In this document: one piece after another, positions 1 through 64,000 of the stretch
Numbering within the stretch: position 1 is the first letter of the stretch
How the letters are laid out: the number at the start of each line of letters is the position of its first letter
Virus record (IMG/VR): IMGVR_UViG_3300011337_000669
Direction: 5' to 3' (one strand)
Length of the DNA stretch: 64,000 bases
DNA from: a virus
Taxonomy: Duplodnaviria; Caudoviricetes
Notes under the pieces: model-generated
Seen by the model: the letters and a program-made list of their open reading frames with translations, nothing else
Told to the model about the DNA's origin: nothing
The model's database searches: none
Translations under genes and position numbers: made by a program

Positions 1-312
1 TTTAACTCCGTCGATTGTAATCTCGAATCGTTGATAATCGATGTCACCATCATTAGGTAAGTTACTGTATAAATCGGAGTCATCAACATAGTCGATAATT
101 TTTTTCAATATTGGGACAAGTCCGTCTGGAATTTCTGCAGTATAATTATTGTCAAAGTGGGTTGGAAAATCATTTGGATTGTATGAAATTTCTTCGTCGT
201 CCGTATCCATTTCAAAATTAATTTCTCCATACTTCATTCCCAATGAACTGAGATATCTTGAAACTTTCCCTAAATATTTTTTTTCTTCTGGTGTTAAAAT
301 TTTTTCTGCCAT
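1..312 (-). CDS. hypothetical protein, 3' end runs off the window
   Basis: Manual translation MAEKILTPEEKKYLGKVSRYL... stays open to position 1; TATTTAT motif at 317-323 upstream. Confidence 0.75.
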   Translation of the reverse strand, partial: MAEKILTPEEKKYLGKVSRYLSSLGMKYGEINFEMDTDDEEISYNPNDFPTHFDNNYTAEIPDGLVPILKKIIDYVDDSDLYSNLPNDGDIDYQRFEITIDGVK

Positions 313-323
313 ACAAATAAATA

Positions 324-677
324 TCAGTCTTCGAATTCTAATTTAATTGTCTTCAACATCCACTGTGGTCTTTGATTGGACATCATGTTGTTAACCCATT
401 CTTTTGCCGATGGAATATAGTTATTACAATCCTCTTTTATATGCTGTTCTCCAACATAACGGGTGTACACCGTTTTTCCATCTGAGTTTTTGAATTCAGT
501 TCCAAACCTTTTCTCCATTTCAAATATTCCTTCACTATGATGTCTCCACATTCTATGTAAAGAATCACCAAACCAAGATTTGGTCTCATCCAACCATTCG
601 TGTAAGTGGATATAATCTTCAGGTTTTCCACCAAATTTTTTGGCAGATGATTTCGCGTGTAAGTTTGGATGTGCCAT
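324..677 (-). CDS. DUF6915-like phage protein
   Basis: MAHPNLHAKSSAKKFGGKPEDY..HEWLDETK..HRMWRHHSEGIF pattern recalled for this family. Confidence 0.7.
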   Translation of the reverse strand: MAHPNLHAKSSAKKFGGKPEDYIHLHEWLDETKSWFGDSLHRMWRHHSEGIFEMEKRFGTEFKNSDGKTVYTRYVGEQHIKEDCNNYIPSAKEWVNNMMSNQRPQWMLKTIKLEFED

Positions 678-811
678 TAGATTTTATTTGTGAAAAAAAA
701 ATTGTAACGTCTGTACGGTTTGTTTCCCATCCACACTTTTATTGTGTATCGAAAGTTTCCATTTCATACTTAGCGTCCGTTCCGTCATTCTTACGAATCG
801 TTACAATTATG

Positions 812-893
812 CAGAGGAGACAGGACTCGAACCTGCAAAGCTTTTACACCCGACGCTTTTCAAGAGCGCTCGACAACCACTGTCCACTCCTCT
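812..893 (-). tRNA. tRNA-Ser(TGA)
   Basis: AGAGGAG/CTCCTCT acceptor, G discriminator, GCGCT-CTTGAAA-AGCGT anticodon arm, long variable arm, GCAGG-TTCGAGT-CCTGT T arm; CCA not encoded. Confidence 0.92.
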
Positions 894-996
894 AAATAGG
901 AATGGGCATTTGCAACTACCCATCCCCTTCAAATGACTTACCCTGGGACGCTGTTCTTATGGGTAGCGTGGTAAGTACTGTTGATTAATTCAAAAA

Positions 997-1068
997 AGCC
1001 CCCGTCCGGAATCGAACCGAATTATCATGATTACAAGTCATGCGCATCGCCAGCAATGCTTAAGGGGC
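997..1068 (-). tRNA. tRNA-Thr(TGT)
   Basis: GCCCCTT.../...CGGGGGC acceptor (one mismatch), CATGA-CTTGTAA-TCATG anticodon arm, TTCGATT T loop. Confidence 0.88.
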
Positions 1069-1085
1069 ATATAATTAAATATCTG

Positions 1086-1157
1086 TGGACCCGGGGAATC
1101 ATGATATCCCGACCTTCGCTTTATGAGAGCGCTGCTCTTCCTCTGAGCTACGGGTCC
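1086..1157 (-). tRNA. tRNA with CAT anticodon (Met or Ile2), atypical T loop
   Basis: GGACCCG/CGGGTCC acceptor, GCTC/GAGC D stem, CTCATAA loop; T arm GGGAT-ATCATGA-TTCCC lacks TTC. Confidence 0.8.
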
Positions 1158-1231
1158 ATATTATCTTCGTTTTCAATGATAATATTCTTTATCGTAAAAA
1201 TCAACGATGTACTTACATCAAATCAACATGA

Positions 1232-1239
1232 CAAAGGTA
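1232..1239 (-). promoter_or_regulatory. Bacteroidota-type -7 box (TACCTTTG) upstream of the tRNA cluster
   Basis: Matches TAnnTTTG; TTG about 19 nt further upstream. Confidence 0.6.
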
Positions 1240-1310
1240 ATAAAATTTTTCATTCACAACAACTTTCGTTTCTAAAAAAAATAAATTACTTTTGTTGAAA
1301 TATTTGATAA

Positions 1311-1796
1311 ATGAGTACAGTATTGGTTTTGAATTCTGACTACACTCCCCTGAACGTAACAAGTGTTCAGAGAGGATTCGTGTTGGTCACCAAAGGAAAG
1401 GCGGAAGTGTTAAGGTCGGATGAGAATCCGATTGTGACAGGTTACAAGACGTTTATACGACCCGTTATCATACGCCTATTAAAATATATCAGACATAGAA
1501 CAAGACTCAACAAACCCAACCGTAGTCGCATTTATAAAAGGGACGGATATGAGTGTGTTTATTGTGGGTCGAAAAAAAATCTAACCTTAGACCACGTTAT
1601 TCCCAAATCAAGAGGTGGTTCAAATGAATGGACAAACTTGGTTACCTGTTGTTCAAAGTGTAATCGAGATAAGGACAACAAAACTCCTGATGAGGCAAAA
1701 ATGCCAATGAAAAGACCGGCATTCGAGCCACCAATAATGTATGATGATGTGGCATTATTAAATGTTTGGACAGATTTCCAAAAATCTTTTGTATAA
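1311..1796 (+). CDS. HNH endonuclease (McrA/HNH_5-like)
   Basis: CVYCG..LTLDHVIPKSRGG.NEWTNLVTCC.KCN motif. Confidence 0.9.
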   Translation: MSTVLVLNSDYTPLNVTSVQRGFVLVTKGKAEVLRSDENPIVTGYKTFIRPVIIRLLKYIRHRTRLNKPNRSRIYKRDGYECVYCGSKKNLTLDHVIPKSRGGSNEWTNLVTCCSKCNRDKDNKTPDEAKMPMKRPAFEPPIMYDDVALLNVWTDFQKSFV

Positions 1797-1818
1797 AATA
1801 AAAATTGTATTAACTTTG
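1788..1818 (+). promoter_or_regulatory. Bacteroidota-type promoter for clpP
   Basis: TTTG at 1788-1791, 19-nt spacer, TAACTTTG at 1811-1818. Confidence 0.65.
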
Positions 1819-1835
1819 TAAAAAATAAATCAGAT

Positions 1836-2507
1836 ATGAACATCGGACAAGAATTTCAAAACTATTACGTAAATCACTTGGGTAAAGGGTCATTGGACCT
1901 TTACAACTTCTCAAATCAAATTCAATCATCAATGACTCCATATATTCTTGAAGAAAGAGAAATGAGAGTAACTCAAATGGATATTTTCTCAAGATTACTT
2001 CGTGATCGTATATTATGGGCAGCAGGTCCCGTAGACGATAGAATGTCCACAGTTGTCCAAGCACAACTCATGTTTCTTGATAATACTGATAAATCAGATA
2101 TCACAATTCATTTGGATAGTGGTGGTGGAAGCATAAAATCGGGATTAAGTATGATTGATGTTATGAATTATATCAAATGTGATGTTAGAACAATTAATGT
2201 TGGTATGTGCGCATCTATGGGGGCAGTATTACTAGGAGCAGGAACAAAGGGGAAGAGAAGTTCTCTCAAATTTTCGAGAACTATGATACATCAGTCATCA
2301 TCAGGGTTTCAAGGAACTTACGCAGACGCAAAGGTAAATTTCGAAGAATGGACTAAAATTAACGATACAATCTTCAATTTGTTGGGAGAATATTGTGGAA
2401 AGTCGTCAGACCAAATAAAAATTGATGCCGACAGAGATTTATGGTTCTCATCACAGGAAACTCTAGATTACGGATTAATTGATGAAATTGTGACAAAAAG
2501 AAAATAA
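1836..2507 (+). CDS. clpP: ATP-dependent Clp protease proteolytic subunit
   Basis: MDIFSRLLRDRI, GMCASMG (Ser), MIHQ (His), DRDLW (Asp) catalytic triad context. Confidence 0.95.
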   Translation: MNIGQEFQNYYVNHLGKGSLDLYNFSNQIQSSMTPYILEEREMRVTQMDIFSRLLRDRILWAAGPVDDRMSTVVQAQLMFLDNTDKSDITIHLDSGGGSIKSGLSMIDVMNYIKCDVRTINVGMCASMGAVLLGAGTKGKRSSLKFSRTMIHQSSSGFQGTYADAKVNFEEWTKINDTIFNLLGEYCGKSSDQIKIDADRDLWFSSQETLDYGLIDEIVTKRK

Positions 2508-2545
2508 TTTTTTTACTAAACTAATGTTGGATATATTTATAGTAT

Positions 2546-3247
2546 ATGGGATATATTTATTTGTTGGTCGACACTAGAAATGGTAAAAAATATGTTGGTA
2601 AACATAACGGTAATAACAAAAATTATTGGTCATCAGGCATTTTACCGAATAGAATCGCCGAAAAATACGGTCGATCCGTGTTCACTAAATGTATATTGGA
2701 AGATAATATACCTGAACACTTGTTAAATGAAAAAGAGATTTATTTTATAGATAGAGAAAATTCTTTTACAGATGGATATAATTCAACTAAAGGTGGTGAT
2801 GGGGGAGGAGAATGGATATATCATAAATCTAAAGAAGAAAAAAAGAAAATCTCTGAAAATAAATCGAAGAAACTTTCAGGGAGAACTTTTTCTGATGCCA
2901 CTATTTTGAAAATGAAAGAATCAGGTAAGAAAAAAAAATTGACTGATGAACATAAAAAAAATATATCTATTGCGGTAAAAAAAAGAGGGGGGTTTCCACA
3001 TAGTGAAGAAACTAAAATGAAATTATCAGAGTTGAAGAAGGGAACGAAAAATGATCCTCACTCCAATTTCATGAAAACGAATAATCCGAATTTTTGTAAA
3101 ATTAGTATCAATGGAATTATTTATAAATCAATAAAAGAATATTCTATAATACATAAGATTTATTACAATACTGTAAAAAATAGATTAAATTCTAAAACAA
3201 AAAAATTTGAAGAATGGTTTAGGGTTAAAAACGAAAAAGAGGGGTAA
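2546..3247 (+). CDS. GIY-YIG homing endonuclease with NUMOD3-like repeats
   Basis: GYIY..KKYVG, GYNSTKGGDG, HSEETKMKLSE; TATTTAT at 2534-2540. Confidence 0.88.
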   Translation: MGYIYLLVDTRNGKKYVGKHNGNNKNYWSSGILPNRIAEKYGRSVFTKCILEDNIPEHLLNEKEIYFIDRENSFTDGYNSTKGGDGGGEWIYHKSKEEKKKISENKSKKLSGRTFSDATILKMKESGKKKKLTDEHKKNISIAVKKRGGFPHSEETKMKLSELKKGTKNDPHSNFMKTNNPNFCKISINGIIYKSIKEYSIIHKIYYNTVKNRLNSKTKKFEEWFRVKNEKEG

Positions 3248-3265
3248 ATAACCCCTCTTTTTTTT
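3237..3265. terminator. bidirectional intrinsic terminator
   Basis: AAGAGGGGT/ACCCCTCTT stem flanked by A and T tracts between convergent genes. Confidence 0.75.
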
Positions 3266-3332
3266 TAGACTTAGAACACCCCCTTTACTTTTTGCTCGTC
3301 AGTTTATCACAAAATAATTTTACTTACTTTGG

Positions 3333-4001
3333 CTATTGTGTGAATAATCCTCCATCCACATCAGGTTTCAATTTGTCATAAACTTTCGAAGCCTTTTCAC
3401 TCATTTTATTAAATAAATCACATACTACATCTCTAATCTTTCTTTGTACATTTTCAGAGAAACTTTGGTCTTGTACTGCGTCTGCTAAAGCACTATTTAA
3501 GAATTTGGAATCAATCGCTTCAGTGCCACTTTGTTGAAGAATTCTTTTGTGTATCACATCCGATAACGCGTCTGCGATTAACTTGGATAATTCGTCACAA
3601 CTTCTTAATGCTTGTGCTAACTTTGTTGGGTCGGCAGATAAGGTAGATTTCAAGGACTCTTTGAAATAATCTGCGAGTTGTAATTCCTTCATCAAAGATG
3701 TTACTATCGGGTCAATAATTGTTTGGAAAATCCCCGTAAATCCATCTCCGAAAATCTTACCCAAAAAGTCCTTTAATTGTTCGTTCAATAAATTTGTTTC
3801 TTGTAAATAATTTATTTCAGACACAAGTTTGAACGCAATTTTTTCCTGTTTTAATTTTGATAATGAACCAAAATTTTTAATATTTTCTTCAGATTCAAGA
3901 ATCATAAGAATTCTTTTTTTGACTAAGGTTTTCTCAATCAAAAGTTTTTCTTTCTTTTCTTTAGTTTCTAAGATTGCTTGTTTTACTCTATTCTGTAACA
4001 T
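3333..4001 (-). CDS. hypothetical helical protein
   Basis: Long ORF; ATG at 4001 chosen because it follows the stop of the upstream 41-aa ORF. Confidence 0.75.
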   Translation of the reverse strand: MLQNRVKQAILETKEKKEKLLIEKTLVKKRILMILESEENIKNFGSLSKLKQEKIAFKLVSEINYLQETNLLNEQLKDFLGKIFGDGFTGIFQTIIDPIVTSLMKELQLADYFKESLKSTLSADPTKLAQALRSCDELSKLIADALSDVIHKRILQQSGTEAIDSKFLNSALADAVQDQSFSENVQRKIRDVVCDLFNKMSEKASKVYDKLKPDVDGGLFTQ

Positions 4002-4002
4002 T

Positions 4003-4128
4003 TTATTTGGAATTCTTTTGTTCAGAAACATTCTTTTTATTTTCGGTAGAAGTTTTTGACATATCATATTTCATCATCAACTTTACTCTTTCTAATGCTT
4101 CTTCAGGACTGTATTTTGGTTGTACCAT
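4003..4128 (-). CDS. 41-aa leader-family protein (MVQPKYSPEEALERVKLMMKY...)
   Basis: Manual translation; similar to N-terminus of 31287-32216 (FERIKLIMNY); TATTTAT at 4147-4153. Confidence 0.6.
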   Translation of the reverse strand: MVQPKYSPEEALERVKLMMKYDMSKTSTENKKNVSEQKNSK

Positions 4129-4161
4129 TATTCAATAATTTATAATATAAATACCTGTAAT

Positions 4162-4395
4162 TTACCAAATTTGATTTGCGGCTCCTCTTGTAAGACCTGT
4201 TTCCCATTTTTCTCCTGACGCACCCAATCTATTTGCTTTACCTCTTGTTATTGTATATGAATCAGACCATTTTGGGACTTTACCTCCCCCACCTCCTGAA
4301 GGTGCCTCAGCTTCTTGTTCTCCCATTTCATTTTTGGTTTCCGAATTCGAGAGTTTATTAAAAAAATCTATAAGGAAGTCGATGTCTAATATCAT
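4162..4395 (-). CDS. small hypothetical protein with Gly-rich linker
   Basis: ORF track; TATTTAT at 4400-4406; TRGKAN/TRGAAN internal repeat. Confidence 0.75.
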   Translation of the reverse strand: MILDIDFLIDFFNKLSNSETKNEMGEQEAEAPSGGGGGKVPKWSDSYTITRGKANRLGASGEKWETGLTRGAANQIW

Positions 4396-4443
4396 GTTAA
4401 TAAATATTTGGGATTGTCAAAAATTTTTTTTTATATTTGGGAG

Positions 4444-4974
4444 ATGAAAAGGATTATACTGTTAACTCTATTACTTTTTACTTCATGTCAACTCTACGTC
4501 ACCGAAATCAAGGATGTCACGTTGAGTGGAAAGTACGTTGTTTCCAAATTGGAGATAACAAATGTCGACCAAAATCAGACTAAAGATGAGTCGTATTTGT
4601 TAGGGTCAACATACAAAAATTCCAAATTACCCGATCCGTTCAATAATATCAAAATCAATAATTTTTACATTCATTTCGACTATTCAACGGTAAGAATGAA
4701 ACTAGTTGGGGTCACTCCTTCAGGTGAAGACATTTGGTTTTATGGATTAGACCCCAATTATATTTTTTATAAAAATTTTGGAGGTACTCCATTTCACGCA
4801 GGATACATTCAATATCACTACACCACCAAAGACGGTAGTTATGTACCAATAACATTCCTGATTGAAGATGACGGATTGGAAACCCTCCAATTGAAATCCT
4901 CGGGGGCTTGGTTTACAGGTAAATTAGGGGAAAAACAAGTTATGACAATATCATTAACCCGAGTTGGTCCTTAA
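4444..4974 (+). CDS. predicted lipoprotein
   Basis: MKRIILLTLLLFTSC lipobox signal; TATATTTG at 4432-4439. Confidence 0.8.
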   Translation: MKRIILLTLLLFTSCQLYVTEIKDVTLSGKYVVSKLEITNVDQNQTKDESYLLGSTYKNSKLPDPFNNIKINNFYIHFDYSTVRMKLVGVTPSGEDIWFYGLDPNYIFYKNFGGTPFHAGYIQYHYTTKDGSYVPITFLIEDDGLETLQLKSSGAWFTGKLGEKQVMTISLTRVGP

Positions 4975-5270
4975 TAAAATTCAGGGTCAGGTATTGAATT
5001 TGGATTAACAATATAGTATTCGTTTAGAAAAGATATTAATATATCTTCATCTAATTCAATTTTTGTTTCTTCAAATGAATCATCCTCAAGGTCATCATCA
5101 AAAAAATCAAAAGATTCTGCGATTAAGTCAAATCCATAACTCTCTATTACACTATAATCTATTGTATCGATTCTTACAACATCTTCTTCATCTTCGATGG
5201 TTCTAAATGATACATCTACTAAATTGGCCTCATTATTAAAATAATAAGATACGATTTCCTTGATTTCCAT
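4971..5270 (-). CDS. acidic hypothetical protein
   Basis: ORF track. Confidence 0.75.
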   Translation of the reverse strand: MEIKEIVSYYFNNEANLVDVSFRTIEDEEDVVRIDTIDYSVIESYGFDLIAESFDFFDDDLEDDSFEETKIELDEDILISFLNEYYIVNPNSIPDPEFY

Positions 5271-5339
5271 AACAATATCAATTTATAAACAAATATTAAA
5301 AAATATATGAAAAGTCATATTTTCCATAGAATTTAATAA

Positions 5340-5366
5340 AAAAACCCCATATTTCTATGGGGTTGA
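5340..5366 (-). terminator. intrinsic terminator
   Basis: AACCCCATA/TATGGGGTT stem with A tract on + strand (T tract on -). Confidence 0.7.
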
Positions 5367-5411
5367 AACTCATTTGAGTCGGTCCTACGAGACTATCATA
5401 GGAGGGGTAAT

Positions 5412-6875
5412 TTATTTTATCACTTTCATTCTACTCATCATTTCCACAATTTTGTTTTTCTGATTGTGGAAGGATTCTTGTAAATCTTCATCTATTTCAA
5501 ATTCTTCCTCATCTTCAACTTCCTCTTCATTATAACTTGACCTCTGATATGGCCCTGCTTTACCTGGTCCTTCTGAGTCAAAGTCATATGGAGGATCCAT
5601 TTCACCATAAATTCCTTGGGAACCTGATACATCAACTTCATCTATTTCATCTGCGAATGCTGACTCCATGAACATGAAGTCCTCTTCTTCTTCCTCTTCT
5701 TGACCTCCACATTCTTCCATATACTCCGTAATTAAATCTTCACCGAACCAATCCTTACACAAATCATAAACTTCATAATAGAAATCAGAGTCTAACTCTT
5801 CTCCAATATGAACAAAAAAATCTGAAAGTGCAGAACCGATGATGTTGTCACCATATTCAAACTCATCACCAAAGTCGTGGCACATATCAAAATCTCCTTT
5901 TGCTGCTTCAATAAAAGATAATATGTTCGAATAAACTATTCCTCTCCTTTTATATCTTATCATATCCTCAGGTGCTTGTTCTTCCATTTCTCCTTCTGTA
6001 GGATATACATCTCCACCTGCCATCGGTCCGTCAGAAACAAAGTCATATGCAGGATTAATATTACTTAAATCCATATCAGGGGCATTTCCTCCTCCTGTAT
6101 AACCTTGTTCATCAATAGTTTCTGATCCTTTCAATAAATCTTTGTCGATAAGACCAACTCTTACTAAACGATTTAATAAAGTTTTTCTTGGTAGTTTTCT
6201 CAAATATCTAATTACAATCGGTGGAATATCTTCTCCATATTGTCCGAATAAATTATTTAGAATTTCATTTTCTTGTGGACTTGGAGTGAATGAAGCTCTT
6301 GCTCGAGATGCTTTCATCCCTCTTTTACCCATCTCATAAGGTTTTCCGTCTGTTTCATCTTCATCTATTTGGTCACCGACCTCTAAATCTTCAAACCCGT
6401 CATCTTCATTGTCAGGGTCTTCATATTCACCTTCTGATTTTATTTTTTTCATGTGGTGCATTTTTTCAAATGTATCTGTACTATTAGATGGACCTTCGAT
6501 GTAATCGAATCCCGCAGATGGGTTCAAATCTTCCTCATCATAGATGTCGTCTAATTTACCAGTGGCTTCTTCCATTTTTCCACTACCACATTGTTCACAT
6601 ATACCTTCACTCATTCTCATCGCTCCACACTCATCACAAACTTCTGTTTTTTCAACTTGTTCGTTGATTCCCATATTCGTATATTTCTTTACTTCACCTT
6701 TGTTGTTTACAACCATTCCGTCTTTATCACCAGCGAAATCGTAGGTATATAAAGGTTGGGTGTTAGAAACCTGTGGTTGCATGGTTTGGTATCCATTATA
6801 CAAACTTTTGTGTTGGTCTAAAATATCTGACTTCTCAGCTGCGGACAATTGTCCTAATCCAAAGTATCCTCTCAT
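5412..6875 (-). CDS. 487-aa acidic modular protein (Zn ribbon, internal repeat, KRR module)
   Basis: CDECG..CEQCG; recurring P(A/P)YDF.S.GP segments; YKRRG..FGDEFEYGDNII module; TATTTAT at 6893-6899. Confidence 0.85.
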   Translation of the reverse strand: MRGYFGLGQLSAAEKSDILDQHKSLYNGYQTMQPQVSNTQPLYTYDFAGDKDGMVVNNKGEVKKYTNMGINEQVEKTEVCDECGAMRMSEGICEQCGSGKMEEATGKLDDIYDEEDLNPSAGFDYIEGPSNSTDTFEKMHHMKKIKSEGEYEDPDNEDDGFEDLEVGDQIDEDETDGKPYEMGKRGMKASRARASFTPSPQENEILNNLFGQYGEDIPPIVIRYLRKLPRKTLLNRLVRVGLIDKDLLKGSETIDEQGYTGGGNAPDMDLSNINPAYDFVSDGPMAGGDVYPTEGEMEEQAPEDMIRYKRRGIVYSNILSFIEAAKGDFDMCHDFGDEFEYGDNIIGSALSDFFVHIGEELDSDFYYEVYDLCKDWFGEDLITEYMEECGGQEEEEEEDFMFMESAFADEIDEVDVSGSQGIYGEMDPPYDFDSEGPGKAGPYQRSSYNEEEVEDEEEFEIDEDLQESFHNQKNKIVEMMSRMKVIK

Positions 6876-6924
6876 AACTAATAGTTTTATTTATAAATAC
6901 TTTTATTTTTTCATTTTTTTCATT

Positions 6925-6953
6925 TGACAATTTTAAGTGTAAAATCTATTATT
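6925..6953 (+). promoter_or_regulatory. sigma70-like promoter
   Basis: TTGACA, 17-nt spacer, TATTAT. Confidence 0.55.
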
Positions 6954-7047
6954 GTATTACACAAGTGAGATCCGGATTTTCATCCGATAGTATCTTGGTA
7001 ATTTATTTATCGCCTCAAACTACGGACTCACTTGTTATTTCTCTACT

Positions 7048-7302
7048 ATGACAATCAACGACTACGATATCGACGAATACGCTGAAGGAGCCATCATCTT
7101 GGATGGACTTGACGATGCAATCATTGGAATTGTTGAAGAGTTTGGTAATGGTCCAAGAATTCTTTACTCCAAAAACAAAATTCTCGGCATTCTCCGTGAG
7201 AGAGACTTGATGACTCATTCTGAAGCTGAAGAATTTTTTGATTATAATATCATCGGTCTTTATGCTGGAGAACAAAATCCAGTATTTTTGGTTTCCGAAT
7301 AA
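7048..7302 (+). CDS. conserved-looking phage hypothetical protein
   Basis: ORF track; DGLDDAIIG..EAEEFFDYNIIGLYAGEQNPVF. Confidence 0.75.
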   Translation: MTINDYDIDEYAEGAIILDGLDDAIIGIVEEFGNGPRILYSKNKILGILRERDLMTHSEAEEFFDYNIIGLYAGEQNPVFLVSE

Positions 7303-7322
7303 TTTTTTATTATCTTTACGTC

Positions 7323-7997
7323 ATGATAAAGATAGATGTGAATAGCAAAGGTAGGACTGAACAAAATGTTTGGATATTCTCCGACCCTCACTACAACCAC
7401 AAAAATATATGCCGTGGTGTCACCAGCTGGAGAACTCAGGATGGTGAAATCCCGATCGAACAAACTCGAGATTTTCCAACTTTGGAAAAAATGAATTCCA
7501 CAATTGTTAACAACATTAATAATTGTGTAATGCCTGATGATACTCTCATATGTCTTGGAGATTGGTCTTTCGGTGGTTTCGAAAGTATCCGTGAATTTTG
7601 GGATAGAATCATGTGTAAAAACATCCACTTAATTTTGGGAAATCACGACCATCATATTGAAAAAAATAGAAATGATTGTCAAGAACTTTTCAAGAGTGTA
7701 TCTCATTACAATACTCTTGAAATAGGGCAATTTAAGTTTCGTTTGATGCACTACCCAATTAGTTCATGGGATGGTCTTGGCAAAGGTGTAATGCACTTAC
7801 ATGGTCACTGTCACCTTCCAACTCATTTAAGATTTGCTAAAGGTCAAAGAATGGATGTTGGTATGGATGGTCACCCTGAGTTCAGACCGTATAACATGAT
7901 GGATGAAGTTATACCACTCCTTCGTCATCGACCAAAAATTTCAGAAGTGGGAGAATATGACCACCATTTAGATAACATACAAAATAAAGATAAATAG
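7323..7997 (+). CDS. calcineurin-like metallophosphoesterase
   Basis: SDPH, LGDW, GNHD, HYP, HGHCH motifs. Confidence 0.9.
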   Translation: MIKIDVNSKGRTEQNVWIFSDPHYNHKNICRGVTSWRTQDGEIPIEQTRDFPTLEKMNSTIVNNINNCVMPDDTLICLGDWSFGGFESIREFWDRIMCKNIHLILGNHDHHIEKNRNDCQELFKSVSHYNTLEIGQFKFRLMHYPISSWDGLGKGVMHLHGHCHLPTHLRFAKGQRMDVGMDGHPEFRPYNMMDEVIPLLRHRPKISEVGEYDHHLDNIQNKDK

Positions 7998-7999
7998 AT

Positions 8000-8188
8000 A
8001 TGGGAAATTGGTTTTTTCACAAAAGCAGATTCGTAAAATTCGAAGGAAGATACTGGATTATTCCGTGTATATCACTTTGGATTGACAGGTATTATTTCTT
8101 GGAGACAGGAGTTGAAACTCCTGCCTTTGGTATTCAGATAAGTTTTCTTAACTTTGCTTTTGGGATGACCATACAAAAACGATATTGA
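8000..8188 (+). CDS. hypothetical protein
   Basis: ORF track; tight operon spacing. Confidence 0.65.
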   Translation: MGNWFFHKSRFVKFEGRYWIIPCISLWIDRYYFLETGVETPAFGIQISFLNFAFGMTIQKRY

Positions 8189-8189
8189 A

Positions 8190-8588
8190 ATGAAAGAACT
8201 ATTCTTATTGAGAGGATTACCAGGTAGTGGTAAAAGTACATTAGCAAAAATGTTGGTTGGTGATAAAGATTATCGCCACAAAGAAGCTGATATGTATTTT
8301 GTTGATGGAGATGGAAATTATAAGTTCCAACCATCCAAAATCAAAGAAGCTCACAAATGGTGTCAAGAAGAAATTGAATTCCTAATGAAGTATGAACATT
8401 CTTCAGTTGTAGTATCAAACACATTTACTCAAGAGTGGGAAATGGAAGAATACTATAAGTTGGCAGAGAAGTATGGATATAGAGTTCATTCCCTTATTGT
8501 TGAAAATAGACATGGGGGAGTAAATGAGCACGGAGTACCTTCTGATAAATTAGAACAAATGAAAAACCGATTTGAAATAAAGTTATGA
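8190..8588 (+). CDS. P-loop kinase (AAA_33 / polynucleotide-kinase-like domain)
   Basis: RGLPGSGKST Walker A; EADMYF; VVSNTF. Confidence 0.85.
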   Translation: MKELFLLRGLPGSGKSTLAKMLVGDKDYRHKEADMYFVDGDGNYKFQPSKIKEAHKWCQEEIEFLMKYEHSSVVVSNTFTQEWEMEEYYKLAEKYGYRVHSLIVENRHGGVNEHGVPSDKLEQMKNRFEIKL

Positions 8589-8755
8589 AAAAGAAAATAT
8601 TTCAAGGTATCTCCTTAATTGGAGTGTTTACTTTAGGTATGTACACTGCAAGCCAATTTGTGTTTGGTACTCCAGTGGATACCCATAGATGGTTAATAAC
8701 CATCCTCGCAATTGTATTCCTTTTGTCATTTGCCGACGAAACAGAAAAAAAATAA
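8585..8755 (+). CDS. small two-TM membrane protein
   Basis: Manual translation MKKKIFQGISLIGVFTLGMY...WLITILAIVFLLSF; ATGA-type overlap with upstream gene. Confidence 0.6.
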   Translation: MKKKIFQGISLIGVFTLGMYTASQFVFGTPVDTHRWLITILAIVFLLSFADETEKK

Positions 8756-8776
8756 AATTAAACCAAATTAAATAAT

Positions 8777-9001
8777 ATGTCACTACAAACACTAATTTTC
8801 AACACAAAAACCAAATCCGTCATAGTTTACGAAGGAGAACATCATTCAAAAATTCTTTACACTTTCCAAGACGTTCCAACCGTAAAAGTTTTGGACACAT
8901 ACTACGAAGTCATGGTTAAACAGGCAAGTGAAGAAGGAGAAATAAGAGTACCTGTAGGTAGATTTCCAGTCTCCAACACAAATATGTTAATCCAAAACTA
9001 A
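8777..9001 (+). CDS. hypothetical protein
   Basis: ORF track. Confidence 0.7.
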   Translation: MSLQTLIFNTKTKSVIVYEGEHHSKILYTFQDVPTVKVLDTYYEVMVKQASEEGEIRVPVGRFPVSNTNMLIQN

Positions 9002-9051
9002 CATTTTCTTTTTTCCATTTTTTTTAGTACCTTTGGGAATACGATAAAAAA

Positions 9052-9486
9052 ATGGAATTTGACTTAAACATATTGAACGATTACATAGAGAAGGGTTTGG
9101 TGGTTAAAAATGACCACCCTACCCTTCCTTTGTCTATATACAACTACACCAGAAAAGCACAATACGAGAAATTGTGGGATAATATCACCAAAAGTTGTAG
9201 AGGATTAGTTTTGGATAATCAGGGAAATGTAATCGCCAAATCTTTCGATAAGTTTTTCAACTTAGAAGAACATTCTCCTCAAGAAATACCAAATGAAGAA
9301 TTCGAAGTTTACGAAAAACTCGATGGAAGTTGTATAATTTGTTTTTATTACAAAAATAATTGGATTTTTGCGTCTCGTGGTTCATTTACAAGTGAACAAG
9401 CTCTAATGGCAGAGAAATTATCAAAAAAATATCCAATCAAAATGTTAGATAAAAGTAAATCTTATGTATTTGAAATAATTTATTAA
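9052..9486 (+). CDS. rnlA: T4 Rnl1-type RNA ligase, N-terminal fragment
   Basis: CRGLVLD, KFFN, motif I EKLDGS, SRGSF, motif III FEIIY then TAA; TACCTTTG at 9028-9035. Confidence 0.85.
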   Translation: MEFDLNILNDYIEKGLVVKNDHPTLPLSIYNYTRKAQYEKLWDNITKSCRGLVLDNQGNVIAKSFDKFFNLEEHSPQEIPNEEFEVYEKLDGSCIICFYYKNNWIFASRGSFTSEQALMAEKLSKKYPIKMLDKSKSYVFEIIY

Positions 9487-9539
9487 AAAATAGTTATCCA
9501 TTTTTTCATAAAACTCATATTTATAGTAAAGTAATAAAT

Positions 9540-10502
9540 ATGAGAATAAGAAATAAAATTTGCCCATTTTGTAATGAAAAAATATCAACCATAAATCATT
9601 TGAAAAAATGTAATCCAATTGTAGATGATAATACCGCAATTCAATTAATGATAGAAAAAACATTCAATTGTAATGTAGTAGACATTATTAACGATTATAA
9701 AAAAGGATTATCATTACCTGATATTAAAAGCAAGTATGGTCTTAGTTACAAATACACCAAACAATTGTTGATATTATTTGGGGAGTCAACGAGAACCATA
9801 TCAGAATCATGTAATCAAAATAGATTAAAAAAATGTAAACAAACTGTTATTGATAGATATGGTGTTGACAATGTTAGTAAATCTGAAAAAATAAAAAAGA
9901 AGAAAATAAAAACATTTATATCAAATTATGGGGTGGATAATATATTCAAAACAGACGGATTTACTGAGTATGTAAATAATAAATGTATTGAAAGATATGG
10001 AAAAAAAAGATTAACCAATCCCCAAAAGATATCAGAAAAAAGATTAAATTTTTCTGCCGAAAAATGGGAAAGTATTAAATCAAAGACACGAAAAACAATA
10101 CAAGAAAAATATGAAAATGGTGAATTTACTGATAAATACATATCTTCTCTTGAATTTATAGTTTCAGAAGTATTTGATAGAAATGAAATTGAGTATACGA
10201 CTCAAAAATTTATAGGTGGGTTGTCATATGACTTTCATATTACAAATACAAATATTATTGTAGAGGTGAATGGAGATTATTGGCACGCTAATCCAATTAT
10301 ATATGAAAGCGATGAGACTATAAATTATGCTAATAAGGGACACATACCTGTCTCAGATATATGGAATAGAGATTTAGAAAAGAAAAATAATGCAATTGAA
10401 TTTGGATATACGGTTTTGTATATTTGGGAGAGTGATATAAATGAGAATATAGATTATATAGATGAATTCATATTATTGGAACTATTAAATTATGGCAGGT
10501 AA
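9540..10502 (+). CDS. homing-endonuclease-like protein (Vsr/DUF559-like nuclease domain, YGVDN repeats) inserted in the RNA ligase gene
   Basis: YDFHI..IIVEVNGDYWH..GYTVLYIWE; RYGVDNVSK/NYGVDNIFK repeats; own TATTTAT at 9518-9524. Confidence 0.85.
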   Translation: MRIRNKICPFCNEKISTINHLKKCNPIVDDNTAIQLMIEKTFNCNVVDIINDYKKGLSLPDIKSKYGLSYKYTKQLLILFGESTRTISESCNQNRLKKCKQTVIDRYGVDNVSKSEKIKKKKIKTFISNYGVDNIFKTDGFTEYVNNKCIERYGKKRLTNPQKISEKRLNFSAEKWESIKSKTRKTIQEKYENGEFTDKYISSLEFIVSEVFDRNEIEYTTQKFIGGLSYDFHITNTNIIVEVNGDYWHANPIIYESDETINYANKGHIPVSDIWNRDLEKKNNAIEFGYTVLYIWESDINENIDYIDEFILLELLNYGR

Positions 10503-11097
10503 GAACAGAATTGTAGTTGATTACGGAGATTATGAAGGGTTAGTTTTATTAGGAACCTTTGATAATAATGGGAAAGAATATGATATAGATATTTGGAGAC
10601 AATATGGATTTGATGTTGTTAAGAAATATGACGGCATACAGGATTATAAGACCCTTAAATCTTCTATCTCCAAAGAAAGGGAGGGTTATGTAATAAAGTT
10701 CAGAAGTGGTCTCAGAGTCAAGATAAAAGGGGAATTTTATGTTCATCTCCACAGAATCTTAACAGGGTTTTCAAATGCCCATATTTGGGAATATTTGAAA
10801 GACAAAAAAGACATAACCACCTTGTTAGATAGTGTTCCTGACGAATTTGACTCATGGGTAAAAAATACCGTGAAAGATTTGGTCGATAAATATGAAAATA
10901 TCCTGAAAGATTATACCGAAATATTCAACGAACTGAAATCAAAAAATTTGGATACAAAAGAATTTGCAGAAAATGCAAAAAGATATGAACATCCGTCAAT
11001 ATTATTCAGTATGTTGAATGGAAAAGATGTGTCTCCATTCATATGGAAAATGATAAAACCTGAATTTAGCAAACCGTTTTGGATGAAAGAATCATGA
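10492..11097 (+). CDS. rnlA: T4 Rnl1-type RNA ligase, C-terminal fragment
   Basis: NRIVVDYGDYEGLVLLG, motif IV EGYVI, motif V RVKIKG; start overlaps the endonuclease stop. Confidence 0.85.
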   Translation: MAGKNRIVVDYGDYEGLVLLGTFDNNGKEYDIDIWRQYGFDVVKKYDGIQDYKTLKSSISKEREGYVIKFRSGLRVKIKGEFYVHLHRILTGFSNAHIWEYLKDKKDITTLLDSVPDEFDSWVKNTVKDLVDKYENILKDYTEIFNELKSKNLDTKEFAENAKRYEHPSILFSMLNGKDVSPFIWKMIKPEFSKPFWMKES

Positions 11098-11294
11098 AAC
11101 CGAGTTTAGAAAAAATATTGAGCAGATACATTGTTCACACAGGATTTTTTGATATAAATTCAGTTGAAAAATGTATGGAAAAATCTTATGATTTGGGGAT
11201 TGAGGAATTTTTGGAATGGTTATCAAAACAAGACCATTTGTCCGACAACATAAACTACATCATCGAAGAATGGGAGAACAAAAATAAATTATGA
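11094..11294 (+). CDS. hypothetical protein
   Basis: ATGA overlap with upstream stop. Confidence 0.65.
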   Translation: MKPSLEKILSRYIVHTGFFDINSVEKCMEKSYDLGIEEFLEWLSKQDHLSDNINYIIEEWENKNKL

Positions 11295-11620
11295 AATATT
11301 ATCTTTTGGTTTTGGCATTTCAAATTATGTTCAATATCTTTAAGGTGTTAGAAATAAAATACACATACGAGAACAAGTTGAGTCTATTGTTGTACAATTC
11401 CATTTACATTAACTTAGTCGCATTAGCATCAGTTTATTGGTCATTGGACCTTCTGTTTGAAGGTGATTGGTGGGTAATTCCATTTTATGTTGGTGGAAGT
11501 GTTATTGGAAAATGGATTGCCATGCGTCATGTTGAAAATATCAGATACAAAATATTCAAGTTATTCGGAAAAAAAATTAGTAAATTACAGAATAAACCAG
11601 TCAAAACAGATGAAGACTAA
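11291..11620 (+). CDS. small membrane protein
   Basis: Three hydrophobic segments. Confidence 0.7.
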   Translation: MKYYLLVLAFQIMFNIFKVLEIKYTYENKLSLLLYNSIYINLVALASVYWSLDLLFEGDWWVIPFYVGGSVIGKWIAMRHVENIRYKIFKLFGKKISKLQNKPVKTDED

Positions 11621-12263
11621 CACAGAAAATAAGTTTGAATTCAAGGATAATAGACCTTTCAAAGAAAAGACAATAGATTTTCTACAAAGTCTTATGTTTT
11701 GGAAGGGTAGAAAAAAAGGAATGATTTTTACTAGAAATATTTCTTTGGACGAACTCCGTGCAGTTTTTTTTCCAAAAAATTTTTACGAGAAGTATCATTA
11801 TTTAGGATCAGTTCCTTACCGAGAAGATGGGAAATTGTTTAAAGCATTGTACCCTTTAGTTCTTGCCATGGACTATGAGGCAAAACCTAAATGGTGTCCA
11901 AGATGGGTTCTACGTTTTCTTCACTTGTTTGGTTCTGATAATTCCATAGTGAGAGTTCGTAATTTCACTTTACACAATTTGGAGAAAAAACTTACAAAAG
12001 GAATGATGATGTGGGATTACAAAACTAAGTGGACGGATTATGATTTGAGGATTTCAATCAACGCACCACAACATCTTCAGGATTTGGCAGATTACATCGA
12101 AGATGGATATTATTCTAAAGGAAGACAAGAAGAATTGGTTGGAAAGATTAAGGCTATCGATCCTGAGGCAAAAATAGTTTGGGGTAGTGTTGATAGATTA
12201 GTTGAACAGTACAACAAATTAAACAGTAAAACAGACCAAGACACTTATGACTATATCAGTTGA
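11610..12263 (+). CDS. hypothetical protein
   Basis: ORF track; ATG at 11610 chosen to minimise overlap. Confidence 0.75.
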   Translation: MKTNTENKFEFKDNRPFKEKTIDFLQSLMFWKGRKKGMIFTRNISLDELRAVFFPKNFYEKYHYLGSVPYREDGKLFKALYPLVLAMDYEAKPKWCPRWVLRFLHLFGSDNSIVRVRNFTLHNLEKKLTKGMMMWDYKTKWTDYDLRISINAPQHLQDLADYIEDGYYSKGRQEELVGKIKAIDPEAKIVWGSVDRLVEQYNKLNSKTDQDTYDYIS

Positions 12264-12441
12264 AATATTAATAGCAATTTTCTTTGCACTTCTAACACCC
12301 ATTGTTATTTCTATTATGTGGGTAAAAGGTATAGATTATATGCAAAAAAATCATCCCGATTACAAAGGATATGACTTATTTGATGAAGGAGAAGAAGATA
12401 AACCTCTTGACGAAGATGAAAAAGATGATATCAAAAATTAA
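12247..12441 (+). CDS. small membrane-anchored protein
   Basis: N-terminal TM, acidic tail. Confidence 0.65.
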   Translation: MTISVEILIAIFFALLTPIVISIMWVKGIDYMQKNHPDYKGYDLFDEGEEDKPLDEDEKDDIKN

Positions 12442-12525
12442 ATTGATTCTGAAAGATATTTGGTTGGGAATCACCCTATCCAATGAATTCAAAAATAACC
12501 ACCAACAATGGCCTAAAATTTAGTT

Positions 12526-13596
12526 ATGAATAAAATAGATTTACAATATCAACAACTCCTACAAGATATTCTTGATAATGGGGTGGAGAAAAAAACTAGG
12601 AATGGTGACACTATTTCAGTATTTGGTAGACAAATTCGTCACAAAATGAGTGAGGGGTTTCCACTATTGACTACAAAAAAAATGGCATTTAAGACGATGG
12701 TAGTTGAGTTACTATGGTTTTTAAGAGGTGATACGTCAATAGAGTATCTACTTAAAAATGACTGCAACATATGGACGGGAGACGCTTATAAGAACTATTG
12801 TAATCAAATTCCTGAGTATAGTAAGCAATTTACTATGTCTAAAGAAGAGTACATTGAAAAAATAAAAACTGATGATGAGTTTGCAGAGAGATTTGGAAAT
12901 CTCGGAAAAATCTATGGGCATGGTTGGCGTAACTGGAATGGGGAAATCGACCAAATATCGGAGTTAATTGTGTTATTAAAAGAAAGTCCTGATTCCAGAC
13001 GTATGGTTGTAAATGCTTGGAACGCCTCAGATTTACCTCACCAAGTTTTGCCACCTTGTCATTATGGATTTCAAGTTTATACACGAGAGTTGACAGTTGG
13101 TGAAAGATTAGATTTGGCATCAAAAACATATGGCACATTTGACCCATTTGATTTCGGTTTCGGAATACCTGAAAAAGTAGACCATAATCAAATAGATGAA
13201 TTATATCCGGTTCCCAAACGAGCAATTTCTCTAATGTTCAATATGAGATCATCGGACACTTTTCTTGGATTGCCATTTAACATCGCATCTTATGGGTTGT
13301 TATTGGAAATTATTGCAAAGGAAGTAAATATGGTTCCTGATGAATTGATTGGTAATTTGGGTGATGTACATCTATACAAAAACCACATTGAACAAGCAAA
13401 AGAACAAATGTATAGAAGACCTTATGATTTACCAAAAGTTCAAATCACCGAAAGAAATTGGTATCAACATGAATTGGTTAAAGAACATTTGGGTGAAAAA
13501 ACTTTCGATCAAAAGATTATGAGTTATAGGCCTGATTGTTTTGAGTTAATTAATTATCAGTATCATCCAACCATCAAAGCTCCTCTGTCCAATTAA
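12526..13596 (+). CDS. thyA: thymidylate synthase
   Basis: FPLLTTKK, ELLWFLRG, RRMVVNAWN, LPPCH, RSSDTFLGLPFNIASY, HLYKNH. Confidence 0.97.
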   Translation: MNKIDLQYQQLLQDILDNGVEKKTRNGDTISVFGRQIRHKMSEGFPLLTTKKMAFKTMVVELLWFLRGDTSIEYLLKNDCNIWTGDAYKNYCNQIPEYSKQFTMSKEEYIEKIKTDDEFAERFGNLGKIYGHGWRNWNGEIDQISELIVLLKESPDSRRMVVNAWNASDLPHQVLPPCHYGFQVYTRELTVGERLDLASKTYGTFDPFDFGFGIPEKVDHNQIDELYPVPKRAISLMFNMRSSDTFLGLPFNIASYGLLLEIIAKEVNMVPDELIGNLGDVHLYKNHIEQAKEQMYRRPYDLPKVQITERNWYQHELVKEHLGEKTFDQKIMSYRPDCFELINYQYHPTIKAPLSN

Positions 13597-13599
13597 GTC

Positions 13600-13836
13600 G
13601 TGCAAATTGTTATTCTACTCAGTAAAGATGTTCCTGAAGATATTTCAGAATTAATCTTGGGACACAAGTTGGAGGGTGGTTACTCGATAGATTACGCATT
13701 AAATTCTTTGGTTTCCTATCATAATGGTAAAGAAATTATTATATTTAATTTCACAAAGTACCTCGTATTAGATAACAGGTTTAGTGGATATAAAATAGAC
13801 GATTACGGAACGAAAATAGTTATAAATTTCAAATAA
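13600..13836 (+). CDS. hypothetical protein
   Basis: ORF track, GTG start. Confidence 0.6.
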   Translation: MQIVILLSKDVPEDISELILGHKLEGGYSIDYALNSLVSYHNGKEIIIFNFTKYLVLDNRFSGYKIDDYGTKIVINFK

Positions 13837-14073
13837 ATGTTAAAGTTAACAGAAACACAAAAAAATCAAACTTATGAAATAAGTTTGCAATCTAATGGTA
13901 TTGTTGTCGGTTCATTTGTAAAAATTGATGGATTCTTTTATTATTACCCGCCCAAAGAAAGATTTTGGGGATGTTATTCAGAAGAATTTCTCAAGAGTTT
14001 ATCAAATGAGTTAGAAAAATTAAATTACCCAATTAATAAAAGTATTGACGAATACTTCGAATTACAAACATAG
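13837..14073 (+). CDS. hypothetical protein
   Basis: ORF track, abuts upstream stop. Confidence 0.65.
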   Translation: MLKLTETQKNQTYEISLQSNGIVVGSFVKIDGFFYYYPPKERFWGCYSEEFLKSLSNELEKLNYPINKSIDEYFELQT

Positions 14074-14082
14074 AATTATAAT

Positions 14083-14241
14083 ATGGAAGATTCGAAAGCT
14101 CGTTGCAAATGTGGTTGGCCTTGGATATTCCATTATAGTTCAAAAGGAAAAATGAATGCAATATTCAAGGCCAAGCTCCCACAAAAAACTATTGAAGATT
14201 ATATAAAAGGAGATTATTGGCTAAAAAATGAAAAAAGTTAA
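14083..14241 (+). CDS. 52-aa hypothetical protein
   Basis: Manual translation MEDSKARCKCGWPWIFHY...; fills operon gap. Confidence 0.5.
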   Translation: MEDSKARCKCGWPWIFHYSSKGKMNAIFKAKLPQKTIEDYIKGDYWLKNEKS

Positions 14242-14428
14242 AGAAGTATTTGTAATTTTTAATCCTTACGATAATGGATACTATGATGGGGAAGGGTTCT
14301 TTCGAGGTATTCTATTTTGCAAAAAATATGTTGAGAAAGAAAATGCGATATTAGATATCGAAAAAATATTGAACAGTTCAATTGGAAAAACTTACTTAAA
14401 AATTGAAACATTACACACCAACTCGTGA
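14228..14428 (+). CDS. hypothetical protein
   Basis: ORF track. Confidence 0.65.
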   Translation: MKKVKEVFVIFNPYDNGYYDGEGFFRGILFCKKYVEKENAILDIEKILNSSIGKTYLKIETLHTNS

Positions 14429-14430
14429 TT

Positions 14431-14772
14431 ATGAAAGAAATTAGACCTTGGGGTTTTTTTGAAATATTATTAGACACTGATTATACCAAAGTGAAACAAA
14501 TTACGGTTAATCCAAATCAGAGATTATCCTATCAGTACCACAACCAAAGAAAAGAATATTGGACTATTGTTCAAGGTTCGGCGACCATAATTCTTGATGA
14601 TGAAAAAGTTTTCAGATATCAAGGGGAGTCAATTCATATTCCACTTGGGTCAAAACATCGAATAATGAATGAAGATGAAACACCGTTGGTGTTCATTGAA
14701 GTTCAAGTTGGAACTTATTTTGGTGAAGATGATATTGTTAGAATTGAGGATGACTACGGGAGAGATAATTAA
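14431..14772 (+). CDS. cupin, mannose-6-phosphate isomerase type II C-terminal-like
   Basis: RPWG, RLSYQYH..RKEYW, HRIMN, IEVQVGTYFGEDDIVRIEDDYGR. Confidence 0.9.
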   Translation: MKEIRPWGFFEILLDTDYTKVKQITVNPNQRLSYQYHNQRKEYWTIVQGSATIILDDEKVFRYQGESIHIPLGSKHRIMNEDETPLVFIEVQVGTYFGEDDIVRIEDDYGRDN

Positions 14773-14789
14773 TCTCTTCCCGTTAATTC

Positions 14790-15392
14790 CTATAAACTAA
14801 TATACAGTTGTAATAATTTTTGAGAAAATGTTTTAGCATATCTGTTAACCAAATCCATATCATCTACGTCCTTTTGGTTTGATTCCATATACTTGATTAC
14901 ACCATCTATAATTTTATTTTTGGATTCCTCGGCATTATCCAAAACTTCTTGGAAGTTTTCATCATCTTCCATATTTTCTCCATAGTATCTTTCAATATGT
15001 GATTTACCTGCATATAATAATGGGGCGGCTCCAAACATATTAACAATTCCCGAGTCTCTAATTGTTGTTAGATATTCTCTAAACCATCTCCAATCAAAGT
15101 TATTTAATAAGTCAGAGTTTTGGGTTAAAAATTCCCAACCTGGATTACGTTGTTCATCTATTTTTTCCGAAGAAACCTTTTTCCATGAATCTGTAGAACT
15201 AATTAAGGCTAAATTAGACCCATTTTCCCATTTAACACTAATTATCTTTTCATCACCATTAGGTTCAAATGGGTCAGTAGTTATGTCGGTAACTACACCA
15301 ATCGTGCCAGGAAGTACACCAATTTCTCCTTCCATGTGATAGCACATAACTTTATCCCCAACTTTTAATTCCGCATTTAATGATCCTTTCAT
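14790..15392 (-). CDS. DUF4314-like SH3-type domain fused to a second small domain
   Basis: LKVGDKV..GTIGVV..VKWENGSNLALI; IRDSGIVNMFGA; TATTTAT at 15397-15403. Confidence 0.7.
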   Translation of the reverse strand: MKGSLNAELKVGDKVMCYHMEGEIGVLPGTIGVVTDITTDPFEPNGDEKIISVKWENGSNLALISSTDSWKKVSSEKIDEQRNPGWEFLTQNSDLLNNFDWRWFREYLTTIRDSGIVNMFGAAPLLYAGKSHIERYYGENMEDDENFQEVLDNAEESKNKIIDGVIKYMESNQKDVDDMDLVNRYAKTFSQKLLQLYISL

Positions 15393-15425
15393 AACAATAA
15401 ATATAAGTAATATATTTATAATCAT

Positions 15426-16046
15426 ATGGAATTTTTAATTACAGAATCTCAATTGAGAACCCTTCTTACAGAGGAAGAGAAGTCAATGCTTGGAACCTAT
15501 ATGAAAAGGTTAAATGTATTTACAAAACAAATTGTAAATCGGGCATTCAAATCATACGGATTAAACTTAAGAATGCTTCTAACTTGGGGTACTGCCGTAG
15601 GTGGAATGGTGCTTCCATTAGACCAATTTCTAAGAGACCAAAATTTCAATTTAACCGAAGACCAAAGAATGTTGGTGTTAGCAGGTTTGGCATTTTCATT
15701 ATTTTTTGAAACCAAAAAACCATCAATGAAATTATTTTCAGTGATTAAAGAAGAAGGGTTGGAAGAAATTTTCAAAGTTGGGTTAAGAAAAGGAAAACAA
15801 TTGAAAAATGTCTTCTTAAACTTTATGTCCTCTGTGGGCGCGGGTTCTGCGGCTTTTATTGACACGATAGCATACAGTTTCATGATACCTATTATTACAG
15901 ATATTCAATCTGTAATTATGGAAACGCAAGATATAGACGAGGCGGCAATTTTGATTACGGAAAGATTGATTGCGTCAGGTGTTGTATTGATGAGTTCTCA
16001 AGCTTTGACCGAAACAGTTAAAAAAGTTATAGAAAAATTAAAGTAA
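15426..16046 (+). CDS. leader-family protein (MEFLITESQ) with hydrophobic segments
   Basis: ORF track; TATTTAT at 15413-15419. Confidence 0.8.
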   Translation: MEFLITESQLRTLLTEEEKSMLGTYMKRLNVFTKQIVNRAFKSYGLNLRMLLTWGTAVGGMVLPLDQFLRDQNFNLTEDQRMLVLAGLAFSLFFETKKPSMKLFSVIKEEGLEEIFKVGLRKGKQLKNVFLNFMSSVGAGSAAFIDTIAYSFMIPIITDIQSVIMETQDIDEAAILITERLIASGVVLMSSQALTETVKKVIEKLK

Positions 16047-16047
16047 G

Positions 16048-16434
16048 TTAATCTTGAACGTCAACCAAATTGACAATTTTTGTACAAGTCACAGAATAGT
16101 CAAGTCCAAAAACATTCAGAAAATTTGACAATAACTCTTGTATTTTATACCTAACTTCAAGATGTGGATCGGATGTAGATGTAATTGGAGTTTCTTCTCC
16201 AAAATATTTTTTGAGTGTTCCCCAAAATCTATCTGATTGTTCATTAGATGGTAAGACATACAAAGTATATTCAATATACTCTTTCTTTTCTCCGAAAGTG
16301 ATATAGTAGTCTATTCCTGTAAGTTTTACTTTGAAATCAGTTTCAAAATTAAAATTGTCCTCGGCAAATAGTTGAAAGGTATGATTTTCCAAAAATTTAT
16401 TTATTCTATTCCACAACTTATCTGATGGTTCCAT
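16048..16434 (-). CDS. hypothetical protein
   Basis: ORF track. Confidence 0.75.
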   Translation of the reverse strand: MEPSDKLWNRINKFLENHTFQLFAEDNFNFETDFKVKLTGIDYYITFGEKKEYIEYTLYVLPSNEQSDRFWGTLKKYFGEETPITSTSDPHLEVRYKIQELLSNFLNVFGLDYSVTCTKIVNLVDVQD

Positions 16435-16437
16435 ATC

Positions 16438-16704
16438 TTATAATTCTTCAATTTCGACAACCAATTGGTCCGGTCCTTTTATGACTCTATGCCAAACAAA
16501 TTTGGGAATGTGAATATGACTGGCCCGAGACAATTTGACCGGCAATTCATTTTCCATTTGAAATGACCATCCTCCATCTTCAATGATGGTTACGTTTCGG
16601 TCATTCAAATCTTGATGCCACTTTAATTCTTCTTCTTCTACATCAGGACTAAACGTCCTAATTTTTTTATTATCTACTTCTATTTGTTCAAAAGGAAAAT
16701 CCAT
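16438..16704 (-). CDS. small cupin-like phage protein
   Basis: LKWHQD..WSFQMENELP..IHIPKFVWHRVIKG. Confidence 0.7.
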   Translation of the reverse strand: MDFPFEQIEVDNKKIRTFSPDVEEEELKWHQDLNDRNVTIIEDGGWSFQMENELPVKLSRASHIHIPKFVWHRVIKGPDQLVVEIEEL

Positions 16705-17327
16705 TACCAAGAATTTGAAGATGATAATCCAAGTTGTTTTGCATACCGTCCCAAGTTGCAGCTCCAGTAACCTGCGGTGGTTCTGTCTTTCTTTTGATCA
16801 CATTTGTGTCTTGCTCGGAATGACTTTGCGGCACCCTTATTAGCGTTTCTAACTCTTAAGTTAGGATCACCAAAAGATACTTTTTTAATACCACCACTTT
16901 TAGATTTAACATAAACTGAGAATTTCTTTGGTCCTCCTGAAGTTCTGAATGGTTTATTCAACTTAACATTTTTACCTCGATGTTTTGCTTCTTCCAAAAC
17001 TTCCTCTTCGTCTTCATCCTCAGTTACGAATGGAGCGTCAAGATAGATTAATTGACCCTTAATCATTACTTTTTTACCCAAGTCTGATTCAACCATTAAA
17101 GTGTCCTCTTCATTCAAGTCAATCTTACCCTCTTCCCACAATCTTCTTACTTCATTTACCAAATCAAAATAACTTTCAGAATATGCTCTGAAAATGTTAT
17201 TTGTCAAAGTTAATTCATTATCAACATGGTATTTCAGTGATTCAGAAAGTTCAACAGATTCTTTAATAATTAAAGATTTGTTCAAATGATCTTCTAATGT
17301 TTCTTTGATAAGTTCCCTTAAATCCAT
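16704..17327 (-). CDS. leader-family protein with basic C-terminal domain typical of T4-like phages
   Basis: MDLRELIKETLE leader; VLEE-AKHRGKNVKLNKPFR..KSFRARHKC..AGYWSC; TATTTAT at 17344-17350. Confidence 0.8.
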   Translation of the reverse strand: MDLRELIKETLEDHLNKSLIIKESVELSESLKYHVDNELTLTNNIFRAYSESYFDLVNEVRRLWEEGKIDLNEEDTLMVESDLGKKVMIKGQLIYLDAPFVTEDEDEEEVLEEAKHRGKNVKLNKPFRTSGGPKKFSVYVKSKSGGIKKVSFGDPNLRVRNANKGAAKSFRARHKCDQKKDRTTAGYWSCNLGRYAKQLGLSSSNSW

Positions 17328-17582
17328 TGGTTTGTTATTTCTTATAAATACTCTTACTCCCTATTAGAAATCGACTCAACCCATATTTCATACGTATATT
17401 TTGTGGTATTGTGAGGTATTACAGATTACAAAATGCTAAAAAAATTAGTAAAAGCATATTCATTCGATAGTATCTTGGTTACTATAAATACTAAAAAAAT
17501 AGTAATTGGTTGGAATTTTATTATTTTATTGTTCCAACCCTATCTGATTTTTAGAATATTTATAAGAATAAAATAAATTACT

Positions 17583-18410
17583 ATGATACTAAAAAACGGG
17601 TCTAAAGGGGAAAACGTTAAAAAACTCCAAACAAAATTAGGTTTGGGAGCCGATGGTATATTCGGTTCTGGAACAGAGGCGGCAGTTAAAAAATGGCAAG
17701 CAGCAAATGGATTGACTGCTGACGGAATCGTTGGTGAAGGGACTTGGACGAAGATGTTCGGTGCTAAACAACTAATTACTGAACCATCAACTCCAATTGT
17801 TAATGCTGGTCCACTCAAGTTGGAAAACCTTAAGGGACACATCCCTGATGCGGTACTTGCTCAGATTCCTGACGCAGCAAAAAAATTCAACATTACAAAC
17901 CCACTTAGATTGGCACACTTTTTGGCACAAGCGAGTCATGAAAGTGCCGGATTCAAAGCAGTTCAAGAAAATCTTAACTATTCTGCCGATGGTTTGAAAA
18001 AAATATTCCCAAAGTATTTCCCTGGAAACTTAGCGGAAGGTTACGCTAAAAACCCTGAAAAAATCGCTTCAAAAGTTTATGGAAGTAGAATGGGTAATGG
18101 TGACGAAACAACCAAAGAAGGTTACAAATTTAGGGGTCGTGGATTTTTGCAGACGACTGGAAAGGAAAATTATAAAAAATTAGGTGATTTTTTAGGCGTA
18201 AATTTGATTGAGAGTCCTGATTTGGTCGCAACAAAATATCCTTTGGCTTCTGCGGCATTTTTCTTTGATTCAAACAAATTGTGGACCATTTGTGATAAAG
18301 GGGCTGATGAATCAACTGTAACTGCGGTTACAAAACGAGTGAATGGAGGAACAATAGGAATTACGCACCGGTTGTCGGAATTCAAACATTTCTATAAACT
18401 CCTGAGTTAA
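17583..18410 (+). CDS. endolysin: peptidoglycan-binding domain plus GH19 lysozyme domain
   Basis: LKNGSKG..DGIFG..DGIVG PG-binding repeats; RLAHFLAQASHES, FRGRGFLQTTG, VTKRVNGG. Confidence 0.92.
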   Translation: MILKNGSKGENVKKLQTKLGLGADGIFGSGTEAAVKKWQAANGLTADGIVGEGTWTKMFGAKQLITEPSTPIVNAGPLKLENLKGHIPDAVLAQIPDAAKKFNITNPLRLAHFLAQASHESAGFKAVQENLNYSADGLKKIFPKYFPGNLAEGYAKNPEKIASKVYGSRMGNGDETTKEGYKFRGRGFLQTTGKENYKKLGDFLGVNLIESPDLVATKYPLASAAFFFDSNKLWTICDKGADESTVTAVTKRVNGGTIGITHRLSEFKHFYKLLS

Positions 18411-18417
18411 CTATTTC

Positions 18418-18450
18418 AAAAAAATCCTTTCACAATCGGAAGGATTTTTT
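18418..18450 (+). terminator. intrinsic terminator after endolysin
   Basis: AAAAATCCTT/AAGGATTTTT stem with T tract. Confidence 0.65.
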
Positions 18451-18499
18451 TATTATAAATATTTATAATTTTTTATAAAAATTGTATATTTATTATTAT

Positions 18500-18640
18500 A
18501 TGAAACAGAAAAGTTTAATTATCTCCGAAAAAACCCATGAATCCCTAAAAAAATTTTGTAAAATGAATTCATATAAAATGAATGATTGGGTTGAAAAGTT
18601 AATAGATAAAGAAATAAAAAAACAAAATTATGAGTCATAA
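18500..18640 (+). CDS. 46-aa ribbon-helix-helix-like protein
   Basis: Manual translation MKQKSLIISEKTHESLKKFCKMNSYKMNDWVEKLID; overlaps start of GIY-YIG gene. Confidence 0.55.
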   Translation: MKQKSLIISEKTHESLKKFCKMNSYKMNDWVEKLIDKEIKKQNYES

Positions 18641-19289
18641 TAATTGGTATGTTTATATTCACATCAGAAAAGACAAAAACGAAGTTTTCTATGTCGGTAT
18701 TGGTAATAAAAAAAATTATGGTCGGGCATTTGAATTTAGAAAAGATAAGAGAAATCAAATTTGGTGGAAAGTTTATTGTAAAACAGAAATAGATGTAAAA
18801 ATTATTCACGATAATTTATCCAAAATAGAATCATCAAATAAGGAAACCGACCTAATCAAAAAATATGGAAGAAAGGACTTGAGTGAGGGTACTCTAACTA
18901 ATATGACTGATGGTGGCGATGGAATATGGAATTGTATTATGTCTGAAAACACTAAAGAAAAAATGAGACAATCCAAATTAGGGGATAAAAACCCCAATTT
19001 TGGTAAATCACCATCGAAAGAAACCACATTAAAACGAAGTAAATCTTTAACAGGTCAAAAAAGAAGTGAAGAAACAAAGAAAAAACAATCAATTTCATCT
19101 ATAAAATCAGGACAGGCTAAAGAAGTAGACGTTTTCAAATTCAGTACGAATGAATTTATTGGCAGGTTTCATTCAATTTCCGAAGCGTGTAGATTTTTGG
19201 GATTCCATCACTTAAACGGTAAAGCGGTAATGGTTGCTAACGGAAAAAGAAACCAAACTCAAGGTTATGTATTTTCATACACTAACTAA
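18630..19289 (+). CDS. GIY-YIG homing endonuclease with NUMOD3/NUMOD1-like domains
   Basis: VYIH..FYVGIG, LTNMTDGGDG, SEETKKKQS, GRFHSISEA. Confidence 0.88.
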   Translation: MSHNNWYVYIHIRKDKNEVFYVGIGNKKNYGRAFEFRKDKRNQIWWKVYCKTEIDVKIIHDNLSKIESSNKETDLIKKYGRKDLSEGTLTNMTDGGDGIWNCIMSENTKEKMRQSKLGDKNPNFGKSPSKETTLKRSKSLTGQKRSEETKKKQSISSIKSGQAKEVDVFKFSTNEFIGRFHSISEACRFLGFHHLNGKAVMVANGKRNQTQGYVFSYTN

Positions 19290-19397
19290 ACTATTCAAAA
19301 AAAATTAATACTTATAGAAGTAAAAAAAATCTATGACTTTAGGAAAAGATAGCATGAATTAAAAAGAAATATTTATCTTTGTTGTAAATAAATAACC

Positions 19398-19637
19398 ATG
19401 ATGACAATGAATATGACTTCCGCAATCAAAGATTTCAAGTGGGTACTCAAACTACTTCAATCTTCAAAAAGTAAAGAACATCTGGATACGACACTTCGGT
19501 GTTTTAATCTTTGGGAAAACAAACACACCAAAGAAATACTCACTGATGCGGATGCCGATGCGGTAAAACATATGAGATATCAATTTTGGTGTTTTTTCAA
19601 AAATAAAAATTCAAGATTCGGAATCTTAGCAAAGTAA
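19398..19637 (+). CDS. hypothetical protein
   Basis: ORF track; TATCTTTG at 19374-19381. Confidence 0.7.
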   Translation: MMTMNMTSAIKDFKWVLKLLQSSKSKEHLDTTLRCFNLWENKHTKEILTDADADAVKHMRYQFWCFFKNKNSRFGILAK

Positions 19638-19740
19638 AAAAAAATTACTCTGTGGATACCGTGAACCGAATTTTTTTGAAAATTAATATATTTATTAACA
19701 CAATCGCTCACAAAGTGAGTGTTCTCATATATCCCTTTAT

Positions 19741-19778
19741 TTAAGACCCACATTTTTTGGTGGGTCTTATTTTTTTTA
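19741..19778 (+). terminator. intrinsic terminator
   Basis: AAGACCCAC/GTGGGTCTT stem followed by T tract. Confidence 0.75.
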
Positions 19779-19806
19779 CTATATTTGTATATTAAATCTA
19801 AAGACT

Positions 19807-20307
19807 ATGAACTGGCAAAACCTCACTTATCCAATCCGAAGAAAATATCAACAAATCAAACGAGTAATCGACTTTTTACCGATTATTTGGAATGGATTTG
19901 ATTTTGATTATGTCTATTCCATCCAACTTTTCAAGAAACAATTGGAAAGACAGGCGAAATTCTTTGAATCCGGTAAATCATATTCAGATAGGGCAAAACA
20001 AGATGCGTCAAGAATCAGAACCGCAATTCGTTTGATGGATAAAGTTTATGATGAAGAATATTCCACAGAATGGACTGATATAATCAGAGAGAAATACGGA
20101 GATGATGTATTAGATTCGGATTGGGAAGAAACAAGTCAAGGAAGTGGGTTATCTTATCACAGATGGAAGTATGAAAGTTGGGATAAAGCCGAAGAAATCA
20201 GACAAGTTAAACTCGACCTGATTAATAAAGGAGAGGCTAAACAAAGGAAAGCGGAACAATTAGTATGGAAATTTGTAGGTCACAATATTCGTTACTGGTG
20301 GTCTTGA
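19807..20307 (+). CDS. hypothetical protein
   Basis: ORF track; TATATTTG at 19780-19787. Confidence 0.8.
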   Translation: MNWQNLTYPIRRKYQQIKRVIDFLPIIWNGFDFDYVYSIQLFKKQLERQAKFFESGKSYSDRAKQDASRIRTAIRLMDKVYDEEYSTEWTDIIREKYGDDVLDSDWEETSQGSGLSYHRWKYESWDKAEEIRQVKLDLINKGEAKQRKAEQLVWKFVGHNIRYWWS

Positions 20308-20308
20308 T

Positions 20309-20440
20309 ATGAAAATATTTGAAGTTTACGGACAAATTTATATCTTGCCTTTTGTTAAAGTAACCCATACAAGAGACCTTAACGGTGATTTAGAACTAAT
20401 TATTGGTTGGTTAAAATGGGGATTAATAATAAAATTATGA
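20309..20440 (+). CDS. 43-aa hypothetical protein
   Basis: Manual translation MKIFEVYGQIYILPFVKVTH...; ATGA overlap with next gene. Confidence 0.55.
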   Translation: MKIFEVYGQIYILPFVKVTHTRDLNGDLELIIGWLKWGLIIKL

Positions 20441-21114
20441 AAAAAATTGTCTTTATAAGCGATACACACAATAAACACAAACACCTTACAAGTAAGGGGA
20501 TGGGAAACATATTGGGTAGTGGTGATTACCTGATCCACGCAGGAGACTGCACAAGTATGGGGTCCAAAAACGAAATTACTCAGTTTTTGGAGTGGTTTTC
20601 AAATACTGATTTCAAACATAAAATTTTCATTGCTGGAAATCACGATTTTGGATTTGAACAACAAACTGATATTGCTCAAGAATACAAAGACATGGGAGTA
20701 ATCTATTTGTTTGACAATGAGGTTACCATCGATGGAATCAAATTTTATGGAAGTCCTTGGCAACCAGAGTTCCATAATTGGGCGTTCAACCTACCAAGAG
20801 GCGAAGAATTAGCACAAAAATGGGAACAAATTCCAAACGATGTTGATGTGTTAATAACACACGGACCAGCATATGGTATTTTGGATTATGCTCCAATAGG
20901 TGGTCATGTTGGTTGTGAAGAACTATATCGCAAAATTGTGGAGGTAAAACCAAAGATCCACGTTTGTGGTCACATCCACGATGGTTATGGACAAAAAACG
21001 ATGGGTGGAATCGAGTTCCTAAATGCGTCTGTACTCAACGATAGATATGAACATGCTCACAAACCAATTGTTGTTGAATACGATACTGAAACAAAAGAAA
21101 TTAATTATATCTAA
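20437..21114 (+). CDS. metallophosphoesterase (MPPED-like)
   Basis: SDTH, HAGD, AGNHD, THGP, CGHIH. Confidence 0.9.
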   Translation: MKKIVFISDTHNKHKHLTSKGMGNILGSGDYLIHAGDCTSMGSKNEITQFLEWFSNTDFKHKIFIAGNHDFGFEQQTDIAQEYKDMGVIYLFDNEVTIDGIKFYGSPWQPEFHNWAFNLPRGEELAQKWEQIPNDVDVLITHGPAYGILDYAPIGGHVGCEELYRKIVEVKPKIHVCGHIHDGYGQKTMGGIEFLNASVLNDRYEHAHKPIVVEYDTETKEINYI

Positions 21115-21116
21115 AA

Positions 21117-21593
21117 ATGAAAAAAATGTATCAGGTCTATCTCGATGACATTCGTACGCCAATTGAAAATGATTGGGAAATTGCAAGAGATTATGACCAA
21201 TTCGTAGAAGTAGTCCAAAGATTGGGATTAGATAATATTGGAGTGATTTCATTGGATCACGACTTAGGTGAAAGTGCAATGATTGAATATTATAATAACG
21301 TAAAAGATAACTATAAACTTGAATACGATAACATAGAAGAAAAAACTGGTTATGATTGTTGTAAATTTTTAGTTAATCTTAGTATGGATAGTGGTATTCC
21401 ATTGCCATCAATTTACGTTCATTCGGCAAATCCAATTGGAAGTCATAATATGATGGGTTACATTAACAATTATTTAAAGAATTGTAAACTAACTCAAAAC
21501 TGTGTTAGAAATGAAATACCCCATAAAATAGAGGAGGTCTTTATGTTGAGTCCAGAAGCGAGAGAAGCGAAATGGAAAAGAATTAAAAATTAA
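21117..21593 (+). CDS. cyclic-phosphate-processing receiver-like domain protein
   Basis: YLDDIRTP, ISLDHDLG, TGYD, HSANP motif set. Confidence 0.75.
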   Translation: MKKMYQVYLDDIRTPIENDWEIARDYDQFVEVVQRLGLDNIGVISLDHDLGESAMIEYYNNVKDNYKLEYDNIEEKTGYDCCKFLVNLSMDSGIPLPSIYVHSANPIGSHNMMGYINNYLKNCKLTQNCVRNEIPHKIEEVFMLSPEAREAKWKRIKN

Positions 21594-21636
21594 GTAAAAT
21601 TCACTGTATAAAAAAAAGATGGAGAAATCCATCTTT

Positions 21637-21849
21637 TTATTTTTTAACTCGAGTCTGTTTTCTTGCTTCCTTAGCTAATTCTCCTAAGGTCTTCTTTTTC
21701 TGTTCTGTCGGGTGTTTGAATCCTGGTTTGTATCTAAATTCTACCGATATTGGTCCATTTTTGTTAATATCGGAATTGTACTTGAATACCGATACTGATT
21801 CCTCATCTTCATAAGTTATTTCCCACTTTGTAGTTCCTGATGTTCTCAT
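21637..21849 (-). CDS. hypothetical protein
   Basis: ATG at 21849 just downstream of TATATTTG (21854-21861). Confidence 0.7.
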   Translation of the reverse strand: MRTSGTTKWEITYEDEESVSVFKYNSDINKNGPISVEFRYKPGFKHPTEQKKKTLGELAKEARKQTRVKK

Positions 21850-21915
21850 ACCACAAATATACCTAATTTTTTCTAAATAAAAAATCCCCACTCTTTTGGG
21901 TGGGGATTAGTTAAT

Positions 21916-22167
21916 TTACTCTTCTGTTGAGTCTTCTTTACCTTTGTTAATCCATTTGTCGATTGACCCGATTCCAAAGGAACCAAGAACTAACCATAAG
22001 AAGGCATTAAAGATGAATTCGTTTATCACTAGGTCTTTACCTAAAGATCCGGTTACAATATCCGCAATAGCGAATCCTGTCATCATTACAAACGCCATAA
22101 ACCCTACGACGCTTTTTTCATTGATTGTGTTGTTGTCATTGAACAACTGAGATAAGAATTTTTTCAT
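21916..22167 (-). CDS. small two-TM membrane protein (holin candidate)
   Basis: Two hydrophobic helices; TATTTAT at 22192-22198. Confidence 0.65.
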   Translation of the reverse strand: MKKFLSQLFNDNNTINEKSVVGFMAFVMMTGFAIADIVTGSLGKDLVINEFIFNAFLWLVLGSFGIGSIDKWINKGKEDSTEE

Positions 22168-22202
22168 AGTATTTTGGCAATTTACTTACCAATAAATATA
22201 AC

Positions 22203-22231
22203 AAAAAAAGGGAGACACCGTCGTGTCTCCC
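22203..22231 (-). terminator. intrinsic terminator closing the tRNA-like transcript
   Basis: GGGAGACAC/GTGTCTCCC 9-bp stem followed by T tract on - strand. Confidence 0.8.
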
Positions 22232-22498
22232 AATTTTCTCCGTCGAGAAAACATAGTGTGTCTTTTTGGATTGGGCTGATCACAAACCCCAAGGATGGAT
22301 GGTCCTTTGTTTTATTTATCGTCTCAAAACATCCAATAGTGACGTGTTTAATTTTATCTTTTTCAAGGTTAAGATAAAGGAAACAAAGACTTAAAACCTC
22401 CCATACCTGATTCTACGTTTTTCTAATTTATAAAGCGGAGAAGAAATTGTTAAGGTGAGTATGGGAAAACACCATTATAAAATATTCCGCTATCCATT

Positions 22499-22593
22499 TG
22501 GTGGTAAGAGTTCGATTCGAACGAACGGCTCACGGATTTCACTCCGCTGCTCTACCAATGTGAACTCAAGATTCACAACTGAGCTATCTTACC
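22499..22593 (-). tRNA. aberrant tRNA-Phe(GAA)-like gene with 20-nt D-loop insertion and 6-nt anticodon loop
   Basis: GGTAAGA/TCTTACC acceptor plus A-CCA encoded; GCTC/GAGC D stem; GCGGA-GTGAAA-TCCGT; GTTCG-TTCGAAT-CGAAC T arm. Confidence 0.8.
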
Positions 22594-22655
22594 ATATTGT
22601 TTCTCGGGGTTTGGAACCGAGTATCTTTCATCACCTGTAAGTCCCAAACCCTTTA

Positions 22656-22687
22656 CAAATATATAAAATTGTTTTCGGACTGTCAAA
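22656..22687 (-). promoter_or_regulatory. Bacteroidota-type promoter for the tRNA-like RNA
   Basis: TTTG (22684-22687), 20-nt spacer, TATATTTG (22656-22663). Confidence 0.7.
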
Positions 22688-22822
22688 CTATTTATGAAAA
22701 AAAGCCTCCCCGTAATGGGGCGTTTAGGACCGTTCCAGTTATGGGACAATTTAAGAGAACGATTCGCTACCGTTCTCTTTTTTTTATTATTTCTTTATAA
22801 TATATTTATAATAAAAAAGAAT

Positions 22823-22957
22823 ATGGCAAAAGGTACAAAAGGGGGTTCATCTCCATCTCGTAAAATTTCTTTTGGTAAAAAAAGAACAGGTGTGGCTAAA
22901 AAAGGTTATTCCAAATACGAACAAAAACCTAAACGATACGCTGGTCAAGGTAGGTAA
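22823..22957 (+). CDS. 44-aa highly basic protein
   Basis: MAKGTKGGSSPSRKISFGKKRTGVAKKGYSKYEQKPKRYAGQGR; TATTTAT at 22803-22809. Confidence 0.7.
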   Translation: MAKGTKGGSSPSRKISFGKKRTGVAKKGYSKYEQKPKRYAGQGR

Positions 22958-22995
22958 CTCAAGACTTTTTTTATTTTTTTTAATATATTCTCATC

Positions 22996-23286
22996 ATGTC
23001 GGATAAGAAACGTAGATTCTATCGCCTTTTGGAAACGTATATGAATGAGTCTCGGAAGGAAGATGTTGAACTTATGTATGGTAAAGATGCAAAAATCAAA
23101 GTTCATAATTGGACTCATAATGAGAAGGGAGACCAATTCATATTTGAACTAATTGTTGTGTTGGGAAATACAATTAATGAATCCGTTATGGACACAAACC
23201 TCGCAGAAGTATTATTGGAGGATGCATTACAATTTTTTTATCCTGAGGTGAAAAAAATATGTTATATGACGAGATTCGATGTCTAA
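22996..23286 (+). CDS. hypothetical protein
   Basis: ORF track. Confidence 0.7.
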   Translation: MSDKKRRFYRLLETYMNESRKEDVELMYGKDAKIKVHNWTHNEKGDQFIFELIVVLGNTINESVMDTNLAEVLLEDALQFFYPEVKKICYMTRFDV

Positions 23287-23288
23287 TA

Positions 23289-23573
23289 TTATAGACCTGT
23301 CGGATTTTTGGATTGCAAAAATTCCACTTTTACTGACAATGCCGCCACTTGTTCAGTAAGTTTTAATATAGTCGATCTCATCTCATCTTTTTCTTTGGAA
23401 GAATTTTCAAGAAGAGCCTCCAATTTAGCAATTCTATCTTTACAATCATGACGGATGAAATCTTCATCACTATCTCTTTTCATTGCTCTTTTTTCATAGA
23501 ATCTCCAAGCCGAACTCCCACCTAAAACTGTAATCAATGTAATTACTGCCGTCCAAATACTTTGTTCCTCCAT
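23289..23573 (-). CDS. N-terminal TM plus coiled-coil protein
   Basis: IWTAVITLITVLGG TM; heptad-rich C-terminus; TATTTAT at 23590-23596. Confidence 0.75.
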   Translation of the reverse strand: MEEQSIWTAVITLITVLGGSSAWRFYEKRAMKRDSDEDFIRHDCKDRIAKLEALLENSSKEKDEMRSTILKLTEQVAALSVKVEFLQSKNPTGL

Positions 23574-23647
23574 TTTGTACTTTTTGATTATAAATATGGT
23601 AGAAATAATGAATAAATTATTTTTAATAAAAAAAAATTAGGATAATA

Positions 23648-23905
23648 CTAATTCCATGAAAAATCGATACAACATTCGAAACCGAATAAGGCATTCAAAT
23701 ACTTTTCCACATGATAAAGTTTTTGAAGACTACATTCGTAGGAAACTTCCAACTGAATGAAAATCGAATAAGAATCGTCCACCCAATTTTCAGTATCTTC
23801 AACGTACTTGTAGGTTTTCCTGATTTCGAAATCCACAATCTTTAACTCAGGAAATTTCTCTTCCATGGCGTTTGTACAAATTATTTTTAATCGATCTTCG
23901 ACCAT
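23648..23905 (-). CDS. hypothetical protein (start uncertain; ATG alternative at 23866)
   Basis: ORF track. Confidence 0.6.
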   Translation of the reverse strand: MVEDRLKIICTNAMEEKFPELKIVDFEIRKTYKYVEDTENWVDDSYSIFIQLEVSYECSLQKLYHVEKYLNALFGFECCIDFSWN

Positions 23906-24270
23906 GTCATATCACTGTTTAATACTGTAGAGTAAAGATATTTTTGATTCCATAAGGAAGGTTCAATTATGGAGAGAAACTTCATCCCATCCTTTTTCTC
24001 ATAGAGGTGGTAAATCTCCCCTATAATCGGTTCAAACTTATAAGATGAGTCGTAGACCTCTTGAGTAATATTAAACGATTTTTGGAGGGTTTCTGCCTCT
24101 TTTAGAAGTTCTTGATACCTTCGGTTGAATATCTTGTTTGCTTTGTCCGTACCATTTTGTTTGAATGGTGTCAAATCAACGGGCACAATCTTCGGTGCTC
24201 CAACATGATGGGGATATTCCATCAAATTTGGGGTAAGATTGACTTTATCTAAATGAGATTGTGTGGACAT
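23887..24270 (-). CDS. DUF2452-like protein
   Basis: LMEYPHHVGAPKI..YKFEPIIGEIYHLY..FLSIIEP..W. Confidence 0.7.
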   Translation of the reverse strand: MSTQSHLDKVNLTPNLMEYPHHVGAPKIVPVDLTPFKQNGTDKANKIFNRRYQELLKEAETLQKSFNITQEVYDSSYKFEPIIGEIYHLYEKKDGMKFLSIIEPSLWNQKYLYSTVLNSDMTWSKID

Positions 24271-24326
24271 AAAAAAACCTCGGATATACCGAGGTTAAAT
24301 GTAATCATTATTTTGTAAGAAACAAA

Positions 24327-24824
24327 TTATTGTCCCTTAATCATTCCCAATCCATGCTTCAAAAATTCTTTTGCTCTTTGTGAAACATTAGACATCGCAT
24401 ATACTTTTTCAATATCTTTAACAAGTTCCTCACCGTTCTCATTTTCACGGTATAACTCAATAATTTTATCCATAACCTTATTACATTCTTTTTTGGTTTC
24501 GTCAAAATAGTTATAAGGTTTGAATTCTTTTAGTTGGTTCATTACATTAAACGCAATGTGTTCTCCACCGTCAGATATATTTGGGTGTAATCTTAAAGTT
24601 TTTAACAATTCCAATCGGTCCGTCAAACCATTAACACCATTCTTTCTAAGTTGAACTCCCTCGATGTAATCTTCAAGTTCGTCTGAACCAACAATGTCTT
24701 CAAGGGTTTTAACATTTCCACCATGACAGAATTTTCTATCATCTTTTTGTTCTGATTGTTCAATCATATATAATTTTTTGATTGATTGTTTTTCGTCTTC
24801 CGTAAGTACAAATCTTTTGCTCAT
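24327..24824 (-). CDS. leader-family protein (MSKRFVLTEDEKQSIKKLY)
   Basis: TATTTAT at 24829-24835. Confidence 0.8.
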   Translation of the reverse strand: MSKRFVLTEDEKQSIKKLYMIEQSEQKDDRKFCHGGNVKTLEDIVGSDELEDYIEGVQLRKNGVNGLTDRLELLKTLRLHPNISDGGEHIAFNVMNQLKEFKPYNYFDETKKECNKVMDKIIELYRENENGEELVKDIEKVYAMSNVSQRAKEFLKHGLGMIKGQ

Positions 24825-24880
24825 ACCAATAAATATATCAATCATTACAAATTGACAATCTATTTATTCTTAAAACTCGT

Positions 24881-25528
24881 ATGAAAAGATTTTTATATTC
24901 AGTCGCAATTGTTTTACTATCCCTTTTATTTGTAAGTTCATCTCAAATTAAGAATGAGGTTGTCCTAAAACACACAAATTACACATCAACATTCAGTATT
25001 TCCAAAAAATATCCTGTGATGGTTGAATGGTGGGTAACCAAAGCAATGGTAAGTTGCCCAACACCTCTCAAACGAAAAGATAATTTCAAACCAGATCCTC
25101 TTTTACCTGAACATACAAATTTATCACAAGATTATGTTGGAGGTGGATATGATCGAGGACACATGATACCTGCGGCAGATAATCTTTGTCAAACACAATT
25201 AGTGCAAGATGAAAGTTTCTATTTTTCTAATATGTCCGCACAAACTCCTCAACTAAACAGAGGCGATTGGAAGTCCTTAGAAACATTCACAAGAGACGAA
25301 GCCAAACTTAAAGATTCAATTCATGTTTGGGTTGGGAATGTTGGTGAAATTAAAAAAATAGGAAGAGTGTCCGTCCCAAAATATTGTTGGAAGGTAATTC
25401 ATATCAAAAAAGAAAATAAATGGATTGCGTACTTGTTTGAAAACAATACGTCAGCACCTGATGGGTTCAAAAACAACGAAGTTACCCTTAAAGAGATTAT
25501 GACTTTAACGGGATTTACATTTCGCTAA
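24881..25528 (+). CDS. DNA/RNA non-specific endonuclease (NucA/EndA family) with signal peptide
   Basis: YDRGHMIPAAD, FYFSNMSAQTPQLNRGDWKSLE. Confidence 0.92.
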   Translation: MKRFLYSVAIVLLSLLFVSSSQIKNEVVLKHTNYTSTFSISKKYPVMVEWWVTKAMVSCPTPLKRKDNFKPDPLLPEHTNLSQDYVGGGYDRGHMIPAADNLCQTQLVQDESFYFSNMSAQTPQLNRGDWKSLETFTRDEAKLKDSIHVWVGNVGEIKKIGRVSVPKYCWKVIHIKKENKWIAYLFENNTSAPDGFKNNEVTLKEIMTLTGFTFR

Positions 25529-25742
25529 ACAAATACTTGTTAATGTTGTCTATTGTAAAAATAGTTTCTCTTTTATCGTAGACATGTTCCCACAATGTTT
25601 TGTTCTTAAGATATGGGTGAGGTTGAGACTTCGCCCATTTTTTTCCCATCTCATAATCTTCAACTTTGTAGGTTAATTTTTTTGTTGGTTGTTTAGCAAT
25701 CCAACCTCTCACGGTCATTTTTAATTTGTGTAACATAAGCAT
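25515..25742 (-). CDS. hypothetical protein
   Basis: ORF track. Confidence 0.6.
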   Translation of the reverse strand: MLMLHKLKMTVRGWIAKQPTKKLTYKVEDYEMGKKWAKSQPHPYLKNKTLWEHVYDKRETIFTIDNINKYLFSEM

Positions 25743-25777
25743 AAAAAAACCCCTAATATAAGGGGTCTAAATTTTGT

Positions 25778-25972
25778 TTATAGATATAATCTTTGTGTAT
25801 CCAAATAAAGTTGTTTCATTCGTCCTTCCAAAATAGTAATTTGTTTTTGGTCTTCAGCAGAGACATCAAAACTTTTGGCTTTAATCAGTCTAACTTGTTC
25901 TGACATTTTTTCATATCTGAATAACATGTCGTTGTAAAGTTTTGCCTTTTCGTCGTTTGTTAAGTAACCCAT
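25778..25972 (-). CDS. small hypothetical protein
   Basis: ORF track; TATTTAT at 25986-25992. Confidence 0.75.
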   Translation of the reverse strand: MGYLTNDEKAKLYNDMLFRYEKMSEQVRLIKAKSFDVSAEDQKQITILEGRMKQLYLDTQRLYL

Positions 25973-26016
25973 AGTGTTGTTTTTTATAAATATATTATAG
26001 GGTTTATAATTGTAAA

Positions 26017-26298
26017 TTATTTTTCGTATTTGATTTCAGAGTGAGCTTTCTTAATACCGTCCAATCCTTTATAGATTAAATCCTTAACCTCAGGACGAGT
26101 CTTCTTCCCACCCTTGAACATGGATATCAACTCTTCCAAACTATCAATCACTTCTTCACTTGCGTCAATTACATCCAAATTACCATTGTCAGTATCCGTT
26201 TGCATAGGTTGTGTGTATATATCCAAATCCATGGCAACACTATTTGACCCTGCCTCCACTAATTTTTTATACTGACTTTCACTAATAATGACTTTCAT
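26017..26298 (-). CDS. leader-family protein (MKVIISESQY)
   Basis: Leader; bidirectional TATTTATAAATA at 26313-26324. Confidence 0.8.
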   Translation of the reverse strand: MKVIISESQYKKLVEAGSNSVAMDLDIYTQPMQTDTDNGNLDVIDASEEVIDSLEELISMFKGGKKTRPEVKDLIYKGLDGIKKAHSEIKYEK

Positions 26299-26333
26299 CG
26301 TAATCTGATTTATATTTATAAATACCTAAAAAT

Positions 26334-26891
26334 ATGGATATGAGACAAATTATAAAATTAATCTTCGTTTTGTCATTAGTTATTTTGACATCTTGTTCAA
26401 CTCAACAACGAGTAGTTTATAGAAACTGCGATTGTGACACCACAACATTCGGTTTCGGATGGAATAATAATCCGTATTGGGGGCTAAATAACCGATTTTA
26501 TGGGTGGAATGACCCATATTCGGGATGGAACAACTGGAATTGGCACCCATATCAAGTAATTCCAAGATATTACGTGTATCCTAATAGAATTCAACCATCT
26601 GAACCTTCAAGATATGAAAGAAGACAATCTATTGGGGCAAGACCAAGTAGAAATTATCAAAATGAAACCAATCGTACTGATAATTTATATCCAGGAAGAA
26701 CAGAACCGAACAGATATCAGAATGAAACTCCAAATAGATGGGAATCTCCATCAAGAGTTCAACAAAGAACAAATACACCTGTTACAACTCAACCAAGTAG
26801 GGTGGAATCACCTTCAAGGGTTCAACAACGTCAAAATACACCTGTTACAACACCACCAACAAGAAGTAGAGTCCAAAATAGGGAAAATTAA
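26334..26891 (+). CDS. predicted lipoprotein with low-complexity repeats
   Basis: LVILTSC lipobox; W/N-rich segment; SPSRVQQR.NTPVTT repeated twice. Confidence 0.75.
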   Translation: MDMRQIIKLIFVLSLVILTSCSTQQRVVYRNCDCDTTTFGFGWNNNPYWGLNNRFYGWNDPYSGWNNWNWHPYQVIPRYYVYPNRIQPSEPSRYERRQSIGARPSRNYQNETNRTDNLYPGRTEPNRYQNETPNRWESPSRVQQRTNTPVTTQPSRVESPSRVQQRQNTPVTTPPTRSRVQNREN

Positions 26892-27088
26892 GGGTTTTTT
26901 GAGGATTTTTCCTTCCATTCTAACCAAAAACCCGTTGCAACAATAATATTCATGCCCATTGAGGCTAAAATTTCGTATAAATCATGGTAAATGTTCATTG
27001 TTAGGTGTACATGACCAACAACCCAAAAAGGAATTGATAAGTTTGTTGCAATCCACGTGATTAAAAACTTAAAAAACTTCAATTTCAT
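26888..27088 (-). CDS. small two-TM membrane protein
   Basis: ORF track, hydrophobic. Confidence 0.65.
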   Translation of the reverse strand: MKLKFFKFLITWIATNLSIPFWVVGHVHLTMNIYHDLYEILASMGMNIIVATGFWLEWKEKSSKNP

Positions 27089-27539
27089 GTAAAAAATGTT
27101 CTAATTTGATGTTTTTTTCGGGAATATACCTTTTTAAGTCCAAAAATCGTCTCACAACACTGTGTGGAAACCCATAACGTTCGTTAAGTTTCCAAATTTT
27201 ATCGGTTCCTCTTGTAATTCCGTCAATATAGTAGGAAATATCTAAACTTCTACGTGATATTTGGTTAATTGAGTATCCAAAACTGCTTTCGAACCACTTT
27301 TTTAATAAAATCTGATATTGTTTTTGTTCCAAAGAGAAAATATAGAAAAAATCATCAAAAATCTTCGGATTATAGTGTAATTTACCCTCACTATTGTATT
27401 GAAAATACCAATTTCGTTCATCCAAGTCAAGAATCCATAACTCTTTACCATACGGATAGTAAATTTTATCCGATAATAGTTCAAAAAGTCGTTTAAAAAT
27501 AAATTTATTTAGTTTTACGTTGTTAATTATATCCACCAA
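27069..27539 (-). CDS. hypothetical protein, paralog of the N-terminal domain of 35546-36322
   Basis: WILDLDERNWYF..GKL..FDDFFYIFSL vs WFIDRANKYWYF..GKL..FTDFFILFSL. Confidence 0.75.
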   Translation of the reverse strand: MVDIINNVKLNKFIFKRLFELLSDKIYYPYGKELWILDLDERNWYFQYNSEGKLHYNPKIFDDFFYIFSLEQKQYQILLKKWFESSFGYSINQISRRSLDISYYIDGITRGTDKIWKLNERYGFPHSVVRRFLDLKRYIPEKNIKLEHFLHEIEVF

Positions 27540-27575
27540 GTAAAAAATAGATAATAAATTACATAAAGAGAATAA

Positions 27576-28232
27576 TTACGCTAAGTTTCTAACTTGATTG
27601 GATAATTTTGTTAAAGCCGATTCATAATTTTTATCGCCAGCATATCTATTACCACTTGAATTTACAAAATTTTTCAAAAGATCGGTTGCGGTTTTTCCTC
27701 CTGTCAAATAATTTTTTGCAATTAAATCATAATATGATTGTATTCCACTCTGAACTGAGTTATGAGTTACGTTCTTACCTGAATCAACATTTCCAACATT
27801 GAATGGATTTTTGGTTTTGATTGGTCTTGCATTTGGATTGGGTGAAAATCCTCCTTCTTGTGCTAATTGTGCCAATGCCAATTCAACTGGAACATATTTG
27901 TTAAAATTATTATATGCGGTTTTTGCTCCATTTGCTAACATATTACCTGTAATGTTGAGTAAGTTAGCAGATCTTGATGAAATGAATTTATTAGCAATTT
28001 CTTCGTATTTCTTAAAATCTTGCGGATTGTTCAAATCTAATTCTTGGAAATCTCCAGCGGTAGAATATCCTGCTTCTTTAGAGGTTCCATCCTCAACTTT
28101 ATCTTGGTCTGACTTTCCAAATAAATCTCCAAAAAAAGACTTTACGAATTTTTCAGGATTATCAATAATACTCTTCAATATAATTTCCTTGAATTGTTGT
28201 TCTGTGACTAAAATATTGGATTTCTTCTTCAT
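27576..28232 (-). CDS. leader-family protein with glucosaminidase/lysozyme-like domain
   Basis: ILVTE-QQF leader; LALAQLAQEGG..KNPFNVGN..YYDLIAKNY..YAGDKNY; TATTTAT at 28238-28244. Confidence 0.7.
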   Translation of the reverse strand: MKKKSNILVTEQQFKEIILKSIIDNPEKFVKSFFGDLFGKSDQDKVEDGTSKEAGYSTAGDFQELDLNNPQDFKKYEEIANKFISSRSANLLNITGNMLANGAKTAYNNFNKYVPVELALAQLAQEGGFSPNPNARPIKTKNPFNVGNVDSGKNVTHNSVQSGIQSYYDLIAKNYLTGGKTATDLLKNFVNSSGNRYAGDKNYESALTKLSNQVRNLA

Positions 28233-28268
28233 ATCAAATAAATATGACTATAAATAAAAAACCCTCAA

Positions 28269-28454
28269 TTAATGAGGGTCTTGTTTAAGTTTTCTCTTGG
28301 TCAAAAAATAACGGATACCTTTTATATCAAAAAATTCAGTACCAACCTCAAAAATATGTTTTTTCAAAGGTTCAAACGTCAAAACTTCATGAGGGTATTT
28401 TAAGAGAATCTTATTATCTTCGATTTTAATTAAATTGATATTTTCCATAACCAA
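28269..28454 (-). CDS. hypothetical protein
   Basis: ORF track; terminator at 28256-28282. Confidence 0.5.
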   Translation of the reverse strand: MVMENINLIKIEDNKILLKYPHEVLTFEPLKKHIFEVGTEFFDIKGIRYFLTKRKLKQDPH

Positions 28455-28484
28455 AATATAAGAAATTATTTCGATAAAAAAATA

Positions 28485-28898
28485 TTAATTACCTGTTGAT
28501 GTGTCAGGAAACTTTTGATTTAATCTGTCAACACTTGTAGTATATCCACATTTTGAAATGTTGAATACTTTTTTGTTATTAATATTTTTTGCAAACCAAT
28601 CACTTCCAATTTTCAGATATCTATAATTTTTATCACCTGGATACGTTAATAACTTAGTTTCGTCTTCAAACTTTTTAATTGTTTCGGTATCTGTCTCAGG
28701 TGGACAATTTATTCTTCTTGAACCTCCTCCAATTTTTTCAGATGGAAACTCATATATTTTATTCTCCTCAAAAAAATCCGTACTTACTTGACCTTCAGTT
28801 TCTTTTGGACCTATATCCCTTTGTTGTTCACTAAACAATTTTTTGTGTAAACTGATAATTCTATTTTTTTCTTCTTCCGTTACAATAAACTTTTTCAT
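28485..28898 (-). CDS. leader-family protein (MKKFIVTEEEKNRIISLH)
   Basis: ORF track. Confidence 0.8.
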   Translation of the reverse strand: MKKFIVTEEEKNRIISLHKKLFSEQQRDIGPKETEGQVSTDFFEENKIYEFPSEKIGGGSRRINCPPETDTETIKKFEDETKLLTYPGDKNYRYLKIGSDWFAKNINNKKVFNISKCGYTTSVDRLNQKFPDTSTGN

Positions 28899-29392
28899 AA
28901 TACTCCTTTGTTTTTTTGAACTTGAACCAATTTATTGTGAGTTAAATCTCCAAAAATTCCATCGATAACTAAGGGATTTTCCGGTATTTCTTTGTTCAAA
29001 TAATTTTGTAATTGAATGACCTCTGTACCTTCACTTCCCTTTTTCAAAGGGAATTTTGTTCTATCAAAATTAGGGTCTGTACTTTGTTCTGGTTCTTCCT
29101 CAGGTTCTTGCTCAACAGGTGGTTTTCCTACCCAACCTTTACCATCGGAGGAATCCAACGTGTGTGTTTCAGTTGTAATAATAAAATGATTATTACCTTT
29201 ACATTCCCATGTTCCTTTGAACTTTGTTTCTCGTTTTCCATCAACCATTGGTAATGCAAACCAGTCACCAGAAAAAGTGAAAACATACATGACATTGTCC
29301 GATTTATCTATTGTATATAAACGGTCATTTAATTCCCTAACTTCTTGAGGAATACCTTTGTAGTATTCTATTACACACTTTTTATCTCTCAT
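28895..29392 (-). CDS. protein with C-terminal peptidoglycan-binding domain
   Basis: FPLKKGSEG.EVIQLQNYLN..LVIDGIFG. Confidence 0.75.
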   Translation of the reverse strand: MRDKKCVIEYYKGIPQEVRELNDRLYTIDKSDNVMYVFTFSGDWFALPMVDGKRETKFKGTWECKGNNHFIITTETHTLDSSDGKGWVGKPPVEQEPEEEPEQSTDPNFDRTKFPLKKGSEGTEVIQLQNYLNKEIPENPLVIDGIFGDLTHNKLVQVQKNKGVL

Positions 29393-29427
29393 CTTGACTT
29401 TATTGATTAATATTAATTGATTTTACC

Positions 29428-31284
29428 TTACCCCGGAGGTAGTCCAATATTACGATTTGGTCCAGTCCTTGCTGGTGTTGTATTTTGTATAACCGGACCT
29501 TGCTGAGTAGTATTTGTCGTCCCCGCATTAGTTCCACCCGCAACACTATCTTTAGAATTCGCCAAATCTGGTAATCTTAATTGTTCTAATTCTCCATTAA
29601 ACCATCGTTGAATTCCAACGTCCCCTATTTGACGCATTGCCGAAATTATTTGTACCGCAGGTATTGGAATTCCAAGTGTTGGGTCAAAAGAAACTCTTCT
29701 CGCAAGGTCATTTAACATTTCAATAGGTAGGGCCGATATTGCTCCAACATCACCATAACCAGGAGCCGCCCTGTATAATGCTGCCATACAAAAATCTCTT
29801 AGTTCTTCTTCATTCATATCAAGTTCGAAAATACAAGGTAGTTCCTGTTGAATTTGTTTACCACTCAAATAATCTCTTAAAGTGGAATCAGAAAACCCGA
29901 TAGTTCCAAGCCATCTTTTTTGTTTGATTATTTCAGAGAAATAATCCATACATTTTTTGCCATTTTCTCCAAATTTTGTAAGTATATCTGTATCCGAGGC
30001 CTTAGTCGTCTTAATTATTGCATTAGCAAGTGCTAAGAAAATTGTAACTTTATACGCTCTAGTCAATACTTCTACAGCATAACTGGCGTTAGCCCCCCAC
30101 ATACCTGAGTTTTGAATAATTTCTTTGTACGGATTTGTATATCCTTTAGTAAAATTTTTCGGAATTCCCTTTGGGGATGTTAAAAACAAATATTTAAGTG
30201 TTTGTTTCCACCAAACTTGGGGTATTTCACTCTTCGTCGTTTCAACAACATTATCGGATTTTTTCCCAAAAGGAGCCATTTTTTTCAATGTTTTTGATAC
30301 AAACTTGATAAAATTTCCCTCCATACTCATCCCTCCTCGAACCCCTTTCCAAATTGCTTGCAACATTGGATTACCAGTTTTTGATAAATCTTCAAGAATT
30401 GTCCAATCATTATAATGTTGTTTTACATCATTCAATATTTCATCATACAACTTAGCATTTTCGATACTAGAGGCACCTGTCTTGTAAGTGTTCAAAACTT
30501 TCATATAATCATTGTAAAAGCTTCTCCTCCAAAGATACAATAGTCGGAAATCTTCTCTTATTTTTTGTTCTAATTTCATGATTTCCTCAGCATTGAGTTT
30601 AACTCCCTGATCAGTTTTTGAAGAGGATAATGTTTTCAAGTTTTTTTCTAAATCATCAACAACTTTTTGACCTTTTACAAACAATTGATTGAAAAATGTA
30701 GGATTTTTTACAATAATGTCTTTAACATACTTACCTCTCAAAGTTTTGTTAATAAATTTTGGAGTAATAAGTAATTCGGATAATTTTGAGATGCTTGCAG
30801 GGACTACTTGAGTAACGGGGTCTTTGTAATAATTATCAATGATTTCCTTCATTTTGACTTTTATTTCAGACAAAGACATTTTTTCTATCCCATCTATCTT
30901 CTCAAGTTGTTCATCAAAATTCTTGAAAAAAGGTTGGAGTTGGTCTAATTCGGATAAAAAATCACTTATAGCATTTTTACTTTCAACAGTAGCTCTCGAT
31001 AATATTACCAAATCATTTGCGATAGAAGGTAACGAAAGTTTAGCACCCCCCGATAAACGTGTTAGTTTATTATTTATCCGTGTTGCAGCATTTATTACAT
31101 CATCTGTCATCCACAACTTTCTCGAATTCGGAGTTACATTGATAATATCGTCAATGAATGTCAAAAATTTAGCAGGTACTACACTCTCAGTAATTAAAGT
31201 CACTCCCATCAATTCGTGAATACGATTTAACTCTACCAGTACGTTATTTTCCAAAATATTATAAATTGGGGTATTTTTTTCCAT
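29428..31284 (-). CDS. 618-aa helical protein, probable virion-associated
   Basis: ELNRIHELMGVTLITE leader; long ORF in a co-oriented block. Confidence 0.8.
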   Translation of the reverse strand: MEKNTPIYNILENNVLVELNRIHELMGVTLITESVVPAKFLTFIDDIINVTPNSRKLWMTDDVINAATRINNKLTRLSGGAKLSLPSIANDLVILSRATVESKNAISDFLSELDQLQPFFKNFDEQLEKIDGIEKMSLSEIKVKMKEIIDNYYKDPVTQVVPASISKLSELLITPKFINKTLRGKYVKDIIVKNPTFFNQLFVKGQKVVDDLEKNLKTLSSSKTDQGVKLNAEEIMKLEQKIREDFRLLYLWRRSFYNDYMKVLNTYKTGASSIENAKLYDEILNDVKQHYNDWTILEDLSKTGNPMLQAIWKGVRGGMSMEGNFIKFVSKTLKKMAPFGKKSDNVVETTKSEIPQVWWKQTLKYLFLTSPKGIPKNFTKGYTNPYKEIIQNSGMWGANASYAVEVLTRAYKVTIFLALANAIIKTTKASDTDILTKFGENGKKCMDYFSEIIKQKRWLGTIGFSDSTLRDYLSGKQIQQELPCIFELDMNEEELRDFCMAALYRAAPGYGDVGAISALPIEMLNDLARRVSFDPTLGIPIPAVQIISAMRQIGDVGIQRWFNGELEQLRLPDLANSKDSVAGGTNAGTTNTTQQGPVIQNTTPARTGPNRNIGLPPG

Positions 31285-31286
31285 AA

Positions 31287-32216
31287 TTATTTTTTACCTA
31301 TGTTTTTATTAAACTCTTCTGTGGGCTCCGGTCGTACCCATTCTCCGGCTTCGATTTTCCCATTTTCCGCGGCTTTAGTTAGATTTTCAAAAATATTAAC
31401 AACTTCTGGTTCTAAATCCTGTGGAGTAATTTGTATCCACCCTATTTTTTCACCAACCCATCTTATAATATTTAGAAAAGTATTTTTATTTCGTAAATCC
31501 ATTTTTTGAATGTCATCACGAAAGGCGTATATGTATAAATAGTCAAACGGAATCCAAGTTCCGGCAATCCAAATAGGCACCTTTGTCTTTCTGAACATTA
31601 ATAAAAAATTCAGTAACCACTTTGTACTTTTTTTAGAAAAATTTAATAATACTCTTTTTTTTATGTTGGATTTGAAAAGTTGGTTTATTTGTCGTGCCTC
31701 TGAAACAATTCCCTCTCCTAGCTTTTTCAAATCTTTGATTTCATTTGAGGTTAATTTGACCCCCTCTTTATTTTTCTTAATTAATTCTTTAACTCCTTTT
31801 ACCCCGTATTTTTTTACAACTTCCCCAATACCTGGTAATTTTAATATTTCATCTCCAGGAATCAATCCGAGTATTAACATTAGAGTCCCCATGTAAGGAT
31901 CACCTTCATCAAAATAAAGTTTCGCTTCGGCTAATCCTGCGACACCTGCTAATCCCATGGCAATGACAGAAGTAACCCCTCCAGTAAAAAAACCTAAAAA
32001 CATTAAAGCTACTTGTACAGTAGTAAACCAATCATGACTATCGAAACTTTTAATCCAATTACTAAAGTTGAATGAGGTGTCAGGCCGTAATATACCAATA
32101 CCAGTCAAGACTTGTTCATTCGTAATGTTTTCAGTCAAAGTCTTGGACACGTTATAATTCATAATCAATTTTATTCTTTCAAATAAATCGTGACTTTCTG
32201 ATATTTTTTTTGGCAT
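31287..32216 (-). CDS. leader-family protein with a Gly/Ala-rich hydrophobic hairpin
   Basis: FERIKLIMNY..ITNE leader; VQVALMFLGFFTGG..GTLMLILGLIPG; TATTTAT at 32236-32242. Confidence 0.8.
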   Translation of the reverse strand: MPKKISESHDLFERIKLIMNYNVSKTLTENITNEQVLTGIGILRPDTSFNFSNWIKSFDSHDWFTTVQVALMFLGFFTGGVTSVIAMGLAGVAGLAEAKLYFDEGDPYMGTLMLILGLIPGDEILKLPGIGEVVKKYGVKGVKELIKKNKEGVKLTSNEIKDLKKLGEGIVSEARQINQLFKSNIKKRVLLNFSKKSTKWLLNFLLMFRKTKVPIWIAGTWIPFDYLYIYAFRDDIQKMDLRNKNTFLNIIRWVGEKIGWIQITPQDLEPEVVNIFENLTKAAENGKIEAGEWVRPEPTEEFNKNIGKK

Positions 32217-32264
32217 TTTATTTTTATTATTAACTATAAATAGTAGATTTATAAAAAAAAGGAA

Positions 32265-32579
32265 ATGATATCAAGAGGAAGCCAAATTACGAATGTAAGA
32301 AATAATACTATCCACATTGTTGACGATATCGAAGTCATCAATGGAGAAAAATTAATATTCACGGAGGATACAAAATGTTTTCCATACCATGAATGTGAAT
32401 TAGTCCAAAATTCCTCTATTGAACACACAAATTTCACTAAAAATTTGATTGATAATCTAAAACATTCCGAATTGGATTTGGGGGAATGGTCCCCTCGTGA
32501 ATTTATTCCTAAACCAAAAATAAAGAAAAACTTTTTATCCCGTTTTTGGGATAAAATTATTTACACCTTTACCTACTAA
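32265..32579 (+). CDS. hypothetical protein
   Basis: ORF track. Confidence 0.65.
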   Translation: MISRGSQITNVRNNTIHIVDDIEVINGEKLIFTEDTKCFPYHECELVQNSSIEHTNFTKNLIDNLKHSELDLGEWSPREFIPKPKIKKNFLSRFWDKIIYTFTY

Positions 32580-32583
32580 AAAT

Positions 32584-35073
32584 TTACTTCTTCAAATGAT
32601 TGAACCTGAAGACAATGTTTTCCTCTTCAGGTTTATCTGAGAATTTAGGCCCCAAATATTCTTGGAAGTTGTTTCTCAACTTTGTCTCGATTTGTTTTTC
32701 AACCTTTTCGGGAGTAAGGTTCGGTATTTCACCTTTCAAATAATTTTCAGGTGTTGGAACTTGTTTTCCGTCTACCACTTTCAAAACGTCTTGAATATCC
32801 ACGTTCACGACGTTCTTGTCGTCAATCTCTTCAACAGAAGAAATTTTGAATTTGATACTAATTTTCGGTTCCACACCATAGGACGAAGATTTTGCGGTAG
32901 AAACTTTTTGTGAAATCAATGAAGGTGCCATATTTCTGAATGCCATTCGTTTAAGTTCCATCACTTTCTCGTGAGTGGCGCCTCTCTCAATCATTCCCAT
33001 TTCCTGACGAGACAATAGATAAACTTGAGACTCCAAAGTATCATTCCATCTATATGGTCGGGACGCGTTCATTTGCTTTCCTGTGGAAGAAGAATATCTA
33101 TCTGAGGTTTCATACCACTTTCCATCTTTGAAGATATAAACTGGATACCACCCATAAGACTCGACAATATATATCTTTCCATCCATTGTTGTTCTCCAAT
33201 ATCCTCTCAAGTTTGAACCTTCAAATGGAAGTTGTGCTATGGTATAAATCTTGGCATTATAGTTAGGAGTACGTTTACCTTTCATCTTTCTTGGATCGAT
33301 AAAGTTGTCCTTTGTCAATGATGAATAATCACCATCTTGTCGATAGTTCAAAAGATATAATTCCAAAATATATGGCGCAAAATCGGCCTCGATTCCAAAA
33401 TATGGTAAATAATTTTTGATTGAGGATTGTAAGTCTCTTTTGTTGTTGTAATTAGTTTTTTGAGTATTAAGAAATTTGAACAGTTTGACAATCACCTTAT
33501 TTGGCTCAAGGTCAGTATTAACCGCCTCGTTCATCATATCAAAATCCTCATCATCGTATTCATCTTGACATGTTATTTGGTGAAACCCTAATAATCCGTC
33601 TTCAAACCATTCTTTACACATCGTAATCATTAAATTAGTAGTTTTCACAACGGGCCAATCACCTGAATGAAAATATTCCCACAGTTCGTCTTGAAACAAA
33701 AAATCGTCGACTGCTTTATTTATGACAGCATCTGCATATTCAAACTCATTATCAAATTTTTCACATGGGTCTGTAAACTCTGTTTCAGCGTGATAGATAT
33801 AATCCCGCATGGTCTTCTCATTAAACCTTCTTCTCAACTTTTCCAAAAAAGCGGATTTGTTCTCAACAATTGTTTTGAATTGTGATTCGGTGACAATATA
33901 TTCTTTTTTGATTTTTGTTTCGATAATTTTTATTGGTGGGGTAATTAAGTTTGGTTCGTTCCATCCTTTTGGTGGATAATTTGTGCTTAAATAAATATCT
34001 TTCATCGGGTTCATAGAAAGAGCTGTGTTGAGTTCAGATTCTATATTTTTTTCGTCATTAAAACTAATTCTTATTAGTTTAATTCCGTTTTCCCTACAGT
34101 ATTTGTTTTTTGCCAAATCGTTAAATTTCGTTTCTTCGTACCCCTTTTCACCACCATAATTTGGTTTTGGATCGAAATGTTGTCCCCCATCGAATTCTGC
34201 GATTACGACAGTCCCATCTTCCTTAACAAAGTAAGCATCTGCTTTTAACTTATTTCTGTTCCCCTTACCTTTAGAACTGTACTCTGATAATTTTTTTTCT
34301 TTTTCTACAGTATATCCTGAAAGTTCTAACAAACGTCTCATAGTAGATTCACCTCTGCGCTCCTTCTTGTTACGACAAGCAAATTCCAAGTAGCCCTTGT
34401 ATCCTGCAGCAACTCCATTAGGATAAAGGTTTATTGGATTTTCGTGATTTTTACATTTGATATTTTTTACGAACAATCTAGTTTGATGTGATCCTTCACT
34501 ACGTGGAACTAAGTACCAATCCTGTTCTATATCTTTAATGAAAAGTGGAGAATCTGGATTTTCGGGAACATCAGGAAAAATCAGTGGAGAATCTTCAGGA
34601 ATTGTATTTAGAAAATTTTCTACCTTAGACTTAAGATCTTGAGGATACGTCTCATCATTCGACTCAGAACGACATTTTTCACAGGTGAAATCTGTTAATC
34701 GATTAACTCTAATATCCTTTAACTTTCCATGAACTACTCCTTCTTTATCTTTTTTGGTACAACTTACTCCCTTGATAATTTTATTGTGTTTTTCATCCGT
34801 GTAGTAACTAACATTTTCAAAATCATATTGAGGGAACTCAATTTTAAAATTTTCTGTGAGTTGTTTTTGGTCTTTTACTCTCAATTCAGACAATAGATTT
34901 TGCATCGTAAGACTTTGGTCGCCAGTTCGATTTCTTCTGTTACTAACCCATGTGGATATATCCTTAGAATTGGAATCATTGTAAAAATCATTTAGTGTAT
35001 TAAATCGTGAAATATATTCTTTTATTGAATCTATATCCCATTTTGATTCTCGTCCTTCCAAAATTACTTTCAT
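32584..35073 (-). CDS. 830-aa mosaic protein: PD-(D/E)xK-like endonuclease domain, internal leader, KRR module, C-terminal domain
   Basis: KADAYF..IAEFDGGQHF..KNKYCRENGIKLIRI; KEYIVTESQFKTIVE; LRRRFN..FEYADAVI; TATTTAT at 35078-35084. Confidence 0.8.
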   Translation of the reverse strand: MKVILEGRESKWDIDSIKEYISRFNTLNDFYNDSNSKDISTWVSNRRNRTGDQSLTMQNLLSELRVKDQKQLTENFKIEFPQYDFENVSYYTDEKHNKIIKGVSCTKKDKEGVVHGKLKDIRVNRLTDFTCEKCRSESNDETYPQDLKSKVENFLNTIPEDSPLIFPDVPENPDSPLFIKDIEQDWYLVPRSEGSHQTRLFVKNIKCKNHENPINLYPNGVAAGYKGYLEFACRNKKERRGESTMRRLLELSGYTVEKEKKLSEYSSKGKGNRNKLKADAYFVKEDGTVVIAEFDGGQHFDPKPNYGGEKGYEETKFNDLAKNKYCRENGIKLIRISFNDEKNIESELNTALSMNPMKDIYLSTNYPPKGWNEPNLITPPIKIIETKIKKEYIVTESQFKTIVENKSAFLEKLRRRFNEKTMRDYIYHAETEFTDPCEKFDNEFEYADAVINKAVDDFLFQDELWEYFHSGDWPVVKTTNLMITMCKEWFEDGLLGFHQITCQDEYDDEDFDMMNEAVNTDLEPNKVIVKLFKFLNTQKTNYNNKRDLQSSIKNYLPYFGIEADFAPYILELYLLNYRQDGDYSSLTKDNFIDPRKMKGKRTPNYNAKIYTIAQLPFEGSNLRGYWRTTMDGKIYIVESYGWYPVYIFKDGKWYETSDRYSSSTGKQMNASRPYRWNDTLESQVYLLSRQEMGMIERGATHEKVMELKRMAFRNMAPSLISQKVSTAKSSSYGVEPKISIKFKISSVEEIDDKNVVNVDIQDVLKVVDGKQVPTPENYLKGEIPNLTPEKVEKQIETKLRNNFQEYLGPKFSDKPEEENIVFRFNHLKK

Positions 35074-35128
35074 ATTCATAAATACTCGATAAAAACAAAA
35101 TCCCTCCATATTGGGGGATTACAAATCA

Positions 35129-35482
35129 TTAATTAGGATATTCAGTTGAAACTTTGCCATTCTTGGAAAATGTGTAATGTTTCACCAAATTATGTTCATG
35201 AAATCTCCAATAAAATCTCCCAACGAATGTTCCATGATATTCCTCCGAAATTTTCATTACTTTATTTACCAATTCTTCATCACATTGGTGGTTCCAATCT
35301 TCAATGTCTCTTCCTGAAAAAATAATGTGACCATTTTCCAATTCAGGAGTCAATAAAACTTTCTGAAGAATTAGACATTCATACGTTTCCTCATCCAACT
35401 CTTGATGAATATTTTTCAACAACTTTGAATTATCATCTGATACAAATTCCAAGTTGATGGCAAAACCAAAATTTCCTGACAT
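35129..35482 (-). CDS. hypothetical protein
   Basis: ORF track; terminator at 35096-35121. Confidence 0.7.
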   Translation of the reverse strand: MSGNFGFAINLEFVSDDNSKLLKNIHQELDEETYECLILQKVLLTPELENGHIIFSGRDIEDWNHQCDEELVNKVMKISEEYHGTFVGRFYWRFHEHNLVKHYTFSKNGKVSTEYPN

Positions 35483-35545
35483 ATTTTTCTTATTTAATTT
35501 TTTTTATTGAATATAAATACTATTTTTGTTTTAATAAGTAAAACT

Positions 35546-36322
35546 ATGAATCCACGTCTCAAAAAAATCATATTCAGTAAGTTAAACGATGATTTATCCA
35601 AGGTTGAAATCATTTTGTCTGAAAATCAGTCAATTTGGTTCATCGACCGTGCAAATAAGTATTGGTACTTCGAATTGGAAAAATCAGGTAAATTATGGTG
35701 GAGGTATGAGTTTTTTACCGATTTTTTTATCCTTTTTTCTCTTAAAATCGATGAATTTCAACCACTTCTCTCTGAATGGGTGGAAGGGATACTCAATCGT
35801 GGGGTTGCATCATCCAATTTATTAAACCATGGGGATGTGCAACGGGTGGAAAGAGTACTTAATAGTGGGGTATCCTCAACAAGCCACCCAGGTGCCAATG
35901 CCTATGATCAGGTAGAGGGTATACTCAATAGTGGGGTATCTGCAACCGGAGACCTTGGCATGGAAAGAATTACCACGGTGGAAGGTATCCTCAATCATGG
36001 ATACAGAAAAGGATCTCGTAAGGTAGATGAGGTACTCAATCATAAGGTAGTTACAACAGAATACTGTGGCATTATTCCAAATTATGATTTAGAAGAAGTC
36101 CTTAATCGTGAGATTAACGAAATAGATGGAGGAGAGTTGATAGATAATATTACACTGGAAAAAGTTCTCAATCATAAGGTCGTTTCAATTCTACCTGCAA
36201 ATCTACAAAATGAATTAGTACAACAAATTCTTGTTAATGAATTAATATATGAAGTTGAATCTGCAGATCCTTTGGACACACCAGCATACGATTCGGTGGA
36301 TGAAGTATTAAAAAATAGTTAG
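35546..36322 (+). CDS. protein with C-terminal ~22-aa repeats (VEGILNxGV core)
   Basis: Cores at 35780, 35846, 35912, 35978, 36023, 36089, 36155 with variable spacers. Confidence 0.8.
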   Translation: MNPRLKKIIFSKLNDDLSKVEIILSENQSIWFIDRANKYWYFELEKSGKLWWRYEFFTDFFILFSLKIDEFQPLLSEWVEGILNRGVASSNLLNHGDVQRVERVLNSGVSSTSHPGANAYDQVEGILNSGVSATGDLGMERITTVEGILNHGYRKGSRKVDEVLNHKVVTTEYCGIIPNYDLEEVLNREINEIDGGELIDNITLEKVLNHKVVSILPANLQNELVQQILVNELIYEVESADPLDTPAYDSVDEVLKNS

Positions 36323-36347
36323 ACACTAAAACTTTCTCCGCATCCGA

Positions 36348-36677
36348 TTAAACCGCGAATGAGGTTCCACAACCGCAGGTTCTTGTCGAATTTGGATTAT
36401 TCCATTCGAATCCTTTACCATTAAGTCCATCTTTATAGTCCAACTCAGTTCCTACCAAGTATAAAAGAGACAACTTATTAATACAGACCTTAATAGAATC
36501 AAGGTCAACGATTGTATCACTTGGGTCATCCTTGTCATCAAATTTCATTTGATAAGATAATCCACTACATCCTCCTCCAATTACTCCGACTCTTAACTTA
36601 TGAGTTTCAGGGGATATACCCTCATTCTCCATTAAAATTAAAAGTTGATTTTTTGCTCGTTCAGAAACAGTTACCAT
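36348..36677 (-). CDS. iscA: IscA/SufA (HesB) family Fe-S cluster assembly protein
   Basis: GGGCSGLSY and TCGCGTSF: three conserved Cys. Confidence 0.93.
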   Translation of the reverse strand: MVTVSERAKNQLLILMENEGISPETHKLRVGVIGGGCSGLSYQMKFDDKDDPSDTIVDLDSIKVCINKLSLLYLVGTELDYKDGLNGKGFEWNNPNSTRTCGCGTSFAV

Positions 36678-36702
36678 TATAATAGTTTTTACGATGAATT
36701 TA

Positions 36703-37008
36703 TTAAAGAATACTTAATTCGGCGACTTCTACGCCAGTTAAATCATATACAAGTTTTCTTATTATTTTCTCGACTTCTTTGTCACTGAGTAAAAATAAGT
36801 CCATAATTGAACCGAAAATATTTCCATCAATACTGAAATAATACGCGTTCATTTCAGGTGAATAGTATAACAATGCAGTTTCATGCCCATTTTTGAAAAA
36901 AATTTCCAAATCGGGGATAATCTCATCACGTTTCAACTCACCTAATTTGTCGATTAAGTATTTCGTCGCAATTGTCTGTAATCTTGATTGGTTAATTTGA
37001 TATTTCAT
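36703..37008 (-). CDS. leader-family small protein (MKYQINQSRL)
   Basis: ORF track; F-x-L...C-terminal family motif. Confidence 0.75.
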   Translation of the reverse strand: MKYQINQSRLQTIATKYLIDKLGELKRDEIIPDLEIFFKNGHETALLYYSPEMNAYYFSIDGNIFGSIMDLFLLSDKEVEKIIRKLVYDLTGVEVAELSIL

Positions 37009-37336
37009 CTAAATCGATATGATTAAAGGTTCCAAAATAAATCTTTGTTGGTGGTTCGATGCCAAGGTAGTTAGAGAACCATTTTCTGATTGACTCTTTT
37101 TTTTGTTCATAGTCAAGTGAAAACATATCTACTAATGGATCTGAAATTTTTGCTCTGTCAAAGACTATTTTATCTTCAGGTTTTGACCACATAAAAACTA
37201 TTTCCCCATCTTTCAAGGCAAAATCCCATTCTTTATATAATTTTCCACCTGAAAACGAATCCAAATTATTATAGGTATCATTCAAAAAATATGCCCCCAA
37301 GTCAATCAGTCTCGATTCTGTAATTATTACCTTCAT
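36992..37336 (-). CDS. leader-family small protein (MKVIITESRL)
   Basis: TATTTAT at 37342-37348; MFSL..IRKWF. Confidence 0.8.
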   Translation of the reverse strand: MKVIITESRLIDLGAYFLNDTYNNLDSFSGGKLYKEWDFALKDGEIVFMWSKPEDKIVFDRAKISDPLVDMFSLDYEQKKESIRKWFSNYLGIEPPTKIYFGTFNHIDLDEISN

Positions 37337-37366
37337 AAGTAATAAATATCAACAGGTATTTCTTTA

Positions 37367-37585
37367 CTAACACCCATCCTCACAAAACTTCTCAAGAAGT
37401 TCAAGTTCAATTTGGTTGATGTTTGCCGGAGTATCATCATCCCAAGATATCTCGATGGATTTTTGTTCTCCGGCAGTTTCATTCACCTCCACAGAAAAAG
37501 GGTACATAAACCCCTGATTATCAGTATAATAACCATAGGAGGTTTTCACAACCATAAAATTTTCTTTATCAATAATAATTCCCAT
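37367..37585 (-). CDS. small hypothetical protein
   Basis: ATG at 37585 within the ORF-track ORF. Confidence 0.6.
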   Translation of the reverse strand: MGIIIDKENFMVVKTSYGYYTDNQGFMYPFSVEVNETAGEQKSIEISWDDDTPANINQIELELLEKFCEDGC

Positions 37586-37688
37586 ATCTTTTTTTTTGTA
37601 AAAATAAATAATTTGTTGGTTCTTTCCAAAAAAAGAATAAAAAAAACCCACCTTTATGGGGTGGGGATTATATTTTAAATTTGATTGA

Positions 37689-38276
37689 TTATGGAGTTGG
37701 ATAATCCACTTTTGGAACAGGTAGATTACCTGCGCCGGTAGTACAGAAAGTTTGTTTTAATTCTTTGGTCAAAGAAGGTGCGAAAACAGTCCAATGGATT
37801 TTTTTGCTTCCGTCTTTATTGGGTGAATTATCAAATGACATGAACAACTTGTCAGGAATATTACACATGAAGGATGCTTTATCATATTGTTCCTCTCCAA
37901 AAGGCGAATTTTTCATCTCAACTTCGAATGTTACATCATAATTTGTATCGAAATAAACTTTTTTAATTTCAAAAGTTCCGGAATTATTACCTGTACTATC
38001 AGGTTTGTTCTTGTCCTCAATTACAGTATATGTGTTAAATTGTTTACCCACAAATTTTTTCAAAAGATCTGGATTTTTGAATGGATTTGTAGTCGTTTCT
38101 CCACTAGTTGGGATTGGGAGGGTTGGGTTTGACATTGGTGGAGTAGTCTTGGTTTTCACACCAGGATTTTCACCAGTTTGTACAACAGTGGTTTGAGTTT
38201 GTTCACTCATCAGTCGTTTCTCCAATCTTTGGTTGGCTTCTTGAATATGTCTGATTTTACTGAAACTTTTATTCAT
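37689..38276 (-). CDS. leader-family protein (MNKSFSKIRHIQEANQRLEKRLMSE)
   Basis: TATTTAT at 38292-38298. Confidence 0.8.
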   Translation of the reverse strand: MNKSFSKIRHIQEANQRLEKRLMSEQTQTTVVQTGENPGVKTKTTPPMSNPTLPIPTSGETTTNPFKNPDLLKKFVGKQFNTYTVIEDKNKPDSTGNNSGTFEIKKVYFDTNYDVTFEVEMKNSPFGEEQYDKASFMCNIPDKLFMSFDNSPNKDGSKKIHWTVFAPSLTKELKQTFCTTGAGNLPVPKVDYPTP

Positions 38277-38363
38277 AATTTTGTATTTCCAATAAATATC
38301 ATTAAACACAAAAAAACCCCACCTTTATGGGGTGGGGTGAAGTTAACTTCAATACTTAATTTA

Positions 38364-38768
38364 TTATTGAGGTTGTTGAGGCGCTTGTGCCTTTGCAATT
38401 GCTTGTGCCAAAGCATCAAGTGGTGCCAATACGTTGGAAATTGCCGGTAAATATGGTTTGAACGCTTGTGTATTTTGATATTGAGAAATAGCCTTTTTAA
38501 TAGTATCAGGAAGATTACCAAGTTGTCTTCTGATTTTCAAAACGTCATAAATCGCATTTATTTCATTTTGTTGAGCCTGATTTGTTGCTCGGTTTGTTGC
38601 TCTCAAATCTTGTCTTGCGTCTCTTCTTGCATCCTTTGCATCTCGAACACCTGTTCTAGCGGCATCAAGTTCTTGTTGTGCTGCTAGTTGTTGACTAGTT
38701 TGTTCTTGTATTGCCTTTTTAACCAATCTTGATAAATCAGCTTCGGTCATTCTTATAATTTTTCCCAT
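38364..38768 (-). CDS. leader-family protein (MGKIIRMTEADL), Ala/Gln-rich coiled coil
   Basis: TATTTAT at 38786-38792. Confidence 0.8.
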   Translation of the reverse strand: MGKIIRMTEADLSRLVKKAIQEQTSQQLAAQQELDAARTGVRDAKDARRDARQDLRATNRATNQAQQNEINAIYDVLKIRRQLGNLPDTIKKAISQYQNTQAFKPYLPAISNVLAPLDALAQAIAKAQAPQQPQ

Positions 38769-38841
38769 GTTATTTTCAGTTTAATATAAATATCACAAAG
38801 AATAAAAAAAACCCCACCGAATAAAGGATGGGGGTTTAATT

Positions 38842-39285
38842 TTAGTCAATCAAACTGATGGAGACAATATTATCTCCTTGTTGGATTTGTTCGATAAGGT
38901 CAAGACCTTCAATTACCTTTCCAAAACAGGTATGGTTCCCATCCAAGTGTTGGGTGTTTTGTCTAGTATGACAAATGAAAAACTGAGAACCTCCAGTATT
39001 TCTCCCTGAGTGAGCCATAGAAAGGACTCCTCTGTCGTGGAATTGTTTTGGCGCGGTTACTTCACAAGGAATATTATATCCTGGTCCACCATCCCCACGT
39101 TTATTTGGACAACCTCCTTGGGCGACAAATCCTGGAATAACTCTATGGAAGTTCAATCCATTGTAGAAACCATCTGATGCCAATTTCTTGAAGTTATCAA
39201 CCGTAATTGGGGTTTCGTTATCATAAAGTTCGACAATCATGTCCCCTTTATCTGTTGAAATTTTTGCTTTGCTCATCTTATTCAA
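38842..39285 (-). CDS. cyclophilin-type peptidyl-prolyl cis-trans isomerase
   Basis: FYNGLNFHRVIPGFVAQGG, LSMAHSGRNTGGSQFFI, HLDGNHTCFG. Confidence 0.95.
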   Translation of the reverse strand: MNKMSKAKISTDKGDMIVELYDNETPITVDNFKKLASDGFYNGLNFHRVIPGFVAQGGCPNKRGDGGPGYNIPCEVTAPKQFHDRGVLSMAHSGRNTGGSQFFICHTRQNTQHLDGNHTCFGKVIEGLDLIEQIQQGDNIVSISLID

Positions 39286-39353
39286 TTTTCAAAAAGTATA
39301 ATAAAAAAATATGAAATAAAAAACCCCTCCTAATTAAAGATGGGGTTGTATAA

Positions 39354-39683
39354 TTATTCTTGACAAGTTAACACATAAGTTTCCATCAAATCATCACCAT
39401 ACCAGTCACGGCACATAATAAAAATTCTGTCAATAAATTCTTCATAGCTACTTTCGGTAAAATACTCTTCGTTAACAGCAAAAAAATGTTCAATCGCCAT
39501 AGCAATAATGCTATCAGAATATTCGTATTCATCAACAAAGTCTCCACAAAGATCCGGAAATTCCTCCTGTGTTTCACGAATATATTTCTCGAAGGATTTC
39601 TTATTCACCCTTCGTTTCAATCTATTCATTAAGGAGGACTCGGACAATAATTCATATTGTGATTCTGTTATAATATATTTCAT
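39354..39683 (-). CDS. leader (MKYIITESQY) plus single KRR module
   Basis: LLSE-SSLMNRLKRRVN..FVDEYEYSDSII. Confidence 0.8.
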   Translation of the reverse strand: MKYIITESQYELLSESSLMNRLKRRVNKKSFEKYIRETQEEFPDLCGDFVDEYEYSDSIIAMAIEHFFAVNEEYFTESSYEEFIDRIFIMCRDWYGDDLMETYVLTCQE

Positions 39684-39684
39684 A

Positions 39685-40020
39685 TCAATAATCAGTTAAA
39701 ATAACGGAACCATCAGGAGAATACGCTTCAATCCAAAATTGATTGTTATATCGAGGAATTCCCAAATAATATAAAAAATCTATTCCTATATATTGAGATA
39801 TAAGATAATAAGGGTCGAATTCTTTCTCATACATATTTTTTTCAGTAATCGAATCATCATTCAGGTATACGGCAACTTTGTAGTTATCAAGCTTTCTGCG
39901 ACCTTTTCGACCCTCACCGACGTAAGTAATCTCAACACGATCCACCATAGGATAAACATTCTTTAACAAAGAAGAATTCGCAATCTTATTCAACGCCTTT
40001 AATTCTTGATCACTTAACAT
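39685..40020 (-). CDS. hypothetical protein, weakly similar to 45555-45989
   Basis: LLKNVYPMVDRV..FDPY vs LMREFPWIKDV..FDPT; TATTTAT at 40025-40031. Confidence 0.75.
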   Translation of the reverse strand: MLSDQELKALNKIANSSLLKNVYPMVDRVEITYVGEGRKGRRKLDNYKVAVYLNDDSITEKNMYEKEFDPYYLISQYIGIDFLYYLGIPRYNNQFWIEAYSPDGSVILTDY

Positions 40021-40040
40021 ATCAATAAATATCTATTATC

Positions 40041-40090
40041 CAAAAAAGGGGTTGGGGATTAGAACGACCGAAGGGAGAAATCGAATCCGA
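40041..40090. repeat. intergenic repeat, copy 1
   Basis: CAAAAAAGGGGTTGGGGATTAGAACGACCGAAGGGAGAA. Confidence 0.9.
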
Positions 40091-40143
40091 ATATATTTTA
40101 CATACACACAATAATGTACTACATTTGTTCCAAACAAAGAAAA

Positions 40144-40839
40144 ATGAAATACAGAAAGAAACCAGTAATCATTGACGCAGTTCAATGGACAGGAAAGAAT
40201 CGTAGAGAAATGTTTGACTTCCTAACCCAAGATACATTCAAGAATGAAACAATGGAAATAAGTGATAAACACTTTTACATTGACCGTCATAATGACGGTG
40301 GGTTGGTTATTAAAACCCTTGAAGGAGAACATCTTGCAACAATTGGGGATTACATCATCAGAGGTGTTCAAGGTGAATACTACCCTTGTAAAGAAGATAT
40401 CTTCCTTCAGACCTATGAGAAGGTCGAGGATAATCCTATAACCCTATCATTGAAAGATCTTTATGTCCACGGTAATGGTGATAAAAATAGTACTGGGGGG
40501 ACGACAATTAGTGTTCCTACTAAAGTACCTTACCATACAATTTGTAGTTGTAATGGTAGTGGTCTTTGTGGGTGTACTATCGCTAATAATATGGTAGATA
40601 ATCCTAATATTCTTAAGACTACTACTGGTAATATTACTACCGGTGTATTAAACACTGCAACATCATCATCCACATATGGATATCCAAGAACTGAACCTGA
40701 ACCAAATGGAGTCAAATGTCCAAAATGTGGTGAAGAATTAATGGACACTTACCCAAACATGATATTAACCTCCGATCCACCACAAAAAAATGTTCACTGT
40801 CCAAAGTGTGACCATAAAGGATACAGATTTATTTCATAA
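40144..40839 (+). CDS. common phage protein (MKYRKKPVIIDAVQW family) with C-terminal Zn ribbon
   Basis: IKTLEG..GDYIIRGVQGEYYPCK; CPKCG..CPKC; TACATTTG at 40120-40127. Confidence 0.8.
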   Translation: MKYRKKPVIIDAVQWTGKNRREMFDFLTQDTFKNETMEISDKHFYIDRHNDGGLVIKTLEGEHLATIGDYIIRGVQGEYYPCKEDIFLQTYEKVEDNPITLSLKDLYVHGNGDKNSTGGTTISVPTKVPYHTICSCNGSGLCGCTIANNMVDNPNILKTTTGNITTGVLNTATSSSTYGYPRTEPEPNGVKCPKCGEELMDTYPNMILTSDPPQKNVHCPKCDHKGYRFIS

Positions 40840-40872
40840 TAAAAAACCCCACCTTTAAGGGGTGGGGTTAAA

Positions 40873-41460
40873 TTATGGATTTCTTCTTTTATCCCAAATA
40901 TCTACGACATGCAAATACATATCATCAAGGTTCTCTTTTCCTGATTCAATTCTTCGAATAACCTCTTCCTTTGTATAAAGAGTATTTTTAACAATATAGT
41001 CAATCATTTCTTCATCTGTGATTCCTTCAGGTTTTTCGGGTTCAGGAATACACTCGTATTCTCTATCTGATGTGCCAATGTCTTCAATAGATAACCCTGA
41101 CTCTCCAACGATTTGTTCGAACTTAGGAACCATCATTTCATCATACCATTCAAGAATTACATGCAGAACATATGATTTCCTTAAGCTCAATGCTGTTGTA
41201 AGAACATCAACAAAACTTTTGGATATCATCAAATAACCTTGGTCAAATCGACCATCCTCAAAATAATAAATTGCGGTAATTACTTCTTTCCCATCAACAC
41301 ACCAATCCTCACGAAGATTTCCGTAATTACGTGCCTTAGGAGTGACCTTACGTTTGCCACCATCAATATATTGATTTATATATTTGACAATAGCGTTGCT
41401 AATAGACTGGCTACTCCTGTTAAGTTTTCTATATTGTTCTTCTGTTATGATGTATTTCAT
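40873..41460 (-). CDS. leader-family protein (MKYIITEEQY)
   Basis: TATTTAT at 41467-41473. Confidence 0.8.
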   Translation of the reverse strand: MKYIITEEQYRKLNRSSQSISNAIVKYINQYIDGGKRKVTPKARNYGNLREDWCVDGKEVITAIYYFEDGRFDQGYLMISKSFVDVLTTALSLRKSYVLHVILEWYDEMMVPKFEQIVGESGLSIEDIGTSDREYECIPEPEKPEGITDEEMIDYIVKNTLYTKEEVIRRIESGKENLDDMYLHVVDIWDKRRNP

Positions 41461-41482
41461 ATATCAATAAATATCAATTATC

Positions 41483-41535
41483 CCAAAAAGGGGCTGGGGA
41501 TTAGAACGACCGAAGGGAGAACGAACGGATCCGAA
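41483..41535. repeat. intergenic repeat, copy 2
   Basis: CCAAAAAGGGGCTGGGGATTAGAACGACCGAAGGGAGAA. Confidence 0.9.
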
Positions 41536-41581
41536 CAACAATAAAAAAACCCACCTTTATGGGGTGGGGATTAAACTTTAA

Positions 41582-42319
41582 TTAAAGATGATTTCTTAAC
41601 ATGCTAATGACATCTTCTTCATCTTTATTCCAAATGTCCTTAATTTTATTTTTATCAATCAACATCGGTCGAGCATAATATGTCATTTTTTTCACCCTAT
41701 CTCCAAATCTTTCCTCAAACTTATTCTTGGCATAATCTATCATCTCTTTTGTGAATTGTTTATACTCACGTTCGATATCATTTTCCCATCCCCATTGTTT
41801 ACCAGAAATTAAAAATATTTTTTTATCCTTTCTATCATAATACATGATAAACTTATTTCCGCCAGGAGTTCCCGTGTTGAATGTAACCTTTCCACCTTTT
41901 GATGATTTATCTTCGATTCCCAAAATACCATTACTTGATACAATCAAAAAGTCTGGAGATGCTTTTGACCCAAATGGTTCTTTAATAAAATACACCGAAT
42001 TAACATCAATATCATCGAAATAATTGGACAATGTGGTTGTTGTAAATTTCGATGGGTCGGATGAATTATAAACCGATTTCATTTTGGCAACACATGCCTT
42101 ATTTTTAAGAATAAATTGACCATCATTTATAAAATCCAAGGATATCACCTGATTGAAAATATAATCTTCACGGTCTTTCGATGTCCAGTTATTTCCGATG
42201 TTGTTCACCGTATTTTTCAAAGCATCGACCAAACCAGTCATTTTTTGACGAGCAATATTTTCATTAGGTATTGTCTGAGATAAAACATTTGATACGGAAT
42301 TTCTGATACTTTCTGCCAT
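41582..42319 (-). CDS. putative PD-(D/E)xK restriction endonuclease
   Basis: EPFGSKASPDFLI..GIEDKSSK; directly downstream of an adenine MTase. Confidence 0.7.
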   Translation of the reverse strand: MAESIRNSVSNVLSQTIPNENIARQKMTGLVDALKNTVNNIGNNWTSKDREDYIFNQVISLDFINDGQFILKNKACVAKMKSVYNSSDPSKFTTTTLSNYFDDIDVNSVYFIKEPFGSKASPDFLIVSSNGILGIEDKSSKGGKVTFNTGTPGGNKFIMYYDRKDKKIFLISGKQWGWENDIEREYKQFTKEMIDYAKNKFEERFGDRVKKMTYYARPMLIDKNKIKDIWNKDEEDVISMLRNHL

Positions 42320-42333
42320 AGACAAATAAATAG

Positions 42334-43431
42334 TTAATATTCAAAATTTAATATTTCGTTCACGGTAATATTGGTGCTATTAAAATAATCTTGGAAGGAT
42401 ATATGTCCCCCGACCATCATTTCATATAGTTCCTTAATCATTTCCTTATTTTCATGAGTAATCACCATAACGTGATTTTCAAACAAGTATGAATCATTAT
42501 TCTCAATCAAAGCAAATTTCATATTTTTTGATATTACCCGTGGCATAACAATACAATCTTTTACTTTGGATATTTCATCAGAAACAATATATTGTTTTTT
42601 TCCCGGAATCTTGCTTCTAAGTTTACCGCCAATTTTGATTTCATTATCTCCAATATTATTTGAATATAACAATATTTTTTGGGAAGAATCATCGGTCAAT
42701 TTTTCTTTCACATTATACCACAGAATATCCCCAATTTTGCATACAAAACCTTTTTCCTTTAAGGTCATGCCATTTGAAACATTTTTGGTCAATGTATAAT
42801 AATTATTTTTCAAACTTATGAATGAATGACCCTCATCGAACTTTTTTTGCAATATCAAAAGACAAACATCGATGGAGACATCTTTGAATGGAATCTGATG
42901 GATAATATCCACAACGGCATATTCATCATAGATTTTTTTCCGAATGTCATTATACCAAGGACTTGATAAAATGGTTGAAGGCAAAAGATACGCCAACACC
43001 CCACCGTCCTTTAACAACTCAAAAGATTTGTCCATAAACAAATGAACCAAATTAATTCTCCCCCTCTTTTCAAAATTAAATCGTTCACGTAATTTACTCT
43101 TTTCATCTTCATCATAATAAGAATAAACCAATTCAATATATGGAGGATTTCCAATAATAAAATCATATTGTTTATCAAAATCAGTTAAAAGAAAATCACC
43201 CAATAAACAATTGGCACCATCAATAGGTGAGAACACCTCAGGGTCAATCTCAAAACAATCAATACTTAAATCGGATTTTTTTAATTCAGACACAAAATTC
43301 CCCGAACCAAAACTTGGCTCCAAAACCCATCCCGATAAATCAAATCTTTTTCTTAATTCTTCAATAGTGAAATTACACTCATTCACGTCAGTATTAAACT
43401 GACCATACTTAGCTCTTTTTGACTTTCCCAT
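42334..43431 (-). CDS. N6-adenine DNA methyltransferase (gamma class, TaqI/Eco57I-like)
   Basis: GQFNT, LEPSFGSGNF (motif I), IIGNPPY (motif IV), LKDGGVLAYLLP. Confidence 0.92.
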   Translation of the reverse strand: MGKSKRAKYGQFNTDVNECNFTIEELRKRFDLSGWVLEPSFGSGNFVSELKKSDLSIDCFEIDPEVFSPIDGANCLLGDFLLTDFDKQYDFIIGNPPYIELVYSYYDEDEKSKLRERFNFEKRGRINLVHLFMDKSFELLKDGGVLAYLLPSTILSSPWYNDIRKKIYDEYAVVDIIHQIPFKDVSIDVCLLILQKKFDEGHSFISLKNNYYTLTKNVSNGMTLKEKGFVCKIGDILWYNVKEKLTDDSSQKILLYSNNIGDNEIKIGGKLRSKIPGKKQYIVSDEISKVKDCIVMPRVISKNMKFALIENNDSYLFENHVMVITHENKEMIKELYEMMVGGHISFQDYFNSTNITVNEILNFEY

Positions 43432-43488
43432 ACAGTTATAAATATAATTCATTTATCGTGGAAAATAAAATAATTAGACACAAATATC

Positions 43489-43550
43489 CAAAAAAGGGGT
43501 TGGGGATTAGAACGACCGAAGGGAGAACGGACGGGGCGGTATACGAATAA
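43489..43550. repeat. intergenic repeat, copy 3
   Basis: CAAAAAAGGGGTTGGGGATTAGAACGACCGAAGGGAGAACGGACG..GCGGTATACGAATAAC. Confidence 0.9.
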
Positions 43551-43573
43551 CAACAGATAAGATACGAATATCT

Positions 43574-43906
43574 TTAACCTTTATCCACAGATTTAACAGG
43601 AAGTTTTGTATTTTCCTCAAACCATTTAATAAAAATAGATTTCCAATGTTCACCAAACAAATCCGTGAGATAATCATAAGTTTCGTCAGGAAGATAAACC
43701 TTCCCCCTTTTTTTCAAAGCTTTCCATAAGTAATACATATGGTCGTAAGGATTATCCTCATCCCAAAATAAATAAAGTTCACCATAGTCGTCCTCCAATT
43801 TCTCAATATATTCTTCAGGATTCCATCCATCATAGGGAGTGAGATTAGAATTCAAAAAATCAACTATTACTTCTCCCAATCTACTACTTGTAATAATATA
43901 TTTCAT
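43574..43906 (-). CDS. leader-family small protein (MKYIITSSRL)
   Basis: TATTTAT at 43912-43918; DLFG..FIKWF. Confidence 0.8.
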   Translation of the reverse strand: MKYIITSSRLGEVIVDFLNSNLTPYDGWNPEEYIEKLEDDYGELYLFWDEDNPYDHMYYLWKALKKRGKVYLPDETYDYLTDLFGEHWKSIFIKWFEENTKLPVKSVDKG

Positions 43907-43930
43907 AATTAATAAATACCCAAAACTTCC

Positions 43931-43992
43931 CAAAAAGGGGATGGGGATTCTCACGACCGAAGGGAGAACGGACGAAGCGGTATACGAATAAC
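43931..43992. repeat. intergenic repeat, copy 4
   Basis: CAAAAAGGGGATGGGGATTCTCACGACCGAAGGGAGAACGGACGAAGCGGTATACGAATAAC. Confidence 0.88.
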
Positions 43993-43994
43993 GA

Positions 43995-44735
43995 CTATAA
44001 TATCTTATCCCCCTTACTCATATTATCCTCACCCCATAATGGCTGAAGATTTGTATAATGACATAACCCGATTAACTCTTCTTCAGAAGTTGCAGAAGAT
44101 AGGGGAATTATATGGTCAATATGCCAATCACCCCTATTCTCCCAAGACATACCATCAACAAACTTTGATTCCAAATATTCCTTGAACTCATCATATGTCA
44201 TCCCAACAACCTCTTCCGTTGAAGTATCAAATTTCTTATACCCCTGTCTCCTAAATGAATTACGAATTAAATTACGAAGACGAACCTTCATAGCAAACAT
44301 CTCATCTTCATTCCATCTACGCTTCCATCTCTCATATTCACTCTTTCTCTTTTTTTGCCTCTGCATTTCTTTCCACTCATCAGTCTTATAGTATTCCATA
44401 CGTTTTTTCCACTCCAAACTTTTTTGAAGTTTCTGTTCCTTGATAAGCATCCTCTCTTCTTTCCGAACTTCCTTCAATCGATTCAGTTCATCAGTTATTT
44501 TTTTCTTCTCCTCTCTGATAATACGATTCCCCTCCACAATTTTTGACTCATATCGTTTCTTTGAGTCTTTTATCTTTTTCTTCCCCTCCTCAGTTTGTCT
44601 CCATTTTTTATGATTGCCTCTATTAATCTCTACACGACATTTTTTACAAGCACCTTTTGGTTTTCCCTTTTCATAGTAATATTCTGTTAGGGGTAAATCT
44701 AATTCACATTTACAGCATAATTTTGTCTCATCCAT
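43995..44735 (-). CDS. HNH-type homing-endonuclease-like protein
   Basis: N-terminal CCKC..CKKC, charged coil, WHIDHIIPLSSA..LCHYTNLQPLW; TATATTTG at 44741-44748. Confidence 0.85.
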   Translation of the reverse strand: MDETKLCCKCELDLPLTEYYYEKGKPKGACKKCRVEINRGNHKKWRQTEEGKKKIKDSKKRYESKIVEGNRIIREEKKKITDELNRLKEVRKEERMLIKEQKLQKSLEWKKRMEYYKTDEWKEMQRQKKRKSEYERWKRRWNEDEMFAMKVRLRNLIRNSFRRQGYKKFDTSTEEVVGMTYDEFKEYLESKFVDGMSWENRGDWHIDHIIPLSSATSEEELIGLCHYTNLQPLWGEDNMSKGDKIL

Positions 44736-45554
44736 ATAATCAAATATAGGGGATTATCCCCCAAAAATAAATAACTATATAATCAATAGGATTACCTTTT
44801 TTATGAAAAATTTTCCAAAAATTCTAAAAAGGATATACACACCTTTTTCAAACAAGGGGTCGTGTTTATAGAAACTAACACCCCACAATATACGGTAGGG
44901 GGAGAAACCCAAAAAAGGTCATTTTTAGCTGCAAAATTTTATTCGGGTAACATAGGGAATTGATGACCATAATATGACATTCTGACAGGAGGGAAGGGGG
45001 GATTCCTATACGAAGGACAGAAAGACAGGAGGGGGGAGGGGGGTATATCGTATGCCAAACCCCTCCCATCTAATATATTTATTTATCCCCCCCTCCCTAT
45101 GAGTTATCCACCTCCTTATAGTCGGGGATAAATACTTATCCACAAGATATACATTGTTAGCACAATGGTTCCCGTATTCGACCCCGACCATAGATGTGTA
45201 TAAGTTGTGGAGAAATAAATGGTGATATGTTTGGTGGGGTGAATAATAATGACGACCTTTATGTACTTGATGTTCTGTCGTACGGATAGATAAGGAGGCG
45301 GGGTAAGTAATTACTCGGGAGAGTGGACTCCGACACACCCCAAACAAAATAATATATTGTGGATAAGTGGTATGACAGATAGTCAATAATAAAAAGTACG
45401 TAGGGGTAACCGAAGAATGTTCTGTATAACAATACAATTATATCTTGGAATCCTCTGTCCTATTGATCATAATCCAGATTATATAACATGGTTCTATAAC
45501 TCCCCCAACCTTTTATTGTATTATATGGGGAATGTTTAGATGACCCTTAAAAAT

Positions 45555-45989
45555 TTAGATAGACATGAAAGGTTGTTCCCCTGGCTTACGATTGATATGC
45601 CATGTCCCCAATTCAATATTACGATTACCGAACTTAAACTCATCAGGAAGGGTGGGGTTCTCAGATACATCTTTGATGGTTCTCCTTATATCATCACGGA
45701 CTCTCTTGTATTCCTCATACTCCATATCGTTAATAAGGTTGGGGTACGAATAGTCAATATACTTCCCCTCATCAACCAACTCCTGAATCCATTTCTTCGT
45801 CTCATGACCATAAGCCTCAGAAAACTCGGTGGGGTCGAACTCAAAGTTCAAAAAAATTGTTGTATAAAGATCCAAGTCCTCCTGTCTAACGAACACATCC
45901 TTAATCCATGGGAACTCCCTCATCAATGCTCTCTTAATCAACTTGAAAGCATAAACGTTATATATATCTTCAGGTGTTGTCTTCCCCAT
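45555..45989 (-). CDS. hypothetical protein
   Basis: ORF track; TATTTAT at 46006-46012. Confidence 0.8.
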   Translation of the reverse strand: MGKTTPEDIYNVYAFKLIKRALMREFPWIKDVFVRQEDLDLYTTIFLNFEFDPTEFSEAYGHETKKWIQELVDEGKYIDYSYPNLINDMEYEEYKRVRDDIRRTIKDVSENPTLPDEFKFGNRNIELGTWHINRKPGEQPFMSI

Positions 45990-46003
45990 GTCATTACCGT
46001 TTA

Positions 46004-46258
46004 TTATAAATACTCAGCCTTTATCATCTTTTGACATACCTCCACAATTTCCTTGGGGATTATCTCATAATTACTCACCTCATATAATCTCTCAATCTTC
46101 GCATCAACACATACCCAAGCATCCATACTCACAGGCTTACGTTGAAATGTTCTCTTCGCTCTCTCAAAATACAGAGAACCAACCTCTTGATCATTGAAGG
46201 AAATAATGAACCGTATCTTATCATCCACCTTCTCCATTATATATACTAAATCTATCAT
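46004..46258 (-). CDS. hypothetical protein
   Basis: ORF track; start codon overlaps a DnaA box. Confidence 0.65.
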   Translation of the reverse strand: MIDLVYIMEKVDDKIRFIISFNDQEVGSLYFERAKRTFQRKPVSMDAWVCVDAKIERLYEVSNYEIIPKEIVEVCQKMIKAEYL

Positions 46259-47034
46259 GTGGATAAATATACATTCGGAACATATAAAAATAAAGGAGAA
46301 TCATTGTGCCAACAATGTATCCACACACTGACATTCTGTCTGTAGGGGGCAACATGGTGAATACCGACCGAAGGTTGGGGAAAACTTTTTCCATTGTGGA
46401 TAAATAAATAGGGGGAAAAACTTGACTTTGTCATAATGTCAGGGGAGCGTTACATGGGGGATAATCCCTTTGAGGGGTTTTGGGTCCCCCACTCTTTACC
46501 ACTTTCCCCCACCATTAGTACTGAATTCATGGCTGGTTATAGTGTAGTGACCACTTTTTTCCCCCTGACGATAGTGTGAAGACCATATTTTTACTATACG
46601 TAAAACCTAGCAAAAAAAGGAATAGTAAGTGTAACCCCGCGTGAGTGAACGTAGTGAACCTTTAACCCCCCCTTCAACGAATCCCATAGGTTATTATGGT
46701 TCATATGACCTGACTATTATTGTCCCCTTCAACGACATATCGTAGATGGTGGGAGAATGTGGGAGTTATACCTGATGGGGTTTAATTGTTTACCGAAGGT
46801 ATTGTTTTGTACCCCATAGGGTATAGGACTATATGTGAAATAATATATGTTAATTCGGATCCCCACCGAATAGGTGGTGCTTATTTAACATCTCACCTTC
46901 ACACAATATCACCATGTCATTCGATGTCCTGTCATTTGGCGGGGGACAATAGTTAGGCGGGGACAGTTTGTCCCCATGTATAACTCTCCAAATGTGTGTT
47001 AAAAAATGAGTTTTGGAAGATTATACAACAAGAG

Positions 47035-47129
47035 AGAGAATGAGGAATTAATGAACGAATGAAATGGTCGGGAACACGACAGTGTTCCTCATCCGACCAT
47101 GGAGTGAGTGAATTAATTCCTCATTCTCT
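47035..47129. repeat. long nested palindrome
   Basis: Perfect 18-bp outer stem, 11x11 purine-rich internal loop, 8-bp and 6-bp inner stems. Confidence 0.85.
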
Positions 47130-47172
47130 ATAATATAAAAACCCCCACCTTTTGGGTGAGGGGATAAAATCT

Positions 47173-47829
47173 TTAGAAACTATAGCCGATTCCGACATTA
47201 ACTGAAGTAAATTTAGAAATAACCAATCCACCTCGGAAGATAAACGAGTCACTTAAATTCTTCATGTATCCGAAAGTAACATAAGGAGTTATTTTCCTCT
47301 CGTTAATATCTTTCGATTCTACATATGTTTCGATATTCGGAGTTGGATTGGTAGAAAGTTTAGGAACCGAAGGTGTTCCAATCGACCCTATCGACCCTTG
47401 GGTAGAAACATAAGTAACATTACTTTGTTGAGGTGTAACTATTTTCTCCATTAAAACATTCTCGAGGCCTAAAGAAAGGCTGGATTGTATTCCCCCTCCT
47501 ATATAAATTCCTTCTTTGTTTTTATAAAACATACCGAAACTATTGGAAACTCCACGCTCAATCCATTTTCCTACTTTTCCATTGATGTAATTTTGTGGAT
47601 AAATGTCATTCGTGACAGTCGCAGTCCTGATATATTCAAAACCAATGTTGTTATACTCTACCCATCCACCATAAGCAAAACCAGTAGACCAATTCATATC
47701 CCCCATCATAAGTGGGGCACCAAACATAGGCCCGATAGAACCTACAGGTGATACAGTAACTGAATGTTGTTGAGAAAAGGATGCGATGGTGATAAACCAT
47801 AGAAGTACAATAAAGAAAATCTTTTTCAT
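47173..47829 (-). CDS. predicted outer-membrane beta-barrel protein
   Basis: Sec signal MKKIFFIVLLWFITIASFS; alternating aromatic/Gly strands; C-terminal VNVGIGYSF. Confidence 0.75.
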   Translation of the reverse strand: MKKIFFIVLLWFITIASFSQQHSVTVSPVGSIGPMFGAPLMMGDMNWSTGFAYGGWVEYNNIGFEYIRTATVTNDIYPQNYINGKVGKWIERGVSNSFGMFYKNKEGIYIGGGIQSSLSLGLENVLMEKIVTPQQSNVTYVSTQGSIGSIGTPSVPKLSTNPTPNIETYVESKDINERKITPYVTFGYMKNLSDSFIFRGGLVISKFTSVNVGIGYSF

Positions 47830-47961
47830 GTGTGTTTGTTTATGTTTGAATTACAAAGGAACTAAAAAAATTCGACTAATCCAAAAATTATGAAAAAAAT
47901 ATCGTGGATAATCTTCACAATTATTTAATATGGTGTGAGTTTCTTTATTCTATTTATTGGT

Positions 47962-48660
47962 ATGATAAAAGACTTACTAACAATCGTTATACCTTCTAAG
48001 AATGAATCAGAGTTAATTGATTTGACTTTGAGTTTATTAAACAAACAAGAAGATATATCAGGTACAAAAGTTATTATTGCCGATTCATCTGATGATTCTA
48101 CAAGAGACATTATATTATCAGGAGACCACAGTAATTTGAACATTACCATTATTGATGGTGGCTATCCGAGCGTTGCAAGAAACAAGGGTGCCATGATGTC
48201 CACAACCCCTTATATATTATTCTTGGATGCTGATATATACTTAATTGATAATACCACCATAAGAGAGTGTACGAGTATTATACAGAAAGATTCGTTGGAG
48301 TTGGTAACATGTAAGTTTAGATGTGAAGGAAGATACGCATTTGTTTTCCCCGTTTTTGAATTCTTTAGAGATTTATCGATTAAATATTCCCCTTGTGCTA
48401 TTGGAGGTTTTATGTTATTTGAGTTTGAATCCTTTATGAGAGTCGGAGGGTTTGATGATGAAGATAAATTTGCTGAGGACTTTCACCTCAGTAGTAAAAT
48501 TCCACCTGAATCTTTTAAGGTAGTAAATAAAAAGATATATACTACAGATAGAAGATTTAAGAAGAAGGGATTATTTTATATGGTTAGGGTAGCCATTTTA
48601 TCCATAATGAATAAAAGCAATCCTGCGTTTTTCAGATATGACCACAACTACTGGCTATAA
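47962..48660 (+). CDS. glycosyltransferase family 2
   Basis: IVIPSKNE, IIADSSDD, ARNKGA, FLDAD, EDFHLS. Confidence 0.9.
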   Translation: MIKDLLTIVIPSKNESELIDLTLSLLNKQEDISGTKVIIADSSDDSTRDIILSGDHSNLNITIIDGGYPSVARNKGAMMSTTPYILFLDADIYLIDNTTIRECTSIIQKDSLELVTCKFRCEGRYAFVFPVFEFFRDLSIKYSPCAIGGFMLFEFESFMRVGGFDDEDKFAEDFHLSSKIPPESFKVVNKKIYTTDRRFKKKGLFYMVRVAILSIMNKSNPAFFRYDHNYWL

Positions 48661-49363
48661 ATGTGTGGTCTTATCCGATCTACACTTGGGTATGAATGAC
48701 TGCAAACCTAAACGTATTCTTGAGTTCCTTGATAAAGTTGATACAGACCTTATCATTCTTAATGGTGATATTATTGATATCGATGCACTTCGTCGTGGTA
48801 GCAAGTGGAAGGATAAACATATGAAGGTCCTTATTAAGTTATTGGATATGTCCCGCCATACAGAGATTATCTATATCAGAGGGAACCACGATAACGATGT
48901 GAAAGATCTATACAACAGCATCCTCGGGAATATTAAATTCATGGATGAATATGTGTATTCTGCTGGTAATAAGAAGTATCTCGTATTCCATGGTGATAAG
49001 ATTGATATCACAACCAAATATAAATTGCTTACTCAAATTGGTTCCATAGGTTATGATATTGCCCTTCGTCTTAATACATGGTATAACAGGTATCGAGAAT
49101 TCACAGGCAAACCATATTACAGCATTTCTAAAGTAATTAAGGAAAACTTTAAGAATGCCGTTTCATTCATTAACGACTTCGAGGTGAATGCCTGTGATTA
49201 TGCTAAGACCCTTAATTGCGACGGTGCTATCATCGGGCATATTCATATACCCTCCATCAAAATAATTAATGGAATGGAATACTACAACTCAGGTGATTGG
49301 GTGGAAAACTTCTCCGCCCTTGTTCTTACTCAGGATAATGAATGGAAGTTAATCAATTCCTAA
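48638..49363 (+). CDS. LpxH-like UDP-2,3-diacylglucosamine hydrolase family metallophosphoesterase
   Basis: SDLHLG, LNGDIID, RGNHD, FHGD, GHIH, NSGDWVE. Confidence 0.88.
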   Translation: MTTTTGYKCVVLSDLHLGMNDCKPKRILEFLDKVDTDLIILNGDIIDIDALRRGSKWKDKHMKVLIKLLDMSRHTEIIYIRGNHDNDVKDLYNSILGNIKFMDEYVYSAGNKKYLVFHGDKIDITTKYKLLTQIGSIGYDIALRLNTWYNRYREFTGKPYYSISKVIKENFKNAVSFINDFEVNACDYAKTLNCDGAIIGHIHIPSIKIINGMEYYNSGDWVENFSALVLTQDNEWKLINS

Positions 49364-49406
49364 CCATATCTTGTCAATCTCATTCTTATTCCGTACCTTT
49401 GGAACC

Positions 49407-49760
49407 ATGAAGAAGACCTTAAGACTTAAGAGAGTAATGATGGCGTACTTGGATTCGATGTATCCTGGAATTTATCTATTGAAGTTAGATCGCTTGGGTG
49501 ATGTGGTGGAGAATTTTGATAAAGATCCACAGGGGAATTGGTTTGAGGATAGAAGAGTCGGTAGATCGAGAAATAGTTGGTTTGATATGAGGGAAGAAAT
49601 CATCCGCAGATTGGAATTGATGTTCTCTATAGATTATATCACCGCTGACACCGTATTAAATGATTGGGTGAACTGTAGACCTAAGTATAAGTATGTCAGA
49701 AACTCTATGACCGAGCAAGTCCTTGTTCGCGTGGAGGAAAAAACTCATATGACATTGTAA
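49407..49760 (+). CDS. hypothetical protein
   Basis: TACCTTTG at 49394-49401; MFSI..LNDWV family motif. Confidence 0.75.
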   Translation: MKKTLRLKRVMMAYLDSMYPGIYLLKLDRLGDVVENFDKDPQGNWFEDRRVGRSRNSWFDMREEIIRRLELMFSIDYITADTVLNDWVNCRPKYKYVRNSMTEQVLVRVEEKTHMTL

Positions 49761-49763
49761 CTA

Positions 49764-49802
49764 TCATATGCCGGGTTCGATTACCCCCGACCCCCTTTTT
49801 TA
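49764..49802 (+). repeat. TCATATGCCGGG..TCGATTA..CCCC.ACCCCCTTTTTT element, copy A
   Basis: Near-identical to 50139-50177; 3' part matches reverse complement of the 40-44 kb repeats. Confidence 0.8.
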
Positions 49803-49822
49803 TTTTATCGATATTTATTACT

Positions 49823-50134
49823 ATGAAGTATATCATATCTGAACAAAGATTAGGAAGAATAATAAACAGGTACTTAGATGACTTGGGGTTTACAGAAGGA
49901 AATGATGATGCCGATGGGTTTGATATAATGCGCGGTGATAATCAAGTGATGGCTTTCCGTAATGAAGAAGAGAGATTATATATTAGTACTGATTTAATTA
50001 GAGATGTAAGAGACCTTTTTGGATTACCCCAAAAAGAAAGTATGAACTATATCAGGAATTGGTTTCAGGATGAATATAATACACGAGCAAGGACAATGTG
50101 GTTGTTATTTCCTGACGAACCATTCACCTATTAA
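49823..50134 (+). CDS. leader-family small protein (MKYIISEQRL)
   Basis: TATTTAT at 49812-49818; DLFGL..IRNWF. Confidence 0.8.
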   Translation: MKYIISEQRLGRIINRYLDDLGFTEGNDDADGFDIMRGDNQVMAFRNEEERLYISTDLIRDVRDLFGLPQKESMNYIRNWFQDEYNTRARTMWLLFPDEPFTY

Positions 50135-50138
50135 TCTG

Positions 50139-50177
50139 TCATATGCCGGGGTCGATTATCCCCCAACCCCCTTTTTT
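50139..50177 (+). repeat. TCATATGCCGGG element, copy B
   Basis: Near-identical to 49764-49802. Confidence 0.8.
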
Positions 50178-50197
50178 ATTTCCTTATATTTATCTAT

Positions 50198-50461
50198 ATG
50201 AAATATATTATCTCCGAAAGCCGACTCGAAGGTATCATGACCGAATACTTGGATTATGATGATAGTTTGGTAATCGCGGATCCGATTTATGATGATAACG
50301 ATCCACATTGGACTGAATATATGTTCTACAACTATGACGATGAAGACTTGTGGGTCAATAATCAATTTATTGATGAATTCAGCTATTTGTTTCATAAAGA
50401 GTATGACGAATCTCTCTCATTTATAAAAGACTGGTTCAAAAAAGAATTCAATCTAAAATGA
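50198..50461 (+). CDS. leader-family small protein (MKYIISESRL)
   Basis: TATTTAT at 50187-50193; ESLSFIKDWF. Confidence 0.8.
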   Translation: MKYIISESRLEGIMTEYLDYDDSLVIADPIYDDNDPHWTEYMFYNYDDEDLWVNNQFIDEFSYLFHKEYDESLSFIKDWFKKEFNLK

Positions 50462-50742
50462 AATACATTATATCTGAAAGCCGACTCGAAAAAATCATGA
50501 CTGAATACTTGGATTCTTATTTTCTAAGTAAGGATATTATTGATAACCAAGCAGGTATTGCTGTGTATGATGATGAGGAGGAATATTTACAGTATTTCCC
50601 AAGAAAAAAAGAGTTATTCATATTGAACGAATTCTTGGATGAGTTCGAATCGGTGTTTAACCTTAGTCGAAACGAATCACTTAGATTCATCACCAAGTGG
50701 TTCGAGAATGAATTTCACGTTAAAGTATACCAATCAGGGTAA
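50458..50742 (+). CDS. leader-family small protein (MKYIISESRL), tandem paralog
   Basis: First ~20 codons nearly identical to 50198; ESLRFITKWF. Confidence 0.8.
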   Translation: MKYIISESRLEKIMTEYLDSYFLSKDIIDNQAGIAVYDDEEEYLQYFPRKKELFILNEFLDEFESVFNLSRNESLRFITKWFENEFHVKVYQSG

Positions 50743-50749
50743 TTGGTTT

Positions 50750-51679
50750 CTACCCAACATATTTTTTAGCACCACGTGTATATAACGTCACAAACTTCTC
50801 TAACAATTCCTTGTCACTATTTATTAAATTACGAAGTCCGTCTTCTAATTCATTCATCTGTGGAACATGGGTATCAGCATAATCCATAGGTATTACACTT
50901 ACAATCCCCGAGTATATCGCTCTATCTAAGTATGTTTGAAAGTCAGGCATGAATGATGGCATGTACCAATCTGCAGCTAGAATAACTGCATCGATAAGTT
51001 CGGGCATTCTTCTTTTGAGATATGGATTTACTGATTCATCTATCTTTAGTTTGTTTCTCTTTTCGTAGATGGACTTCATCTTCTTTAACAATGTTTCATT
51101 ACTAAGTATGAGTTTTTTCATCATGTCTTCCAAATACTCCAACTTTGTGGTATCAGAATCAAAATAATCTTCAGGTAGTTCAGTTACAATTCCCGAATAT
51201 ATCGATTGTTCCAAAAATGTATCAAAAGTCATGGTGTGCTTGTTGGGATTATAGTATGACGCCGATTCAAAAACCGAATCAATCAATTCAGGTAATCTCC
51301 TTCTAATAGATATTGGAGAATCCCCTTCATTCATTATTTCTAAATCGAGTTTACTAATGAAGATTTGTTTTAGTGTCTGAAGTAATTCCTTATCATTGTT
51401 GATTGTTTTTAATAAGACTTTTTCAATTTCACCTAACTCTTCGCTGGTCAAATCATAATCTTCAATAACATTTCTTATTGAATAAAATATTGTCCTATCT
51501 AAGAAATTCTTGAAATAATTCTCATCGAATTCTCTGTCACTTCTAACAAATATTTCGTTAGCGGTATCAACAACTGCATTAAGAAACTCAGGAAGTCTCC
51601 TTCTTAAATAAGGATTAAGAAAACCTTCATTAATCCCCATGACCTCCTTGATTCTATCTATGTCTTCTTGTAAATTCAT
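50750..51679 (-). CDS. leader (MNLQEDIDRIKEVMGINE) plus three tandem KRR modules
   Basis: YLRRRLPEF, SIRRRLPEL, YLKRRMPEL each preceded by a (I/M)(N/D)E site. Confidence 0.85.
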   Translation of the reverse strand: MNLQEDIDRIKEVMGINEGFLNPYLRRRLPEFLNAVVDTANEIFVRSDREFDENYFKNFLDRTIFYSIRNVIEDYDLTSEELGEIEKVLLKTINNDKELLQTLKQIFISKLDLEIMNEGDSPISIRRRLPELIDSVFESASYYNPNKHTMTFDTFLEQSIYSGIVTELPEDYFDSDTTKLEYLEDMMKKLILSNETLLKKMKSIYEKRNKLKIDESVNPYLKRRMPELIDAVILAADWYMPSFMPDFQTYLDRAIYSGIVSVIPMDYADTHVPQMNELEDGLRNLINSDKELLEKFVTLYTRGAKKYVG

Positions 51680-51683
51680 TTGG

Positions 51684-52325
51684 TTAAATGTTGGAGATAT
51701 AGTGATCGTAAATCTCATCGTATATTGAATGATTCTTTACTAACTCCATTATCTTTGGCTCTAGCACTTCACTTATTTTTAACTGTTCTTCGTGTTCCCC
51801 TCCTATTTCATCGGCAACAAAATCTCTTGTTGCTGAGAATATAACCCTTTCTAAAAAATCATCGAAGTTGTTGAATCTACGTGGTGATAACCAGTCATAT
51901 GAAGCTTCGATATAATCAAGTAAAGCATCCATTCTTCTTTTAACAAGAAGTAATTCTTTAGATTCATTTATGTCTTCAGATTCATCTCTTGTTGGATACT
52001 TTTTCGAATCGTAATGTTCTTTGATTTTTCTGAATAACCTTTTATCGTTACGTAATGATACAAAGGCAAATGGGAGTAACTCCTCTATTTCATCTCTTTT
52101 CACAAGAATATCATTAAATTCGAAGAAACCATCTATTGAATGTCTCAATACTAACTTAAGATAGTCTTCAAAACTATCTATGTCTTCTATGAATTCATCC
52201 ATCCACTCGAAAGAAGTAAGGAGAACATCAAGAAATTCATCTTGTCTTCTCTTAAAAAACATATCACGGCTTTCGTTAATCCCCATGACTTCCTTAATCC
52301 TATTTATGTCTTCACGCAAATTCAT
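51684..52325 (-). CDS. leader (MNLREDINRIKEVMGINE) plus two tandem KRR modules
   Basis: FFKRRQDEF, LVKRRMDAL; TATTTAT at 52330-52336. Confidence 0.85.
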   Translation of the reverse strand: MNLREDINRIKEVMGINESRDMFFKRRQDEFLDVLLTSFEWMDEFIEDIDSFEDYLKLVLRHSIDGFFEFNDILVKRDEIEELLPFAFVSLRNDKRLFRKIKEHYDSKKYPTRDESEDINESKELLLVKRRMDALLDYIEASYDWLSPRRFNNFDDFLERVIFSATRDFVADEIGGEHEEQLKISEVLEPKIMELVKNHSIYDEIYDHYISNI

Positions 52326-52381
52326 ATAGATAAATATAAAGAAAATGAAAAACCCCCACCTTTTGGGTGAGGGTTTCATTA

Positions 52382-53248
52382 TTATAATTGACTTTCTGCC
52401 GTGACTTTGACGTTGGATAACATCCATCCCGCGTCACATAGTTGGTCACTGTAACAATTTCCCGTGAACCACGGAGTTGATGACGGTCCTTTAGGTGAGT
52501 ATCCTTCCCAATATGAAGGTGTTATCCACCATCCTTTTTCCATACTAGATTTTAATGTGGACATATCTATTGTTGTACCATCTGCTCCACCATCTGCCAA
52601 TACATCATATATTACAGCACTATTTCCGTTTTGTGAAACAGATATTGTCATATTAGTATAATCAGAATTAAACACTATGGTCATGTCAAATGGTTTAGTG
52701 ATATCTAATACATCTACTAAATTATGTGTACCTTTGGATGGGTTATCACTCATATTTGATGGAGTATAACAATCATCATTCAACGCCCCGCTTGTATACG
52801 AATACTCAAATCTTTGTTGATTATTTAAATGAATTGTTTGTTGGAATATTCTATTTCCGTTTGTTTCCATAAAATCAATCTCATTACAATATGGAGAACC
52901 TGCATTTCCTGCATCACAATAGTTAGTTCCTTTAGGTTGAACTGAATTGTTAACCATGTAAAAAGAAGCGTTTAACCAATTGTTCTTTTGTACGCTGTTT
53001 GGTGCCAATCCTGACAAATCAATTGTTGCAGTAATTTTGGATATGTTCTTATATCCATGAGTTGACACAACCCGACCTGGATTAAATGTAACACTTGAAT
53101 CTGTAATAACAGGATCGAGTGTTGGATTACACCAATCACTAACCCAATCTTCTTCAAATGTAACATCATACGTTGTATTCGTAACAGTTTTTGGTTGACA
53201 TCCGAATACCAATAATACCATTAAACCAAGGATAAATAATTTTTTCAT
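52382..53248 (-). CDS. lipoprotein with GH7/GH16-like (clan B) glycoside hydrolase domain
   Basis: LVFGC lipobox; YCDA..CNEIDFMETN (ExDxxE); DITKPF; LSNVKV. Confidence 0.7.
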   Translation of the reverse strand: MKKLFILGLMVLLVFGCQPKTVTNTTYDVTFEEDWVSDWCNPTLDPVITDSSVTFNPGRVVSTHGYKNISKITATIDLSGLAPNSVQKNNWLNASFYMVNNSVQPKGTNYCDAGNAGSPYCNEIDFMETNGNRIFQQTIHLNNQQRFEYSYTSGALNDDCYTPSNMSDNPSKGTHNLVDVLDITKPFDMTIVFNSDYTNMTISVSQNGNSAVIYDVLADGGADGTTIDMSTLKSSMEKGWWITPSYWEGYSPKGPSSTPWFTGNCYSDQLCDAGWMLSNVKVTAESQL

Positions 53249-53260
53249 AGTTGTGTTTTA

Positions 53261-53599
53261 TCAGAAAACTCTTAAGAAATGTCCTGCGAGTGCTAACAAT
53301 CCAACAATGATTGGAACGTAGGTTTTTGATCCACCCATAAGTGATAAGTGCATTACGACCGCAGCACTCATGAATGATGCGATTAAAATTGCTCCGAACA
53401 ATGATGTAGTCGGAATCAAAAGTAATACAACTCCTAATAATTCACCTAATCCTGTAACAACTCTATACTTCTCTAACTTCATGAATGCGAAGTTCCCCAC
53501 CATTTCTTGTGTTCCAACAAGTTTATCGATTGCACCTTTTCCTAAAAAGAGTGCTGTGATTACGGATAGTACCCATCCGATAATTGATAAAATTTCCAT
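53261..53599 (-). CDS. DoxX-family membrane protein
   Basis: AIDKL, GLGELLGVVLLLIP, AVVMH; four TM segments. Confidence 0.8.
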   Translation of the reverse strand: MEILSIIGWVLSVITALFLGKGAIDKLVGTQEMVGNFAFMKLEKYRVVTGLGELLGVVLLLIPTTSLFGAILIASFMSAAVVMHLSLMGGSKTYVPIIVGLLALAGHFLRVF

Positions 53600-53633
53600 A
53601 GTTTTGTTTTTTATATTTTTTTGTTAATTTTTC

Positions 53634-53858
53634 TTATTCTTCGACATCTTCCTCCTCATCTATTTCTCCACTACAACGGTATTCAACCTCATCTCTGTAT
53701 GAAGTGACATCTTGCTGGTGTTCCACACCATCGCATTCGTCCCAAGGACAATCTTCAACTATTTGTAACGCTTCTTCTTCTGTTTCAGCCTCAACGTGAA
53801 GGGTCCACGCCTCTTCCACATATCTCTCTGCAATAATGATAAATTTCTTCTTTGCCAT
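53634..53858 (-). CDS. small acidic protein, tandem paralog
   Basis: MAKKKFIIIAERY..AW..V.AE..EEAL.IVEDCP. Confidence 0.75.
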   Translation of the reverse strand: MAKKKFIIIAERYVEEAWTLHVEAETEEEALQIVEDCPWDECDGVEHQQDVTSYRDEVEYRCSGEIDEEEDVEE

Positions 53859-53865
53859 AACTTTT

Positions 53866-54120
53866 TTATTTTTTATATTTTTCTTCTAATTTTTTTAATT
53901 CTTCTTCATTCAAATCTTGTTCGTCATCTAATGAATATTCAATGTCATATGAATCAGTATAAACATTTTCATCATCGTGGTGATAGATATCATCGCATTC
54001 TCCATCAGGACAATTTTCAACTAATTCTAATGCGTCATCGTAATTTTCTGCCAAAACACTATATGTCCACGCGTGGACATATGTCCTTTCCGCAATAATT
54101 GTAAACTTTTTCTTTGCCAT
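53866..54120 (-). CDS. small acidic protein, tandem paralog
   Basis: MAKKKFTIIAERT..AW..V.AE..DDALELVENCP. Confidence 0.75.
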   Translation of the reverse strand: MAKKKFTIIAERTYVHAWTYSVLAENYDDALELVENCPDGECDDIYHHDDENVYTDSYDIEYSLDDEQDLNEEELKKLEEKYKK

Positions 54121-54178
54121 ATTATTATTTTTGTTTAACTGTAAGAATTTATTTCGGTATTGTCAAATAAACACAACC

Positions 54179-54304
54179 CTATTTTCCTCTTAAGAAAAAT
54201 AATACTATTGCTCCGATGATTAGGTATGTCATAAAGTTTGGGATATTGGTCAGCCCCCAAACAATGATGAATCCTACAATTAAAACATTGATTAGTCGTA
54301 ACAT
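54179..54304 (-). CDS. 41-aa membrane protein
   Basis: Manual translation MLRLINVLIVGFIIVWGLTNIPNFMTYLIIGAIVLFFLRGK; TATATTTG at 54330-54337. Confidence 0.55.
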   Translation of the reverse strand: MLRLINVLIVGFIIVWGLTNIPNFMTYLIIGAIVLFFLRGK

Positions 54305-54386
54305 GAGTTATTTTTTTTTAGGTATGCCCCAAATATAAAAAAAAATATCCGAATAAAAAAACCTCATCGATGGTGAGGTTTATATT

Positions 54387-54926
54387 TTATTCTTCAGGTT
54401 TGTATCTTTTAGCCGCGTATAATAAGTTATCAATCCCTGACTTATCAGGATTTGTAATTGAAATGTATTTTATTACATCAGGGTCATTTAGTTTCTTCAA
54501 AAAACTATTGTTTCTACTTTGAGCATAAGTAACATCAGATCTCTTCTTACCTTTAATCCTAATTATCTCCAATTGGTCAATCATCTTCTTATACAACCAA
54601 TATGGAATCTTAATGTAATTGAACCCCTCCATATCTTCAACATCTCCTAATACCTCCACTTGTGATTTTGGTAAATTAAACTTTTGAACATTGAGATTAT
54701 ACTCTTGAGCGTTGTCCATAAAAATTCTGTTTTCACGAGCCATCTCTTTGATGTTCATGATTTGGATGCTATCACCATCTTCTCCTGTAATCATATAGGC
54801 CCCAACAATTGATTTATCCTCAGGAATATAAGTTGTCTTATTAAAATCATAAGACGGATTGACATCTTGTTCTGAAATCATTCCCATCACTTCTTTGATT
54901 CTATGTATATCCTCTTGTAAGTTCAT
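54387..54926 (-). CDS. leader-family protein (MNLQEDIHRIKEVMGMISE)
   Basis: Same leader as 51679 and 52325 but unrelated body. Confidence 0.8.
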   Translation of the reverse strand: MNLQEDIHRIKEVMGMISEQDVNPSYDFNKTTYIPEDKSIVGAYMITGEDGDSIQIMNIKEMARENRIFMDNAQEYNLNVQKFNLPKSQVEVLGDVEDMEGFNYIKIPYWLYKKMIDQLEIIRIKGKKRSDVTYAQSRNNSFLKKLNDPDVIKYISITNPDKSGIDNLLYAAKRYKPEE

Positions 54927-54927
54927 C

Positions 54928-63295: not shown

Positions 63296-64000
63296 ACAAC
63301 TCAATCTTTTCTTTCAATACTTTTTGAAATTGATTAGCAATCATTTTGGTAAACTTGACAGTTGGCGAATCTTCCGACTCTCCGTATCTTGTTCCACCAC
63401 TTGGAGGTCTTGTACTTCTCCCAAGATAATTTAACCCTGAAATGTTTGTTATACATTTGTGGCCTCCCGAGTTGGCTTGTATCAAGTCCCAAGCATTTAC
63501 ACCGATTTTGTCCAAAATCTTCATTTCATCTTCAGTCAAACTTTTGAAAGATTTTTCCATCATGGTACCAATCTTGTCTAAGATTTGTTCACCATTATCC
63601 ATAAACATTATTTTTTCACCATATAGGGCTTTGAAATCTTTGAATGTAAATCCAATACTTTCAGGTCCAACACTAGTTTCACTTACCCACTTTATTGTTG
63701 ATAGTGGTACAGTTTTTTGTTTCAATTGGTCTTCCCATTTACTTAAAACTTCTTGTGCGATTTCCCCTAAATTAACACCTTTAAGTTCTCTATCTTTCTT
63801 AAACGGATTACAGGATGCTTGAACGAGTCCCATAGGCCATGCCATAATTAAAAAGTCTGCCTCAGGATTATTTTTATAAGGAGTGTATCTATCATAAGAA
63901 CCTGGCTTGAACATACTACCTCCTCCATATTGGAAAATAATATTATCAGTTACAGTTGGGAAAGATTTCATTTGCCCGATATAATCTTCAGCATTTTTCT
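63279..64000 (-). CDS. C-terminal part of a probable DHH-family protein, 5' end outside the window
   Basis: Frame stays open to 64000; SGGH motif near C-terminus (DHHA1-like); family call tentative. Confidence 0.6.
   Translation of the reverse strand, partial: KNAEDYIGQMKSFPTVTDNIIFQYGGGSMFKPGSYDRYTPYKNNPEADFLIMAWPMGLVQASCNPFKKDRELKGVNLGEIAQEVLSKWEDQLKQKTVPLSTIKWVSETSVGPESIGFTFKDFKALYGEKIMFMDNGEQILDKIGTMMEKSFKSLTEDEMKILDKIGVNAWDLIQANSGGHKCITNISGLNYLGRSTRPPSGGTRYGESEDSPTVKFTKMIANQFQKVLKEKIELSKTSN

What the first reader, a model, noticed from the sequence alone, without database searches (positions are those of the whole stretch)
9052..11097. RNA ligase split through its active site by an endonuclease gene, with no intron or intein
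Seen: the ligase frame ends FEIIY-TAA (9486) and resumes as MAGK-NRIVVDY (10492). The ~1-kb insert is almost entirely an endonuclease ORF with its own TATTTAT motif. Only 53 nt of AT-rich spacer precede it and its stop overlaps the new ATG, leaving no room for a group I/II core. Motifs I, Ia and III fall in the N-half; IIIa, IV and V in the C-half. Both halves are otherwise intact. Established: intact relatives read roughly FEIIYPENRIV (my recall), and phage Aeh1 nrdA is a functional gene-in-pieces created by mobE insertion. Inference: a two-chain RNA ligase that assembles in trans, with the mobile element supplying the second start codon.
Basis: partly seen in the sequence, partly recalled or inferred. 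Interest (0 to 1): 0.75.

Follow-up and report, generated by a model that had tools for sequence, protein, structure and literature searches.

The report
Phage RNA ligase split by homing endonuclease
A giant freshwater phage carries its RNA-repair ligase as two separate genes, cut just after an active-site motif by a selfish endonuclease gene with no intron or intein to rejoin them; this is a real and widespread new example of the known "genes-in-pieces" phenomenon, not a new kind of system.

Summary
Observation confirmed. A T4 Rnl1-type RNA ligase is encoded as an N-half (9052-9486, ends FEIIY-stop) and a C-half (10492-11097, starts MAGK-NRIVVDY). A 320-aa Vsr-like (EDxHD) homing endonuclease gene lies between them, and its last 11 nt contain the C-half start codon. 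No intron family matches, and neither half carries intein sequence. About 30 related phage contigs have the uninterrupted gene (…EIIYP(Q/E)NRIV…).

The same codon is broken in at least 20 other metagenomic loci, mostly by an unrelated GIY-YIG-like endonuclease. The split state is scattered over the ligase tree. The endonuclease is much younger than the halves around it. About 40-55 codons on each side travel with it.

All split halves keep their reading frames, catalytic motifs and a start codon. A complex model re-forms the single-chain fold (0.92, best control 0.00). The halves therefore probably work as a two-chain enzyme, but this is inferred, not shown.

The kind is known: Aeh1 nrdA/mobE, the intein-less "fractured" SbcD gene of Dassa 2009, and the annotated split rnlA of Acinetobacter phage 133 (a different site). 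This scan has already reported split RNA ligases on other DNA (e1-3539266, e1-1956363).

The parts
7323..7997 (+). Metallophosphoesterase gene; a candidate RNA end-healing phosphoesterase (context)
   Evidence: Pfam Metallophos 30.2 bits; phrog_547 phosphoesterase E 2e-40. The role in RNA repair is inferred from its neighbours.
8190..8588 (+). P-loop kinase (AAA_33); a candidate polynucleotide 5'-kinase (context)
   Evidence: Pfam AAA_33 48.8 bits; phrog_2071 E 2e-42 and phrog_505 polynucleotide kinase E 5e-11. Other split-ligase loci also carry a kinase plus a phosphatase beside the ligase.
9052..9486 (+). RNA ligase N-half (144 aa) with motif I Lys89 and motif III Glu141; ends FEIIY-TAA
9401..9486 (+). 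Junction-proximal N tract that does not align at DNA level with the closest intact alleles (a putative co-conversion tract)
   Evidence: blastn HSPs to L003, L008, L010 and L001 stop at 9326-9401. The protein here resembles a more distant ligase clade.
9487..9539 (+). 53-nt AT-rich spacer
   Evidence: No significant remnant of the target was found here (p=0.74), unlike in the GIY-YIG cassettes.
9514..9544 (+). 11-bp hairpin (arms 9514-9524 and 9534-9544) whose 3' arm holds the endonuclease start codon (9540-9542). Its 5' arm contains the ATATTTATA gene-start motif (9517-9525).
   Evidence: MFE -9.7 kcal/mol, z -2.9, 3 of 200 shuffles fold as well. Inverted repeat I1. Motif statistics.
9540..10502 (+). 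Free-standing Vsr-like (EDxHD family) homing endonuclease gene, 320 aa: N-terminal Cys pair and DUF7487 repeats, C-terminal nuclease
   Evidence: Pfam DUF7487 37.8 bits and DUF559 25.9 bits; phrog_3339 homing endonuclease E 2e-17. Invariant D231, E242, D246, H249, D278 and W296-E297 are shared with copies from split-intein fractured genes.
10492..10502 (+). Overlap of the endonuclease 3' end with the C-half start (ATG GCA GGT AAG; the endonuclease stop TAA is at 10500-10502)
10492..11097 (+). RNA ligase C-half (201 aa) with motif IV E64-G65 and motif V K77-x-K79
   Evidence: phrog_562 E 1e-30, profile 167-367; invariant columns
10492..10615 (+). Junction-proximal C tract not alignable at DNA level with the closest intact alleles, but 95% identical to the L001-type split allele
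   Evidence: A comparable ~40-codon footprint is seen in the P0095 (split) / P0092 (intact) sister pair.

Best explanation
A mobile cassette built around a free-standing homing endonuclease gene has inserted into the phage's T4 Rnl1-type RNA ligase gene, three residues after the motif III glutamate. Shown from sequence: the cassette closes the upstream part with a stop codon directly after ...EIIY. It carries the phage's usual gene-start motif, with a hairpin over the endonuclease AUG. It re-opens the downstream part with its own start codon (M-A/G-G-K/Q in place of Pro and the next residue). There is no intron or intein. The cassette moves horizontally between very different ligase alleles, always to this codon, and takes roughly 40-55 flanking codons with it on each side. 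Inferred: the 144-aa and 201-aa products are translated separately from one transcript. The C-half is probably coupled to or co-transcribed with the endonuclease. The two products associate non-covalently by re-forming the beta-sheet of the nucleotidyltransferase domain, with the motif III strand of the N-half pairing with residues 17-23 of the C-half, and motif I pairing with motif IV. This would give a two-chain ligase that seals broken tRNA/RNA together with the neighbouring kinase and phosphoesterase.
For: Architecture. Intact alleles were found in about 30 related contigs and the break falls at the same codon in all split ones.

Mobility: the split state needs 14 changes for 14 split rows on the C-half tree, at least 6 of them forced by supported branches. 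A split/intact sister pair is ~93% identical except for the first ~40 residues. The dS of the endonuclease is far below the dS of the halves in nearly all pairs, for example 0.01 against 0.61 and 0.48, with endonuclease omega 0.2-0.5. Window against L126 shows 3 substitutions in ~950 nt of endonuclease against 20/435 and 20/574 in the halves. N-halves are mosaics: identity is 68-84% in residues 1-88 for most pairs but 89-100% in residues 89-144.

Function of the halves: 35 of 35 N-type proteins ending E(I/V)I(Y/..) keep K-x-D-G. 25 of 25 complete stand-alone C-halves keep motifs IV and V. Every sampled locus has an open C-half of 201-217 aa. The restart is ATG in 10 distinct sequences and GTG in 1. 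Codon 3 is GGT, GGA or GGG, always Gly. By contrast, the duplicated target copy left in the spacer of the GIY-YIG cassettes has decayed and contains stops. C-half dN/dS between the window and the L001-type split relative is 0.12 (17 of 43 changes non-synonymous against 81% expected, p=2e-9).

Complex model: ipSAE 0.92 in three runs, best of 3 controls 0.00. That mark was reached by 58 of 80 solved complexes and 2 of 110 mismatched pairs. Runs agree in >=93% of contacts, and partner pLDDT is >=77.

Context and precedent: a kinase plus phosphoesterase or phosphatase lies beside the ligase here and in other split loci. Aeh1 NrdA-a/NrdA-b is active as split chains (PMC3045599).
Against: There is no biochemical or transcript evidence for this allele. 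The RNA-library contigs that matched came from relatives with the uninterrupted gene.

The cassette is younger than the halves almost everywhere. Most sequence conservation of the halves could therefore predate each invasion, so it does not prove selection in the split state. The dN/dS argument assumes that the window and the L001-type phage share a split ancestor.

The complex model may score high simply because the two chains are pieces of a fold solved as one chain (T4 Rnl1, 2c5u). It shows likeness, not binding.

A selfish endonuclease can persist in a dispensable gene by drive alone, and Rnl1 is non-essential in T4 on most hosts (textbook knowledge).

The endonuclease hairpin and overlap could limit C-half translation and unbalance the two chains.
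Confidence: 0.65

Rival explanations
1. The ligase is dead. The endonuclease disrupted a dispensable accessory gene, and the two ORFs look intact only because each invasion is recent and the element spreads by drive faster than the halves decay.
For: The endonuclease is much younger than the halves in nearly all pairs. The split state is polyphyletic with intact sisters. No transcript or protein data exist. Rnl1 is dispensable for T4 on most hosts (textbook knowledge).
Against: No decayed half was seen in more than 20 loci, 35 N-stumps and 25 C-halves. The untranslated target remnant in the same cassettes has visibly decayed. The start codon and Gly-Gly are kept through synonymous change. Endonuclease lineages at this site differ by dS of about 1, so the site has been occupied for a long time. 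C-half omega is 0.12 between two split relatives.
Confidence: 0.25
2. The insert is removed, or the chains are rejoined, by a non-canonical intron, a degenerate split intein or translational bypass, so that a single-chain ligase is made.
For: Close relatives of this endonuclease sit in group I introns and between split inteins (PMC2677866). The two halves happen to be in the same frame here, because the insert is 1005 nt.
Against: No Rfam intron hit appears even at E<=10. The ORF fills all but 53 nt of the insert, and its stop overlaps the C-half start. The GIY-YIG cassettes at the same codon share no insert sequence with this one that could form a ribozyme core, and there the halves are in different frames. 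The N-half ends and the C-half begins in ligase sequence, leaving no room for the ~100-aa and ~35-aa intein fragments seen in L072-L074. 1005 nt is far beyond any known bypass.
Confidence: 0.03
3. The halves have acquired separate roles, for example the C-half as an RNA- or tail-fibre-binding protein and the N-half as a stand-alone adenylyltransferase or decoy, rather than re-forming one enzyme.
For: T4 Rnl1 has a second, non-enzymatic role in tail-fibre attachment (textbook knowledge; the PHROG name). The two ORFs may be translated at different rates because of the hairpin and overlap.
Against: Catalytic residues of both halves stay invariant. The nucleotidyltransferase fold cannot form from either half alone: the interface strands come from both chains in the model.
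Confidence: 0.07

Closest known systems
Aeromonas phage Aeh1 nrdA-a / mobE / nrdA-b 'genes in pieces' (Friedrich et al. 2007; Crona et al. 2011, PMC3045599)
   Same: A free-standing homing endonuclease gene splits an enzyme gene near its active site into two separately translated ORFs with no intron or intein. Endonuclease translation is held down by an RNA hairpin. The host enzyme works as assembled fragments (shown for NrdA).
   Different: The endonuclease family differs (HNH MobE there; Vsr-like/EDxHD here, and GIY-YIG-like in sister cassettes). The host enzyme differs. In Aeh1, charged tails derived from the insertion are essential. Here there are no such tails: no extra residues on the N-half and only M-A/G-G on the C-half. 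The Aeh1 case is a single phage, whereas this split is widespread and polyphyletic. Activity is untested here.
[quoted passage not shown] 2009, PMC2677866); I-Bth0305I, prototype of the EDxHD family (Taylor et al. 2011, PMC3239194)
   Same: The endonuclease family is the same: it aligns along its full length with copies lying between split-intein halves in NAD-DNA ligase, ATP-DNA ligase and an Rnl2-type RNA ligase. GIY-YIG and Vsr-like genes alternate as the insert. The endonuclease stop overlaps the downstream start. A hairpin lies over the endonuclease start. One intein-less case (SbcD-like) is described.
   Different: No split intein flanks the break here (tested), so protein trans-splicing cannot rejoin the chains. 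RNA ligase is not among the eight enzyme types of that paper (0 mentions). The SbcD case has 25-aa and 9-aa extra tails, and here there are essentially none.
Split rnlA (rnlA-A / rnlA-B) of Acinetobacter phage 133, NC_015250, as annotated in GenBank
   Same: A T4-type RNA ligase 1 gene of a cultured T4-like phage is annotated as two ORFs (112 and 321 aa) with a 273-aa ORF between them.
   Different: The break point differs: between Pfam profile positions 32 and 48, so before motif I, against position ~94 here, after motif III. The intervening ORF is different. I found no paper describing it.
T4 gene 39 / mobA / gene 60, and gene 43A / seg / 43B of Aeromonas phage 25 (reviewed in Edgell, Gibb and Belfort 2010, PMC2988022)
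   Same: Endonuclease-associated splits of essential enzymes into subunits that reassemble. The review also suggests that an endonuclease can invade an already split gene.
   Different: Different enzymes and endonucleases. Those cases are single lineages, not a population-wide recurrent invasion.

Membership tests
T4 Rnl1-type ATP-dependent RNA ligase (Pfam PF09511, phrog_562) | Sequence membership above the curated threshold | tested here: met
   The N-half scores 48.6 bits against a 28.3 cut-off. The C-half has no Pfam hit on its own but matches phrog_562 at E 1e-30 over profile 167-367. The intact relative L010 scores 66.7 bits and aligns to T4 Rnl1 structure 2c5u at E 6e-14.
T4 Rnl1-type ATP-dependent RNA ligase (Pfam PF09511, phrog_562) | Nucleotidyltransferase motifs I (KxDG), III (E), IV (EG) and V (KxK) | tested here: met
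   K89, D91, G92 and E141 in the N-half; E64, G65, K77 and K79 in the C-half. All are invariant columns.
T4 Rnl1-type ATP-dependent RNA ligase (Pfam PF09511, phrog_562) | All motifs on one polypeptide | tested here: not met
   The motifs lie in two ORFs separated by 1005 nt.
T4 Rnl1-type ATP-dependent RNA ligase (Pfam PF09511, phrog_562) | Adenylylation and RNA sealing activity | not testable with these tools
   This needs biochemistry.
EDxHD / Vsr-like homing endonucleases (Dassa 2009; I-Bth0305I) | C-terminal Vsr-like nuclease with the conserved E, D, H, D residues and the F/Y-W-H motif | tested here: met
   E242-V-N-G-D246-Y-W-H249 and D278 are invariant across 10 family members. Pfam DUF559 scores 25.9 bits against a 20.6 cut-off. 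There is a weak match to the Vsr-fold protein 3hrl (E 0.11).
EDxHD / Vsr-like homing endonucleases (Dassa 2009; I-Bth0305I) | Occurs as a mobile insert in conserved enzyme genes | tested here: met
   It sits in the ligase here. Relatives lie in three other ligase genes between split inteins. Mobility is inferred from the young endonuclease and the polyphyletic split state.
EDxHD / Vsr-like homing endonucleases (Dassa 2009; I-Bth0305I) | Cleaves the uninterrupted allele near the insertion site | not testable with these tools
   This needs a cleavage assay on an intact allele, for example the L010-type target.
Fractured gene in the strict sense (split intein plus free-standing endonuclease) | An intein N-fragment at the end of the upstream ORF and an intein C-fragment at the start of the downstream ORF | tested here: not met
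   The halves give no intein Pfam hit. Both align to intact ligases up to the junction residue. The relatives L072-L074 do show Intein_splicing hits in those positions.
Intein-less, intron-less genes-in-pieces (Aeh1 nrdA/mobE type) | A host gene cut into two ORFs by a free-standing endonuclease gene, with no splicing element | tested here: met
Intein-less, intron-less genes-in-pieces (Aeh1 nrdA/mobE type) | Insertion-derived tails on the broken ends that are needed for assembly | tested here: not met
   The N-half has no extra residues. The C-half has M-A-G in place of Pro.
Intein-less, intron-less genes-in-pieces (Aeh1 nrdA/mobE type) | The fragments assemble into an active enzyme | tested here: inconclusive
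   The model supports binding (0.92, best control 0.00), but this may reflect likeness to the solved single-chain fold. No activity data exist.
Group I or group II intron | A ribozyme core detectable by covariance model | tested here: not met
   Rfam at E<=10 over 9300-10700 gave only three chance-level hits to unrelated small RNAs.

The most novel reading that the evidence does not exclude
The element is not just an endonuclease gene. It is a self-contained 'split-and-reassemble' cassette made of stop codon, gene-start signal, exchangeable endonuclease (GIY-YIG-like or Vsr-like in the same frame), restart codon, and the co-converted flanking codons that encode the two beta-strands forming the interface between the halves. 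On this reading it can invade any Rnl1 allele down to ~40% identity without destroying the enzyme, and the second endonuclease family entered by replacing the first inside an already split gene.
Probability: 0.3. Interest if true: 0.65.

Novelty: new member of a known kind. Interest (0 to 1): 0.45.

Why it matters
This adds an RNA-repair ligase, broken inside its nucleotidyltransferase domain and without assembly tails, to the short list of enzymes that seem to tolerate being cut in two by a selfish endonuclease. The metagenomic data give an unusually complete population picture of such an element: intact and split alleles side by side, co-conversion footprints, a decayed target duplicate, and two unrelated endonucleases sharing one break codon and one restart. 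If the halves are active, they would be a natural design for a two-piece RNA ligase. They would also offer a tractable system for studying how mobile elements neutralise the damage they cause.

Tried and rejected
1. Transcript evidence. Four RNA-type public runs held small shares of the stretch. When laid, their contigs covered only the outer parts of the ligase gene. They carried the intact-type sequence at the loose ends (for example ...INEETGLPVI... at 10621) and showed no joints. They come from relatives and say nothing about this allele.

2. 'Decaying endonuclease with intact halves' in the 97%-identical relative L126. The apparent break of the endonuclease ORF is a scaffold gap of Ns, so I dropped it.

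3. Long-term co-divergence of endonuclease and halves, as a clean test of selection in the split state. This failed because the endonuclease is younger than the halves in almost all pairs.

4. Homology of the window's spacer to a target remnant, or to the GIY-YIG cassettes' spacers. There is no significant remnant (p=0.74). Spacer similarity is significant for the window against only some family-2 loci, and not for its relatives L122 and L134. The 'shared frame' therefore rests on the break codon, the restart and the ATATTTATA motif only.

5. The whole genome was not available, so I could not exclude a second, intact ligase elsewhere in the genome. Within the window there is none.

6. A PDB sequence search gave no GIY-YIG hit for the family-2 endonuclease. 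Pfam GIY-YIG is only sub-threshold (E 0.004 and 0.013), so I call it 'GIY-YIG-like'.

7. The sigma-70 promoter and terminator scan was uninformative: promoter-like sites were at the shuffle level and no terminator was found.

8. P0071 looked like an intein at this site. Its LAGLIDADG intein is actually at motif I (KLDG|C), a different position.

9. Literature searches for a split or fractured RNA ligase found no paper. The library does not hold most subscription journals.
Full report
**What is there.**
The region contains three same-strand ORFs:
- 9052-9486, 144 aa, ending ...SYVFEIIY-TAA.
- 9540-10502, 320 aa.
- 10492-11097, 201 aa, beginning MAGKNRIVVDY.

The first ORF passes Pfam RNA_lig_T4_1 (48.6 bits, cut-off 28.3). 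The first and third match consecutive parts of the T4 Rnl1-type profile phrog_562 (positions 20-164 and 167-367 of 377). An uninterrupted relative (L010, 349 aa) aligns to the T4 Rnl1 structure 2c5u. That alignment puts the break at FEFVA|PTNRIV, three to four residues after the motif III glutamate. Motif I (K89-x-D-G) and motif III (E141) lie in the N-half. Motif IV (E64-G65) and motif V (K77-x-K79) lie in the C-half. All are invariant alignment columns.

Upstream lie a metallophosphoesterase (7323-7997) and an AAA_33 P-loop kinase (8190-8588). Together with the ligase these form a plausible heal-and-seal RNA repair set. Other split-ligase loci likewise carry a kinase plus a phosphatase or phosphoesterase next to the ligase.

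**The insert.**
The middle ORF is a homing endonuclease of the Vsr-like family: Pfam DUF7487 and DUF559 and phrog_3339. It aligns along its full length with relatives and keeps every invariant residue: D231, E242-x-N-G-D246-Y-W-H249, D278 and W296-E297. This matches the EDxHD motif defined for I-Bth0305I (PMC3239194).

Three of those relatives (L072, L073, L074) lie between ORFs that end in an intein N-fragment and begin with an intein C-fragment. The host genes are an NAD-DNA ligase, an Rnl2-type RNA ligase and an ATP-DNA ligase. That is the 'fractured gene' layout of Dassa et al. 2009 (PMC2677866).

**No splicing element here.**
- An Rfam scan at E<=10 over 9300-10700 finds no intron.
- Only 53 nt precede the endonuclease ORF, and its stop (10500-10502) lies 8 nt after the C-half ATG.
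- Both halves align with intact ligases up to the junction residue and have no intein hit.
- At the same codon in other phages the insert is a different endonuclease with no sequence in common, and there the halves are in different frames. A shared ribozyme core or an in-frame element is therefore excluded.

**The endonuclease start.**
It occurs 15 times in the window against 3.2 expected. In 12 cases it lies 4-18 nt before an ORF start, including an endolysin, a methyltransferase and another GIY-YIG gene. It is therefore the phage's general gene-start signal.

In front of the endonuclease it forms the 5' arm of an 11-bp hairpin (9514-9524 with 9534-9544) whose 3' arm contains the AUG (z -2.9). 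This resembles the translation-limiting hairpins described for mobE and the fractured-gene endonucleases (PMC2677866 section 14; PMC3045599). No terminator-like site lies within 8500-11500.

**Relatives: intact and split.**
In IMG/VR about 30 distinct related contigs carry one uninterrupted ORF reading ...EIIYP(Q/E)NRIV.... Three contigs (L001, L002, L039) are split at the same codon by a 272-aa ORF. That ORF matches phrog_314 'homing endonuclease' and Pfam NUMOD3. Its N-terminus is GIY-YIG-like, and the Pfam GIY-YIG hit is sub-threshold (E 0.004-0.013) in two relatives.

A DNA pattern for the stand-alone C-half start found 19 IMG/VR contigs. Every one has an N-half ending FEIIY-stop and an open C-half of 201-217 aa wherever the contig allows. 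Inserts are 761-1677 nt.

The insert ORFs fall into two unrelated families:
- Vsr-like: the window, L122-124 and L134, 53% identical to one another.
- GIY-YIG-like: 17 loci, some with an extra 67-78-aa ORF.

In the 5.8-billion-protein collection, 35 N-type proteins end exactly at E(I/V)IY and all keep KxDG. Among the best 150 representatives matching the C-half, 14 are stand-alone C-halves starting M-(G/A)-(G)-(K/Q/R)-NRIVVDY and 86 are intact. No named phage in the GenBank collection has this split.

**The cassette is mobile.**
- On a tree of C-half regions, with the junction columns removed, the split state needs 14 changes for 14 split rows, at least 6 of them forced by supported branches.
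- One split protein (P0095) is ~93% identical to an intact sister (P0092) over residues 42-200, but only ~45% identical over the first ~40 residues.
- N-halves are mosaics. Residues 89-144 are 89-100% identical within a 'type', while residues 1-88 are 68-84% identical in most pairs.
- For the window itself, the closest intact alleles stop aligning at 9326-9401 and resume at 10615-10621. The junction-proximal protein segments resemble a more distant ligase clade.
- Synonymous divergence of the endonuclease is far lower than that of the surrounding halves in nearly all pairs, for example 0.01 against 0.61 and 0.48. The endonuclease is itself under purifying selection, with omega 0.2-0.5.
- The window and its 97% relative L126 differ at 3 of ~950 endonuclease positions, against 20/435 and 20/574 in the halves.

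This is the pattern expected of homing with co-conversion of flanks.

**Anatomy of the junctions.**
In the GIY-YIG cassettes the spacer after the N-half stop is a decayed second copy of the target. L129 reads IYPQNSVVLDYD there, other loci have stops inside it, and the similarity is significant in most loci (p 0.000-0.05). ATATTTATA and the endonuclease follow. A functional copy is then re-opened by ATG/GTG-GGN-GGN-(C/A)AR.

In the window's family no remnant is detectable (p 0.3-0.7). In that family the endonuclease ORF runs 11-28 nt into the C-half, so the endonuclease gene itself supplies the start codon.

Two unrelated endonucleases share the break codon, the M-G/A-G-K/Q restart and the gene-start motif. 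I therefore think one replaced the other inside an already split gene. This is an inference. Edgell et al. made a similar suggestion for gene 43 (PMC2988022).

The window phage and the L001-type phage are 90-92% identical in both flanks, and C-half homology begins 6 nt before the start codon. The endonuclease is replaced, and the distal N-half is saturated for synonymous change (dS 1.9).

**Do the halves work?**
Evidence for:
- No decayed half was found among more than 20 loci, 35 N-stumps and 25 complete C-halves, all with their catalytic motifs. The untranslated target remnant in the same cassettes has decayed.
- The restart codon is always ATG or GTG, and codon 3 is Gly through GGT, GGA or GGG. 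This indicates constraint at the protein level.
- C-half dN/dS between the window and the L001-type split relative is 0.12 (p=2e-9 against neutrality).
- A complex model scores ipSAE 0.92 in three runs, with the best of 3 controls at 0.00. That mark was reached by 58 of 80 solved complexes and 2 of 110 mismatched pairs. Runs agree in >=93% of contacts, and partner pLDDT is >=77. N-half 136-144 pairs with C-half 17-23, and the motif I strand pairs with the motif IV strand.

Caveats:
- The model may pass only because the two chains are pieces of a fold solved as one chain.
- Conservation may largely predate each recent invasion.
- Rnl1 is an accessory gene.
- I have no transcript or protein data.
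- I could not search the rest of the genome for a second ligase; the window has none.

I put the two-chain enzyme at about 0.65 and a dead gene maintained by drive at about 0.25.

**Comparison with what is known.**
The kind is established:
- Aeh1 nrdA/mobE, shown to be active (PMC3045599).
- T4 gene 39/60 with mobA, and gene 43 with seg (PMC2988022).
- The intein-less SbcD-like gene split by a Vsr-like endonuclease (PMC2677866).
- Acinetobacter phage 133, whose GenBank record annotates 'rnlA-A' (112 aa) and 'rnlA-B' (321 aa) with a 273-aa ORF between them. The break is at a different place, between Pfam profile positions 32 and 48.

I found no paper that describes any split RNA ligase.

What differs here:
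- The site lies after motif III.
- There are no assembly tails. Aeh1 needs them, and SbcD has 25-aa and 9-aa extensions.
- The split is recurrent and polyphyletic.
- Two endonuclease families share one frame.

This scan has already reported split RNA ligases on other DNA (e1-3539266, e1-1956363, and several split-intein cases). I therefore class this as a new member of a known kind, of moderate interest.

Noticed in passing
window 2546-3247 (+): A second free-standing GIY-YIG endonuclease gene (starts MGYIYLLVDTRNGKKYVGKH), preceded by ATATTTATA at 2533. It is weakly similar (29% over 177 aa, E 5e-4) to the GIY-YIG-like endonuclease that splits the ligase in other phages.
   Followed up: partly
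window 32584-35109 (-): An 841-aa ORF whose residues ~80-464 match homing/HNH endonuclease PHROGs (phrog_9084, 559, 7140). It may be an endonuclease fused into, or an intein within, a larger gene.
   Followed up: no
window 7313-8765: The block holding the metallophosphoesterase, a small ORF, the AAA_33 kinase and a 56-aa hydrophobic ORF is present (90% identity) in the L039-type split-ligase phage. It is missing at this position in the close relatives with an intact ligase (L010, L008, L003).
   Followed up: no
window 12438-14207 (thymidylate synthase ORF 12526-13596), also 14428-14742 and 14789-15178: These segments are absent from the otherwise 92%-identical L001-type contig, so they are indels between close relatives. 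The ThyA ORF is unusually long at 356 aa.
   Followed up: no
window-wide, e.g. 2533, 9517, 15412, 17556, 26312, 59169 (+); 57572, 43445, 38793, 25993, 23597 (-): ATATTTATA lies 4-18 nt upstream of 12 ORF starts (15 copies against 3.2 expected). It looks like a genome-wide promoter or initiation signal of this phage.
   Followed up: partly
P0071 (714 aa, metagenomic protein): A ligase homologue carrying a LAGLIDADG intein inserted at motif I (KLDG|C...HN|S). This is a third kind of mobile element in the same gene family, at another site.
   Followed up: partly
P0165 (657 aa, metagenomic protein): A single-chain fusion of Rnl1-type ligase, AAA_33 kinase and HAD_PNKP phosphatase: the whole heal-and-seal pathway in one protein.
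   Followed up: no
L072 1872-5150; L073 545-3102; L074 1417-4053: Split-intein 'fractured genes' with a Vsr-like endonuclease in an NAD-dependent DNA ligase, an Rnl2-type (PF09414/PHA02142) RNA ligase and an ATP-dependent DNA ligase.
   Followed up: partly
L128 1193-1429; L143 6711-6917 and 7301-7504: Some GIY-YIG cassettes carry an extra 67-78-aa ORF of unknown family between the endonuclease and the C-half. It is duplicated in L143 (no Pfam hit).
   Followed up: no
P0027 (189 aa, on a 330-kb contig): An N-half stump ending FEIIY with a ~45-residue insertion after the motif I region.
   Followed up: no

What the first reader, a model, noticed from the sequence alone, without database searches (positions are those of the whole stretch)
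22499..22593. tRNA-Phe-like RNA with a 20-nt hairpin in the D loop and a 6-nt anticodon loop
Seen: perfect acceptor stem with encoded CCA (the only such tRNA here), perfect T arm and its own promoter. The normal AGTTGGTA D loop is interrupted by 20 nt (22559-22578) forming TGTGAA/TTCACA and flanked by a TTG direct repeat. The anticodon loop is GTGAAA, one base short, with G at position 32. Established: D-loop introns are known in some archaea but not typical of bacteria; phage tRNAs can counter anticodon nucleases. Inference: intact stems argue for a maintained non-decoding role (decoy, aminoacyl donor, or substrate for the phage RNA ligase) rather than random decay.
Basis: partly seen in the sequence, partly recalled or inferred. 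Interest (0 to 1): 0.7.

Follow-up and report, generated by a model that had tools for sequence, protein, structure and literature searches.

The report
Five-armed phage tRNA-Phe look-alike
This is a real, conserved gene of giant freshwater phages for a tRNA-shaped RNA that keeps the marks of phenylalanine tRNA but has an extra hairpin arm in its D loop and an off-size anticodon loop. It probably imitates tRNA-Phe rather than reading codons, and no paper I could search describes it.

Summary
On the minus strand, 22593..22499 is a 95-nt cloverleaf with a 7-bp acceptor stem, A73 and an encoded CCA. It has a normal D stem and T arm, a 7-bp hairpin in place of D-loop nucleotides 16/17, and a 6-nt anticodon loop GUGAAA.

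It is not decay or an assembly error. A second phage contig carries the identical 541-nt locus. About 55 distinct relatives in uncultured jumbo-phage contigs keep the same five-arm design with different hairpin sequences and compensatory changes in the variable stems (95-97% of pair cells paired; slid controls 36-53%).

GAA and A73 are kept while the anticodon loop is 6, 7 or 8 nt. Four phage lineages also carry a normal tRNA-Phe. Cellular genomes lack the design.

Depending on the clade, the gene sits in a tRNA array, just upstream of GOLLD RNA, or, as here, just upstream of a 270-nt structured RNA.

My best reading (about 40%) is a non-decoding tRNA-Phe mimic that here also serves as the processing module for the downstream RNA. 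A working "armoured" tRNA-Phe is the main rival.

This scan had already noted D-loop-armed tRNAs on other DNA. I found no description in the searched literature.

The parts
22656..22686 (-). Promoter: TTGACA (22686-22681), 17-nt spacer, TATATTTG (22663-22656). It fits sigma-70 in 11 of 12 positions and also the Bacteroidota -7 motif TAnnTTTG.
   Evidence: sequence. It is preceded by a minus-strand terminator-like hairpin with a T run at about 22725-22700. The Bacteroidota reading of the motif rests on my own knowledge.
22607..22651 (-). Leader hairpin (GGGTTTGG ... CCAAACCC) between the promoter and the tRNA-like RNA.
   Evidence: It is about 98% conserved in L046-L049. In L051/L052 it is followed by a separate promoter for the tRNA-like gene.
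22499..22593 (-). The 95-nt five-armed tRNA-Phe-like RNA: acceptor 22593-22587 / 22509-22503, A73 at 22502, CCA at 22501-22499.
   Evidence: Family alignment; covariation.
22559..22577 (-). Extra arm in the D loop: stem 22577-22571 with 22565-22559, loop 22570-22566. It replaces nucleotides 16/17, between A14-G15 (22580-22579) and G18-G19 (22556-22555).
   Evidence: Relatives have 35 different stems at the same place, often capped by UUCG, GNRA or UUUA loops.
22532..22547 (-). Anticodon arm: 5-bp stem and 6-nt loop GUGAAA (22542-22537), with GAA at 22540-22538.
   Evidence: The same 6-nt loop occurs in L096, L083, L151, L060 and L156.
22510..22526 (-). Canonical T arm (5-bp stem, loop TTCGAAT).
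22232..22498 (-). Co-transcribed 270-nt structured non-coding RNA ('trailer'), the constant downstream neighbour of this tRNA-like gene in its clade.
   Evidence: nhmmer places it 1-121 nt downstream, on the same strand, in the 22 clade-1 members including the window. Metatranscriptome contigs of 4 studies cover 22240-22490. No ORF of at least 40 codons lies on its strand, and the short reading frame is not conserved in relatives.
22203..22231 (-). Intrinsic terminator (9-bp GC-rich stem plus T run) ending the roughly 450-nt transcription unit.

Best explanation
The gene belongs to a conserved, phage-specific family of tRNA-Phe derivatives with five arms: a normal cloverleaf plus a stable hairpin that replaces D-loop nucleotides 16/17.

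Shown: the RNA-level structure is under selection. The Phe marks G34-A35-A36 and A73 are kept. The anticodon loop is free to be 6, 7 or 8 nt. The family coexists with ordinary tRNA-Phe genes.

Shown for this phage: the gene has its own promoter and is the first part of a unit of about 450 nt that ends at a terminator. That unit also holds a 270-nt structured RNA, which is seen as a discrete RNA in metatranscriptomes.

Inferred: the transcript is cut by the tRNA-processing enzymes (RNase P, and RNase Z or RNase E). This releases both a 95-nt L-shaped RNA with a protruding arm and the downstream RNA.

Inferred: proteins that read the tRNA-Phe anticodon and discriminator (PheRS, or an anticodon-directed host nuclease or other tRNA-Phe binder) recognise the tRNA-like RNA. 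The off-size anticodon loop, and perhaps the extra arm, keep it out of normal decoding. It would therefore act as a mimic, meaning a decoy, sink or regulator, rather than as an adaptor.
For: 1. Family and selection. Syntenic relatives found through a flanking protein and a pattern scan of IMG/VR give 64 true D-loop-insert tRNAs, of which 57 carry GAA. I estimate that fewer than 1 hit is expected by chance.
2. In two clade alignments, 95.6% and 97.3% of pair cells are standard pairs, against 36-53% when partners are slid. There are 11 and 9 pairs with changes on both sides, and 0 of 500 shuffles reach the observed values.
3. The extra arm is 99% and 88% paired, with 2 and 3 covarying pairs within clades and unrelated sequences between clades. 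There are 35 different stems. G-U pairs are common in the stems, which suits an RNA read from this strand.
4. The locus is 100% identical between two phages whose flanks are 94.65% identical.
5. Loop length varies among close relatives: 6, 7 and 8 nt in clade 1 and 8 nt in all 23 clade-2 members, mostly with C33. GAA never changes.
6. A canonical tRNA-Phe is present as well in G003, L073, L080 and L120.
7. The design is absent from 185,579 cellular genomes apart from one contig, L282, and from cultured phages by BLASTN.
8. Transcription unit: promoter and terminator. In relatives the downstream RNA has its own promoter, whereas here it starts 1 nt after the CCA with no promoter.
9. The phage lives with RNA-damage pressure: a calcineurin-type phosphoesterase and a cyclic-phosphate-processing cREC protein lie 0.9-2 kb away.
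10. Precedent: phage tRNAs change anticodon loops to escape host tRNA nucleases (PMC10264068, PMC11555353), and a Bacteroidetes Cas12a3 cuts tRNAs (PMC12851939).
Against: No experiment or read data show that the RNA accumulates, is charged, or stays off the ribosome. No binding partner is identified, and no tRNA-Phe-specific nuclease is known for the presumed Bacteroidota hosts. Array-borne members (clade 3) have perfectly canonical 7-nt loops and could be ordinary decoders, so the non-decoding state may be derived only in some clades. The closest complete relative genome (G001) has no other tRNA-Phe. The extra arm is capped by generic stable tetraloops, so it offers no specific protein-binding motif, and its role remains a guess. 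The pattern I scanned with fixed the D stem, A14, G15, G18, G19 and part of the T loop. Their invariance among pattern hits is therefore by construction; only the 7 syntenic relatives speak independently on those positions.
Confidence: 0.4

Rival explanations
1. It is a working, 'armoured' tRNA-Phe. The fifth arm leaves decoding intact but stops a host tRNA-targeting nuclease, or helps a phage factor tell phage tRNA from host tRNA.
For: Clade-3 members sit inside tRNA arrays between tRNA-Leu and tRNA-Tyr and have canonical loops (CUGAAAA, GUGAAAA, UUGAAAC). G001, the closest complete genome, has no other tRNA-Phe. The same phages carry class-I tRNAs (Thr, Asn, Ile, Met, Cys, Trp) with an added variable arm and normal anticodon loops, so adding an arm to a tRNA seems a general habit there.
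Against: The window's loop has 6 nt. Close relatives differ by loop insertions and deletions. C37 occurs in 10 of 21 clade-1 members and C33 in 18 of 23 clade-2 members. Clade 1 has a bulged nucleotide in the acceptor stem. Four lineages keep a normal tRNA-Phe beside it.
Confidence: 0.2
2. It is mainly a processing and stabilising module. The tRNA shape only recruits RNase P and RNase Z to give the neighbouring large RNA (the 270-nt RNA here, GOLLD in clade 2) a defined end, as tRNA-like elements do for other long RNAs.
For: It is directly followed on the same strand by the 270-nt RNA in every clade-1 locus and by GOLLD in every clade-2 locus with enough flank. Here the two share one promoter and one terminator. 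The literature reports tRNAs next to or inside GOLLD (PMC12286853, PMC6582537).
Against: Clade-3 and other members lie in tRNA arrays with no such RNA downstream. In G004 GOLLD has no tRNA next to it. In many clade-1 relatives the tRNA-like gene has its own terminator and the 270-nt RNA its own promoter. Processing alone does not explain the invariant GAA and A73, nor the fifth arm.
Confidence: 0.15
3. It is charged with phenylalanine and serves as an aminoacyl donor for a non-ribosomal transferase, as dedicated tRNA-Gly species do for Fem enzymes.
For: GAA and A73, the main PheRS identity elements (established knowledge), are invariant, while features needed only for decoding drift. The arm is placed in the D loop rather than in the variable loop used for other tRNAs of these phages, and the variable loop contributes to Phe identity in E. 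coli (inference).
Against: No Leu/Phe-transferase, FemAB or PheRS gene was found in the five related phage records searched, three of them CheckV-complete. No conserved enzyme-like neighbour was found among 699 flanking ORFs.
Confidence: 0.1
4. The 20-nt hairpin is a mini-intron that is cut out and the halves rejoined, perhaps by the phage RNA ligase, to give a normal D loop.
For: Archaeal tRNA-Asn genes found by the same pattern carry D-loop introns at this position.
Against: There is no bulge-helix-bulge motif; the unpaired nucleotides face each other across the base of the hairpin. Related complete phage genomes have no splicing endonuclease and no RtcB. The insert is far too small for a group I intron, and Rfam finds no intron match. 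Removal would still leave a 6-nt anticodon loop. Stable UUCG and GNRA caps suggest a permanent structural arm.
Confidence: 0.07
5. It is a decaying tRNA pseudogene, an insertion scar or an assembly error.
For: tRNA finders reject it. The insert is flanked by a TTG repeat in this one sequence.
Against: There are compensatory changes in the variable stems across about 55 relatives. The sequence is identical in an independent contig and in several DNA studies. It has its own strong promoter. The TTG repeat is absent in relatives.
Confidence: 0.03

Closest known systems
Canonical bacterial or phage tRNA-Phe(GAA), Rfam RF00005
   Same: 7-bp acceptor stem, A73, 4-bp D stem with A14, G15, G18, G19, a 5-nt variable loop ending in C48, a canonical T arm, and GAA in the anticodon loop. 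It was evidently derived from tRNA-Phe; in G003 a normal tRNA-Phe lies about 110 nt upstream of the armed copy.
   Different: A 5-7-bp hairpin replaces D-loop nucleotides 16/17. The anticodon loop is 6 nt here (6-8 nt in the family), often with C33 or C37. Most of clade 1 has a bulge in the acceptor stem. The window's copy is below the detection threshold of ARAGORN and Rfam. Other members are miscalled tRNA-Thr, tRNA-Pro or undetermined.
Archaeal tRNAs with non-canonical introns in the D loop (for example Nitrososphaerales and Woesearchaeota tRNA-Asn)
   Same: Extra nucleotides at the same place in the gene; my genome scan recovered them with the same pattern.
   Different: Those are removed through a bulge-helix-bulge motif by the archaeal splicing endonuclease. 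Here there is no such motif and no such enzyme, the context is phage and bacterial host, and the insert has stable tetraloop caps and covarying stems, as expected for a permanent arm.
Phage tRNAs with altered anticodon loops that escape host tRNA nucleases (van den Berg et al. 2023, PMC10264068; Azam et al. 2024, PMC11555353)
   Same: Phage-encoded; diverges from the host-type anticodon loop while keeping the anticodon; coexists with RNA-repair genes.
   Different: Those keep a 7-nt loop and a four-arm cloverleaf and still decode. Here the loop length itself changes and a fifth arm is added. No cognate nuclease is known.
tRNAs and pseudo-tRNAs adjoining or embedded in GOLLD RNA (Weinberg et al. 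2009; Kretsch et al. 2025, PMC12286853; PMC6582537)
   Same: In clade 2 the armed tRNA lies 0.5-1 kb upstream of the conserved GOLLD 3' domain on the same strand (Rfam 288-320 bits). In the window's clade a different 270-nt structured RNA takes that place.
   Different: The papers I could read mention ordinary tRNAs (for example tRNA-Met) or an unexpressed pseudo-tRNA, not a D-loop arm or off-size loops. The window and its closest complete relative have no GOLLD.
tRNA mimics: bacterial Y RNA-like YrlA, and the phage T4/T5 'tRNA-like stable RNAs'
   Same: tRNA-shaped RNAs that do not decode and have poorly known function. A YrlA-like element (sub-threshold, 30-41 bits) lies directly upstream of the armed tRNA in clade 2.
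   Different: YrlA is a permuted partial tRNA domain on a Ro-binding stem, without an anticodon arm or CCA. This RNA is a complete cloverleaf with acceptor end and anticodon-type arm. The related phage genomes encode no Ro/TROVE protein.
Class II tRNAs and allo-tRNAs (an extra arm in the variable region; review PMC7609411)
   Same: A fifth helical arm protruding from the tRNA core while the L-shape is kept.
   Different: The arm is in the D loop, not the variable region. The review of non-canonical tRNAs that I searched lists no D-loop arm and no phage case.

Membership tests
Canonical elongator tRNA (RF00005), tRNA-Phe | Cloverleaf with a 7-bp acceptor stem, a 5-bp T stem and the T loop TTCRANN | tested here: met
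   kept with compensatory changes in relatives.
Canonical elongator tRNA (RF00005), tRNA-Phe | Unstructured D loop of about 7-11 nt | tested here: not met
   28 nt lie between the D-stem strands, including a 7-bp hairpin.
Canonical elongator tRNA (RF00005), tRNA-Phe | 7-nt anticodon loop with U33 and a purine at 37 | tested here: not met
   The 6-nt loop GUGAAA. The family has 6-8 nt, with C33 or C37 in many members.
Canonical elongator tRNA (RF00005), tRNA-Phe | Reaches Rfam's gathering score or is called by ARAGORN | tested here: not met
   A partial 18.2-bit match against a threshold of 29, and no ARAGORN call. Other family members score 34-50 bits.
Canonical elongator tRNA (RF00005), tRNA-Phe | Phe identity set: G34, A35, A36 and A73 | tested here: met
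   GAA occurs in 57 of 64 D-loop-insert tRNAs, and A73 in all 55 rows of the family alignment.
Canonical elongator tRNA (RF00005), tRNA-Phe | Aminoacylation and codon reading on the ribosome | not testable with these tools
   Needs charging and translation assays.
Archaeal-type spliced tRNA intron in the D loop | Bulge-helix-bulge motif at the exon-intron junctions | tested here: not met
   By inspection: the hairpin rises directly from the D loop with 1-3 unpaired nt on the 5' side and 2-3 nt plus GGUA on the 3' side. There are no two staggered 3-nt bulges around a 4-bp helix.
Archaeal-type spliced tRNA intron in the D loop | Splicing endonuclease (tRNA_int_endo) and RtcB-type ligase available | tested here: not met
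   Neither family was found in 5 related phage records, 3 of them complete. The host genome is unknown.
Group I intron in a tRNA gene | Catalytic core of about 200 nt or more, usually in the anticodon loop | tested here: not met
   The insert is 20 nt and lies in the D loop. Rfam gives no intron match at E up to 10.
GOLLD-associated tRNA | A GOLLD RNA (RF02032) adjacent on the same strand | tested here: not met
   There is no GOLLD in the window or in G001. The feature is met only in clade-2 relatives.
Y RNA-like (YrlA, RF02553) | Match to the YrlA model; a permuted tRNA-like domain on a Ro-binding stem | tested here: not met
   No match in 22000-23100 at E up to 10. No TROVE protein in related phages.
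tmRNA tRNA-like domain | G3-U70 alanine identity, no anticodon arm, tag reading frame | tested here: not met
   Pair 3-70 is U-A, a full anticodon arm is present, and ARAGORN calls no tmRNA.
Five-armed D-loop-hairpin tRNA-Phe family (defined in this report) | Stable hairpin between G15 and G18, GAA in a 6-8-nt loop, A73-C74, phage genome | tested here: met

The most novel reading that the evidence does not exclude
The five-armed tRNA-Phe look-alikes are a new functional class of tRNA. They would be charged or bound like tRNA-Phe but barred from decoding, and they would work together with the giant phage RNAs beside them (GOLLD, or the abundant 270-nt RNA here), for example as the cargo, tether or assembly cofactor of the RNA cage. 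That would give the first functional handle on GOLLD-type RNAs. A still bolder variant is not excluded: the 6-nt and 8-nt loops could make them dedicated frameshift-promoting tRNAs at Phe codons.
Probability: 0.12. Interest if true: 0.88.

Novelty: new variant of a known kind. Interest (0 to 1): 0.72.

Why it matters
tRNA architecture is among the most conserved in biology, and the extra arms described so far lie in the variable region. A conserved fifth arm in the D loop, combined with an anticodon loop whose length is free to change while the anticodon letters are frozen, points to selection for being recognised as tRNA-Phe without decoding.

Possible roles include a decoy, regulator or donor role in the conflict between giant phages and their hosts. 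If the array-borne members do decode, the design shows that the ribosome tolerates a D-loop arm.

The family is invisible to, or mislabelled by, standard tRNA finders, so phage tRNA inventories are biased. Its steady position next to GOLLD, or next to a new 270-nt RNA found in metatranscriptomes of four studies, offers a testable lead on large phage RNAs whose function is still unknown.

Tried and rejected
- **Cultured phages:** BLASTN of the locus and of two other family members against 50,697 phage records gave nothing relevant, only a partial hit to an ordinary Streptomyces-phage tRNA-Phe.
- **No genome for the window:** none is held.
- **RNA runs:** contigs of four metatranscriptomes cover only 22240-22490. 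The tRNA-like part had no cover, which says nothing about its expression. No joint lacking the hairpin was seen, but contigs cannot show that.
- **Linkage to RNA-repair genes:** the cREC gene at 21117-21593 has 44 relatives in IMG/VR, but only the near-identical contig has the armed tRNA within 6 kb. I dropped it as a partner.
- **Neighbour-protein clustering:** 699 ORFs within 4 kb showed no universal partner. SmpB appears only in clade 2.
- **Enzyme families:** TROVE, Leu_Phe_trans, PheRS core, FemAB, tRNA splicing endonuclease and RtcB are all absent from five related phage records.
- **Target-site-duplication idea for the TTG repeat:** rejected, because relatives lack it.
- **DNA-level palindrome:** G-U pairs are common in the stems, which suits an RNA read from this strand better than a DNA-level palindrome.
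- **RNase III substrate:** the stems of 4-7 bp are too short (my own knowledge).
- **Shuffle test on hairpin length alone:** weak, with a mean of 5.6 bp against 4.0 bp. I therefore relied on covariation.
- **Alignments not used for some counts:** A6 was out of register for three rows and was not counted. The whole-family alignment A3 is out of register in the hairpin and the acceptor stem.
- **ARAGORN 'tRNA-Tyr, 83 nt' calls in G002 and G003:** I first suspected these were armed tRNAs, but they are real tRNA-Tyr.
- **Literature:** the 2009 GOLLD paper (PMC4140389) is not held.
- **Rfam on the 270-nt RNA:** no family matches.

Full report
**What is there.** On the minus strand, 22593..22499 reads as a 95-nt cloverleaf.
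- Acceptor GGTAAGA pairs perfectly with TCTTACC, followed by A73 and an encoded CCA.
- U8-A9 and a D stem GCUC/GAGC follow.
- A 5-bp anticodon stem carries the 6-nt loop GUGAAA.
- The variable loop has 5 nt, and the T arm is textbook.
They form a 7-bp stem (the last pair is U-G) with a 5-nt loop.

RNAfold recovers the acceptor, extra hairpin, anticodon and T helices at -30.7 kcal/mol, z = -3.2. ARAGORN does not call the gene, and Rfam's tRNA model gives only a partial 18-bit match.

A promoter TTGACA-17-TATATTTG lies at 22686-22656, and an intrinsic terminator at 22231-22210. The unit is therefore about 450 nt: a conserved leader hairpin, the tRNA-like RNA, and a 270-nt ORF-free trailer. The three ordinary tRNAs of the window lack an encoded CCA.

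**The sequence is real.** No genome is held for the window. Its genes (thymidylate synthase, ClpP, homing endonucleases, cell-wall hydrolases) and its relatives show a jumbo phage of about 300-360 kb from fresh water.

Twelve DNA runs of three studies hold every sampled word of the stretch, though some may be the source. An IMG/VR contig of another phage (94.65% identity over 7.5 kb of flank; flanking proteins 83-96% identical) carries the 541-nt RNA locus without a single change.

**It is a family under selection.** Relatives found through a flanking protein (L046-L053) have an RNA at the same spot whose stems differ from the window's at many positions but stay paired. Each has a D-loop hairpin of unrelated sequence.

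A pattern demanding only the D stem, a gap of 12-30 nt, and part of the T loop found 105 stretches in IMG/VR. I estimate that fewer than one hit is expected by chance. They collapse to 67 distinct sequences. Three are truncated-tRNA artefacts, and 57 of the 64 true cases carry GAA.

In clade alignments, 95.6% (23 sequences) and 97.3% (15 sequences) of pair cells are standard pairs, against 36-53% when the partners are slid. Eleven and nine pairs change on both sides, and no shuffle out of 500 reaches the observed values.

The extra arm is 99% and 88% paired, with covarying pairs. Across the family there are 35 different stems of 4-7 bp, usually capped by UUCG, GNRA or UUUA, always 0-3 nt after G15 and 2-3 nt before G18. 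G-U pairs are common in the stems, which suits an RNA read from this strand.

One caveat applies. The pattern fixed U8, the D stem, A14, G15, G18-A21, A26 and G53-A58, so among pattern hits their constancy is by construction. Only the seven syntenic relatives show it independently.

**What varies and what does not.** GAA, A73 and C74 are constant (C74 is also encoded in the ordinary tRNAs of these phages that I read). The loop around GAA is not:
- Clade 1 (acceptor GGUUGNGG, with one bulged nucleotide) has arms of 15-18 nt, with loops of 6, 7 or 8 nt and often C37.
- Clade 2 (GGUAUUR) always has 8 nt (or a 6-bp stem with a 6-nt loop), and 18 of its 23 members have C33.
- Clade 3 (GGUGURR, with a 6-bp arm and a 6-9-nt arm loop) has canonical 7-nt loops.

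The window's copy shares its acceptor and anticodon stems with an array-type member (L143) and its hairpin with a clade-1 member (L152). This suggests that modules are exchanged.

**Context.**
- Clade 3 and several singletons lie inside large tRNA arrays, between tRNA-Leu(UAG) and tRNA-Tyr. The same arrays also hold a canonical tRNA-Phe (L073, L080, L120).
- In the 362-kb genome G003 a canonical tRNA-Phe lies about 110 nt upstream of the armed one.
- Clade 2 is always flanked by a YrlA-like element directly upstream (sub-threshold, 30-41 bits). The GOLLD 3' domain lies 0.5-1 kb downstream on the same strand (288-320 bits), with SmpB and tmRNA nearby.
- Clade 1, including the window, is always followed within 1-121 nt by the 270-nt RNA. 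One clade-2 phage (L053/L054) has that RNA instead of GOLLD.
- G001, the closest complete genome, has no GOLLD.
- In a clade-3 phage GOLLD stands alone, so the partnership is frequent but not obligatory.
- In L051 and L052 the tRNA-like gene has its own terminator and the 270-nt RNA its own Bacteroidota-type promoter. In the window's lineage the two are fused into one unit.
- Metatranscriptome contigs of four studies match 22240-22490 as whole short contigs.

**Distribution.** The same pattern in one genome for each of 185,579 prokaryote species returned two things: duplicated 5' tRNA fragments of integration sites, and archaeal tRNA-Asn genes with D-loop introns. Only one contig (L282) had the phage design. 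Cultured phages gave no match.

**Mechanism.** Decay, insertion scar and artefact are excluded by the covariation.

An intron is unlikely. There is no bulge-helix-bulge motif, related genomes have no splicing endonuclease or RtcB, the insert has stable caps, and removal would not repair the anticodon loop.

Processing alone does not explain the frozen GAA and A73, nor the array-borne members. A donor role lacks any recognisable transferase.

Two readings remain:
- A non-decoding mimic of tRNA-Phe, which I favour for this clade. The loop length drifts among close relatives while the anticodon letters do not, and normal tRNA-Phe genes coexist with it.
- An armoured but working tRNA-Phe, which is plausible for clade 3.

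The same phages add a variable-region arm to tRNAs for Thr, Asn, Ile, Met, Cys and Trp, often next to an unarmed copy, so adding an arm is a general theme. That Phe alone gets its arm in the D loop would fit a need to spare the variable loop, which contributes to Phe identity in E. coli (established knowledge; the link is my inference).

Host tRNA-targeting immunity, including a Bacteroidetes Cas12a3, and phage tRNA escape variants are documented (PMC10264068, PMC11555353, PMC12851939, PMC13056530). A phosphoesterase and a cREC cyclic-phosphate-processing gene lie next door. An arms-race setting is therefore credible, but it is not shown for this RNA.

**Comparison with the literature.** A review of non-canonical tRNAs lists no D-loop arm. 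Papers on GOLLD mention neighbouring or embedded tRNAs and a pseudo-tRNA, but not this architecture. Full-text searches for D-loop insertions or extra stem-loops in phage tRNAs found nothing.

Earlier notes of this scan had already seen D-loop-armed tRNAs on other DNA: a tRNA-Glu type in soil bacteria and phages, and a Caulobacter-phage mimic with two D-loop hairpins. They also noted other tRNA look-alikes in this same phage. I did not check those notes. If they hold, a D-loop arm is a recurrent and so far undescribed design.

**Verdict.** The RNA is a new variant of a known kind (tRNA and tRNA mimic).

Noticed in passing
window 22232-22498 (-): The 270-nt ORF-free RNA after the tRNA-like gene is conserved in more than 40 loci, always just downstream of clade-1 armed tRNAs. 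Whole short contigs in metatranscriptomes of four studies match it. GOLLD takes its place in clade 2. It matches no Rfam family.
   Followed up: partly
window 22607-22651 (-): A conserved leader hairpin lies between the promoter and the tRNA-like RNA. In L051 and L052 it is followed by a second promoter, so it may be a separate small RNA or a regulatory element.
   Followed up: no
L188-L190 (G003), L195 (G002): Class-I tRNAs (Thr, Asn, Ile, Met, Cys, Trp) of 80-89 nt carry an added variable-region hairpin and normal anticodon loops, often right beside an ordinary copy of the same tRNA.
   Followed up: partly
L094 5101-5197, L106 6011-6106, L062 2265-2371, L053 10052-10154: A Y RNA-like (YrlA) element, below Rfam's threshold, lies directly upstream of every clade-2 armed tRNA. 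The related phage genomes encode no Ro/TROVE protein.
   Followed up: partly
L094 3561-4139 (-), L094 2625-3038 (+), L127 9465-9859: Phage-encoded SmpB (Pfam E = 1e-45) and tmRNA lie within 1-3 kb of GOLLD and the armed tRNA, forming an island of translation-related RNAs.
   Followed up: partly
window 20407-21114 (+), 21117-21593 (+): A calcineurin-type phosphoesterase and a cREC 'cyclic-phosphate processing receiver' protein look like an RNA-end-healing pair. They lie 0.9 kb from the tRNA-like gene but are not linked to it in relatives.
   Followed up: partly
L111, L112; L082, L088, L136, L138; L113: Other phage tRNAs have D-loop inserts but other anticodons: CAU with a GC-rich hairpin, CGA with a 23-24-nt insert, and one with a 7-bp anticodon stem.
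   Followed up: no
L205, L215, L238, L240, L263, L267 and others; L282: Archaeal (Nitrososphaerales, Woesearchaeota) tRNA-Asn genes have D-loop introns at the same position. L282 is the single genome-collection contig with a phage-type armed tRNA-Phe.
   Followed up: no
window 1086-1157 (-); L195 9506-9578 (-); L198 (G001 168681-168801): Odd tRNAs: a tRNA-Met with an unusual long T loop, a tRNA-Phe(GAA) with a non-canonical T loop that ARAGORN misses, and a 121-nt tRNA with a large insert.
   Followed up: no
window 22499-22593 compared with L143 and L152: The window's RNA looks like a mosaic. Its acceptor and anticodon stems are identical to those of the array-type member L143, its D-loop hairpin is nearly that of the clade-1 member L152, and its flanks are those of clade 1.
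   Followed up: partly
window 50750-51718 (-), 42334-43452 (-), 1836-2507 (+): Terpene-synthase-like ORF, Eco57I-type DNA methylase and ClpP protease in the phage genome.
   Followed up: no

What the first reader, a model, noticed from the sequence alone, without database searches (positions are those of the whole stretch)
44833..46403. Bipartite DnaA-box cluster in a phage: host-DnaA-dependent origin or DnaA sink
Seen: four exact TTATCCACA boxes (45136, 45358, 46258, 46395), one TTATACACA (45195) and six one-mismatch boxes within ~1.6 kb, in two non-coding blocks flanking two small genes. I noticed only two other exact copies in the window (43581, 47594), both nearby. Rough estimate assuming about two-thirds AT: one exact copy per ~80 kb on both strands. 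These are the largest gene-free stretches in the window. Established: TTATCCACA is the high-affinity bacterial DnaA box; clusters mark oriC and datA/DARS loci; large lytic phages usually use their own initiation. Inference: the phage either initiates replication with host (or its own) DnaA, or titrates DnaA to block host replication.
Basis: partly seen in the sequence, partly recalled or inferred. Interest (0 to 1): 0.8.

Follow-up and report, generated by a model that had tools for sequence, protein, structure and literature searches.

The report
Conserved host DnaA-box array in huge phages
A family of ~300-kb freshwater phages keeps a two-part cluster of perfect binding sites for the bacterial replication initiator DnaA around a small conserved operon, although the phage has no DnaA gene, so it very probably recruits the host's DnaA; whether this starts replication, controls the operon, or both is still open.

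Summary
All six exact TTATCCACA copies in the 64-kb window lie within 4 kb. Four sit in the two largest gene-free blocks (44736-45554 and 46259-47172), against 0.06 expected from local composition. The blocks flank an 84-aa and a 144-aa gene on the minus strand.

The array is conserved. About 13 related contigs from at least 8 samples keep boxes on both sides of the same gene pair. This holds even where the 144-aa protein is only 48-50% identical. Most relatives have four boxes upstream (gaps of 10, 29 and 29 nt) and three downstream (gaps of 27 and 9 nt). In a complete 326-kb relative, 6 of 11 exact boxes lie in this 1.06 kb. That relative has no DnaA homologue, but it does have a DnaB-like helicase and a family-B polymerase.

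Box 4 overlaps the phage promoter-like motif TATTTAT and the start codon of the 84-aa gene. GC skew shows no inflection at the locus, no clear unwinding element is present, and there is no evidence for a structured RNA.

Verdict: this is a host-DnaA-binding array (about 0.8). Its role is unresolved: oriC-like bipartite origin (0.4), DnaA-gated operon switch (0.27), or DnaA sink and others. The closest precedent is the DnaA-box modules of T5-like phages. It is a new variant of a known kind.

The parts
47035..47129 (-). 95-nt imperfect hairpin at the outer edge of the upstream block. It lies just after the terminator (47142-47162) of the 218-aa gene.
   Evidence: Inverted repeat I1, 37-nt arms, 78% complementary. 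Terminator-like site. The sequence is conserved in relatives (93% identity with L013).
46404..47034 (-). Conserved non-coding leader of the upstream block. It holds the direct repeat CGTTGAAGGGG twice (46669, 46724), a G5...C5 hairpin, the palindrome GGGATTATCCC (46458-46468) and CTGACAT (46436-46442).
   Evidence: Alignment of 11 relatives. RNAalifold found 0 compensatory pairs.
46395..46403 (-). Box 1, exact TTATCCACA. It is preceded by TATTTATTTAT (46400-46410) and followed by the ATG of a micro-ORF.
   Evidence: The box is present in all relatives. The TATTTAT context is present in only 5 of 11.
46355..46387 (-). Remnant of box 2. Relatives have TTTTCCACA, 10 nt after box 1. In this phage a 21-nt insertion splits it.
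   Evidence: Alignment. Box map of relatives.
46317..46325 (+). Box 3, inverted. Here it reads GTATCCACA because a second 21-nt insertion abuts it. Relatives have the exact box. The 13-mer TGACATTCTGTCT lies next to it at 46329-46341.
   Evidence: (D3).
46258..46266 (-). Box 4, exact. Its first four bases are the end of the promoter-like motif TATTTAT (46263-46269). Its last base is the A of the start codon of the 84-aa gene. The local duplex is among the least stable in the window.
   Evidence: The 40-mer at 46236 is at the 98.9th percentile for instability. Relatives have TTATCCACA or TTATCAACA here.
46004..46258 (-). Conserved 84-aa gene (P0002). The predicted fold is a four-stranded sheet plus a C-terminal helix. 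No known family matches.
   Evidence: No Pfam or PHROG match.
45555..45989 (-). Conserved 144-aa gene (P0001). The model is confident (pLDDT 92) but has no structural or family match.
   Evidence: A 174-nt contig identical to 45737-45910 occurs in a metatranscriptome run.
45367..45554 (-). Conserved ~190-nt non-coding stretch between the operon's stop codon and box 5.
   Evidence: Alignment. In L012, L014 and L018 a 100-aa ORF is inserted inside this stretch, and in L011 a larger insertion.
45358..45366 (-). Box 5, exact. It is the first box of the downstream cluster.
45112..45341 (.). Lineage-specific ~230-nt insertion (shared in part with L011). It carries TTCTCCACA (45206), box 6 as TTATACACA (45195), the palindrome CATTGTTAGCACAATG (45153-45168) and an extra exact box at 45136-45144(+).
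   Evidence: (I3, I10). A relative's contig skips 45111-45342.
45104..45112 (+). Box 7, inverted. It reads TTATCCACC here and is exact in relatives.
45076..45087 (+). TATTTATTTATC, a perfect inverted copy of the motif in front of box 1. It points inward, antisense to the operon, and lies 17 nt before box 7. It is conserved in all relatives.
44736..45075 (.). Outer part of the downstream block. It holds runs of C and G able to form hairpins, the 13-mer TGACATTCTGACA (44975-44987), the palindrome GGGATTATCCC (44750-44760), and the AT-rich promoter region of the next gene.
43581..43589 (+). Outlying exact box inside the 3' end of a 126-aa ORF. It is not conserved in relatives.
47594..47602 (-). 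Outlying exact box inside the 218-aa gene. It is shared only with near-identical contigs and L011.

Best explanation
The two non-coding blocks form a conserved bipartite array of binding sites for the host's DnaA protein. The phage has no DnaA of its own. 

Shown: the sites are the dominant repeated word of the locus. They match the DnaA consensus exactly. Their variants stay mostly within TT[A/T]TNCACA, or are TTATCAACA. They cluster only here in a 326-kb genome. They keep their number, orientation and spacing across the family. 

Inferred: host DnaA loads on the four upstream and three downstream boxes. The two DnaA-loaded clusters contact each other across about 1 kb and loop out the 84-aa/144-aa operon. 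This is how the upstream and downstream box clusters of bipartite bacterial origins (B. subtilis, H. pylori) behave around dnaA. 

My preferred reading is that this complex is the phage's oriC-like start site for theta replication. DnaA would open the weakly paired stretch around boxes 3-4, or the AT-rich 20-mer beside box 7. The phage's DnaB-like helicase and family-B polymerase would then take over. Box 4 lies on the promoter-like motif and the start codon, so the same occupancy would also throttle the enclosed operon, as DnaA does at its own promoter. 

Confidence that the boxes bind host DnaA is about 0.8. Confidence that the locus is a replication origin is 0.4.
For: The clustering is far above chance, both in the window and against the local composition.

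In the complete relative G001, 6 of 11 exact boxes fall in 1.06 kb of 326 kb. No simulation out of 200,000 gave that clustering, and the reversed control word occurs twice. The same pattern holds in G002, G003, G004 and G007.

The architecture of 4 + 3 boxes is conserved in about 13 contigs, including those with only 48-50% identity in the enclosed protein. Box columns are more conserved than the other non-coding columns: 0.95 versus 0.79-0.85, and 52-61% versus 31-36% invariant.

Repeated 10-mers are 5 times over the null, and the ones shared by the window and G001 are mostly extended boxes.

No DnaA homologue was found in G001-G005. A DnaB-like helicase and PolB are present. No DnaC-type loader reached the family cut-off.

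The same pair, TTATCCACA-N10-TTTTCCACA followed by an inverted box, occurs in Bacteroidota chromosomes. The window carries Bacteroidota-type promoters at 3 times expectation.

The locus comprises the two largest gene-free blocks in the window. Bona fide origins work with two box sub-regions that act through a loop (PMC6669920, read).
Against: Cumulative GC skew shows no inflection at the locus, in the window or in G001. The orientation-corrected third-position skew changes slope 15-25 kb away, not at the locus.

The blocks are richer in GC (0.39-0.40) and more stable than the genome average (0.33). I found no long AT-rich unwinding element and no convincing DnaA-trio run; there are only two short weak spots.

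The replication genes lie 150-190 kb away in G001.

The only well-described conserved DnaA-box array in a virulent phage (T5) is thought not to be an origin (bioRxiv 10.1101/866236).

The locus is an indel hot spot, and two boxes are disrupted in this very phage.

DnaA binding itself is untested, and the host is unknown.
Confidence: 0.4

Rival explanations
1. A DnaA-gated transcription switch with no origin function. Host DnaA bound at boxes 1-4, reinforced by looping to boxes 5-7, represses or times the TATTTAT-type promoter of the 84-aa/144-aa operon. It would also control an inward-facing antisense promoter beside box 7. Each new phage genome adds 7-8 high-affinity sites. The fixed DnaA pool would therefore be titrated as the phage replicates, and the operon would switch on at high copy number.
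For: Box 4 shares four bases with TATTTAT and one base with the ATG in all relatives. TATTTAT is 10-fold enriched upstream of genes, and the ATG typically follows 4-6 nt after it. An inverted TATTTATTTATC next to box 7 is conserved in all relatives. In Sphingobacteriales a three-box module with the same first pair fills the ftsA-ftsZ spacer, so promoter-proximal DnaA-box triplets exist in the likely host phylum. The 144-aa gene is represented in a metatranscriptome contig.
Against: Seven boxes plus about 1.7 kb of conserved non-coding DNA is a lot of control for two small genes. The downstream cluster sits at no sense-strand promoter. The TATTTAT context of box 1 is present in only 5 of 11 relatives. 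That TATTTAT is a promoter is itself an inference. A distant homologue of the 144-aa gene (L001, 31% identity) has no boxes on its 65-kb contig fragment.
Confidence: 0.27
2. A DnaA sink, like datA. The array has no role in cis for the phage. It only soaks up or inactivates host DnaA as phage genomes multiply, which blocks new rounds of host chromosome replication.
For: There are seven to eight near-consensus boxes per genome, the phage has no DnaA, and the cluster is unique and conserved.
Against: A pure sink needs neither fixed spacing, orientation and a split into two clusters around one operon, nor a box placed exactly on a start codon. Scattered boxes would do as well. Outside the locus the box is not enriched: 5 in 325 kb against 2 for the control word.
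Confidence: 0.1
3. The sites are operators of a phage-encoded protein, for example the 84-aa or 144-aa product. The operators would flank their own genes in the way lambda OL and OR flank cI. The identity with the DnaA box would then be coincidence.
For: The gene pair is always enclosed by the two clusters. Neither protein has a known fold or family, so a DNA-binding role cannot be excluded. The only target locus in the genome is next to these genes.
Against: The chance that an unrelated protein's asymmetric 9-mer equals the full DnaA consensus is about 1 in 10^5. Two of the recurring variants (TTTTCCACA, TTATACACA) fit the DnaA rule TT[A/T]TNCACA, and TTATCAACA is the commonest variant box in the T5 modules. 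Neither model shows a recognised DNA-binding fold. The same box pair is used in Bacteroidota chromosomes.
Confidence: 0.1
4. A genome-end or entry element of the T5 kind. The array would lie at or near the physical ends of the packaged DNA and hold the incoming DNA on membrane-bound DnaA, for injection pause, anchoring or end protection.
For: T5-like phages keep 8 DnaA boxes in two inverted modules in a large untranslated, repeat-rich region near the genome end. Many contigs of this family end inside the box clusters. An unrelated group of ~42-kb viral contigs has the same box pair next to the terminase gene, and several of those contigs end there.
Against: The contig end points differ from one contig to the next, and several contigs run straight through the locus. 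The clusters are indel hot spots, which by itself breaks metagenome assemblies. The box spacing does not match the T5 pairs, which are 3 bp apart. There is no sequence similarity to any deposited phage. The large terminase gene is 95 kb away in G001.
Confidence: 0.07
5. The blocks are genes for structured non-coding RNAs, and the boxes are incidental or regulate them.
For: The blocks are richer in GC than the genome. They are conserved well beyond the boxes and contain hairpins whose loops vary while the stems stay.
Against: No Rfam family matched, even at E up to 5. RNAalifold found 0 compensatory pairs among 65, with a covariation term of -0.74. ORF and 230-nt insertions are tolerated inside the downstream block. 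The relatives are also 75-93% identical in coding DNA, so the conservation is not exceptional.
Confidence: 0.05

Closest known systems
DnaA-box modules (IRC-spacer-IRD and IRD'-spacer-IRC') in the untranslated injection-stop region of T5-like phages (Davison, bioRxiv 10.1101/866236; first noted 1987)
   Same: Both are virulent phages without a dnaA gene. Both have two clusters of consensus and near-consensus DnaA boxes, with TTATCAACA as a common variant. The clusters are in inverted arrangement, 1-4 kb apart, in the largest non-coding, repeat- and palindrome-rich region. Both arrays are conserved across relatives. In neither case has DnaA binding been shown.
   Different: T5 boxes come in pairs 3 bp apart inside defined inverted repeats with 52-bp spacers. 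Here the gaps are 10, 29, 29 and 27, 9 nt. The T5 modules lie in the terminal repeat; here the DNA ends are unknown. There is no sequence similarity. Here one box sits on a promoter-like motif and start codon, and the clusters enclose a conserved operon.
Bipartite bacterial origins with DnaA-box clusters on both sides of a gene (B. subtilis incA/B-dnaA-incC, H. pylori oriC1-dnaA-oriC2), and the two-sub-region loop model of incC (PMC6669920)
   Same: Two box clusters in mixed orientation lie about 1 kb apart and bracket a gene whose promoter lies among the upstream boxes. In the bacterial cases the clusters cooperate through a DnaA-mediated loop.
   Different: The enclosed genes are not dnaA, and the phage has no dnaA at all. 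No clear DnaA-trio or AT-rich unwinding element was found, and there is no skew switch. Whether the locus supports replication is untested.
Plasmid and prophage origins that combine host DnaA boxes with their own initiator (P1 oriR, F oriS, pSC101, RK2 oriV)
   Same: A mobile replicon borrows host DnaA through consensus boxes placed at the edges of its origin.
   Different: Those origins have iterons and an adjacent Rep gene. Here no repeat family other than the boxes stands out. The neighbouring proteins show no Rep-like or DNA-binding fold.
datA / DARS and the DnaA-box clusters of B. subtilis (non-origin DnaA-binding loci), and DnaA-controlled promoters (dnaA, nrd)
   Same: A cluster of high-affinity boxes lies outside a chromosomal origin. 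One box overlaps a promoter.
   Different: The array is carried by a virus. The geometry differs from datA and DARS. Any effect on the DnaA nucleotide state or on transcription is untested.

Membership tests
DnaA-dependent origin of the oriC type (bipartite form) | Cluster of DnaA boxes fitting TT[A/T]TNCACA, beyond chance | tested here: met
DnaA-dependent origin of the oriC type (bipartite form) | AT-rich unwinding element and/or DnaA-trios next to a box | tested here: inconclusive
   The locus is richer in GC and more stable than the genome. Only two short unstable spots were found, at 46236 and 44764, plus an AT-rich 20-mer beside box 7. The published trio rule (NAN three or more times, within 16 bp; PMC8287927) is too permissive in DNA this AT-rich to be informative.
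DnaA-dependent origin of the oriC type (bipartite form) | Strand-composition switch at the site | tested here: not met
   No inflection was seen at the locus in the window or in G001, before or after correcting for gene orientation. This is weak evidence, because phages that replicate largely by recombination show no such switch.
DnaA-dependent origin of the oriC type (bipartite form) | A DnaA protein is available | tested here: inconclusive
   No phage DnaA was found in G001-G005. The host's DnaA is presumed, but the host is not identified.
DnaA-dependent origin of the oriC type (bipartite form) | Supports initiation of replication | not testable with these tools
   Needs marker-frequency analysis, 2D gels or a replication assay.
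T5-type DnaA-box repeat module | Conserved DnaA and variant boxes in a large untranslated region in all relatives | tested here: met
T5-type DnaA-box repeat module | Boxes in pairs 3 bp apart inside the IRC/IRD inverted repeats with a 52-bp spacer | tested here: not met
   The gaps here are 10, 29, 29 and 27, 9 nt, compared with the description read.
T5-type DnaA-box repeat module | Located in the long terminal repeat (first DNA to enter) | not testable with these tools
   The physical ends are unknown. G001 is a circular assembly with a 131-nt overlap.
T5-type DnaA-box repeat module | Sequence homology to the T5 module | tested here: not met
   No blastn match of the locus to 50,697 phage records.
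Iteron-type plasmid/phage origin | Iterons plus an adjacent initiator (Rep) gene | tested here: inconclusive
   No conserved repeat family other than the boxes was found. The two enclosed proteins have no family or fold match, which does not exclude a new initiator.
DnaA-regulated promoter | A box overlaps the core promoter or transcript start | tested here: inconclusive
   Box 4 overlaps the enriched TATTTAT motif and the ATG. That the motif is a promoter has not been shown.
Structured non-coding RNA | Match to a known family, or covariation supporting a fold | tested here: not met
   Power is low because the sequences are similar.

The most novel reading that the evidence does not exclude
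A virulent ~300-kb phage of Bacteroidota that encodes its own helicase and polymerase, but no initiator, starts replication at an oriC-like bipartite origin opened by the host's DnaA. The same array would work as a copy-number clock: as phage genomes multiply they titrate DnaA away from box 4 and switch on the enclosed operon.
Probability: 0.3. Interest if true: 0.75.

Novelty: new variant of a known kind. Interest (0 to 1): 0.6.

Why it matters
How huge phages begin replication is largely unknown. To my knowledge, no virulent phage has been shown to depend on host DnaA. This locus gives a precise, conserved and unique target of seven boxes with fixed geometry in at least 13 genomes. It can be tested by DnaA binding assays, by read-depth profiling and by box mutations. 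Together with the T5 modules and a second group of ~42-kb viral contigs seen here, it suggests that DnaA-box arrays recur in phages without a dnaA gene. If so, host DnaA would be a factor that phages commonly read or exploit. The box pair shared with Bacteroidota chromosomes also offers a handle on host assignment for an uncultured phage family.

Tried and rejected
Whole genome of the window: none is held. The exact locus sequence is absent from IMG/VR. I therefore used the complete relative G001 as a proxy.

Similarity to deposited phages: none.

GC skew: raw and orientation-corrected skew were uninformative at the locus.

Rfam, at gathering threshold and at E up to 5: nothing in the locus.

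RNAalifold on the upstream block: no covariation.

RNA runs: one metatranscriptome holds an exact 174-nt piece of the 144-aa gene. The other three 'RNA?' runs carry 35-47-kb contigs and are probably DNA. The lack of cover on the blocks says nothing.

Fold searches for the 144-aa protein (PDB by Foldseek, VIA-align wide, AFDB clusters, BFVD) and for the 84-aa protein (PDB): no match above noise. The best results were Z 4.8 and E 0.1. The Atlas feature search gave only unnamed viral clusters and a weak LPD29 lead at 0.87.

Weak Bac_DnaA_C hit in G003 (E 0.018): the 402-aa ORF has no Pfam or PHROG family, so I treat the hit as noise.

DnaC/IstB-type loader: only a P-loop-level hit below the family cut-off.

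Pac-site idea: the large terminase gene is 95 kb from the locus in G001.

Host oriC capture: the genome-contig scan with the box pair gave 120 or more loci across many phyla. None shows DNA similarity to the phage locus.

Physical-end idea from contig ends: the end points differ, and other contigs span the locus.

Invertible-segment idea: the flanking inverted repeats are short, and no strand-changing joints were seen.

Full report
WHAT THE WINDOW IS. The 64-kb window has many small genes and 33% GC. It encodes a thymidylate synthase, a lysin with a peptidoglycan-binding domain, HNH and endonuclease VII-type homing nucleases, a DNA methyltransferase and tRNAs. It aligns collinearly, at 75-93% nucleotide identity, with 172-258 kb of a 326,291-bp IMG/VR contig, G001. 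G001 is rated 100% complete and closes on itself with a 131-nt overlap. G001 encodes a T4-type large terminase, a DnaB-like helicase and a family-B DNA polymerase. The object is therefore a huge phage from freshwater and river metagenomes. The Bacteroidota promoter pattern TTTG-N17-21-TAnnTTTG is 3 times over expectation in the window, which fits a Bacteroidota host.

THE OBSERVATION. Exact TTATCCACA occurs six times in the window, all between 43581 and 47602. The expectation is 1.2, and no shuffle out of 100 reached six. Four copies lie in the two gene-free blocks, 44736-45554 and 46259-47172. Against dinucleotide shuffles of this 2.4-kb locus alone the expectation is 0.064 exact copies. For boxes with at most one mismatch it is 1.37 against 8 observed, and none of 3000 shuffles reached 8. 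No other complex 9-mer has all of six copies inside 4.1 kb. The blocks are the two largest gaps in a crude gene map. They flank an 84-aa and a 144-aa gene on the minus strand.

CONSERVATION. The 144-aa protein has about 100 homologues in public metagenomes. I fetched its surroundings from JGI, ENA, NCBI, Logan and IMG/VR. Every close relative has exact boxes on both sides of the gene pair and almost none elsewhere in the 20 kb fetched. This includes L013 and L019, whose 144-aa protein is only 48-50% identical to the window's.

The usual layout, read in the direction of the genes, starts with the upstream cluster. Box 1 is TTATCCACA. After 10 nt comes box 2, TTTTCCACA. After 29 nt comes box 3, inverted. 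After 29 nt comes box 4, TTATC[C/A]ACA, which runs into the ATG of the 84-aa gene. About 190 nt past the stop codon of the 144-aa gene comes the downstream cluster. Box 5 is followed after 27 nt by box 6, and after 9 nt by box 7, inverted.

In G001, 6 of the 11 exact copies in 326 kb lie within 1.06 kb. No simulation out of 200,000 gave that, and the reversed control word occurs twice. G002, G003, G004 and G007 show the same pattern. Box columns are more conserved than the rest of the non-coding alignment.

This phage is a derived variant. Two 21-nt insertions split box 2 and alter box 3. A ~230-nt insertion between boxes 5 and 7 brings extra boxes and a palindrome. A distant homologue of the 144-aa gene (L001, 31% identity) has no boxes on its 65-kb contig fragment. 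The link between gene and boxes therefore holds for this clade and is not universal.

WHO BINDS. No Bac_DnaA or Bac_DnaA_C domain was found in G001 or in four partial relatives, although the same search found them in the control genomes. One weak hit did not hold up. No large ORF in the window is DnaA-like.

The extended box is the main repeated word shared by the window and G001. Two recurring variants, TTTTCCACA and TTATACACA, fit the DnaA rule TT[A/T]TNCACA. TTATCAACA is the commonest variant box in the T5 modules.

The pair TTATCCACA-N10-TTTTCCACA followed by an inverted box also occurs in Bacteroidota chromosomes. Examples are a box-dense spacer between convergent genes in Pedobacter and the ftsA-ftsZ spacer of Sphingobacteriales.

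For an unrelated phage protein, a binding site that equals the full nine-base DnaA consensus would be a coincidence of about 1 in 10^5. I therefore put about 0.8 on binding by host DnaA. This is an inference; nothing here measures binding.

WHAT IT DOES. Three readings remain, and they are not exclusive.

(a) Origin. For it: the cluster is unique in the genome and occupies the largest non-coding DNA. It has the bipartite layout of ancestral bacterial origins, where two box sub-regions cooperate through a loop (PMC6669920). The phage has a helicase and a polymerase, but no recognisable initiator or DnaC-type loader. Against it: there is no skew inflection. The blocks are richer in GC and more stable than the genome, with only short weak spots at boxes 3-4 and beside box 7. 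The replication genes are 150-190 kb away. In T5, the conserved boxes are thought not to be the origin.

(b) DnaA-gated operon. The motif [A/G]TATTTAT is 10-fold enriched upstream of genes, and the ATG usually follows 4-6 nt after it. Box 4 is built from the last four bases of that motif, a CCAC (or CAAC) spacer and the A of the ATG. An inverted TATTTATTTATC beside box 7 is conserved in all relatives and points inward. DnaA bound here would be placed to repress or time sense and antisense transcription. Titration by multiplying phage genomes could then act as a copy-number clock. This step is pure inference.

(c) DnaA sink. This is possible, but it does not explain the fixed geometry.

I commit to (a), with (b) as a built-in side effect, at 0.4. 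I give (b) alone 0.27.

OTHER RIVALS.

Structured RNA. There is no Rfam match and no covariation. Insertions of an ORF or of 230 nt are tolerated. The blocks are not more conserved than much of the coding DNA.

Operators of the enclosed proteins. Both proteins fold confidently or fairly well, but they match no family or fold, DNA-binding or otherwise.

Genome-end element of the T5 kind. Many contigs of this family end inside the clusters. However, the end points differ, other contigs run through the locus, and the clusters are indel hot spots, which would break assemblies on their own. The terminase gene is 95 kb away.

COMPARISON WITH WHAT IS KNOWN. The nearest precedent is the pair of DnaA-box modules in the untranslated injection-stop region of T5-like phages (bioRxiv 10.1101/866236). 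It shares the general picture: a virulent phage, no dnaA gene, two inverted clusters, repeat-rich non-coding DNA, and conservation across relatives. It differs in box spacing, sequence and genomic setting. Bipartite oriC and P1-type plasmid origins are functional analogues, but their defining extras were not found: an enclosed dnaA gene, trios and an unwinding element, iterons and a Rep gene. I therefore class this as a new variant of a known kind, namely DnaA-box arrays in phages. It has a well-defined architecture and an open function.

EARLIER NOTES OF THIS SCAN. Other first readers flagged the same stretch (notes withheld). They also flagged the 13-mer next to the boxes, the 95-nt hairpin and the intergenic repeat; I saw all three myself. 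On other DNA, follow-up agents described a T5-type DnaA/LexA-box module, a jumbo-phage genome end with MetJ-box arrays, and an origin island whose sister phages carry DnaA boxes. These notes led me to take the genome-end rival seriously. I used them only as leads.

Noticed in passing
whole window, e.g. 40025-40031(-), 41467-41473(-), 49812-49818(+), 52330-52336(-): The motif [A/G]TATTTAT[T/A] lies upstream of about a third of genes (36 of 102, 10 times background). The ATG follows only 4-6 nt after it in 24 of 49 motif-gene pairs. It looks like a phage-specific promoter giving leaderless or very short-leader mRNAs.
   Followed up: partly
40018-40093, 41456-41569, 43474-43553, 43901-43992: A ~73-nt intergenic repeat lies upstream of successive minus-strand genes. 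Many further copies occur at 231-239 kb of the relative G001. It divides a variable region into gene cassettes, including a methyltransferase/nuclease pair and homing nucleases.
   Followed up: partly
L079:2366-2405 (also L047, L086): In Sphingobacteriales genomes a three-box DnaA module (TTATCCACA-N10-TTTTCCACA-N10/11-TGTGGAAAA) fills the 40-nt spacer between ftsA and ftsZ. This hints at DnaA control of ftsZ in that order.
   Followed up: partly
L175:7265-7367 (also L158, L166, L169, L172-L174, L178, L181): A second, unrelated group of ~42-kb viral contigs (GC 56%) carries the same box pair, plus a third exact box 94 nt on. It lies about 340 nt upstream of the large-terminase gene next to the portal gene. 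Several of these contigs end within 30-200 nt of the boxes, which may be the cos/pac end.
   Followed up: partly
L015, L017, L014, L003, L165, L168 (contig ends): Contigs of this phage family end inside or within ~1 kb of the box clusters far more often than chance would give. The end points differ. The clusters are hot spots of insertions: 21 nt, ~40 nt, 230 nt and a 100-aa ORF.
   Followed up: partly
44750-44760 and 46458-46468; 45153-45168 and 46302-46317: Each block holds one copy of the palindrome GGGATTATCCC, in inverted arrangement. This phage also has one copy per block of CATTGTT(A/G)GCACAATG beside a DnaA box. These may be sites for a second, dimeric protein.
   Followed up: no
46342-46394(-): A micro-ORF (MEKVFH...) starts right after box 1. 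In most relatives it stops in the TAA of box 3 after 17 codons. In L011 it is fused in frame to the 84-aa gene.
   Followed up: no
44990-45075: A dense series of C and G runs lies between box 7 and the 13-mer. This phage and L011 have G-run...C-run where the other relatives have C-run...G-run. Hairpin potential is kept while the sequence is swapped.
   Followed up: no
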